Notes under the pieces: model-generated
The model's database searches: none
Told to the model about the DNA's origin: nothing
Seen by the model: only the letters and a program-made list of their open reading frames with translations
IMG/VR virus record: IMGVR_UViG_3300044740_000006
Location: 1 to 37,141 of that record
Origin: a virus
Taxonomy: Duplodnaviria > Caudoviricetes
Length of the DNA: 37,141 bases
Strand: one strand, 5' to 3'
Shown here: positions 1 to 37,141 of the stretch, piece after piece
Layout: each line of letters begins with the position of its first letter
Position numbering within the stretch: position 1 is the first letter of the stretch
Program-made: the position numbers and the translations under genes

Positions 1-907
1 ATGCATCCGCTTTATTGGCGATTTGTTGAACGCGCTGTTCGGTTGGATCTTTTCCGGACGCCATCTTGGCGGCGCGGTTAAGAATCTCAGTACGAAGATT
101 CATCCCGGCTTTACCCATCCCCATCGGAGGAAGGGTCCCGTCCAGGTTATAACGCGCCGCAGCATTATTGATGGCGTCATCCGAAAGATCTTGGCCGCCA
201 CCCGCCTGATCCTTGCCAGCCTCTCGACGCTCCCTAGCTCCTTCAATGCCAACGCGCTGCTCTTCTAGACCAAGGCGTGCCTCACCTAGCTTTAGCTGTG
301 CGCTCTGATAGGCTTCCTTCTCGGCACGATCTTCCTTCTTGCCAGCAAGGTTCTGAGCATCCTTATAGGACAGGCTATTCGCTCGTACTCGTACCGGATC
401 GAAGTTCTGCGGAACTTGCGACTTCATGGCGTCCGAGACATAGCCGCCCGCAAAAAGGCTATCCAGGCCCTCGGAGTAGATTTTCTGGGCGATATCTCGC
501 GCCTGCTGGGGGCTTTTGCCGGATGCCAGAGCTTCGTCATAGGCATTCAGAGCCGGATCGCGCACTATCGTTTGGATGTTCTTTTGAGCCTGCAGACCAG
601 CTTCTGCTTGGTCTTTGCTGGTGATCGCCAGTTTTTCATCAATGGCCGCTTTTTGTGCGGTCATGCTCTGTGCTGCCTGAGGTGAAACGCGGGCGATTTT
701 AAGCATGGCCTGAGCATTAGGCATGCCATCAGGCCCAAGATTGGAAGGATCGCTGTAGATCGCGGCTAGCGAGTTCTGGATGGCGCGCTGCTGCTGCATC
801 TGCTGCGCTTGCTGACGCATCTGCATCATTTGCGCGATGGAGTTTAGGGTAATCGGCTGTGGCGGTCCCTGAACCCCGGAAAGCACGATAGACGGGTCGA
901 TGGGCAT
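1..907 (-). CDS. DNA ejection (transfer) protein, P22 gp20-like position, N-terminal part (runs off window start)
   Basis: Not in the ORF track. Translated by hand from ATG at 907 (MPIDPSIVLSGVQGPPQPITLNSIAQMMQMRQQAQQMQQQ...), open for 302 codons to the window edge; Gln/Ala-rich and helical; directly follows the gp7-like gene. Confidence 0.75.
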   Translation of the reverse strand, partial: MPIDPSIVLSGVQGPPQPITLNSIAQMMQMRQQAQQMQQQRAIQNSLAAIYSDPSNLGPDGMPNAQAMLKIARVSPQAAQSMTAQKAAIDEKLAITSKDQAEAGLQAQKNIQTIVRDPALNAYDEALASGKSPQQARDIAQKIYSEGLDSLFAGGYVSDAMKSQVPQNFDPVRVRANSLSYKDAQNLAGKKEDRAEKEAYQSAQLKLGEARLGLEEQRVGIEGARERREAGKDQAGGGQDLSDDAINNAAARYNLDGTLPPMGMGKAGMNLRTEILNRAAKMASGKDPTEQRVQQIANKADA

Positions 908-909
908 CG

Positions 910-1650
910 CTAGGCCCCCATGATGCCGGATGGTGCAAAGCTTTGGGTATAATCGGGCGTATAGGCGCTACTGGGGATGTTTGGCATCCCTCCGCCACCA
1001 CCGCCAAAGCCACCCTGCATCTGATACATCAAACCTAGATTGCCAAGGCTACTCAGTGTGTTGCCCATGGTATTGCCAGCGGCCACTTGGCCAGCGGCCC
1101 GAGCATTGCCCGCGCCAGTGATGTTATTGCCGATGGCATTGGCGGTATTGGCACCGATCCCAGCCACTTGCCCAGCGGCGTTCGCACCCGTGTTTGAGAT
1201 GCCCGAGTACATGTTATAGACCTGATTCTGCCAATTCGTATAGGCATTCAGGGCGTTGTAGTAGTCCTGATTGGCGAGGCCCTGGCCATAGCTCATTAGA
1301 GCCTTCATGGTATTGCCAGAATTGACACCACCGGTGGCGGCTGCCGAATTCTGGATGGCATTGATGCCCTGGCCAAGCTGCCATTGATAGCCCGGAGATT
1401 GCTGATATTGCTGCGCCCCGAATTGCTGGGTCAGCGTCGGCATCATACCCTGAAGGGTGCTTAATGCCGATCCGCCAGCATTGGTCCAGGGCGATAGCCG
1501 CTGGACGTTCTGGTTGTACATGTCAAGCTGGGCTTGAGTGGCCGCATTGGCCGCATTGGCCTGCGTTTGAGCGGCGTCTTGAGCGCCTTGGCCGGACATC
1601 ACCCCGCCAACAATGGAACCAACTGCTGCTGCTGCAAAGCCCCAGGGCAT
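910..1650 (-). CDS. DNA ejection (transfer) protein, P22 gp7-like
   Basis: N-terminal small-residue hydrophobic segment (AAAAVGSIVGG..AQDAAQTQANAA), then LSPWTNAG, SPGYQWQLGQG, SGNTMKALMSYGQGLA; Gly/Ala/Asn/Gln-rich; synteny after gp10. Confidence 0.8.
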   Translation of the reverse strand: MPWGFAAAAVGSIVGGVMSGQGAQDAAQTQANAANAATQAQLDMYNQNVQRLSPWTNAGGSALSTLQGMMPTLTQQFGAQQYQQSPGYQWQLGQGINAIQNSAAATGGVNSGNTMKALMSYGQGLANQDYYNALNAYTNWQNQVYNMYSGISNTGANAAGQVAGIGANTANAIGNNITGAGNARAAGQVAAGNTMGNTLSSLGNLGLMYQMQGGFGGGGGGMPNIPSSAYTPDYTQSFAPSGIMGA

Positions 1651-1658
1651 GTCTCACC

Positions 1659-1877
1659 TCATTCGGCATCGGCCCCAGCCAAGATTCGGCGGAGTTTGAT
1701 CATCTCAAGCGCTTCTTGCGCGCACTCTTCTCGCGTAACAATCGTGTGTTCTTTGGTCCCCGCGCCAGGATGAAACTGCATGGAGCGGACAGATGCGAAG
1801 TACATATCGAAGGTGATCAACTCATCTGATCGAAGGGAGCCACGAATGGAGTCAATCAAATTCGACACGATGAGCAC
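1659..1877 (-). CDS. hypothetical protein
   Basis: 72 aa ORF filling the gap between the hydroxylase and the gp7-like gene. Confidence 0.55.
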   Translation of the reverse strand: MLIVSNLIDSIRGSLRSDELITFDMYFASVRSMQFHPGAGTKEHTIVTREECAQEALEMIKLRRILAGADAE

Positions 1878-2430
1878 CCTTTATGCACACGATGAGCGAC
1901 ATTCTGTCCTCTTTCGACGAATTTGTCACCCAGTGTTCACGGGAGTTATCGAAGGTATAAATCTGACCTGGAAGGGCAGAAAGGCTATAGCCGCGAAAGC
2001 AGAAGGCTTGTTCAGGATTGCCCATCAACTGAATGCAGAATTTGTCGTAATAGCGGGCATGCCAGCCTTGATCGACATGGGGATCAACCTGTCCCCCGGC
2101 CGGTATTCGGGTGATGAGGACGCCTCCTAAACGTTCGCCGCGTACCTCGCCCATCAGATCCATGACCAAATCCACGACTGCCGGGATCATTTCAGCTCCC
2201 GGATACCATACAGAGTCGTGTTCGTCGGCGAAAAACGACCGATCTCCGATGTACTTCGATAAGTCGTTATAGCGGACCCAAATATCGTCAATGGTCCGAT
2301 GGGGCGTTCCGTAACCGTGGGTTCGATGGGTGTGCTGATTCCATAGCTCAGGATGAGCGGCTAATTGTTCCAAAGCACGTTCCACGTGGAACGTGGCTTT
2401 CAGCATACGGATAGGAGGCAGTTCAGCCAT
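1852..2430 (-). CDS. Aspartyl/asparaginyl beta-hydroxylase-like 2OG-Fe(II) oxygenase
   Basis: HxD motif (GGQVDPHVD), distal His and Arg in YTFDNSREHWVTNSSKEDRMSLIV, typical of the double-stranded beta-helix Asp/Asn hydroxylase domain. Confidence 0.8.
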   Translation of the reverse strand: MAELPPIRMLKATFHVERALEQLAAHPELWNQHTHRTHGYGTPHRTIDDIWVRYNDLSKYIGDRSFFADEHDSVWYPGAEMIPAVVDLVMDLMGEVRGERLGGVLITRIPAGGQVDPHVDQGWHARYYDKFCIQLMGNPEQAFCFRGYSLSALPGQIYTFDNSREHWVTNSSKEDRMSLIVCIKGAHRVEFD

Positions 2431-4378
2431 CTCCGATCGAAGCCCCCACTAGGCAAGTCTGGATCATCATCTCGCTCGAAATCTCGAAAATACGGTCCAG
2501 GCCACGATTCCGGCGAGTGGATCCGATACGTCTCCACATGACCCGATAGGCCGTTTCGCCGGTAGCTCCGGAAGATGACTGCATTTCATTCGACCAGTTA
2601 TGACCGCCATCGTCCGACCATTTCAGGATGACGGGACTGGAAGTCGGCGAGGCCGCTACAACCAATATTTGGGTCGCTAGGGAGGAAAATCCTAGCCAAG
2701 TACCCGGATTTAGGGTAACGCCACCGGTGTTGTATCCAGTGATGCCATAGCGATGTACCGGTACCGGTGAGTAAGGCGCGTTGTAGTAAACACCGCCCCC
2801 CTGGACCGTATCCGAAGACATATAGGCGCCAAACGAAACAGCCGGACCTTGAGTTATGAACTGCTTGAGCTGGGCGCCATTGAAGGCATATTGAGGCTCT
2901 ACCTCGACAAAGGCACCAAATGCATTCGTAGTCGCTGAACCCGTGTAATTCAGGCTGATGAAGCCCGTATTGTCTACGGTAATCTGAAGCGGGAATGTGT
3001 TGGCACCATAGGTGCCGGTGAAACTTTGAGAGCTGTTATATCCCATCGCATACCGATAGACATTAGAACCTAGCGTGATAACCACATTGCATGCACCAAG
3101 GGCGAAAGGATCGGCCTGATTGGTGATTTTGGTGGCCGTTCCTACCGCCAGGCCGGTTTGCATATCTACCTTGAGTGATTGCAGTCGTACAGGTTCCTGC
3201 ATGGGCTTCTTCAATGCCCTCCACCTCCGCATCCACCGCTTAGGATTCGACGGCGGTGTCGTCGCCAGATCATTTGTGGGATACGTAAGATCAAGCACAG
3301 AAAGCCGCTGATTCGTCGAAGAACCGACCACATGCTGTTTGTTGAAGAAGGCATAGCAGGACGGGTCCCATCGGTTGTAAGACCCATTGATGAATTCACC
3401 TCGCTCATGCCATAGACCGATGGTCATGTCATAGACCCATGTGGCATTGCCAGATGGGAAAGTCAGTACATAAAACACATGACCGGCTTGCGTGTAGCAG
3501 AAACCAATCGCATCAGCGATACCAATGGAACTCATAGCCAGGTAACTTTGAATCTGATACTCGATGGCATGCGTTGAAATGCGTTGTTCCGAGTAGCCAT
3601 TATTGACGTAAACCTGAAGGGAACCTTCATCCGACTGGCCTAGCCAAAAGATGTGGTCTTCGCTGGTAGCTACCGAGAAGGGCGCGACGCACCCTACATT
3701 CACATACGCACCGTCCATGCGTTGAAAGGCGAACCCATTAAGACCCGCGTTATTCCAAATCTCAATGGCATTTTCTTTCAGTACCCAAAGCTGACGAAAA
3801 AGCGTAAAGATCGCCTGAATATTGGTTGCATTCGAATCAGCGCTGGAAAAGTTGAGTGGGTCCCAGGTCGTCAAGTCGTTGAGGTTGGACTGATAGAACT
3901 GGTTCGTTCCGGCAATCCCTACGATGCCGAATCCATCCTGTTCGCAGGCGATCAATGGGAAATTAGGAATGGTCGTGATCTGTGCCCAAGCGCTCCCGCT
4001 CCATGACCATCCCTGGAAGCCATCGAAAACGGCGTACTGTCTTCCGTTGTCGATGATCGAGACAGGTCCCGATGCGGTATTCAAGTGACCAAGTGGGGTC
4101 ACTACGCCGTTGATATCTATTTGGACGACTTGGTTTCCGAATACGGCTACAAGCTTCTTGTTGGAGGTCTTATGGATACCTCGCATCGGTCCAGATACCG
4201 CGCCTGAACCGCTATTGGTGAGGACTTGTAGAAGCTTCTGGCCGGGTATGGAGTAGAAACCGCCCACCTGCTTACCCTGTTTCGTCTCGACAACTTCAGG
4301 GTACAGGTTCATGCATCGATCATTGGCGAGATTCGATGAGAAGGATTGGTAGGTACCACCTAGGAAAGGCGTTTCCAC
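2423..4378 (-). CDS. Tail hub / packaged-DNA stabilisation protein, P22 gp10-like
   Basis: CMNLYPE, RISTHAIE, YTQAGHVFYVLTFPSGNATWVYD..WHER and LKWSDDGGHNWSNE motifs; follows gp4-like gene. Confidence 0.85.
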   Translation of the reverse strand: METPFLGGTYQSFSSNLANDRCMNLYPEVVETKQGKQVGGFYSIPGQKLLQVLTNSGSGAVSGPMRGIHKTSNKKLVAVFGNQVVQIDINGVVTPLGHLNTASGPVSIIDNGRQYAVFDGFQGWSWSGSAWAQITTIPNFPLIACEQDGFGIVGIAGTNQFYQSNLNDLTTWDPLNFSSADSNATNIQAIFTLFRQLWVLKENAIEIWNNAGLNGFAFQRMDGAYVNVGCVAPFSVATSEDHIFWLGQSDEGSLQVYVNNGYSEQRISTHAIEYQIQSYLAMSSIGIADAIGFCYTQAGHVFYVLTFPSGNATWVYDMTIGLWHERGEFINGSYNRWDPSCYAFFNKQHVVGSSTNQRLSVLDLTYPTNDLATTPPSNPKRWMRRWRALKKPMQEPVRLQSLKVDMQTGLAVGTATKITNQADPFALGACNVVITLGSNVYRYAMGYNSSQSFTGTYGANTFPLQITVDNTGFISLNYTGSATTNAFGAFVEVEPQYAFNGAQLKQFITQGPAVSFGAYMSSDTVQGGGVYYNAPYSPVPVHRYGITGYNTGGVTLNPGTWLGFSSLATQILVVAASPTSSPVILKWSDDGGHNWSNEMQSSSGATGETAYRVMWRRIGSTRRNRGLDRIFEISSEMMIQTCLVGASIGDG

Positions 4379-4379
4379 G

Positions 4380-5111
4380 TTAACGACCTGCTGTCGAATC
4401 GCGGTAAATGTTGTAGGTAGGAGTCGCCCGGCTGACGATCTCAGGATCGTAATTGACGATGTTCTCGCGAATGTTGGTGCGCTTGATGTTACCTAGTGTC
4501 TTAGAGGCCAGTTCGCGTACATCCGGATCGAGCTGCGCATCGCGGAAGAACGGCTTCATCCATACCGCAAGGTTGCTGAAGATCGCAGCCTCATAGCCAG
4601 GCGGAAGATTGAGCGTCGCCGTCAAATTAGCGAAGTCGGTGAGCTGTAGGTAGGCATCGAAGTACAGCGTATTGCCCTGATTGGGGGTCGGAAAGACGTT
4701 GATGATGCCTAGAGGGAACTGGGGATCGTAGAAGATCGTATCCGGGATATTCGACGTATTGGTCAGCAATCCAATCATGTTCCAGCGATCACGTGGGATC
4801 ACTTCCACCGGATAGCGGTTCTGGTTCTGATCCATGATGTACGCCGCCACGGGTCCTTCGATGATCTTCAGCGGACGTGTTCCATTCCATGTGCCGCTCG
4901 GACCAATAGTGTATTGGTTCACACCTACCTGTAGCGTGTAATTCTGCTCCTGAATGGCATAGCAGATGAGTGATTCATTTGACCACGAATCCATCATCGC
5001 ATTCAAAAGCTGCAGGCCACGCTCAGCGTCCGCATCCGTTATGGTTTCGCCTGGTGCATACACACCAAGCTGTTCGAGCGCTGTCTGGATAAGACTCTGA
5101 GCGGTGGCCAT
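4380..5111 (-). CDS. Head-to-tail adaptor, P22 gp4-like
   Basis: TAQSLIQTALEQLGV...DAERGLQLLNAMMDSW and LPPGYEAAIFSNLAV motifs; synteny. Confidence 0.8.
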   Translation of the reverse strand: MATAQSLIQTALEQLGVYAPGETITDADAERGLQLLNAMMDSWSNESLICYAIQEQNYTLQVGVNQYTIGPSGTWNGTRPLKIIEGPVAAYIMDQNQNRYPVEVIPRDRWNMIGLLTNTSNIPDTIFYDPQFPLGIINVFPTPNQGNTLYFDAYLQLTDFANLTATLNLPPGYEAAIFSNLAVWMKPFFRDAQLDPDVRELASKTLGNIKRTNIRENIVNYDPEIVSRATPTYNIYRDSTAGR

Positions 5112-5114
5112 GGC

Positions 5115-5405
5115 CTATTTCTCCATGATGAAGAGAACATCCATTTCGCACATCGCGAGAAGCGTCTCGCCGTTATGCTGAAACGGTTGCTGTGCGTACT
5201 TGCCGAACATGATCTGATCGCCTTCCTTAACTTGCATCGGTTGGCGAGATCCATCGTCATTTTTGCGTCCAGGACCGATGGAAACGACCGTACCGGCCAT
5301 CGGCTTCTCTTCCTCGAGCTGGACCAGTACCAGTCCCCAGGACGTCAATGCTTCGGCCGGGAAGGGCTTGACGATGATGCGGTTATCGAGCGGTTGGATG
5401 CCCAT
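5115..5405 (-). CDS. groES: Co-chaperonin GroES (Cpn10), copy 1
   Basis: IQPLDNRIIVK...GLVL...EKP..GTVVSIGPGRKNDDGSRQPMQVKEGDQIMFGKY...E.DVL. Confidence 0.92.
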   Translation of the reverse strand: MGIQPLDNRIIVKPFPAEALTSWGLVLVQLEEEKPMAGTVVSIGPGRKNDDGSRQPMQVKEGDQIMFGKYAQQPFQHNGETLLAMCEMDVLFIMEK

Positions 5406-5857
5406 CAGTCAGTCACCTTCATGTGATCGGTTTTCGGCTTACGCTTATATCCTTTGGGAGGTCCTGGTTTTTTGCGCGGTGGCTTATCAGATTCCGCCTG
5501 GATCAAAGGCATGCAAGGTACTTTGCCATGACCCATGGCCTTAGATTCTTCCTCGACCGAGTTCACTAAAAGTTCTTCTCCGTCCGGTGTGCGAATGAAC
5601 TTCGGATACTCCTGAAACTCCGCATTCGGACCGGTAAATCCGAGAAGGGAAGGCGTGCCGTCCGCTGGGTAATACCCCCTTGATTCGTACCATTCCTGCT
5701 GATCCGGATCGACTACCGTCACATCAGGGAATCGATCGGATGTACCCGGAAATTCCACTTCTCCCGGTTGAGGCTTGTAATTTCGTGGCCAAACCTCTTG
5801 CGCCAAACCTTTGACGAAGGCCGGATGCTTCATCACTTTCGGGTAACCGGCTTGCAT
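5405..5857 (-). CDS. hypothetical protein with YPK motifs and basic C-terminus
   Basis: GGAGG RBS; coupled to groES; GYPKVMKHP and QEYPKFI motifs; KPPRKKPGPPKGYKRKPK tail. Confidence 0.7.
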   Translation of the reverse strand: MQAGYPKVMKHPAFVKGLAQEVWPRNYKPQPGEVEFPGTSDRFPDVTVVDPDQQEWYESRGYYPADGTPSLLGFTGPNAEFQEYPKFIRTPDGEELLVNSVEEESKAMGHGKVPCMPLIQAESDKPPRKKPGPPKGYKRKPKTDHMKVTD

Positions 5858-5860
5858 GGT

Positions 5861-6052
5861 CTAACCCTCCTTCATGCGAAGATTGCGCTGCATGCGACGC
5901 TCACGCTTCTCACGGGCAGCTTTCATCTTGTGATACTGCGTAGTCGGTGATTGCATCGATCGTTCTCGACCGTAATGAACAGGCGGCTTGTACCCAAATA
6001 GGTTTATCGCCAAGTCCATCGCGATGTTAGAGATGACATTGAGGCGGCTCAT
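5861..6052 (-). CDS. small basic hypothetical protein
   Basis: ATGA overlap with upstream ORF; Arg/Lys-rich C-terminus. Confidence 0.55.
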   Translation of the reverse strand: MSRLNVISNIAMDLAINLFGYKPPVHYGRERSMQSPTTQYHKMKAAREKRERRMQRNLRMKEG

Positions 6053-6273
6053 TCTTTGATAACCGAAATAGCAGATTCTTCCTCGGCGTTATGCACGACC
6101 TTATCGCCGACCATCTTCGGATATTCCTGGGGTACATAGGCATCGCCCGAAAGTTCCTTTTCGTAGCCTTCCAGCTTGTCCTTGATCTCGCCCCATTCCT
6201 TTTTGGCCTCGACAGCCAGGTCATGAAATTCCGTTTCCACAGTCGCTTCAATGAGTTTCCAGAGATTTTCCAC
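6049..6273 (-). CDS. small acidic hypothetical protein (QEYPK motif)
   Basis: GAGGT RBS before GTG start; shares QEYPK..N..EEES with 5405..5857. Confidence 0.65.
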   Translation of the reverse strand: MENLWKLIEATVETEFHDLAVEAKKEWGEIKDKLEGYEKELSGDAYVPQEYPKMVGDKVVHNAEEESAISVIKE

Positions 6274-6285
6274 GGTAGTTACCTC

Positions 6286-6480
6286 TCAGGCGTATACGGG
6301 ATAGATAATGGGATCGGACCAGTCGCGTTCCTTACCTTCGCGGATCTTTATGGCGATCGCATCGCGCAACCGCTGGGCTTGTTCCTCGATCATGGCTGGG
6401 CCAACGTCAATCGAGGTTTCATTACCCGTCTTTGGATTCCTTGCCAAGACACGAACATGGTAGAGCTGCTGTTTCTGCAT
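6286..6480 (-). CDS. hypothetical protein
   Basis: GAGGA RBS; 64 aa; immediately after terminator. Confidence 0.6.
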   Translation of the reverse strand: MQKQQLYHVRVLARNPKTGNETSIDVGPAMIEEQAQRLRDAIAIKIREGKERDWSDPIIYPVYA

Positions 6481-6495
6481 GGCTGATCCTCAAAG

Positions 6496-6533
6496 AAAAA
6501 GGGCCATATCCCCACTGCGAGATATGGCCCTTT
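6496..6533 (-). terminator. Rho-independent terminator after coat and small virion gene
   Basis: GGGCCATATC-N10-GATATGGCCC stem followed by TTTTTCTTT on the minus strand. Confidence 0.85.
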
Positions 6534-6548
6534 AAGTCTACGTCATTT

Positions 6549-6836
6549 TCACGGCTTGATGAGGTTCAAGCCCTTGAGGATGGCAACAAGGTCTCCAACG
6601 GTGTACTGGGTAGTACCTACACCACCAGTCGTGGCGCTCTGCGAGTTTAGAGCCTGACCAGAGCCAACCGTCTGGACGGTTGAATAACCAGTAGGCGTGG
6701 CCTGCGGAACGCCCTGCGACAGACCATAGAACCCGATGTTGTCCGTCGCGCTGGCACCAAGGACGGTACCAAGCGAGTTCTGGTCGGAGAGCTGGCGGGT
6801 AGCCGCTGCGATGGTAGAAGTGGTTGCGATGCCCAT
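6549..6836 (-). CDS. small putative capsid-associated protein
   Basis: Directly after coat and before the terminator; GGAGA RBS; LGASATDNIGFYG...LKGLNLI pattern; Thr/Gly-rich. Confidence 0.6.
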   Translation of the reverse strand: MGIATTSTIAAATRQLSDQNSLGTVLGASATDNIGFYGLSQGVPQATPTGYSTVQTVGSGQALNSQSATTGGVGTTQYTVGDLVAILKGLNLIKP

Positions 6837-6851
6837 GTGTGCGATCTCCGA

Positions 6852-8036
6852 TTAGTTGGTCAGACGGACGCCGAGTTCCGGATAGTAGGTGGTTGTACCG
6901 TATAGGATATCCATCCTCGTGGGAAAAACGTCATTATTGATGTCATAGGCACGGATGATCCGCATCGAGATATTCCGGAACGTCTCGCGCGCCTTGAAGT
7001 CCACGCCTTCCGGCAATTCCAGCGGCACGCAGACCAGACCAAAACAGTCTTTCGTAAAGCCGATGTTCTGGGCGTACTGGGTGGATGCCGTACCTTTGAC
7101 GGTGATGGCCGCGTTGTTGGCCGGCGAGTTGGTGACGGTCTGATACGCACCACTGGTGGTGATGGCCGGATAGATCGAGATCGTCGATGCGCCGCCAGCG
7201 CTGGAATTGGCCGTCGCGGTAACCACGAAGTTCTGAAGCTGCTGCGTGGAAACTTTGTTGCGCGGGTTGACTGCGAAAACGCCAGCGATGGTGAAGACGT
7301 CGCCCACGTTCAATAGACCGTTGACCGAAGCCGTCCAGCCACCAGTTACCAGCGAGCTACCCGTCTGGCCAGCGCCGTTCACGACTGGCGTCCCGCCATA
7401 GGCACCCACCGTCTGCGTGTAGGTGTTCTGGTCCATGTAGATTTCGAAATTGGCGATATTGGCCAGGAAGCCCTTCAAGGCCGGCTCTGCCACGGACTGT
7501 ACATACAGGTTCACAAGGCCATTGGCCATCGACCAGTACGCCGCCGGATTGAGGATCAGCGTGCGATTGGCCTGCGGTACCGCGCCTTCGTCCATGCGCT
7601 GACCGACTGCAGCAATGCTGGCGAAGCTGTTGGGCAGCGTACTCGGCGTACCCACTTCATTGAAGACCTGAGGGGTGTTGGCCAGGACGGTCTGATCAAG
7701 CGAGTTGGCAAGCTGTTCGCCCGCTGGCAGCAGATAACGTTCGCGGAACTCTTCGATGGTCAGCGTCAACTCCTGCGAGTTGAACTGGAAGTCCACGTGC
7801 TGCTGATAGGAGATCGTAATGCTGGTCGAAGGCTCGGAAATCTGCTGGACCGACAGGCCGGGACCATTGGTTACGACAAACTGGTTGGGTTTACGGACAG
7901 TCAGCGAGGAACCGATCTTGACGAACTGGTTCTCGAACTGACGATTGACCTTGTTGGCGGCGACCAGGTTATTGACCAGGATCGGCAACGTTTCCTTGGT
8001 AATCAAACTCGGGGTAAGAAGGGCATTCGATGACAT
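6852..8036 (-). CDS. Major capsid (coat) protein, P22 gp5-like
   Basis: MSSNALLTPSLITKETL..LVNNLV, KIGSSLTVRKP, GDVFTIAGVFAVNP, RMDILYG; GGAGA RBS supports a start at 8036 rather than 8060. Confidence 0.93.
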   Translation of the reverse strand: MSSNALLTPSLITKETLPILVNNLVAANKVNRQFENQFVKIGSSLTVRKPNQFVVTNGPGLSVQQISEPSTSITISYQQHVDFQFNSQELTLTIEEFRERYLLPAGEQLANSLDQTVLANTPQVFNEVGTPSTLPNSFASIAAVGQRMDEGAVPQANRTLILNPAAYWSMANGLVNLYVQSVAEPALKGFLANIANFEIYMDQNTYTQTVGAYGGTPVVNGAGQTGSSLVTGGWTASVNGLLNVGDVFTIAGVFAVNPRNKVSTQQLQNFVVTATANSSAGGASTISIYPAITTSGAYQTVTNSPANNAAITVKGTASTQYAQNIGFTKDCFGLVCVPLELPEGVDFKARETFRNISMRIIRAYDINNDVFPTRMDILYGTTTYYPELGVRLTN

Positions 8037-8076
8037 GGCTTGGTTCTCCGACCATGGCATCGATTAGCCATGGCGA

Positions 8077-9021
8077 TCAGGTTCGTTTCTTGCGCATCTC
8101 TTCGAGCCTGCGCTCCATGTAATTCGGATCGTCTTCAGGGCTGACGCCAGCGGCTTCGCTGCGCGCACCAGCAATAGGATTCACCGGCGCAGGAGCCTTG
8201 GACGTAGCAGCGGGCTTGTTAAGTCGCTCCGACAGCTTGCCAATCTCGATGGCTGCATGCGGGGCACCAAGCGCAGAGATACGCGCGGCTTCTGTGGGGT
8301 TCTGGCCTAGCCAGTACAGGACGTCGTGACCATTGGGGACGTGGAGCAGGGCCATGCCGACATGCTGGGCGACTTGAATATCCGGGTTTTCCGCCACGGA
8401 TTCATAGTCGGGATACTTCTCAACGGCCTTGGTGCGGCTCTCGTGCCAATTCGTCAGCACCTTTTGGAACTCGCCTGCAGCTTGGGTTTCCTGTGCCTTA
8501 CGCGCTACCTCAGCCTCATGCTTCCGGAGTGCATCGCGGGTAGACCACTGAGTTACTGCCTCAATGTACTGATCCGGATCATCGAACTGATCTCGGGTAG
8601 GCTTAGGATCGTCCGTATTTTCGGTACGCGATTCGGTACGTTCGGGGGCTTTCCGCTCCTGAAGGATCTTCAGGGTTTCATCCAGCCGGCGAGCATATTC
8701 TTCCTTCTCGCGCCGAAATTCCTCACGCTGCTTGGTGAGTTCGTCGATTCGTTTCTGAAAGCCGCCTTTGTGTTGCGGTTTCGCGGCGGAACCATCGCCG
8801 GCATCGTCCGAGGTAGCCGTTGCCTCGGTATTTTCCCCACTGGGAGCGGGAGCGGCTGAGGCGGAATCTACACCCGTCTTGCCATCGTTTTCAACTGCGC
8901 CAGTGGCTTCGGTGTTAGGGGTTGGCGTGGGAGCGGGTGCTTGGGGCGCATCAGACGTCGCCGAAAGCGCTGGCTGGAATCGGCTGTTGGTACCCATATC
9001 GAGGGCAGCTTGGTCGGGCAT
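8077..9021 (-). CDS. Scaffolding protein
   Basis: Between portal and coat; disordered N-terminus, FQKRIDELT coiled coil, P...FDD...Y, SKAPAPVNPI. Confidence 0.85.
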   Translation of the reverse strand: MPDQAALDMGTNSRFQPALSATSDAPQAPAPTPTPNTEATGAVENDGKTGVDSASAAPAPSGENTEATATSDDAGDGSAAKPQHKGGFQKRIDELTKQREEFRREKEEYARRLDETLKILQERKAPERTESRTENTDDPKPTRDQFDDPDQYIEAVTQWSTRDALRKHEAEVARKAQETQAAGEFQKVLTNWHESRTKAVEKYPDYESVAENPDIQVAQHVGMALLHVPNGHDVLYWLGQNPTEAARISALGAPHAAIEIGKLSERLNKPAATSKAPAPVNPIAGARSEAAGVSPEDDPNYMERRLEEMRKKRT

Positions 9022-9064
9022 AGATCACCTATGGATTAGGACCCCGTGTACCGCACGGGTACGG

Positions 9065-11254
9065 TCATTGCTGGGGATTCTCCCCGGAATCGTTGGCATC
9101 CGACTGATGGCGATGGAGCATGTCATAGGCGCGCATAAGCTGGTCAGTCATGCCAGTTGCGTTCTTCTGGTCTGCTGCAAGCGCGCGTTGTATAACCGCC
9201 ATGACCTTCGCCTCGAAGTCCTTTTCGTTTTTGTCGGCCAGAAGCATACGATCGGCCGTCTGGTCCTGAAGCTGCTTGGCCATCTGCTGCATTTGGACCG
9301 TTTGCTGTTGCAATTGCATTTGCAACGCCTGGATAAGCGCCTGGATTTGTGGATCCACATCCGCCATATCCGGCACCAGGAGGTTAGGCGGCAAGCCTTT
9401 GGCGAGACGGGCGGCGAACTGATCGGCATCCGGCCAGTCCATATTTTTTGCGATGAGATCAGCGACCTTCATGGCCAGCTCAGGCGGCATGGAGCCGACA
9501 AACTTCAGCATCTGGTCCGAAGCCTCGATGCGCTTGGTGGCATAGCTCGGCCCAACAGTGACCCGTACCCCGTATTTTCCGATAGTCGGATTGAAGACGG
9601 GCAGAGACTTGCCATCCGCGCTCTTGCCATTCTGGAGGGCCTTGGCGGCATTCGGATCAAGGCGGATCGACTGCTCTTTACCGTCTTCCCGGATGATCGT
9701 AAGGACCCGCTTGGTGTCGTAGTAATGCGGGAACATCTTGAGGAACAGGAGGCCGGTGTAATGCAGGGCACGGGCCAGATTGTCCGAATAATGGAATGAC
9801 CCGATATCATCGGACCGGCGAATCTCATGAACCGCCTTACCCGACTCGTCATGCATGCGCTCAGCAATGGTGGCGTCGAAGCGTATGCCGGTGACGGCCT
9901 GCATGTCCTGCGCCGCGCCCTGGATGGCTTGGAGTACGCCATTTGGCGCTTGCACCATAGGTTGGCGCTGAGGCGGTGGGGCAGGCTTGCCGCCGATGTT
10001 GGTTCCCTTGTAAAGAAGGTAGGCATAGGACTTGGTGTTGGCCTGTTTCCAGGCTCCCTCATGGCCCTCCACCTGGCCCTCTTCCATCACCCATGGTGCT
10101 TTTGGTTGCAGAGCAACAATCTCAGCCTCAGTGGTACGCCAATAGTTGTACATGCGCTGAGGATCTTTGGCATGGCGCACGATACCGGAATAGGTCACCT
10201 TTCCTTGCTCATCGATCTCGTCACCGACCACTCGAACAATCGGCACGAAACCGTCTGTCTTGACTTCGGTACGCTCCAATATCTCAAGCGCATTCATCTT
10301 GTACCACATGCACTTTTTATGCTCGGACTTGCGCTCATTGATAATGGAGATGGCGCCACTGGCAATCTGAGCTTGAATCTCGGCGGATAGCTCGTCCTTC
10401 CAGCCGGTATGGCCGTTATCGAGCTGCACCAAATCGCGCATCTCATGCTCAATGTTGTAGTACTCGGCTACGCGAATAGAGTCCTTGCTCACCCATTCTT
10501 TATAGGTATCGCCCGCCCCGGATGGGTTGAAACTGACCATCTGAGAATCGGGCCACTGTTCCTTGTACTCATCACTCGGCACCATCTCGCTGATGAAGCC
10601 GAATTTGGCGTCCTGACCGGTGGGCATCTGCGCATCCGGGTCTATGTACACCGTGAATTGATTGCGGATTCGACGCACAATGATGCGCTGATTGAAGCTA
10701 TCCGGTGACTCGTATTCGGTATCCACGCGCCAATAGCCATAGCCGGAGGAAGCGGCCTGTTGAAAAGCCGTGTCATAGGCAATGTCAGCCTGGCATTCGT
10801 ACTGGATGTACCGAAAGATGCCGCCGAACATGGCGGCAGCCTTCTTGTCCACCTGATCGCCGACAGGGCTCAGATTGATCGCTGGCCGGTTTTCACGCTG
10901 GGGATTGGTAACCTGATGGACGAAGGTCAGGAGCTTGTTGAAGGTCAGGCAGGGACGTTTGTCCGTGTTGCGCTGAGCGGCGACATCCGCCGGCCATTGA
11001 TCGCCCTTCAGGAACTTGGTGTCTTCCAGTGCCGCCTTTCGGTTATCGCCTTCGGCTGAGATGCAGCGCTCGAAGCGCTTACGGGCCGTGAGCAGGATCT
11101 TCTGATCTGGATCATTGTCGTTGCCGAACGATCCATCTTCCTTGACGCCTTTACCACCCGATTTCTTCTTGGGTGGGAGCTTGTTCATGCCGTTATCGAT
11201 CCTGGGAAGACCGATCTTGCCATCATCCTTAGGTGAATCAGGGTTATTGGCCAT
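9065..11254 (-). CDS. Portal protein, P22 gp1-like
   Basis: GDQWP...RPCLTFNKL, GIVRHAKDPQRMYNYW, GKYGVRVTVGPSYATKR, C-terminal Gln-rich barrel helix; 729 aa. Confidence 0.93.
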   Translation of the reverse strand: MANNPDSPKDDGKIGLPRIDNGMNKLPPKKKSGGKGVKEDGSFGNDNDPDQKILLTARKRFERCISAEGDNRKAALEDTKFLKGDQWPADVAAQRNTDKRPCLTFNKLLTFVHQVTNPQRENRPAINLSPVGDQVDKKAAAMFGGIFRYIQYECQADIAYDTAFQQAASSGYGYWRVDTEYESPDSFNQRIIVRRIRNQFTVYIDPDAQMPTGQDAKFGFISEMVPSDEYKEQWPDSQMVSFNPSGAGDTYKEWVSKDSIRVAEYYNIEHEMRDLVQLDNGHTGWKDELSAEIQAQIASGAISIINERKSEHKKCMWYKMNALEILERTEVKTDGFVPIVRVVGDEIDEQGKVTYSGIVRHAKDPQRMYNYWRTTEAEIVALQPKAPWVMEEGQVEGHEGAWKQANTKSYAYLLYKGTNIGGKPAPPPQRQPMVQAPNGVLQAIQGAAQDMQAVTGIRFDATIAERMHDESGKAVHEIRRSDDIGSFHYSDNLARALHYTGLLFLKMFPHYYDTKRVLTIIREDGKEQSIRLDPNAAKALQNGKSADGKSLPVFNPTIGKYGVRVTVGPSYATKRIEASDQMLKFVGSMPPELAMKVADLIAKNMDWPDADQFAARLAKGLPPNLLVPDMADVDPQIQALIQALQMQLQQQTVQMQQMAKQLQDQTADRMLLADKNEKDFEAKVMAVIQRALAADQKNATGMTDQLMRAYDMLHRHQSDANDSGENPQQ

Positions 11255-11481
11255 TACTCTGCTCCAAGGCGATCGATGATGATCTGCATCAATGCGCCGA
11301 CTATCTTCAAGCGACTTTCTTCCCCAGAACTAACTGTTTCATAATTGCCACCGCGCAGCCAGAAAACACCACTAAAAGACACAATTTCTCCCTTTTCAGC
11401 CCGAGCCAACATCTCTCGAAGGAGATCGACCGCATGACGGTTGCATTGGTTTTCAATAGTGGTAAGAGGAATGACACTCAT
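11254..11481 (-). CDS. hypothetical protein
   Basis: TAATG-coupled to portal; LREMLARAEKGEI pattern. Confidence 0.65.
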   Translation of the reverse strand: MSVIPLTTIENQCNRHAVDLLREMLARAEKGEIVSFSGVFWLRGGNYETVSSGEESRLKIVGALMQIIIDRLGAE

Positions 11482-11720
11482 ATTCTGACCTCGCCTGGAT
11501 CATGCCCAGATGATACGGCATCATAGAACCGTTCGGCGGCGCGCTGGCGGAGTTCTCTCAAGCCCTTACCATTCTCAGCCGGAACGATGCAGAAGTATTC
11601 ATGCCCACGTTCGTTGTAATACGAGATGCGCAAGGCTTCCTGGCCGAGAAGAGGCGACCAGAACCGGTATTCCTGCAGGCGGATGGTTATTTCAGCAGCC
11701 ATAGGCAAAAAAGTGTCCAT
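11478..11720 (-). CDS. hypothetical protein
   Basis: ATGA overlap with next gene; 80 aa. Confidence 0.6.
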   Translation of the reverse strand: MDTFLPMAAEITIRLQEYRFWSPLLGQEALRISYYNERGHEYFCIVPAENGKGLRELRQRAAERFYDAVSSGHDPGEVRI

Positions 11721-11832
11721 GCGACGCCTGATATCAGGCCTACGATAAATCCGTCAAACAGGCCATTTTTGTAATGGATTCGCTTGATTATCGCCTGTTG
11801 CCTATACTCAAGAAGTAGGCTTTCTAAGCTAT

Positions 11833-12036
11833 TCATGCCGCTTTCTCTGTCCAAGCTAACTTGACTAGATGAATATCGTTAATGCGCCCTGACACGATGT
11901 AATGCACATGCCTGATCACGCCACCTTCCTCTGTAGTGGCATCTACGGATGATCCGGTTACCAAGCGGTAATGCTTATCGGATACCTCACCCATCGAACC
12001 CTTCAACGGACCATCGATAAACCGTACCTTAGCCAT
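11833..12036 (-). CDS. hypothetical protein
   Basis: AGGGGA RBS; VRFIDGPLKG motif common in small phage proteins. Confidence 0.6.
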   Translation of the reverse strand: MAKVRFIDGPLKGSMGEVSDKHYRLVTGSSVDATTEEGGVIRHVHYIVSGRINDIHLVKLAWTEKAA

Positions 12037-12048
12037 AGCACTTCCCCT

Positions 12049-12321
12049 TTAGGCGATGATGGCGATTACGTCGTCCTCGGTCATGACCAGCAAATCCTGG
12101 CCATCCACCTTGACTTCTGTACCTGACATCTTACGGAAAATCACACGATTTCCCACTGCCACATCATGGACGTCATGACCGATGGCCAGGACCGTACCCT
12201 CCGGCTTCAGCTCATTGCGGTCGTTGGTCTCCTTCAGAGCCAATAGGATGCCACTCTCGGTCTTCGTCAGGCGATCATCACGCTTTACCACCAGACGGTT
12301 ATAGATGGGCTTCAGGTTCAT
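12049..12321 (-). CDS. groES: Co-chaperonin GroES (Cpn10), copy 2, lacking roof hairpin
   Basis: MNLKPIYNRLVVKR...KTESGILL...EGTVLAIG...VAVGNRVIFRK.SGTEVKVDGQDLLVMTEDDVIAI; GGAG RBS before ATG at 12321. Confidence 0.9.
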   Translation of the reverse strand: MNLKPIYNRLVVKRDDRLTKTESGILLALKETNDRNELKPEGTVLAIGHDVHDVAVGNRVIFRKMSGTEVKVDGQDLLVMTEDDVIAIIA

Positions 12322-12453
12322 GCAGAAGGCTCCGTAGGAATTGGGTGAGCAGGCTTCGTGTCGTGATCCAGCCAATGAAGCAGGCCATGTCCGTGCGGGC
12401 GTTGTAGTCCATCACGTAAGACATATGGCCGAAGGTTTTAATACCCGATTCGT

Positions 12454-13755
12454 TCATAAAGCCATCCAGGAAGAGGTTGAGGGAGCGGAAGTATTACCGA
12501 CTTTGATCTTAGGTCGATCATGCGATCGATCGTATCCCATTGCCATGTATGCAAAGGCTTTAGCGCCATGGCTGGAAGCGTCGTGCACTGGGGACTGGCC
12601 AGTGCTGCCATCGGTGTGTACGGGGTAACGGTAGCGGCTCAGACGCTCAACCAGAGAGCGAGTACCGACTTCATCGAATACCGCCTTAGGGAACACATTG
12701 CGCACTGCTGCATGCTGCGTGTCGTCGTCAACAGCATCCACAATATGCACTTGGCAGTTGGGGAATAGGCTCTTTAGGACTTCTTCCGCACTTGTACCGC
12801 TGATGATGTTTCGGTTCCGCCCGTCATGCGGCAGGTAGATGTGACCATAGGTATAAGGCAGCTTCATCAGGTCTTCCTGCGCATAGCTGGCCACTGTTCG
12901 GTGCGTACCCTCAATGTAGTTCAGGATACGGTACTCATAGCCAACCTGCTGCCATAGGACGATGGCCATAGCATCCCCCCATCCCAAGTCCCAGGCCATG
13001 TGGACCGGCTTGATGGCTTCATAGGGAACCTTGCAAATTTGGTTATTGGCATGCAGCGCCCGGATCTCTTTGCCATACACCGCACCCTTAACAGCCAAGC
13101 GATAGGCTCCATCCCATATGTGCGGATAGTCATCCGGACGCTTCTCAAGGTCTTCCAGGCGCTTTCGATTAAGGGTGGCTGGGAAAGCTGGATTGTCCTT
13201 CCAGTTGATCTGGACGATTTTGGATCGACCTGGTGGATTGACCCGGAAGCGCAAGTCAGTGGCGCTATTCATCAACTCCGGATTCCAGGTAACCCAAATT
13301 TCTGAACCGTCCTCGCGCACTGTGTTAACGATAGCTTCCCAAGCGGTCTCAATGATGTCTTCCGCCTCATCTCCCCAAAAAAGCAGGATGCGCGCTTTGG
13401 ATTTGATGTTCTTGGGCTTAACGTTGACACCCACGAAGTCATATGACACACGCCGGTCCTTAGTCCGAACGTATTCCTCGCCGATATCGAACTTGGCCGA
13501 TAGCGCTGGTTCCTCCTGAATCGCCATCTTGACTTCAGACAGCGAAGACTCTTTCAGGGAGTTCTGGTAAGCACGTCCACAGACGATTACCCCTTGAATA
13601 CCAACTTCCGCCCACATGAGTGCACGCACAGCGGTCATCTTGGCAAAGGTGCGGGTCTTGGCTGATCCACGCCCACCATAGGCTCCTCGATAGTCAGCCT
13701 CACCTGTAAAGACAGGGATCAGCTTAGGAGGAAGCGCTATCTGGATGGTTGCCAT
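12454..13755 (-). CDS. terL: Terminase large subunit (PBSX-like)
   Basis: Walker A YGGRGSAKT, Walker B FWGDEAE, TWNP, nuclease WDLGWGD, YLPHDG, HDASSHGA. Confidence 0.95.
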   Translation of the reverse strand: MATIQIALPPKLIPVFTGEADYRGAYGGRGSAKTRTFAKMTAVRALMWAEVGIQGVIVCGRAYQNSLKESSLSEVKMAIQEEPALSAKFDIGEEYVRTKDRRVSYDFVGVNVKPKNIKSKARILLFWGDEAEDIIETAWEAIVNTVREDGSEIWVTWNPELMNSATDLRFRVNPPGRSKIVQINWKDNPAFPATLNRKRLEDLEKRPDDYPHIWDGAYRLAVKGAVYGKEIRALHANNQICKVPYEAIKPVHMAWDLGWGDAMAIVLWQQVGYEYRILNYIEGTHRTVASYAQEDLMKLPYTYGHIYLPHDGRNRNIISGTSAEEVLKSLFPNCQVHIVDAVDDDTQHAAVRNVFPKAVFDEVGTRSLVERLSRYRYPVHTDGSTGQSPVHDASSHGAKAFAYMAMGYDRSHDRPKIKVGNTSAPSTSSWMAL

Positions 13756-14107
13756 CGAGGGCTACCAACTCAATACGGTTGACGGTCTGAATGGGGGCAT
13801 TCGGGTCCCCAGTGTGTTCCACACGGGCCAGCTTGGGAGCTGCGAACTCAGCCAGCTTGGCCATGAGGTCCAAAGCTTTGCCTGGGTCGGGCTTAAGAAC
13901 CATGACAGGTTCACCCTGAGCATCGAAGCGCGGATTGCCCTCTTTGTCGATTGCCTGCTTTCCGAGAGCTACCTCTGATAGCCACTGGGAGACGTTCTGA
14001 GCGTTACCTTCCAAAAGGGCTGTTACGGTATTCCTGAAGTCTCGGGTCGCCTTGTTGGGCGTCCCCTTGGCTCTACCGCCTATTTTAGGTGAACCTTTGG
14101 GCCTCAT
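13724..14107 (-). CDS. terS: Terminase small subunit
   Basis: GGRAKGTPNKAT N-terminus, APKLARVEHTG C-terminus; overlaps terL start. Confidence 0.8.
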   Translation of the reverse strand: MRPKGSPKIGGRAKGTPNKATRDFRNTVTALLEGNAQNVSQWLSEVALGKQAIDKEGNPRFDAQGEPVMVLKPDPGKALDLMAKLAEFAAPKLARVEHTGDPNAPIQTVNRIELVALDGNHPDSASS

Positions 14108-14216
14108 ACTGTTCAGGTTCTACTTTGGTTTGTTGGTAACCCTCAACGGGAGATGTTCGCCCCAGTTTCAGGAGGGGCGAGGCCTGCCCGGAATCCGTTA
14201 AAACTCCGATGTTCGA

Positions 14217-14381
14217 TTACTTCAACCAGCCTTTCGGCGCCCGCTCCATAGTCCGTTCATTCTTCGGCTCACTGGTCGGAATCTTGAACTTGCTTCCCAT
14301 CGGGCGACTACCCGAACCAGTGGCCGTGTTCTGCGGTGCGGAAGATCGCTTGTCGCCACCCTTGCCGTATGCCTTCTTCAT
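14217..14381 (-). CDS. small basic protein, 54 aa (MKKAYGKGGDKRSS...APKGWLK), first late gene
   Basis: Translated by hand (below ORF-track cutoff); GAGGATAGG upstream; Lys/Arg/Gly/Ser-rich. Confidence 0.55.
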   Translation of the reverse strand: MKKAYGKGGDKRSSAPQNTATGSGSRPMGSKFKIPTSEPKNERTMERAPKGWLK

Positions 14382-14437
14382 GGACCTATCCTCGCGAGAT
14401 ATTGGGTCGAGCGGAATGCTCTAGACAGACTTTACAC

Positions 14438-14476
14438 AAAAAATAACCCCCGCGCATCTACCGATGGGCAGGGGTC
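14438..14476 (-). terminator. Intrinsic terminator in late leader (tR'-like)
   Basis: GACCCCTGCCCATC-GGTA-GATGCGCGGGGGTT followed by ATTTTTT. Confidence 0.75.
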
Positions 14477-14529
14477 GGCTCAAGTTCGGACAAAGGGGGA
14501 GATGCACGAAGGTCCTGAGGCGTGGAGTA

Positions 14530-14557
14530 AGGATAGCAATGGACGGTCATTTGTCAA
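14530..14557 (-). promoter_or_regulatory. sigma70 late promoter (pR'-like)
   Basis: TTGACA-16 bp-TATCCT with extended -10 TGn, upstream of terS/terL. Confidence 0.7.
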
Positions 14558-14744
14558 CTGATGCAGGCGGCAAATCGGGCAAGTAATCCCAAGCCTCTAC
14601 CGCTCCTTCGTCGTACCAACTTCCATGGATGGACCATGGCCTAGACATACTAGGGCAGTAGTAGGCCACGACGATATGGCGCCATGGCTTCTCAATCGCC
14701 AAATAACTGCCTTGGGCCTTAGGTGGTTCGGTATGCCAGGCCAT
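14547..14744 (-). CDS. DUF551-like small protein
   Basis: W...PP..G.YL...VEAWDYLPDLP pattern. Confidence 0.6.
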   Translation of the reverse strand: MAWHTEPPKAQGSYLAIEKPWRHIVVAYYCPSMSRPWSIHGSWYDEGAVEAWDYLPDLPPASVDK

Positions 14745-14748
14745 AATT

Positions 14749-15099
14749 TCACCACGAGCCAGAACAACCGCCGCCTCCAAAATCGCCACCGCCACCTGAG
14801 AAATCAGTATACGAAGATGAAAAATCCGATGATGGTGAGTGACTGCTTAAAGCTTCGCCAATAAGCATTCCAGTAATCATGGGCGTCACATAGTCAGGTG
14901 AAGGAGTTGGGCATGGAGAAGGATTATAGGAACTACGAGGAAATGGCGTCGGAGATGGATACCTGACATGGCCACCCTCTCTCCTAAGTTGTTCTTCGGC
15001 ATCCCTAGCAGATTTGGCTTGATCGATGGATGATGCTGTATCGATTGATGTCAGTCCTGCTGCGATAGATGCACAAACTGCGGCTAAACTCCACGGCAT
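14749..15099 (-). CDS. hypothetical protein with Gly-rich FSGGGGDFGGGGCSGSW tail
   Basis: GAGGTG RBS; hydrophobic N-terminus; Ser/Pro-rich middle. Confidence 0.6.
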   Translation of the reverse strand: MPWSLAAVCASIAAGLTSIDTASSIDQAKSARDAEEQLRREGGHVRYPSPTPFPRSSYNPSPCPTPSPDYVTPMITGMLIGEALSSHSPSSDFSSSYTDFSGGGGDFGGGGCSGSW

Positions 15100-15109
15100 A
15101 AATCACCTC

Positions 15110-15523
15110 TCAGAGTAGAGATTCTTGATTCAAAGAACGCACCTCGATAACTGCACGGGGATTGTGCTTATCTTTTCCCCAGTACACATGCTTCTCACGC
15201 ACTTGACGATCATTCTGATACACGCCCTTCTGAACCAAATGCCTAGCTTGGCCAGCACCTTTATACCGGTCCTGTAAGATGTCCAGAATTAACGATTCAT
15301 CCAAATCCGGACGTTCACTTGCATAGAATATCCGCAGAGTCACGGAGACATCATCAGACACACGCTGCCGGCAAATAGGCGGGATCTGAGCAAGCGCGGC
15401 CTTCTCATACGCCAAGGCTTTCTCGCTCTTAACCAATCTCGGTTTACCGCCAATCACAACCATCTTACGGCTATTGGCCTTAGAGGCTGGCTCGCCCAAG
15501 ATCGTTAAAGTAATTGGGTTCAT
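15110..15523 (-). CDS. rusA: RusA-like Holliday junction resolvase
   Basis: ILGEPASKANS, RPDLD...ILDILQ...YQNDRQV...K...K.NPRAVIEV. Confidence 0.8.
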   Translation of the reverse strand: MNPITLTILGEPASKANSRKMVVIGGKPRLVKSEKALAYEKAALAQIPPICRQRVSDDVSVTLRIFYASERPDLDESLILDILQDRYKGAGQARHLVQKGVYQNDRQVREKHVYWGKDKHNPRAVIEVRSLNQESLL

Positions 15524-16005
15524 AGCGTCGCGTTCCGGCGCTCGACGAACTTTCCAAGCGCAATGCGCAACGAACCTTCTTGAGCGATATCGTAAATCAA
15601 TGCCCGTATTTCAGTCTCAGTAGGCATCTCCAATTTCGCGCGCGCGACTGGCACGTCTAGCGGTTTTGCCTGTTCTGCCAATCTGCGTGCATCGTCCAGC
15701 TTTTGTGCTGCAGTAATTTGCGATGTAATTGACGCGCAGCGTGTACATTTGCATGCTTGTCGATAAACCCATTCCTTTTCCTGTGCGTCGTACAAGTGTC
15801 GCTCTATCTTCTGTAATACAACAGCACCGCCATCCGCCCTCTCGTAGCACTCCTGGCAGATAGCGGCTCGATTGCCTTGGTAGTGAAGCTGTGGAACATT
15901 GATCCCATCAATCTTCGATATCACTGTTTCGTTCACGTCTTGCCGATGCATCCACTTCCTGCACGACGGACACTCGACGTAGTTGGCTTTGTTGACGATT
16001 GGCAT
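15520..16005 (-). CDS. hypothetical protein with CxxC pairs
   Basis: CPSC, CQEC, CTRC; GGAG RBS; coupled to rusA. Confidence 0.6.
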   Translation of the reverse strand: MPIVNKANYVECPSCRKWMHRQDVNETVISKIDGINVPQLHYQGNRAAICQECYERADGGAVVLQKIERHLYDAQEKEWVYRQACKCTRCASITSQITAAQKLDDARRLAEQAKPLDVPVARAKLEMPTETEIRALIYDIAQEGSLRIALGKFVERRNATL

Positions 16006-16008
16006 GAC

Positions 16009-17313
16009 TCACTCCTGGTAGGGATTGGATGAAGGTGGCTTACGTCCGAAGTTACCGAAGCCTTGCTGACGTTGTTCAACTTCGACGTAATCGCGTGGAA
16101 GGAATCGCATGTGTGCGTAGTCCGCATCAAGCGCAATGCTTCCGGTTTCTCCGTTGCGTTGCTTGTCCAACAGCAAGACTAGCTCGTTGCGCTTTTGCTC
16201 TTTGGGACGCCACAGAAACATCACGACATCAGCGTCCTGTTCGATGGATCCACCGCCGCGAAGTTCTGCGAGCGTAGGACGTTTTCCATCAGCATCACGA
16301 TTGAGTTGGCTCAGGCATAGAAGCGGGACATTGAGTTCTTTCGCTAGCCGCTTGAGCGCTCCCGTGACGATCTGGATGGCTTCCGTGGTGGTTGGTGCTT
16401 TCGGTAGCGTGATGAGCGTGAGATAGTCGATGACGATCAGCCCTAAGCCCGATGTTGCATGCACTTGGCGAGCCCGTGCAGAGATCGCCTCTACAGTGAG
16501 CGCGGGTGTTTGGTCGATCTGGATTGGCAGTGCGTTGATCTCTGCGCTTGCTTCGAATAGCCGGCGAAAATCGTCGTTGTTGAGAAGCTTCGGCCGGCGA
16601 AGACCTGTTGCATTGACGCATGCTACGTGCGCTTGCACACGGTCCGTTAGCTGTGTTCCGGTCATCTCCATCGAGAACACGATCGTATGCACTTTGTGCC
16701 GTGCCGCATTGATGGCGATCTGCATCGCCTTGGCAGTCTTGCCGACGGATGGACGTGCAGCTAGCACGATGAGATCACCAGGCTGCAGACCATCCGTGAG
16801 ATCGTCCAACTCCGGCAAGCCTGTGGGGATACCAGTGAGTTCCTGATCTGCATTGACGCGCCGTTGAAGCTCTACCGTGGACTCACGAAGGTACTCGCGA
16901 ATGTGCTTGACGCTACCAGCGTGTCTCGGTGCACATGCCGCCAGGATGCGCTGTGCTTCGACGAGAGCGTCAGGCCCGGAAAGCTGGGCAATCTGTCGGC
17001 CGGCGATCTGGATGCGTCGTGCTTGCGCTTGCTGCACGACGAGTTCGGCATAGGCTCGAACGTTCGTCGCACGCCAGCCTTCGGAGTTCGCAACATCGAG
17101 TGCGAAGGGGCCAAGAACGCGTGGTTCTAGCTCGGTAATCGTGACGGCATCGAACGCAGAGTTCGTGCGCGCCAGTTCGCGAATCATCGCGTAGAGCTTC
17201 GCTAGGCGACCGTCAGCGAAGTCTTCGGGCACGAGGATGTCGGCAACACGCCAATAGGCTTCCGCGCTGCACAGGCATGCACCCAGCACCGCATGTTCGG
17301 CGTTGAGGCTCAT
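16009..17313 (-). CDS. dnaB: Replicative DNA helicase, DnaB family
   Basis: AEHAVLG, Walker A AARPSVGKT, FSMEM, IVIDYL, LSQLNR, SIEQDADVV, KQRNGETG. Confidence 0.95.
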   Translation of the reverse strand: MSLNAEHAVLGACLCSAEAYWRVADILVPEDFADGRLAKLYAMIRELARTNSAFDAVTITELEPRVLGPFALDVANSEGWRATNVRAYAELVVQQAQARRIQIAGRQIAQLSGPDALVEAQRILAACAPRHAGSVKHIREYLRESTVELQRRVNADQELTGIPTGLPELDDLTDGLQPGDLIVLAARPSVGKTAKAMQIAINAARHKVHTIVFSMEMTGTQLTDRVQAHVACVNATGLRRPKLLNNDDFRRLFEASAEINALPIQIDQTPALTVEAISARARQVHATSGLGLIVIDYLTLITLPKAPTTTEAIQIVTGALKRLAKELNVPLLCLSQLNRDADGKRPTLAELRGGGSIEQDADVVMFLWRPKEQKRNELVLLLDKQRNGETGSIALDADYAHMRFLPRDYVEVEQRQQGFGNFGRKPPSSNPYQE

Positions 17314-18284
17314 GCATCACCCCGCAGACGATCGATAACCTTATCCATCAGCTTGGCGAAGCGTTCTTCCTCCAACAGCACGCCGATGTTCTGTTTCCAC
17401 GCAGGGTTGTTCGGATTAGCGCGATCACCCCGCATCCACTCATCCTGCGCGCACTCGCCGAAGTACGCCGTCCAAAATCCTTCCGGCGAATAGTCCCATC
17501 CCTGCTGTTGGCATACGGCCCTGGCCTGCTTATCCGCAGCTAGGATCCGCTTTTCACGTTTCGGCGTCACGACGTTGACGCGCTGACACCGGGGTAGCTC
17601 GCTATGGTAGGCGTGCAGGACTGCGGTCACGAGCTTGGACGGTTTACGGACCGTTGAGGTCCCCTTGCCAAGATCGTCACCGAGAAGATCGTGCCCGTTC
17701 GGAGCGCTGGGGGATATAGGGGGCTTAGCTCTTTCCTGTTCCTGTTCCTGTTCCTGTTCCTGTTCCTGTTCCTGTTCCTGATTAGGCGAAGCCTTAGCGG
17801 AAGTCTTCCATGAAGGCTTAGGCAAAGCCTTGTCGAAAGCCTTTAAGAAAGACTCCCCAAAATTGTTGCAAATGGTTGATCGCATTGACTTATGCGCTTT
17901 GGCCTTCAAATCGCACTCTGGCAGCACATCCCACTCATGACCCCAAGAAAGCACCACATTTGGACTCTCCGGAAGGTTGTGTTTTAGGGCATTTGGGAGC
18001 CACAAAACACGGGCTTCCCAATCGGCTTCAGCCATGCCTTCACGGAAGACTTCGGCGAAGGCTTGATCGAAGGCTTCCAGCTCCCATCCAAGTTCTTCGG
18101 CCATGCCTGCGCGGCCGGCCCGGAAAAGGCCGGGGATAGGGCTCGTATGCGGGCCAGTGATGAGGAACAGCCAAAGCCCTTTGCCAGACGGTGGAAGGCG
18201 GCTCAAGCGCCGGAACTTGTCATCACCCCATGTGCGAACTTCAACCTTGCGGTAACGGCCTTTCTTTTGCGGTCCATCAGCCAT
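17310..18284 (-). CDS. Phage replication initiator protein
   Basis: Upstream of dnaB; WGDDKFRRLS...LWLFLIT.PH N-terminal domain, (QE)8 linker, C-terminal helicase-loader-like domain; AGGAGGT RBS supports start at 18284. Confidence 0.8.
   Translation of the reverse strand: MADGPQKKGRYRKVEVRTWGDDKFRRLSRLPPSGKGLWLFLITGPHTSPIPGLFRAGRAGMAEELGWELEAFDQAFAEVFREGMAEADWEARVLWLPNALKHNLPESPNVVLSWGHEWDVLPECDLKAKAHKSMRSTICNNFGESFLKAFDKALPKPSWKTSAKASPNQEQEQEQEQEQEQEQERAKPPISPSAPNGHDLLGDDLGKGTSTVRKPSKLVTAVLHAYHSELPRCQRVNVVTPKREKRILAADKQARAVCQQQGWDYSPEGFWTAYFGECAQDEWMRGDRANPNNPAWKQNIGVLLEEERFAKLMDKVIDRLRGDA
17733..17780. repeat. (TTCCTG)8 perfect hexamer repeat encoding (QE)8
   Basis: Read directly. Confidence 0.95.
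17782..17846. repeat. 12-bp-period iteron-like repeats (candidate origin)
   Basis: Minus strand AAGGCTTTCGAC AAGGCTTTGCCT AAGCCTTCATGG AAGACTTCCGCT AAGGCTTCGCCT inside the initiator gene. Confidence 0.6.
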
Positions 18285-18873
18285 GGGCGCACCTCCTGGC
18301 CAATTCCACCAACCACTCAGCAAATGCTTGCGGAGTGTGCTCGCGCTCAGCTTTGCTTACCTCAGGGCGCCAACCTACCATTCCCTTGCGGAGTCGGATT
18401 CCATCCTTTCGTTTAACTCTGGATTGCGCAATGACGTGCGTTCCTTCACCTAAGGTCATGGGAATTGGGGGAAATTCAGAAGGATGAAGGCCGACCACGT
18501 ACAACCAAGTGAGCTTCGTAGCGCGATGCCCCCACCAATGCTGGGAAACAGCGAAAGTAAAGCCACCGTGGACATCAAAATGACCTGGCTTAGGCATATC
18601 ACATACTTTCCACAGCTTCGAGTGGGAGGGATGTTCAAGCACACCGCCACACTTCCGAACCACATGGACGGCCCATATACCCAATTCCTTTTCCCCTCGA
18701 ATTGGCTTCGCAAAGTAATAGAGCTTTCCCCAACCTCGGCATGGGGGATGGGCTACGACTGGAACGCCTCCGCGAAAAGACCGCGCATTCCGATCAAAGT
18801 CATACACGTCACACCCCGCCAACGTCTTGTAAACGCTGTCTCGTCGAGCAAAAAGGATGGCAACGGATTGCAC
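18277..18873 (-). CDS. Short DNA cytosine methyltransferase-like protein
   Basis: AHPPC catalytic motif, VLEHP motif VI-like, K.TWL; canonical FxGxG motif I is degenerate (LFARRDS). Confidence 0.6.
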   Translation of the reverse strand: MQSVAILFARRDSVYKTLAGCDVYDFDRNARSFRGGVPVVAHPPCRGWGKLYYFAKPIRGEKELGIWAVHVVRKCGGVLEHPSHSKLWKVCDMPKPGHFDVHGGFTFAVSQHWWGHRATKLTWLYVVGLHPSEFPPIPMTLGEGTHVIAQSRVKRKDGIRLRKGMVGWRPEVSKAEREHTPQAFAEWLVELARRCAHG

Positions 18874-18905
18874 AGAAGTCCCCTGATTTGTGATCCCTGA
18901 GAAGG

Positions 18906-18968
18906 TGGCATCCCCCGGCCGCAGGGTCGGTTTTCGCCGCAGGGATCAGCTACGGCTAGGGGGTGCCA
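18906..18968 (-). ncRNA. C4 antisense / P4 CI-like structured RNA
   Basis: Nested stems UGGCA-CCCC/GGGG-UGCCA and GCCGUAG/CUGCGGC, apical CGG-CGAAAA-CCG hairpin, unpaired UGAUCCCUG complementary to downstream CAGGGAUCA (18891-18899). Confidence 0.65.
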
Positions 18969-18980
18969 GGTAAAAGGGTA

Positions 18981-19139
18981 TCAGGCAGCAGTATCGACGA
19001 TGACGCCAGGCAAGAACTGGGCGTCTTCCATCATCTGCTCGTACTTGCGCTTAGCCAGGGCCTCGCGGATGCGCTCGACCATCTGAGGCTCGGCGGGAAC
19101 ATAGGGAATTTCGTGGGAATCCGTGGGCGCAGTGTTCAT
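18981..19139 (-). CDS. small hypothetical protein, 52 aa (MNTAPTDSHEIPYVP...)
   Basis: Translated by hand; ATGA overlap with cro stop; GGAG upstream. Confidence 0.55.
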   Translation of the reverse strand: MNTAPTDSHEIPYVPAEPQMVERIREALAKRKYEQMMEDAQFLPGVIVDTAA

Positions 19140-19345
19140 GCAGCTTTCTCCGGCCTGGGCGGTTTGCGGCGCGAATTGGCAAGATTGACCAGCTTCTGGC
19201 CGATGACGAACGATGGATTCATCGCGCCGGCCTCAATCTTGCTGATGGTTCCTTTGGCGACCCCAATATCGGCGGCGATCTGGATGCGTTTCCAGCCGCG
19301 CTCAACGAGGCGTGCAATAGCGATCTGAGGCGTTAGGTTTGTCAT
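19136..19345 (-). CDS. Cro-like XRE helix-turn-helix regulator
   Basis: IQIAADIGVAKGTISKIEAG..NPSF..G..L; 69 aa, no peptidase domain. Confidence 0.85.
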   Translation of the reverse strand: MTNLTPQIAIARLVERGWKRIQIAADIGVAKGTISKIEAGAMNPSFVIGQKLVNLANSRRKPPRPEKAA

Positions 19346-19352
19346 GGGGCGG

Positions 19353-19382
19353 AATATAGGTTTCCTACCCGATTCTTGTCAA
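19353..19382 (-). promoter_or_regulatory. Leftward sigma70 promoter for cro-replication operon (probably leaderless)
   Basis: TTGACA-18 bp-TATATT, 7 nt before cro ATG; no SD. Confidence 0.7.
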
Positions 19383-19429
19383 GCGACAAAAAGTTTCCTG
19401 TAGGGTATTGACAAGATGGTTTCCTATCG
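19357..19429. promoter_or_regulatory. Three GTTTCCT operator-like boxes
   Basis: TAGGTTTCCTA (19357), AAGTTTCCTG (19391), GATGGTTTCCTATC (19415); two lie within promoter spacers. Confidence 0.6.
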
Positions 19430-19436
19430 CTAACTT
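19408..19436 (+). promoter_or_regulatory. Rightward early sigma70 promoter
   Basis: TTGACA-17 bp-TAACTT. Confidence 0.75.
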
Positions 19437-19483
19437 TTGCTCATCGCCAACGGCCACGAACGGCCAACATTGAGGAAACAAAC

Positions 19484-20224
19484 ATGAACGATTTCGCTGT
19501 CTCTGAATCACTGGCCCGCAAAGTGCTGGAAACCGTTGACGCTGGATTGAGTTACGGACTGGGCGAACCCGTGCCAGGAAAAATGTGCGTAGAAGCCGCT
19601 GTGTGCTACGCCATGGGCCTTCCGCATTCTGATCGGCCAACATGCGTCGGCGAAGCCGTTCGCCGCTTCAAAATTAGGCTAAATGACTCTAGATGGTCAT
19701 CCAGAACCGCTCGCGCTAACGGGATGCGAAAACTGGCAATCGCGCAGCTAGGTAGTAACTCGATCAACCAAAGGGCATTTGCCCACATCGTTACAGAACA
19801 AACAATCCGCCAGATTATTCCCATCGCGCTTCGTTCTGCGGCCAAGTGTGTTCCGAGCCATGCCGAAGCGCTGGAGAGAGCAGCTAAATGGTGCGAGCAG
19901 GAAGGGACCGAAGAGGCGACAAGAAATGCTCGTGATGTAGCAAGAGCTGCCGACGACGCCGACGACGCATGCGCAGCCACATACGCCGCTGTGCGCGCAG
20001 TCGCATTCGCCGATGAAGCCAAAACCAAAGCCAAAGACGGATGCGACCTCGCAGCCGCCGACGCAGTCGCCGAGGCCGCATCCTTATCGGCCGAGGCCGC
20101 ATACGCATACGCATCCCGCGATGACGTTCTCAATAAGACCGCCGAAATCGGCTTGCAGGCGCTTATCGAACTCAATTCACCGGGTTGTGAGTACTTGTTT
20201 CTGACTGATGTTAAAGTCGCATAA
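19484..20224 (+). CDS. Ala-rich hypothetical protein, first early gene
   Basis: GAGGA RBS; MCVEAAVCYAMGLPHSDRPTCV...IRLND N-terminal domain, Ala-rich helical C-terminus. Confidence 0.75.
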   Translation: MNDFAVSESLARKVLETVDAGLSYGLGEPVPGKMCVEAAVCYAMGLPHSDRPTCVGEAVRRFKIRLNDSRWSSRTARANGMRKLAIAQLGSNSINQRAFAHIVTEQTIRQIIPIALRSAAKCVPSHAEALERAAKWCEQEGTEEATRNARDVARAADDADDACAATYAAVRAVAFADEAKTKAKDGCDLAAADAVAEAASLSAEAAYAYASRDDVLNKTAEIGLQALIELNSPGCEYLFLTDVKVA

Positions 20225-20263
20225 CCATCCACGGCCACGGACGGCCAGCATTGAGACGATGCC

Positions 20264-20515
20264 ATGCGCCATAAACAGAAAATCGAAGTTACGAAGCTAA
20301 GCGAGTCATCAGTGTGTACGCGCTGGTTGATCAAATTCCCATCCGCGCCGACCAAACAAGGCGGTAGCTGGTATGCGAAAACCTACCCGAACAGCGATCA
20401 CGTTTTCGTCGAGACCGCTGCAACTGGGCGCGCATCTAAAAACCGCCGCGTGGCTGATGCTGTACGCGCACGCATTGCAGAACTGAATTCCACCGTCACA
20501 GACGGCCAGCATTGA
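20264..20515 (+). CDS. hypothetical protein
   Basis: 83 aa ORF lying exactly between two direct repeats. Confidence 0.6.
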
Positions 20516-20519
20516 GGAA

Positions 20520-20966
20520 ATGAAGATGGTCCGCGCTTTTAATGGTGATTTCGTAAATGACACGCGAGTCACGCCTGTTCCAGAAACTGGATGCTGGCTC
20601 TGGACTGGACCATGGAACCATCGTGGGTATGGTGTGGCAGGACATCATGGAAAGTCGTGGCAAGCGCATAGGCTTTCATGGACGCTTGCAAATGGTCCAA
20701 TTCCACATGGTCTGTTAGTGTGCCACAAATGCGATACCCCTGCGTGTGTGAACCCCAATCACCTTTTTCTTGGAACACCACGCGAAAACAGTTTGGATAT
20801 GACAGCTAAGGGAAGACACCAGGAGCAAAAACGTACACATTGTGCGCAAGGTCATTTGCTTACTGGCAAAAATGTACGATTAAATGGAAGAGGAGAGCGC
20901 GTCTGTATTACATGCGCAAGGAATGCCAGTAAAGCAGCCAGACAACGCAGGAAAGCTCTATATTGA
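20520..20966 (+). CDS. HNH homing endonuclease
   Basis: CWLWTG...GYG...AHRLSW...[20 protein letters not shown]; C-terminal THCAQGH...C..C. Confidence 0.9.
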
Positions 20967-21049
20967 TTTTCCACCCATGCCGCTACCTGTTACCTGGTGG
21001 CGGTATGTGCGGGCGATCCGCTCGATCCACAACTCACTAAGGAAATCAG

Positions 21050-21409
21050 ATGGATATCAACTCTCTCACGATCGGTCAGGCTCGCGAATTGGCTGCACTG
21101 TTCGGTAATGTGGCCGCATCGAAGCCTTCACCTTTCATCGGTAAGTATGTCATCGTCCGCACCTATTCCGCTGGCGTGCATGCTGGTGAATTGGTCAGCC
21201 AGGATGGCGATATCGTCGTGCTCAAGGATTCACGCCGATTGTGGAAATGGAAGGCCACGCAGGGTGTGGCACTTTCCGGCGTAGCGGTGCATGGCATCCA
21301 TCGCCACGAAAGCAAAGTAGACGTCATTGTTCCGGAACATATGTTGCTCGGAACAATTGAGGTCATTCCCACTTCTGACAACGCGAAGGAATCCATCCAT
21401 GGCGCTTAA
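21050..21409 (+). CDS. DUF6948-like phage protein
   Basis: IGKYVIVRTYSAGVHAGEL...LKDSRRLWKW...ALSGVA..G...EVIP. Confidence 0.7.
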   Translation: MDINSLTIGQARELAALFGNVAASKPSPFIGKYVIVRTYSAGVHAGELVSQDGDIVVLKDSRRLWKWKATQGVALSGVAVHGIHRHESKVDVIVPEHMLLGTIEVIPTSDNAKESIHGA

Positions 21410-21674
21410 TCGAAAAATGATCGGTAGTCCTCATCGGACTTTGATCGGGTCCGGGTACGGGTCCGGGGACGGGTCCGGGTCCGGGTCCGGGTCCGGGGAC
21501 GGGTCCGGGGACGGGTACGGGTCCGGGGACGGGTACGGGTCCGGGTCCGGGTCCGGGTCCGGGGACGGGTCCGGGTCCGGGTCCGGGGACGGGTCCGGGT
21601 CCGGGTCCGGGTACGGGTACGGGTCCGGGTACGGGTCCGGGTACGGGTACGGGTCCGGGTACGGGTCCGGCTGA
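21399..21674 (+). CDS. Gly-X (X=S/Y/D) repeat protein, 91 aa
   Basis: AAGGA RBS before ATG at 21399; overlaps DUF6948-like stop; same strand as operon. Confidence 0.65.
   Translation: MALNRKMIGSPHRTLIGSGYGSGDGSGSGSGSGDGSGDGYGSGDGYGSGSGSGSGDGSGSGSGDGSGSGSGYGYGSGYGSGYGYGSGYGSG
21447..21668. repeat. 37 tandem hexamers GGG-TCC/TAC/GAC
   Basis: Read directly. Confidence 0.95.
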
Positions 21675-21745
21675 TTGCCAGCCATAGACCTTCGAATGGA
21701 GGTCTATCACGGGCAATCCGTCTCGAAGCGCAACCGAGAGATACC

Positions 21746-22153
21746 ATGAGCAATGAACACGTACATCCGACCATGCAGCAAGCACTTGGTACCTTGGCCG
21801 GGGCTTGTGCAGCTCACAACGCATCGAAGGCAGTCAGCGCATTGGACCAGGCGCGCGAGATCATCGCTACTGACAAGAAGCGCATCCGGGAGCTTGAATC
21901 AGCGAACGCCAATCTTCGTGCGCACGTGCGGCATCTCAACTCGATCATCGACGACATAGCACCTACTGACTACGCAATGGTTTTGGAAGGCGACATTGAA
22001 GAGACGCCGATTCCGCAGGAAGTGATGATTCCTTCGATGATCGAGCTTATGCGCGACATCGATGTGCGGCTGAAACTCGAAAAGATCGTGGAGCGCAAGT
22101 ACATGCAGTACGTGCGGCGCTTGAACGATGATGCGAAAAGGGGAGAAGAATGA
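21746..22153 (+). CDS. hypothetical coiled-coil protein
   Basis: HVHPTMQQAL N-terminus, heptad region. Confidence 0.65.
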   Translation: MSNEHVHPTMQQALGTLAGACAAHNASKAVSALDQAREIIATDKKRIRELESANANLRAHVRHLNSIIDDIAPTDYAMVLEGDIEETPIPQEVMIPSMIELMRDIDVRLKLEKIVERKYMQYVRRLNDDAKRGEE

Positions 22154-22326
22154 TGCCTAATTGGTATGAACGGGCCGAACAAGAGCTTGAGCGCGATTTG
22201 GAAGAAGGTCGCATGACACTCAAGGAATTCAACAAGGCCATGCGTGAATTACGCATGGAACTTGAAGAGAGTGCTGCACGCGCTTCTCAGGAAGCCTATG
22301 ACAGGGAGATGTATCGTGGTTGGTAA
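22150..22326 (+). CDS. small acidic helical protein, 58 aa (MMPNWYERAEQELERDLEEG...)
   Basis: Translated by hand; ATGA overlap, GGGAG RBS. Confidence 0.6.
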   Translation: MMPNWYERAEQELERDLEEGRMTLKEFNKAMRELRMELEESAARASQEAYDREMYRGW

Positions 22327-22444
22327 TCTTCGTCGCTACCTCAACCGCAAGACCGTCACGGATCGCTGCGAGCAGCTAGCCATCTTCGCGATGGGCATGA
22401 TTGTTGGCATCGGCCTTTGCATCTGCTTGGTGCTAATCCCATGA
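22317..22444 (+). CDS. small membrane protein
   Basis: GTG start after GGGAG; C-terminal hydrophobic helix LAIFAMGMIVGIGLCICLVLIP. Confidence 0.45.
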
Positions 22445-22665
22445 TCGCCATTACCTGCACTCCTTGGGACCATCGAGAGATGGCTGGGCAGCATTGTCCG
22501 GAATGCAACTCAGATATAGATGATTATGGCAACACTGAAGCAATGTTCAATTACTGCTGCTTTCCGGATTGCGGATGCGATGGAGCAAGGCTATGCATGG
22601 CTCCGGATGGACCAAGTGGAGCATCTCTAACTCTCAATATTGAGAAAGGAACTTTAATAAAATGA
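22441..22665 (+). CDS. Cys-rich hypothetical protein
   Basis: ATGA overlap; CPEC...YCCFPDCGCDGARLC. Confidence 0.55.
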   Translation: MIAITCTPWDHREMAGQHCPECNSDIDDYGNTEAMFNYCCFPDCGCDGARLCMAPDGPSGASLTLNIEKGTLIK

Positions 22666-22794
22666 CCCCCGAGCCGCCCGACAACTGGACGCAGATCGGC
22701 AAGTTCTTCGGCTGGTTGACCCTGATCGATATTGTTGTTGTCGCCGGACTGGCTATCGCATTTCATCATCACAATCTCTCTGCGTGAGACGGAC

Positions 22795-22944
22795 ATGTGC
22801 GAACTTAGCGATGAAGAACTAATCAAGAACCTTGAAGAACTTTTGAGGGCGAGGCGCGAAAAGGTGCATAACAATGGCCCTGCCCGCTGGATGGCAACTG
22901 AGTGGAGGCATGCACGTGAGCAACGTAAAGAAACTGAACGATAA
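22795..22944 (+). CDS. small hypothetical protein
   Basis: MCELSDEELIKNLEELL...; fills gap before ERF gene. Confidence 0.4.
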   Translation: MCELSDEELIKNLEELLRARREKVHNNGPARWMATEWRHAREQRKETER

Positions 22945-23731
22945 GCAGGATCTGGCGCCTGCATCCCTGACGCCTGTCGATCTTCTGCGAATCGCCCTGG
23001 AAAAAGGGGCAGATATCGCGCAGCTTGAAAAGCTGATGGATCTTCAGGAGCGATGGGAACGCAATGAAGCCAAGAAGGCGTTCATTGCCGCTATGGCGGC
23101 GTTCAAGGCAGAGTCACCGGATATCTACAAGCGCAAGCTGGTCGAATTCCAAACCCGTTCTGGCGACTGGACGCGCTACAATCACGCCGAGCTGTCTGAC
23201 GTCACGGACGCGATTGATCCGGTTCTTGGAAAGCATGGTCTTTCCTATGATTGGACTATTCATCAGGATGGCGCAAAGATCACCGTAACATGCATTCTTA
23301 CCCATGCGCGCGGCCATTCTAAAGAAGTCGCCATGTCAGGTCCTGCCGACAATAGCGGCCTCAAGAACTCCATACAGCAGGCCGCATCAACGGTAACGTA
23401 TCTTGAGCGGTATACGCTTCTTGCTGTGATCGGAAAGGCTACTAAGGGCATGGATGATGACGGGCTAGGATCTGGCGATCCTGAGCCAGAACAGCCGCCA
23501 GCAGGGCGCCCCACTGATGGCGTATGGTCCCAGGCTGAAGCTGTAGGATTCGCCAGGGAAGCCTTGCAGGAAATGGCTATGACTGCCATTGAGTACTGGC
23601 AAGATGAGGATGTGCAAGGCGCGCATGAATATCTGGAGAGACTTGGCTTGCCGCCAGAGGCCAAGATGGCCCTGTGGACACTGTTTGATAGCAAGTTCCG
23701 TTCAGCCCTGAAGAAGCATGGCGCGAAATGA
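22916..23731 (+). CDS. erf: ERF-family single-strand annealing recombinase
   Basis: AFIAAMAAFK, YNHAELSDV..AIDPVLGKHGL, VTCILTHARGH, QQAASTVTYLERYTL, DDDG; GGAGG RBS before GTG at 22916. Confidence 0.88.
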   Translation: MSNVKKLNDKQDLAPASLTPVDLLRIALEKGADIAQLEKLMDLQERWERNEAKKAFIAAMAAFKAESPDIYKRKLVEFQTRSGDWTRYNHAELSDVTDAIDPVLGKHGLSYDWTIHQDGAKITVTCILTHARGHSKEVAMSGPADNSGLKNSIQQAASTVTYLERYTLLAVIGKATKGMDDDGLGSGDPEPEQPPAGRPTDGVWSQAEAVGFAREALQEMAMTAIEYWQDEDVQGAHEYLERLGLPPEAKMALWTLFDSKFRSALKKHGAK

Positions 23732-24123
23732 ACGCATGGAAAGAGCGTGGTTCCGAACCGATGACGCGCGCACAGCAGAAATTGCTGAATGCCGCGTGCG
23801 GCGATCTTGAACAGCTAAATTGGCATGGATTTCGCTTCTCAAAAGAGGATTGGAGGCACTTTCTATCTGGCGTAATTCTTGGCTGTAGGATTGTGCCTAG
23901 CGTTGATATGGGTGAAGGCCCTCCCGGCTTCATACATATGTCCAGGTCTAGCCTTGAGCTAACAAAGAGCAATGCTACGGATGCAATCACCATGGCTTTC
24001 TACATAGGCGACGATCCGGCATCCCAAAATCTCGATTGCAAGCCGGTAGAATGGTGCCATAAGGTCAAGCTTGCACGTGGAATCAGCGAATCAGATGATG
24101 AATTGGCGGAGCGCTACAAGTGA
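23728..24123 (+). CDS. NinB/Orf-like recombination accessory protein
   Basis: TRAQQKLLNAACGDL..Q..WHG..SKEDWRH...SRSSLELTK. Confidence 0.7.
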   Translation: MNAWKERGSEPMTRAQQKLLNAACGDLEQLNWHGFRFSKEDWRHFLSGVILGCRIVPSVDMGEGPPGFIHMSRSSLELTKSNATDAITMAFYIGDDPASQNLDCKPVEWCHKVKLARGISESDDELAERYK

Positions 24124-24392
24124 CCACCAGGGCCGAGAAGGCATACATGGATCGTGTTGCTAGGCTTCCCTGCGCTATCTGTGGCGTTTACGGCGTCCAG
24201 CTACATCATGCCAGGGAAGGACAAGGCTTGTCACAACGCGCCGAGAACTGGCTAGTTATACCGCTATGTGAGGCGTGCCATACTGGTCCTCGCGGTATCC
24301 ATGGAGATAGGTCCATGTGGAAGATAAAGAAATGGGACGAAATGGATGCACTCGCTGATACCATCAAGTCTGTATGGATAAACAAGGGTTAA
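24120..24392 (+). CDS. Ref/DUF968-like HNH-fold nuclease
   Basis: YMDRVARLPCAICG...QLHH...VIPLCEACH....GIH. Confidence 0.75.
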   Translation: MTTRAEKAYMDRVARLPCAICGVYGVQLHHAREGQGLSQRAENWLVIPLCEACHTGPRGIHGDRSMWKIKKWDEMDALADTIKSVWINKG

Positions 24393-24419
24393 TGACGAAT
24401 TGGCTAGGAGGTTTTCAGC

Positions 24420-24704
24420 ATGAGTAAGCATACGAAAGGACCATGGTCAGTCCATCAAGTTCCGGGGCGCCCAGAAACATATGGACATCACGTAACCTCT
24501 GATGGTCAGACTGTCTGCGCTGTGACGTATCAGTTGCCGGACAAGAATGGCGAAACCGAACGTATTGCCAACGCCCGCCTCATAGCCGCTGCGCCTGATC
24601 TTTTGTATGCGCTCAAATATGCCCGAAGATTCCTGCGCAAAGAAGACCACGATACAGACTACGTAGATGCAGCCATCGCCAAGGCCACCGGAGAAACCCA
24701 ATGA
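24420..24704 (+). CDS. conserved phage hypothetical protein
   Basis: MSKHTKGPW...ANARLIAAAPDLL..L...AAIAKATG. Confidence 0.8.
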   Translation: MSKHTKGPWSVHQVPGRPETYGHHVTSDGQTVCAVTYQLPDKNGETERIANARLIAAAPDLLYALKYARRFLRKEDHDTDYVDAAIAKATGETQ

Positions 24705-25009
24705 CCACATCCGAGAATGAGTGCAGGGAAGCGTTTGAGAAGTGGGCGGATGAAACGGGTGAATACGCGAATGGCAGCGCTGGCGACGCATGGCGTGGCT
24801 GGCAAGCCGCATGGAACGCCAGATCACGGGATGTGGAAATAAAGGCTATTCGAGATTCATTCAAGAACCTTGCTTCCGTCATTTTGGATATAGGTTCAGG
24901 CAATTACTACAAGTCACATGGAATAGATGTACGCGTAGAGCCGTGGCTAAGCCTAGCGATTTATGCAAGCGATGTGCATGAAGCCATCGATGCCGCCATG
25001 TCCAAGTGA
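24701..25009 (+). CDS. hypothetical protein
   Basis: REAFEKWA...AWRGWQAA motif; ATGA overlap. Confidence 0.7.
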   Translation: MTTSENECREAFEKWADETGEYANGSAGDAWRGWQAAWNARSRDVEIKAIRDSFKNLASVILDIGSGNYYKSHGIDVRVEPWLSLAIYASDVHEAIDAAMSK

Positions 25010-25024
25010 CGGAGGGAGGAAGGT

Positions 25025-25201
25025 ATGAATGCAGAACGTTTAGAGATTGCAGCAAGAATCATGCAGGGCTTTTGTGCCAATCCTAGTGTATTTGCATATA
25101 ACAGTCAATGTGGCTGGGGATTGGTCAATATGGAAACGCCGCAGCTAGCACTTCTTTGCTTACAAATGGCCGATGAACTCTTGGCGCAAGCTGGAGCATG
25201 A
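25025..25201 (+). CDS. small phage protein, 58 aa (MNAERLEIAARIMQGFCANP...MADELL)
   Basis: Translated by hand; GGAGGGAGG RBS; AA..MQG...AD.LL motif. Confidence 0.65.
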   Translation: MNAERLEIAARIMQGFCANPSVFAYNSQCGWGLVNMETPQLALLCLQMADELLAQAGA

Positions 25202-25202
25202 C

Positions 25203-25688
25203 ATGCCCGACACGACGAAGAAGGCGATGACGTTGCTCGAAATGGAAGACGCAATAGCAAAGACCATCGCAGACGAGATAGGACATGGCATGCGAGAGAA
25301 GTGCATCGAGCAAGCTCGGGCTGTCATGACAAAAGTTGTAGGACCTCAGTTATTACTCCAGTCTGCCGATGCCATCTCCGCCCACCTAGCCGCGCAGCGC
25401 GAGGGTGAGGCGGTGGCATTCACATCTATTGACGATCTGGAACGGCTGCACGATGACGGCGGCGGCATTGGACGTGTCGAGGTAAATTCTCGCGCGACGG
25501 CACATCGAAACGTTCCTCTCTACATCTCACCACCCCATCCCAACTTGGAGGTGACGGAAGAGCTAGCAGAGCGCGTAGCCGAAGCCCTGCAACAAAATGG
25601 ATGGGCTTCAGGCGCAGACTACGAGGAAGACTTCCTCCCCGACGTGCGAGCCGCCGTAGAAGCTGCGCTATCGGGGAACGCACCATGA
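25203..25688 (+). CDS. modular hypothetical protein, paralog A (MPDTTKKAMTL)
   Basis: GGAG RBS; shares N-terminus and linkers with next gene; VPLY..PP module. Confidence 0.7.
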   Translation: MPDTTKKAMTLLEMEDAIAKTIADEIGHGMREKCIEQARAVMTKVVGPQLLLQSADAISAHLAAQREGEAVAFTSIDDLERLHDDGGGIGRVEVNSRATAHRNVPLYISPPHPNLEVTEELAERVAEALQQNGWASGADYEEDFLPDVRAAVEAALSGNAP

Positions 25689-26350
25689 CCGACACGACGA
25701 AGAAGGCGATGACGTTGGAGGACGTGCGGGATTGGATGCGTAGGTTGGAGAAACAGCATGACCTTATCCCACCTCTACGCGAAGCATACGGTTCGGCAGC
25801 CGACGCCATTGACGCCCACCTATCCGTGCAGCGCGATGGTGAGATCGTCGTTACTAAAGACGACGCCGGCCAGATCGTTGCCGTCACCCGACAGGATGAA
25901 GAGGGGCGCATCCTATCTGTTGTTGCGGAGAGTGCGCAGCGCGAGGGTGAGGCGGTGCTGTCCCTTCGCGGAGTAGATGAATACGGGCCGATGCTGGACT
26001 GGTACAAGCCTTGGACAGATTACAAGACTGGAACGAAGTTCTACACCGCCCCACCCACTCCTAGCGTGGGGGTGACGGAGAAGTTGGTAAAGGCAATAGC
26101 TGACAAGGTATGCCGATACAACAACTCGCGCTATCAGCCATGGAGCGATAGTAACTCTCCGCATTATGGCGATGCAGAATATTTTGTGCGGCGAGTTCTT
26201 GAGTCTGCAAACATCACGCTTCCGACAGTATCAGATGAAATGATTGATGCTGCACTCACGGCATATGAGGAATTTACCGGACAAGAGGCCGACTATGAAG
26301 GAATACAAAAAGCCCTCGAAGCCGTCCTATCGGAGAAAGAGCATGGGTAA
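25685..26350 (+). CDS. modular hypothetical protein, paralog B (MTDTTKKAMTL)
   Basis: ATGA overlap; shared blocks with paralog A; GTKFYTAPP and VSDEMIDAA modules. Confidence 0.7.
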   Translation: MTDTTKKAMTLEDVRDWMRRLEKQHDLIPPLREAYGSAADAIDAHLSVQRDGEIVVTKDDAGQIVAVTRQDEEGRILSVVAESAQREGEAVLSLRGVDEYGPMLDWYKPWTDYKTGTKFYTAPPTPSVGVTEKLVKAIADKVCRYNNSRYQPWSDSNSPHYGDAEYFVRRVLESANITLPTVSDEMIDAALTAYEEFTGQEADYEGIQKALEAVLSEKEHG

Positions 26351-26915
26351 CTACTGTGAAAAATGCGGTACACCACATGATTGCTCAGTATGCCCAAATT
26401 GCCATGGGTTTGGTTTATGCCCAGAGCCTGCCAAACGCAAGCACACCCCTGAAGCACTGAAGGACCTTGCTTGGAGACTTAAGTACTCCATCGGCGGTCG
26501 TTATAGAGACGAAGCCGCTAACGTGCTCCGCGATATCGCCGATGAGATGGAGGCAACGAACTATCCGGAAATTCCGGAAGGTTGGCAGACTATCGATACC
26601 GCGCCGAAGGATGGAACAACAATCATCCTTGCCTGCGGTAATCGGGTAACAGTAGGTGATTGGATATCGCTAGAAATGGTCAACAATTGGGATGGCGATG
26701 ATTTCGATGCCCACTGGCAATCATGGGATGGCGGATTTATTAATGAAAGCGAGCATTCCGCTACACACTGGATGCCATTACCCGCCGCGCCGTCGCCGAA
26801 GGGTGCGTGCGAACATGAATGGGTCGATGCAAGTAATAGCCGCGTCCAAGGCGGTGAACTGTGTTTGAAGTGCTATGCCATCCGCGCAACACTGTCGCCG
26901 AAGGGAGATGTATGA
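26343..26915 (+). CDS. DUF551 domain protein with Cys modules
   Basis: WQTIDTAPKDGT...THWMPLPAAP; N- and C-terminal Cys clusters. Confidence 0.75.
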   Translation: MGNYCEKCGTPHDCSVCPNCHGFGLCPEPAKRKHTPEALKDLAWRLKYSIGGRYRDEAANVLRDIADEMEATNYPEIPEGWQTIDTAPKDGTTIILACGNRVTVGDWISLEMVNNWDGDDFDAHWQSWDGGFINESEHSATHWMPLPAAPSPKGACEHEWVDASNSRVQGGELCLKCYAIRATLSPKGDV

Positions 26916-27148
26916 AGCGCAAAGGCCCCAATCCTCACTCACGCTTCTCCTGGGCACGCATCCCCACAGAAAGCGGCATCACCTATCGCCTGTTCCGTCG
27001 CGACTTCAACCGCCGCGTGTACTGCGAATGGTGGACGTTTGAGCGTGAATCTCGGCAGGAGCGTGCAGTGAAGCTTAGGGCTATGCGAAAGACGCTGTTG
27101 GAGCGCGTGGATGCGGTGGAGTTGCAAGATCTTGGGATGACGACATGA
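26912..27148 (+). CDS. basic hypothetical protein
   Basis: GGGAG RBS; ATGA overlaps at both ends. Confidence 0.6.
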   Translation: MKRKGPNPHSRFSWARIPTESGITYRLFRRDFNRRVYCEWWTFERESRQERAVKLRAMRKTLLERVDAVELQDLGMTT

Positions 27149-27372
27149 CCTTCGGCGAAAAAAATCTCATCGCAGCTTTAGGAACATGTGAGAGATCATT
27201 CAATGAAGATGAGAAATCACACTTCTACAATGATCTCTATCGTCTTGGATGGGATGGCCGATTCCAAATTTTCATAGGCGAAGCATCCTATTTTCTTCGC
27301 CGTGCGTCACCACTGAAGTATGAACAAGCAATGCACGCGCACTGTCTTGTGATGAATGAAGACATCCAATAA
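27145..27372 (+). CDS. hypothetical protein, last gene of early arm
   Basis: ATGA overlap; ends at terminator. Confidence 0.55.
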   Translation: MTFGEKNLIAALGTCERSFNEDEKSHFYNDLYRLGWDGRFQIFIGEASYFLRRASPLKYEQAMHAHCLVMNEDIQ

Positions 27373-27398
27373 AAAAGCCGGCATTGCGCCGGCTTCTT
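27371..27398. terminator. Bidirectional intrinsic terminator between convergent arms
   Basis: AAAAAA-GCCGGC-ATTGC-GCCGGC-TTCTT. Confidence 0.85.
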
Positions 27399-27400
27399 CG

Positions 27401-27856
27401 TCATTGCAAGTACTCCACCCGTATTCGGACAGCGTAGGTCATTGCACCGGCCGTTCCGCTCGCGTAATTGGATGTCAGATAGGTGATGTTTGTGCCTGCT
27501 TTGGCGTTGATAATCTGCACCCCTTGACCAAAAGCACCCACCGCATTAGCAGTGTTCGTAGGAGTGACGGTACTGGCTTGTAGCGCGGTGCTGGTGTCGT
27601 TGTCGGTCCATCCTATGCCCACATTAGGGAGTGTCGATGAGGCGGCATCTGCGGCTGTCTCCACGGCATACACGGATATGCGATAGAGGCCACCAGCGCC
27701 AGATGGAACGGCGTACACCGTTGAGCTGGGTAGATTGGCATTGACTGCGGTTCCGGTCGTAACACGTGCTGTGACGAGCTGGAAGGGCGGCGGAAGGTAC
27801 TGGCCCCATGCGACCACTGGAACAAGCAATAGAATGGCGAGGAATAGCTTGCGCAT
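27401..27856 (-). CDS. putative secreted beta-rich protein
   Basis: Sec signal MRKLFLAILLLVPVVAWG|Q; Thr/Ala/Val-rich; GLYRISVY...YAVRIRVEYL strands. Confidence 0.7.
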   Translation of the reverse strand: MRKLFLAILLLVPVVAWGQYLPPPFQLVTARVTTGTAVNANLPSSTVYAVPSGAGGLYRISVYAVETAADAASSTLPNVGIGWTDNDTSTALQASTVTPTNTANAVGAFGQGVQIINAKAGTNITYLTSNYASGTAGAMTYAVRIRVEYLQ

Positions 27857-27857
27857 A

Positions 27858-28379
27858 TCAGTACCCAACGATGGTGTAGAGGGTGGTCGCTGCTGAACCG
27901 ACCGCTGTTACTGCCGTACTAAGGCCCGATGGAACGGTCAGCGCACCGCCAGGCGCAATCGGGAATGCTGTTCCGGTAGCCGCTGCACCGTCCAGACGAA
28001 CGTAAAGCGTGTTGCCATTGGTCGACGTGTTCTGAATGGTGAACCAGTGCGGGTAGGTGCCAGCGGCGGCGATGGTGGTTGACGTCGTGCCTACCGAACC
28101 ATTATTGGTCAAACCGGCAGGATTGGAGCTTCCCCCTCCTGTAGGTGTACCGGCCGGCGTAATAGGATTACCGGTGACCGGATCTACCAAATACACCGCC
28201 GGCAAAGCATTACCGTATGGACCAGTGACGCTATAGGGAGTAGGTCCACCTCCGGTATAAGGCCTCGCATAAGTGACATTGTTGTTGTTCTGCGCATAAG
28301 CGGAATGACAGACCAACCCAAGTATGACGACAAGGACGCATACGAGTGTGGAATGAAATAATCGACGTAACGGATGCAT
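27858..28379 (-). CDS. putative secreted beta-rich protein
   Basis: Signal-like MHPLRRLF...VLVVILGLVCHSAYA|Q; WFTIQNTS...TLYVRLDGAAAT....IAPGG domain; TAATG-coupled to holin. Confidence 0.7.
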   Translation of the reverse strand: MHPLRRLFHSTLVCVLVVILGLVCHSAYAQNNNNVTYARPYTGGGPTPYSVTGPYGNALPAVYLVDPVTGNPITPAGTPTGGGSSNPAGLTNNGSVGTTSTTIAAAGTYPHWFTIQNTSTNGNTLYVRLDGAAATGTAFPIAPGGALTVPSGLSTAVTAVGSAATTLYTIVGY

Positions 28380-28756
28380 TAGGAAGCTCCCTTGATGCGT
28401 TCGGTGACGTGCATGGCACCAAGGCCAAGCATCCCGAGTGTGATAGTGGAAAGTTCCGCAATGTTAAGCGGATGGAGTGGAATAGGGTGGCCGAAGATGT
28501 CACCCACATTCACCATAAGAGGCTGTATGACAAAGTTGTACGCGTAGCCGAAGGCGCACACCCAGCCAAGACCACCGCGCCAATGTTGTAGCGGATCGGT
28601 TGATTGCGCTTCTGCCTTATCGATATCCGTCTGTGCTTGGATAAGCGCAAGCGATGCAGCTAGTTGTGCCTTCTCCTGTTCAGTCTTATCCGGGAAGATC
28701 ATTCCCAGGATACCCTTGGCCGCAGTGGCCACTTCGCCAATACCTGTGATATCCAT
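28379..28756 (-). CDS. Holin, GTA-type 3TM family
   Basis: IFPDKTEQEKAQL...AEAQS....HWRGGLGWVC...GMLGLG; TAATG-coupled to endolysin. Confidence 0.8.
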   Translation of the reverse strand: MDITGIGEVATAAKGILGMIFPDKTEQEKAQLAASLALIQAQTDIDKAEAQSTDPLQHWRGGLGWVCAFGYAYNFVIQPLMVNVGDIFGHPIPLHPLNIAELSTITLGMLGLGAMHVTERIKGAS

Positions 28757-29247
28757 TACGTCCATACCCCCGTTCGAATGACATTGGTAAGAAAGACTGC
28801 TCGACGTCCCACCTGGTGATACCACGCTGTGGTTTCCAAGTCGTCCGCAGCGTCGGCGTATTGGCCTTTCTCCATGAAGCCAAGGAACTGCTGGAAGGTG
28901 CTCAACTTCTGGTATCCGAGATTGAACACCATATCGATGGTGGCAAGCTGGCGCGCTTCATCCAGTCCTTTGAACCATACGAATCTGTTGGCTCCGGCAA
29001 GTGCTTCCTGGAAGTCTTCATTCCACAGGAAATCGATAGCTTCCGGTGAAAGAGGCTTGTTGAGATTTCGCCCCACACCGATCGATGGATTGCCATTCAC
29101 GTATGTGCTCTGTTTGATCTGTTGACCAGTGGCATCGTCATAAGGAAGCGTTCGAACACCTTCCCAATCATTCTGCTTGGTACGCAGAGCAGTGACCGCA
29201 TGTGGTGGAGGCGTGATAATGATGATTGTGTCGGGCGTTACGCTCAT
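28756..29247 (-). CDS. Endolysin, GH24 (T4-like) lysozyme
   Basis: EG.R..PYDD.TG...SIGVGRNL, RQLATIDMVFNLG, WYHQVGRRA; ATGA-coupled start at 29247. Confidence 0.85.
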   Translation of the reverse strand: MSVTPDTIIIITPPPHAVTALRTKQNDWEGVRTLPYDDATGQQIKQSTYVNGNPSIGVGRNLNKPLSPEAIDFLWNEDFQEALAGANRFVWFKGLDEARQLATIDMVFNLGYQKLSTFQQFLGFMEKGQYADAADDLETTAWYHQVGRRAVFLTNVIRTGVWT

Positions 29248-29555
29248 GGTTTCTGTTCCTTTGGCTTGAGATTGGGAGCCATCATGTAGATAGCCGAGAT
29301 GTAGTCTTGCATGCGGTCTAGACGTTGCTGTGTGCTGGTATAGGCAATGCCACCGATAACTGCCATGGCGATGCCGAGAACAAACATCACGGCACAGCAT
29401 GTCGTGGAAATCCACATGCCAATGCCACCTGCATGGACATTGATGGTGGCGTTTCCACTGCTCTGCCTTCGTGGAGGCAATAGCTTTTCAAGACGGTCAA
29501 GCTCAGAGCGCAACTCATCCTGAAGATTCGTTTCAGCCGCTGATTCCGTGGACAT
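29244..29555 (-). CDS. single-TM membrane protein in lysis cassette
   Basis: Hydrophobic AVMFVLGIAMAVIGGIAY segment. Confidence 0.65.
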   Translation of the reverse strand: MSTESAAETNLQDELRSELDRLEKLLPPRRQSSGNATINVHAGGIGMWISTTCCAVMFVLGIAMAVIGGIAYTSTQQRLDRMQDYISAIYMMAPNLKPKEQKP

Positions 29556-29799
29556 TGGATCTACCCCTGATTTCGGCTACGAGTTCGAGGATGCGCGTCG
29601 TTGTCTTGCGCAACTCGTCCATTTGAACATCGACCTTTTCGAAACTCTTAACAACCTCATCTTTTTTTACGTATTCTTTTGCCATTTCCTCTCGAAGCTT
29701 GAAATGCGCCAACCAAAGGCGAATCTGTCCAATTACAACGAGAGCTAGAACACCCTCGGTGGCCCATTCGGCAAGATGCTGTAGGTAATCCATGCTCAT
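29533..29799 (-). CDS. N-terminal TM plus coiled-coil protein in lysis cassette
   Basis: GVLALVVIG..LWL then EYVKKDEV...KVD coiled coil; ATGA overlap with tail fibre stop. Confidence 0.65.
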   Translation of the reverse strand: MSMDYLQHLAEWATEGVLALVVIGQIRLWLAHFKLREEMAKEYVKKDEVVKSFEKVDVQMDELRKTTTRILELVAEIRGRSNVHGISG

Positions 29800-32372
29800 A
29801 ATCCCATGTCGGCTTCGATACGCTTCAGGCGCGAGTGTAGTCCAGCGCTCAAGAAGACGTTTAGCTGGGCGTAGTTAATGCCGTAGCGATCATCTTCAAA
29901 GGTGATCATGCCGTATTTCACCCAATTAAGTCCCTCCTCATCGAAGATGGCACATACCTTCTGCGCGATGACGCCGATATGATGCTTAGCTTTTTCGCCT
30001 TTTTCTTCGACATCCTTCAACCATCGGTAAACACCAATAGTGTCTAGAATTCGATTTGAAGCACTAAGTTCTGCATCACTAAGTGAAACAAGAGGAGTCT
30101 TCTCATGTTCATCTGATGTTTGTATGGTTCCATTTACTGCATAAACAGCCGTCCATCTAGCACTGTTAATTCCATTAGAAACAAGGTTGTCAGATATAGG
30201 AATGAATGTTGTTGTCTGAACAGCAACTCCAGATCCAGCATATCTAATGCCTATAAACTCACAAATTGTTACTGGGCTACCTGTATTGTTTGCGTTTGAC
30301 TGAATAATTATAGAGTTTTGCGTGCTAGCAATTGTCCCGCTATTAGCGTTTATATTTCCGGAGAATGTTCCGGTTGTTCCGGAAATTGCTTGACCAGAAA
30401 TAGATCCTGATACAGTTAGGTTTCCAGAGTTATCCAACGTAGCTATATTGTTAAGAGTAGTACCTGCACCAGATGTGTTATACCACTTGAAACCACCAGT
30501 TCCTCCACCTTGGTTGCAGATGAAATCCATCTCTCCGCCGCCGGAGGTTTGGTTCCACGTAATATAACTTCCTTGAGAACCATAAGAACTAAGATGATTG
30601 GTTACTTGAAGACAATAAAGATTCCATAGTCCGGCGGTAGTTCCAGTTCCATACATAGAACCATAAATATTAGAACCTGATCCGAATGCAAGACCATATC
30701 CAGAATTCTGCTCTCCGAATTGAACAAATCCTTGTTGGGTAGTATCAACCTTTCTATATATTTGGTAATTACAAGTATCCCAAGACGTTCCTGCAGTAGA
30801 ACGGTTGTGCTGGAATATAATTTGGTCTGTATTGCTAGTTGTAGAAGTGAATATAAGAGGAACAGCATATGATCCTGCGCTAGTTCCAAGAGACCCCATA
30901 TTTATAGTCAATGAATTTGTAAGCGTTCCACCGGTAAGCAACAGATAATTGTTTGGATTAAAATTTCCAGAATGCCATAGATAACCCTGATAGGTTGAAT
31001 CTACGGTAAGTCCCACCTGGCTTGCTGCATGATTAGCCCAATCGAGATGTATGAAATTGGAAGTAGTACAATCAACAGGATGAGGTAGATTGCTATTGCT
31101 CCAAACCGACGAAGGAAGGTCAGCTAAAACTAGTGTTCTCCAAGTTGGAGTCGCGGCAGAGCCGGATGTAGGACCTGCATGTACCACATTAGCGCTTTGT
31201 GTAACATATGCAAATGTCAGCGTTCCAGATCCGGTAACCGGAGAACCAGATACCGTGTAATCGGCAGGAGCAGATAATCCTACTGATGTAACTCCACCAC
31301 CTCCGCTACCGGTGGCACTTAGAACGCCGCTAGTAGAAAGATTGAGGTTTGCACCGATGGTGATGGTAGTGGGAGTTCCTGATATTGACGCAGGATTTCC
31401 TAAAAGGGTCTGACTGGCAATTGAGGGTAGATCTGCAAGCACCATGGAACGGAATGCAGGTGCGGATGCGGAACCGCTGGAAGGACCGGCAAAAATCAGA
31501 TTCGCATTTTGATTAGAAAAGGCTGTAGACGAAAGAACGCCTCCCGTAGAAAGAGATAATCCAGAACCAATCGTTATGGTAGTTGGGGTAGACGAACTGG
31601 CCGAAGGATTACCTAATAAGGTGGAAGCGGCAATCGATGGTAAGTCTGCGAGAACCATCGTTCTAAACGTAGGGGACGCTGCCGCACCTGAAGAAGGACC
31701 GGACAGAAAGGTATTGGCATTTTGAGTCGATGTACTGCTGATGTAAGGAAGGGACGGAATATCCGCCGCAACCAATGATCGAAAAGAAGGAGTCGCTGCC
31801 GATCCACTGGATGGACCTGCCCACACCAAATTAGATGCTTGCGTGTTTAGTGAAAAAGTTAGTGTTCCGGAACTTGTTACGGGAGATCCGGTAACGGAGA
31901 AAATGGATGGAGCAGACAGTCCTACGGATGTCACATAAGGAAGTGGAGGAATATCTGCTTCCACTAATGGCCTAAAAGTGGGTATAGCTGATGCACCGGA
32001 TGTCGGACCTGCCCATACTTCATTGGCAGGCTGGATAGATACATTCAGGCTGATTGTTCCCGATGTAGTAATGGGGGTATTGGTGACCGTAAAAGGTGCA
32101 CTTACAGCCAATCCTACGGAGGTAACCGATCCGCCTGTGATGGTCGAGCTTAGGACTCCATTGGCGAGCGATAGACCACTACCTATAGTCAATGGTCCAG
32201 GGTAGGCACTCGAAGCACCACTGTTACCAAGAATGGTCCCGCCGGGAATCGTGACAAAACCCGATGCCGCTTGATTCTGGTCATGGAAGTACCGATACCA
32301 CGGTAGCGTCATCCTTCCATCATTGCCAATGACCGGTTGCTGCTGAATAGGAAGAGTTGGATTGATGGTCAT
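29796..32372 (-). CDS. Long tail fibre with C-terminal peptidase S74 (intramolecular chaperone) domain
   Basis: Repeating Ser/Thr/Gly-rich shaft; GTIQTSDEHEKT autocleavage motif, HHIGVIAQ, YGINY; ATGA-coupled start at 32372. Confidence 0.88.
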   Translation of the reverse strand: MTINPTLPIQQQPVIGNDGRMTLPWYRYFHDQNQAASGFVTIPGGTILGNSGASSAYPGPLTIGSGLSLANGVLSSTITGGSVTSVGLAVSAPFTVTNTPITTSGTISLNVSIQPANEVWAGPTSGASAIPTFRPLVEADIPPLPYVTSVGLSAPSIFSVTGSPVTSSGTLTFSLNTQASNLVWAGPSSGSAATPSFRSLVAADIPSLPYISSTSTQNANTFLSGPSSGAAASPTFRTMVLADLPSIAASTLLGNPSASSSTPTTITIGSGLSLSTGGVLSSTAFSNQNANLIFAGPSSGSASAPAFRSMVLADLPSIASQTLLGNPASISGTPTTITIGANLNLSTSGVLSATGSGGGGVTSVGLSAPADYTVSGSPVTGSGTLTFAYVTQSANVVHAGPTSGSAATPTWRTLVLADLPSSVWSNSNLPHPVDCTTSNFIHLDWANHAASQVGLTVDSTYQGYLWHSGNFNPNNYLLLTGGTLTNSLTINMGSLGTSAGSYAVPLIFTSTTSNTDQIIFQHNRSTAGTSWDTCNYQIYRKVDTTQQGFVQFGEQNSGYGLAFGSGSNIYGSMYGTGTTAGLWNLYCLQVTNHLSSYGSQGSYITWNQTSGGGEMDFICNQGGGTGGFKWYNTSGAGTTLNNIATLDNSGNLTVSGSISGQAISGTTGTFSGNINANSGTIASTQNSIIIQSNANNTGSPVTICEFIGIRYAGSGVAVQTTTFIPISDNLVSNGINSARWTAVYAVNGTIQTSDEHEKTPLVSLSDAELSASNRILDTIGVYRWLKDVEEKGEKAKHHIGVIAQKVCAIFDEEGLNWVKYGMITFEDDRYGINYAQLNVFLSAGLHSRLKRIEADMGL

Positions 32373-33448
32373 GGAGCAAGCCATTCGATGATGCAAAGTC
32401 CAGGTCCGGCATTTCCCCCAGTACTGTTGTATTTTCCAGCGCCTCCGCAACCAGGACCGAATGCGTCAATGATGCCTACGCCAACAGTTCCCCAAGATCC
32501 TCCGCCAGCCGCATCGATGCCAGCCGACTGATTAACAGTTGTTCCACCTCCACCGCCATTCCATGTGAAGGTAAGTCCGGACGCTGATCCGCCTGCGCCT
32601 GGTGTGCCGCCATTACCAGCACCACCACCACCACCGTTTGCTGTAATGCCTAATGCGGCGACCGTAGAGGCTGTACCAGCGGTTCCTGCATTACCAGCAG
32701 CGCCACCTGATCCAGGCGTTCCTATAACAATAGCCAAGGATGTGTTCGACCCTAGCGATATCCATCCTTCAGCATAACCGCCGCCGCCACCACCTGAACC
32801 TACATTACCCGCTGATCCGCCGCCGCCGCCGCCGCCAGGACCCCAAATGCGGAATTTGGCCCATTTGACATTCGTTGGAACGTTCCATGTACCAGAATTG
32901 GCAAATACCACCATCTGACCGGCTTTATTGATCTCATTGCCAACAAAGGCAGTTGTGGCAATCTTGGTGCTGTAATCTCCAGCGCTTGGAGTGGGCACAG
33001 TCGGATTGTTGGAAAAGGCATTCGTTATAGCAGTCTGAACAAATTGCGTATTAGCAATGTCAGTGCTGCTATCGCCGACCGTTGCAGTAGGAGCGGTTGG
33101 TGTTCCTGTGAAGGCTGGGCTATTCAATGGCGCAAGGCCATTGATCATATTTCCAAAGCCGACACTTCCAACCGTCCAATAGGGATTGGTAGGAGGATCG
33201 GTATCCGTCGATGGACAGAACCAGAAGTCGTATTCCAGATTCGAATCCAGATAGCACACACACTCGCCGTTCGCATCTAAGATGATCGGATTGGTGTTGG
33301 GCGTACCGGTCGAGGTCGAGTATGTAGCCTGCTTGGTCGTAGTACCTGCCGCATAGGTAAAGAGCTTTGCACCCGATGCCACATTGGTCGTTCCGGGAAT
33401 AAAGAACTTGAGCTTGGGAGGTACGCTGGGGGTGAGGGGGCCAGTCAT
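32369..33448 (-). CDS. Tailspike/fibre adaptor with head-binding N-terminus and Gly-rich C-terminal domain
   Basis: GAKLFTYAAGTTT.QATY...NTNPIILDANGE, APLNSPAFTGTPTAPT, IATTAFV, F..SGTW.VP...GGGGGG. Confidence 0.8.
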   Translation of the reverse strand: MTGPLTPSVPPKLKFFIPGTTNVASGAKLFTYAAGTTTKQATYSTSTGTPNTNPIILDANGECVCYLDSNLEYDFWFCPSTDTDPPTNPYWTVGSVGFGNMINGLAPLNSPAFTGTPTAPTATVGDSSTDIANTQFVQTAITNAFSNNPTVPTPSAGDYSTKIATTAFVGNEINKAGQMVVFANSGTWNVPTNVKWAKFRIWGPGGGGGGGSAGNVGSGGGGGGYAEGWISLGSNTSLAIVIGTPGSGGAAGNAGTAGTASTVAALGITANGGGGGAGNGGTPGAGGSASGLTFTWNGGGGGTTVNQSAGIDAAGGGSWGTVGVGIIDAFGPGCGGAGKYNSTGGNAGPGLCIIEWLAP

Positions 33449-34779
33449 AGGTCATACTCCATCGAGGTTGCGAATCCCATTTTATGGAGTTCCGGTAAAC
33501 ATTCTTCCAAATTGTCGCCAATGTCGTTGCGAACCATCATGTTCGAGACATTTACCTTCTTGATCACTTTATCTACCGCTTCCTTGGCCTGTTTGACGGT
33601 TTCACCCATACCCGTAGCGACAAGTACATAGTTGCCGGATGTGGTGAAAATATCGGCTTCTACGACTTTTCCATCTTTCATGGAAGGTCCTTTCTCGATC
33701 TGCATGCAGACAGGGTGTATACGATCCCATCTATTCGGTATCTCAATGGGCAAGTCCATGCATTCGGCTTCGTCGCAATCATCACGCGGAAATGGTGGAA
33801 TCGCCACGACTTCACCGATACCAACGTCATAAGAAACCTTTAGGGTGTCATGACCTTCTAAGAGGTCACGCATCCATTCCACGGGATCGCCCTTATGCAG
33901 GTCAGAGGCAATCCAGTCGTAAGGCCATCCTGGCCGGCATGTGAATTCAAGGGGGTAGATCTTTCCACTTCCTTTTTCAATGATGCAATTGAGGTCGATA
34001 TCGCCAATATGACCGATCTCGATCAAGTGTTTGACGAGTTCAGGCGTGAACAATTCATCGGCCATCTTTTCATCGCGGCAATACTGGATGACCGTACCCA
34101 TCTCTCCGGTGTTGGGTCCGTAATTTCCTGGCATGAGCTTTTTGTGCTCGAAATTGATGTTCCACTTATTCGGCAACGGACCTTCCGGACCAAACCAACA
34201 AGAAACACCCATTTCGTATCCATCGATTTTCTCCTGCAGCATTACCTGACCTTTAGGATTCAAACCGAGCTTCATCCATCTTTGGATGCGGCCAACCAAA
34301 TCAGCTGGCGTTTTAGCCACATATGAAAGGCTCTTGTCCTCGTTATCGCCCATGGTCTTGAATACATAGGCTTGATCAGATTTACGCGCAAAATTCTCAG
34401 CCTCTTTAAGAGAATTGAAGGTGTGATAAGCTGGCACTAGAAGTCCCATCTTTTCAAGCAATCGCATGCCTTTTGCGCGCTTGATCTCTAGATCTGCGGC
34501 GGCTTGTGAAGGCGCGAAGATGGGATATCCATGCTTTTTCCACTCGTCCATATCCTTGATGAACATCGCGTTGGACGATAGCCAGATGAGTCCATCCTTG
34601 GCCCATTTCATAGAAGGTTTCCAATCGTCGATATGCTGGATACCTGGAAATCCTTTGCCATCCTTGAAGCTATTTCCCTCTTTATCCCGGTTATACCAAC
34701 GCACGTCATGGCCCGCCTCGACACAGCGCCAAGCGAAATCCAGGCCGCAACGGTCTGTATCGATCAGGAGAACGCGCAT
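33445..34779 (-). CDS. PurD (phosphoribosylamine-glycine ligase)-like ATP-grasp enzyme
   Basis: PIFAPSQAAADLEIKR, YVFK, LQEKIDGYEMGV, EHKKLMPGNYGPNTGEMG, LEFTCRPG, TSGNYVL.ATG.GETV..A; full-length 444 aa, divergent N-terminal substrate domain. Confidence 0.85.
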   Translation of the reverse strand: MRVLLIDTDRCGLDFAWRCVEAGHDVRWYNRDKEGNSFKDGKGFPGIQHIDDWKPSMKWAKDGLIWLSSNAMFIKDMDEWKKHGYPIFAPSQAAADLEIKRAKGMRLLEKMGLLVPAYHTFNSLKEAENFARKSDQAYVFKTMGDNEDKSLSYVAKTPADLVGRIQRWMKLGLNPKGQVMLQEKIDGYEMGVSCWFGPEGPLPNKWNINFEHKKLMPGNYGPNTGEMGTVIQYCRDEKMADELFTPELVKHLIEIGHIGDIDLNCIIEKGSGKIYPLEFTCRPGWPYDWIASDLHKGDPVEWMRDLLEGHDTLKVSYDVGIGEVVAIPPFPRDDCDEAECMDLPIEIPNRWDRIHPVCMQIEKGPSMKDGKVVEADIFTTSGNYVLVATGMGETVKQAKEAVDKVIKKVNVSNMMVRNDIGDNLEECLPELHKMGFATSMEYDL

Positions 34780-34952
34780 TAGTGTTTCTTCGACTTTTTG
34801 ACGTGAAGCGGTAGTTTCTTGATTTTCCGGCCCGCGTCAGCCTTCACATACTCTTTGGCGACCTTTTGAGGGACGCCTAGACGTTGACCTAGCTTCTTGT
34901 CATGCGCCACCGCATGCATCATGCGGTTCTGGGCTTTCGATTTGGATGGCAT
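34779..34952 (-). CDS. small basic protein, 57 aa (MPSKSKAQNRMMHAVAHDKKLGQRLGVPQKVAKEYVKAD...)
   Basis: Translated by hand; GGAG RBS; TAATG-coupled to ATP-grasp gene. Confidence 0.75.
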   Translation of the reverse strand: MPSKSKAQNRMMHAVAHDKKLGQRLGVPQKVAKEYVKADAGRKIKKLPLHVKKSKKH

Positions 34953-35072
34953 ATACTGGTCTCCATGCTGGAACGGTGCATTGCTTACATCATCGTCTTA
35001 CTGGTGCTTCATGGCATCCAGGCACTGCACATCTATGCATGGACCCATATGCGCGAATCCTTTCTGAAACGC

Positions 35073-36767
35073 TTACTGCTGCTGGACCTGCGGCGCTGGT
35101 TGTGGCATTGGCTGCGGAGCAAATGCACGACCCACCAGAGCATTCGCCGGATTCCCTAGACGCTGCTGAGCTAAGTTAGCCAGATAGTTCGATACTGGGT
35201 TAGGACGGGGGGCTAGTGCTCTTTCCATCAAAAATCGGCTAGGGGCGCTATAGGCGGCATGCGCCGCCAAGCCAGGTACAAGCATGGCGGCAGTATCTAG
35301 CAGGCGCAGACGTTCCGCAGTCCCACTATCCGGAACCTTCTGTGGCAAGACATTCTTGCCAGCATCGGCCCAATCCTGAAGTAGGGCATTACCCTGACTG
35401 AAACCGCGCTTTTTGTAGCTGGAATCCTCCGCGCGAACGGCCGAACGGAGCTGTGCGGCAGTGAATTTCCCTTCATCCGCACCCACACGCGACGCTGCAT
35501 TCTCCACGCGAAGCATGCGAGCATGTGCAGCATCGGCATTCGCCAATTCCTCGCCCATTTCCTTTGGATTGCTACGCTTCAGCATGTCCTTGACATCGTT
35601 CTGGATGGACTGAAATGCCTTACCAAGTTGGCGATAAGCCGGATCAATCGATTGCTGTGCAGAACGAACCTCATTGCCAAGATTAGAGATCACTTCCTTT
35701 ACTTCCTTGCCACCGACCCATTGGCCTTTCCCAAGCTTCTGCAGAACATCCTCATCAACCGTCTGCATCAACTTGCGGGCCAGATTGTCCGGCAACGTAT
35801 TGACGTGACTGGTCAATGTGCCGGCGATCTTGTTGGTCAATGTGCTATCCACACGGCCTTTCATTTGACCTAGCACCTTGTCATAGGCCGAAGTAATCGC
35901 CTTACGTCCCTGCTCGATGGCGTCATAGCCTGCCTCGACACCTTTGCCGAGCTTGGCCCCAATCGGTTGCAGGGCTTTCTCCACACTGGCTAGGTTGAAA
36001 TCCTCGATCGCACGACGCTGGGCATTGCGGATGGCTGAACCCACCACCGGAAGGCTCATAGCAGCGTCTTCAGCACGTCGCGCCATACCACCAAGCATCT
36101 GACCAGGGGTGAGGCGTACTCCGGCCTCCAGGAGAGTTCTAGCTTCAGGAGAAGCCAGACCACGCATGACATTCGAGGTGGCAGCGCCAGCGCCCGGAAT
36201 GGCCGCTCCGAGTCCAGCGCCTACCAGCGTATTAGTGATGTGCTCACCCTGCGAAGCATAAGGTGAGGCATAGCCCTGAGCGCCACCAGAAAGACCGCCA
36301 GCGATGAGTCGTGGAAGAAGAGCCGTGCCTACCGTGCCAGCCGCGCCTGTCGCCTCCGGTGCAAGCAATGCGGCAGGTACAGCCTCTCCCACATAACCCA
36401 GAACATTACCGGTTATCCCGGCCTTGGTGCGCATCAAGGCTTGATCTTGCTCACGCGCCTTCGCTACATCTTCCTTCGATACCTTGCCGAGAATTTGGCC
36501 CAAGCCTCGGCCAGTGTCATAGACGGCTTTGCCCGCACCAGCGGCCAAACGCTCGCCCATCGACATGCCGGCGACTATTTCATCCTGTTTCTTCTGGTAG
36601 GCCGCCTCGAATTCCGGCGTCCCAGGTGCAAAACGCTTCTTGGCCAGCCAGGAATCGGGAACTTTGAAGCCTTTGGCCACCAATTTCTGCGCAAGCTGTT
36701 CCCGCGTCGTCCCGTCAGGGACGCCCTTGATGACCGTACCATCCGGAAGGGTGACGTCCATGCTCAT
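35073..36767 (-). CDS. Large DNA ejection protein, P22 gp16-like position
   Basis: DVTLPDGTVIKGVPDG N-terminus, Gly/Ala-rich membrane-like segment, LTPGQ, PDSGTAER; third ejection gene by synteny. Confidence 0.72.
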   Translation of the reverse strand: MSMDVTLPDGTVIKGVPDGTTREQLAQKLVAKGFKVPDSWLAKKRFAPGTPEFEAAYQKKQDEIVAGMSMGERLAAGAGKAVYDTGRGLGQILGKVSKEDVAKAREQDQALMRTKAGITGNVLGYVGEAVPAALLAPEATGAAGTVGTALLPRLIAGGLSGGAQGYASPYASQGEHITNTLVGAGLGAAIPGAGAATSNVMRGLASPEARTLLEAGVRLTPGQMLGGMARRAEDAAMSLPVVGSAIRNAQRRAIEDFNLASVEKALQPIGAKLGKGVEAGYDAIEQGRKAITSAYDKVLGQMKGRVDSTLTNKIAGTLTSHVNTLPDNLARKLMQTVDEDVLQKLGKGQWVGGKEVKEVISNLGNEVRSAQQSIDPAYRQLGKAFQSIQNDVKDMLKRSNPKEMGEELANADAAHARMLRVENAASRVGADEGKFTAAQLRSAVRAEDSSYKKRGFSQGNALLQDWADAGKNVLPQKVPDSGTAERLRLLDTAAMLVPGLAAHAAYSAPSRFLMERALAPRPNPVSNYLANLAQQRLGNPANALVGRAFAPQPMPQPAPQVQQQ

Positions 36768-37141
36768 TGCAGGTCATCCCAATGTACAGTTTTGGCTTGC
36801 GAAGTACCCGAATCAGGTTTCTTGCCTGTATCCCGAATACGACCTTCCGTTTCTTCGGCCTGCTCTCGGAAGGATTGAACACGATTAGCCATTTCCTTTT
36901 TTAGGATGTCCACGTTAGAACGGTATTGTTCTGGCGTCATAGAGGTATCCAGAAGCTCGTGCGCGCGCTGTCGAGCCGAATCCGTCGCCGCCGCACCCCC
37001 CGTAGATCCCGTCATGACCTTGGCATATTCCTCCACAAAGGAATTATTGGCCGCATCGAAGTTAGCCGCCTCTACCGAGCCAGTGCCACGACGACCTGCC
37101 TGAAGCCATTTATTGAAGACCGGAACCCCAGTTCGATCCAT
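36764..37141 (-). CDS. C-terminal part of ejection protein (probably continues 1..907)
   Basis: Open to window end; ATGA-coupled to next gene; EYAKVMTGSTGG.A.TDS. Confidence 0.65.
   Translation of the reverse strand: MDRTGVPVFNKWLQAGRRGTGSVEAANFDAANNSFVEEYAKVMTGSTGGAAATDSARQRAHELLDTSMTPEQYRSNVDILKKEMANRVQSFREQAEETEGRIRDTGKKPDSGTSQAKTVHWDDLQ

Follow-up and report, generated by a model that had tools for sequence, protein, structure and literature searches.

RNAs of the int-alpA family take their name from a location between an integrase gene and an alpA gene. The motif reportedly originates in the Weinberg 2017 survey. Rfam types the family (RF02996) as 'Gene; sRNA', and in the literature it was found as a table entry without a test or as a term for gene order, with no study of the RNA itself. 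The accessible main text of PMC5737381 does not name int-alpA, and our literature search found no functional study, though the supplement of the 2017 survey may mention a loop-target match or the palindrome described below. The window analyzed here is the whole 37,141-nt record of a tailed phage (IMGVR_UViG_3300044740_000006, completeness rating 100%). A first-pass annotation, made from the letters alone, had flagged a 107-nt gap on its minus strand as a C4/P4-CI-like antisense RNA. By sequence and comparison, the gap instead holds a divergent int-alpA RNA that likely gates a replication gene cluster, and a concrete mechanism can be offered for a catalogued RNA family for which no functional study was found.

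Gene setting and family membership

A PHROG scan of 72 window proteins (103 non-nested ORFs of at least 60 aa are listed) found portal, capsid, head-closure, tail and lysis genes. The minus strand carries, in order, a sigma-70-type promoter, a Cro-like gene, a 52-aa ORF, the flagged gap, a 198-aa gene, a replication initiator gene and DnaB (Table 1). The candidate promoter likely drives the transcript in which the RNA lies. Its -10 box stops 8 nt short of the ATG at 19345, so the cro mRNA probably has no leader. The 52-aa ORF is also found in two relatives, L431 (85%) and, in diverged form, L433. While the RNA had been placed directly ahead of the replication operon, the next gene is the 198-aa phrog_12600 gene, and the initiator and DnaB follow with overlapping stops and starts. 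The 198-aa gene begins with GTG at 18873 and overlaps the initiator start by 8 nt, so translational coupling of all three genes is a reasonable inference. The 198-aa protein has no match in Pfam, NCBIfam or PDB; compared with DNA_methylase clusters, it reached an Atlas feature score of 0.90 and a TM of 0.66, below the naming bar, a weak lead that it may be akin to DNA cytosine methylase-like proteins.

The Cro-like gene is the sole HTH regulator among the 72 scanned proteins. Neither an integrase nor CI was found among them, many of which have no match at all, and AlpA was not found among the window proteins scanned against PHROGs. The description of a phage lacking CI thus stands for these 72 proteins, many without a PHROG match, so an unrecognized repressor may be present; the genome does carry the Cro-like gene and its candidate operators. 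The latter are copies of AGGAAAC, four of the genome's six, in a divergent promoter region at 19353-19479 (19360, 19393 and 19419 on the minus strand, 19473 on the plus strand). Elsewhere, this 37-kb phage encodes two GroES-like co-chaperonins (5115-5405 and 12049-12375, minus strand; PHROG 3188, E 5.6e-22 and 9.6e-20). A Gly-Ser/Asp-Gly-Tyr repeat ORF at 21327-21774 holds long frames open on both strands, and a similar repeat of other make-up occurs in L062. A 444-aa ORF among the virion genes (33445-34779, minus strand) has no PHROG match; judged by its start, it may encode an ATP-grasp enzyme.

Table 1. Features of the RNA locus and neighboring genes in the window. Pairing partners and loops are given from RNA 5' to 3'.
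Feature	Position	Strand	Evidence or remark
DnaB helicase	16009..17313	-	start overlaps initiator stop
Replication initiator/loader, O-like, DnaD-like	17310..18284	-	PHROG 1701, E 8e-20; PHROG 345, E 8e-14
First gene 3' of the RNA, 198 aa, phrog_12600	18277..18873	-	PHROG match from the first residue, E 5.9e-79
T2, second CAGGG(G) target, ribosome-binding site of next gene	18880..18885	-	loop-target matching
T1, first of two CAGGG targets, immediately 3' of P1	18895..18899	-	loop-target matching; likely decoy
Int-alpA-type three-way-junction core	18906..18968	-	RF02996 match, own model, covariation in 76 relatives, ortholog L433
P1	18968-18959 paired with 18916-18906, A18911 bulged	-	part of junction core
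Linkers	UA 18958-18957; GAAAA 18935-18931	-	part of junction core
P2 arm, 7-bp stem, 7-nt loop CUGAUCC (18949-18943)	18936..18956	-	palindrome GAUC in loop
P3 arm, 3-bp stem, loop ACCCUG (18927-18922)	18919..18930	-	loop-target matching across members; L433, L439, L440
52-aa ORF	18981..19139	-	stop 12 nt before P1
Cro-like HTH gene, 69 aa	19136..19345	-	Pfam HTH_3, E 6.5e-8; PHROG 6831
Candidate sigma-70-type promoter TTGACA-18-TATATT	19353..19382	-	consensus match, 11/12

No Rfam family matched in the window at gathering cut-offs. The int-alpA model RF02996 aligned to the RNA over its full length with 28.7 bits (E 0.0013), the gathering cut-off being 35.8, and a genome search with RF02996 at E ≤ 10 gave 0 matches, whereas 7 of 14 control genomes were positive. 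Our own model, built from 76 diverse members with the lineage of the window phage left out, gave the window RNA 29.5 bits (E 1.6e-7 over 79 kb, E-values being rough). The junction core C-UAG ... C-GAAAA with three stems is present. The flanking integrase/alpA context was not found in the window; L059 has it, and alpA lies downstream in L019. Core and independent model argue that the window RNA is a divergent int-alpA member, even with its score below the cut-off and its different context. Of 20 loci submitted to Rfam, 17 pass the cut-off. Fourteen subfamily and similar loci score just below it at 25-35.7 bits, a range that also takes in many phage long-arm members. The family thus extends beyond the Rfam cut-off, with a phage subfamily often ahead of DUF1376-type genes.

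The C4/P4-CI assignment did not hold. The suggested check with C4 models gave no match at E ≤ 10 in 18500-19600, although a C4 in L043 scores 70.5 bits with this library, and our own int-alpA model does not match the P4 CI locus. L043 itself carries this C4 RNA and an int-alpA RNA (62.1 bits) in one element, about 600 nt apart (2464-2530 and 3138-3229, minus strand). A blastn search against GenBank phages returned a single 23-nt match and nothing else. A hammerhead ribozyme, whose core motif is CUGAnGA, was rejected, the motif being absent by eye and no Rfam match found, as was read-through or frameshifting past the upstream UGA, by eye out of frame with the 198-aa gene.

A junction kept by its relatives

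Relatives were collected from four pattern scans (at least 69, 120, 119 and 120 loci), which when parsed for the junction gave 139 matches, 132 of them distinct. Visual inspection excluded six of the distinct loci, which were false or duplicated, so that 126 members remained; most loci from two of the scans (119 and 120) were not members. On the covariation check, in an alignment of 76 relatives, 12 of 16 junction pairs showed double changes and 95.9% of cells were paired, as in 0 of 500 shuffles in a test that ignores kinship among members, and slid registers paired only 34-44% of cells. The invariant junction letters were fixed by the search patterns and so prove nothing.

The nested stems first described for this RNA are indeed the computed minimum (-31.5 kcal/mol, long-stem pair probability about 0.8), but the fold kept by relatives is the three-way junction only, which at -31.0 kcal/mol lies just 0.5 kcal/mol higher. 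The nested fold is possible in the window because CCCUGCGGC is present twice. P3 of the family fold has a pair probability of just 0.06 in the window energy model. The 65-nt core folds better than shuffled sequences (z -3.94; 1 of 200 equally good), and the core with flanks (131 nt) folds no better (z -0.70). Comparison supports the three-way junction as the fold of the window RNA, despite the nested computed minimum. In one contig G18914U disrupts a P1 pair, and one contig shows 24 differences in the upstream ORF next to an unaltered core. No terminator was called after P1 in the window.

L433, a phage with a 95% identical DnaB, has the RNA element at the same syntenic place. It alters all stems, the P3 loop and both targets in step (P3 loop AUGCCCC, targets GGGGCA and GGGGU), retains the P1 bulge and carries an 8-nt P2 palindrome. 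In L434 and L435, whose DnaB is 32-34% identical, the syntenic place holds no such element. Another relative, represented by a contig in 3 of 4 runs, has a core identical up to 18903 followed by a different 3' segment, which again holds a pair of CAGGG sites, followed 7 nt later by a start codon. Of 4 further runs, 1 produced a contig, which was of the L431 type; searches through the 198-aa protein gave one partial locus, and searches through a 68-aa gene the same three contigs.

The gene behind the RNA marks a swap point. In a comparison of the window with L431, L432 and L433, three unrelated genes were seen after the same core, with breakpoints directly after T2 (18879) or directly after P1 (18903). 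The cro gene likewise varies among relatives. In L006, L028, L032, L040, L043 and L049 a -10-like box (TATAAT, CATAAT or CATAAC) lies, by eye, a few bases 5' of P1, which suggests that transcription begins with the RNA in these members; the window copy, by contrast, is operon-internal. L025, L082 and L149 have a good core and no clear T1, T2 or start codon on the 3' side; they are possibly orphaned copies.

Targets of the P3 loop and the palindrome in P2

Two of the earlier pairings were correct to the letter. UGAUCCCUG (18948-18940) complements CAGGGAUCA (18899-18891) exactly, and CCCUG matches CAGGGG at 18885-18880 in the Shine-Dalgarno region, 6 nt before the GTG. Which loop does the targeting was another matter: UGAUCCCUG had been proposed, and complementarity and covariation assign the role to ACCCUG of P3, which would pair with both T1 and T2. 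The 9-nt pairing UGAUCCCUG/CAGGGAUCA involves the P2 loop together with some of the P2 stem. Among 34 long-arm members it is present in 2, the window and a near-twin, L015, the other 32 reaching 6 nt or less; it shrinks to 6 nt in the swapped same-core relative and is absent in L433. We rejected it as a conserved mechanism for this want of conservation; it may tune the window lineage. The extension of T1 by AUCA to 18891 is lineage-specific.

Across 119 members, kinship uncorrected, each P3 loop pairs better with its own targets than with permuted ones, both at T1 (-7.34 versus -4.95 kcal/mol, z -17) and at T2 (-8.71 versus -7.46 kcal/mol, z -7.8). In a matrix of 11 loop classes, the own class was best for T2 in seven and for T1 in three, the T1 stretches compared being of unequal length. 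A model-fitted alignment of 90 members, built from a structure without loop-target pairs, gave 63 double-change cells versus 40.9 for T1 (0 of 500 shuffles, again ignoring kinship), with a register slid by +1 scoring as high as the chosen one (0.245 versus 0.233). For T2 the same alignment gave a weak excess of double-change cells (39 versus 32.4; 44 of 500) and a covariation score reached in 0 of 500. A start codon stands at a narrow distance 3' of the element in 119 of 126 members. More telling than these counts are L433, the swapped relative and a prospective pattern that fixed no loop letters. That pattern yielded four loci of two kinds (L439 and L440-442, of which L439, L440 and L442 were read), with new P3 loops, each matched by 7 nt at T1 and by 5-6 nt beside the Shine-Dalgarno sequence, and with palindromic P2 loops. 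The earlier finding of no upstream target copy was confirmed, as no CAGGG or AGGG occurs in the 531 nt upstream of the window RNA, and across the family upstream loop matches are at chance (4.04 versus 4.12 nt permuted).

Short P2 loops read GACG in 83 of 126 members, and CG at positions 3-4 is missing from 5 of 90. A GACG loop dimerizes through two base pairs in a retrovirus, according to the accessible text of PMC7357161. The long-arm P2 loops are palindromic in 34 of 34 cases (GAUC in 29, AAUU in 5). One pattern scan had fixed GAUC, yet contributed only two new members. A subfamily scan that fixed no loop letters returned at least 120 loci, and an estimated 1,200 or so viral stretches match its pattern; 60 of 120 were aligned and sorted by eye into 54 members, 4 noise and 2 uncertain. 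The P2 loops of the 54 members were CAUG (19), AGCU (14), GAUC (8), AAUU (7), UGCA (1) and UGCU (5), so that a full 4-nt palindrome is present in 49, the UGCU loops being imperfect. In the 60-row alignment, standard pairs were counted at one palindrome column pair in 49 of 59 rows and at the other in 54 of 59, both with three pair types (0 of 500 shuffles, kinship likewise ignored), far above registers slid by one or by +2/+3. These pairs enclose 2 and 0 nt, which makes them impossible within one strand, and pairing between two molecules is the simplest reading; the comparison points to the P2 loop as a kissing-dimer contact. As functional RNA homodimers are described as rare (PMC7357161, accessible text), a palindrome kept through four sequences should surprise a specialist.

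By eye, about 38 of the 54 subfamily members precede a gene starting M-H-Y/F. All three such genes that were checked encode DUF1376, which is presumably a phage replication initiator and is also found in the position ahead of DnaB in L435. In many subfamily members P1 is followed by a U-rich run.

A possible dose-dependent brake

We read the window element as a divergent leader RNA of the int-alpA family, likely a dose-dependent brake that slows translation of the cluster ending in initiator and DnaB, and give this reading an even chance, about 0.5. The fold, the two P3-loop targets, the palindromic P2 loop and the position on which it builds come from sequence and comparison; the steps that follow are more conditional. 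On a new transcript the P3 loop would be captured by T1, which is made first, leaving T2 free, so that the first gene is translated and, via the stop/start overlaps, the initiator and DnaB after it. Less firmly, a stable core without T1 might accumulate, through termination at the U-rich run that many members have after P1 or from decaying mRNA trimmed to P1. Such a short core could dock on full-length transcripts by P2-P2 kissing and place its free P3 loop on T2, blocking ribosomes in trans, again a weaker step. Output of initiator and helicase would then drop as the RNA builds up.

In a rival arrangement, the P3 loop alternates between T1 and T2 within one molecule, and the choice depends on a ribosome that terminates at the 52-aa ORF, 12 nt upstream, or on a protein recognizing P2. 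The loop has both targets within 40 nt, the upstream stop region can pair with T1 in the computed fold, and the doubled CCCUGCGGC yields two near-equal folds in the window. This purely cis switch is nevertheless rather unlikely in our estimation, as it leaves the P2 palindrome through four sequences unexplained, a protein being more likely to fix letters, and as the alternative fold of the window is missing from L433. The sign could also be the opposite, dimer or loop pairing activating translation by opening a start-region hairpin, much as the short form of IsrK does on the long form (PMC4825925, accessible text). In many members T2 seems, by eye, to lie in the loop of a small hairpin reaching the start codon. 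That hairpin is weak in the window (-3.0 kcal/mol), and the swapped relative, whose T1 and T2 are separated by 1 nt, lacks it; moreover, T2 is the Shine-Dalgarno sequence itself in most members, so pairing should block it, and activation appears somewhat less probable still than the cis switch.

Low odds also go to the view that the element is a structural relic or mRNA stabilizer that travels with the intergenic region and gates nothing in this phage. Its short P3 stem, the competing fold and the one disruptive variant would suit such a relic; the unchanged core beside the altered upstream ORF, the retention of T1 and T2 before three different downstream genes and the preservation of every feature by compensatory change in L433 would not. 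Marginally less credible again is a C4/P4-CI-type immunity RNA keeping a prophage quiet in place of CI. The three stems, the loop matching a ribosome-binding site and the failure to find CI fit that idea, as do the many family members that lie in integrated elements with integrase on one side and alpA on the other (2 examples checked). Against it stand the missing C4 model match, the want of an upstream target in the window or above chance in the family, the single targeting loop where C4 has two (PMC5320573, accessible text) and a genome rated 100% complete in which no integrase was found. With neither integrase nor CI among the 72 proteins and a Cro-like gene present, the immunity or repressor-substitute role first proposed is unsupported, while the broader idea of a structured RNA whose loop matches the ribosome-binding site at the head of a replication cluster was, on sequence evidence, right in kind.

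A wider generalization of the brake can be offered only tentatively, namely that int-alpA RNAs are widespread self-recognizing counters, in which a palindromic loop finds other copies and an address loop shuts a ribosome-binding site, metering the initiator without a protein or a separate antisense gene. Were this so, phages might sense how many genome copies are present, or co-infection by kin that share their loop codes, and if the dimer model is true, the two loop codes would be natural orthogonal translation switches.

Compared with typical int-alpA RNAs, the window RNA shares the P1-UA-P2-GAAAA-P3 junction, the C-rich P3 loop and the AGGG tail, and both occur in phages, int-alpA also in integrated elements. 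It differs in scoring below the cut-off, in its long P2 with a palindromic 7-nt loop, in its 3-bp P3 and in lying inside a cro-to-replication operon rather than between integrase and alpA. The Rfam structure of int-alpA has no loop-target pairs, and its model ends before T2. Retroviral kissing loops (the MoMuSV GACG tetraloop and palindromic DIS loops; PMC7357161 and PMC516450, accessible text) offer the same GACG or palindromic dimer contact, but they serve genome packaging, and the resemblance is one of motif, not homology. IsrK of Gifsy-1 is similar in that its short leader form sets translation by acting in trans on the long one (PMC4825925, accessible text, where a kissing loop is not mentioned for IsrK), as is proposed for the window RNA; the Rfam IsrK model has no match in the window, and IsrK activates, whereas the window RNA is proposed as a brake. 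P1/P7 C4 and P4 CI (RF01695) share three stems, a loop over the ribosome-binding site and a second target copy (PMC5320573 and PMC4825925, accessible text). They have another junction sequence and two distinct targeting segments (a' and b') instead of one loop, and their second target copy lies upstream (seqA) rather than downstream (T1); the window RNA differs further in its palindromic P2 and in a setting where no lysogeny genes were found. C4-type RNAs are also cut by RNase P to a stable form of about 77 nt and give immunity or maintain lysogeny. The proposed brake would thus repeat, with different building blocks, the logic of P4 CI and P1 C4, in which the loop of a structured RNA covers a ribosome-binding site in trans and the target exists in a second copy.
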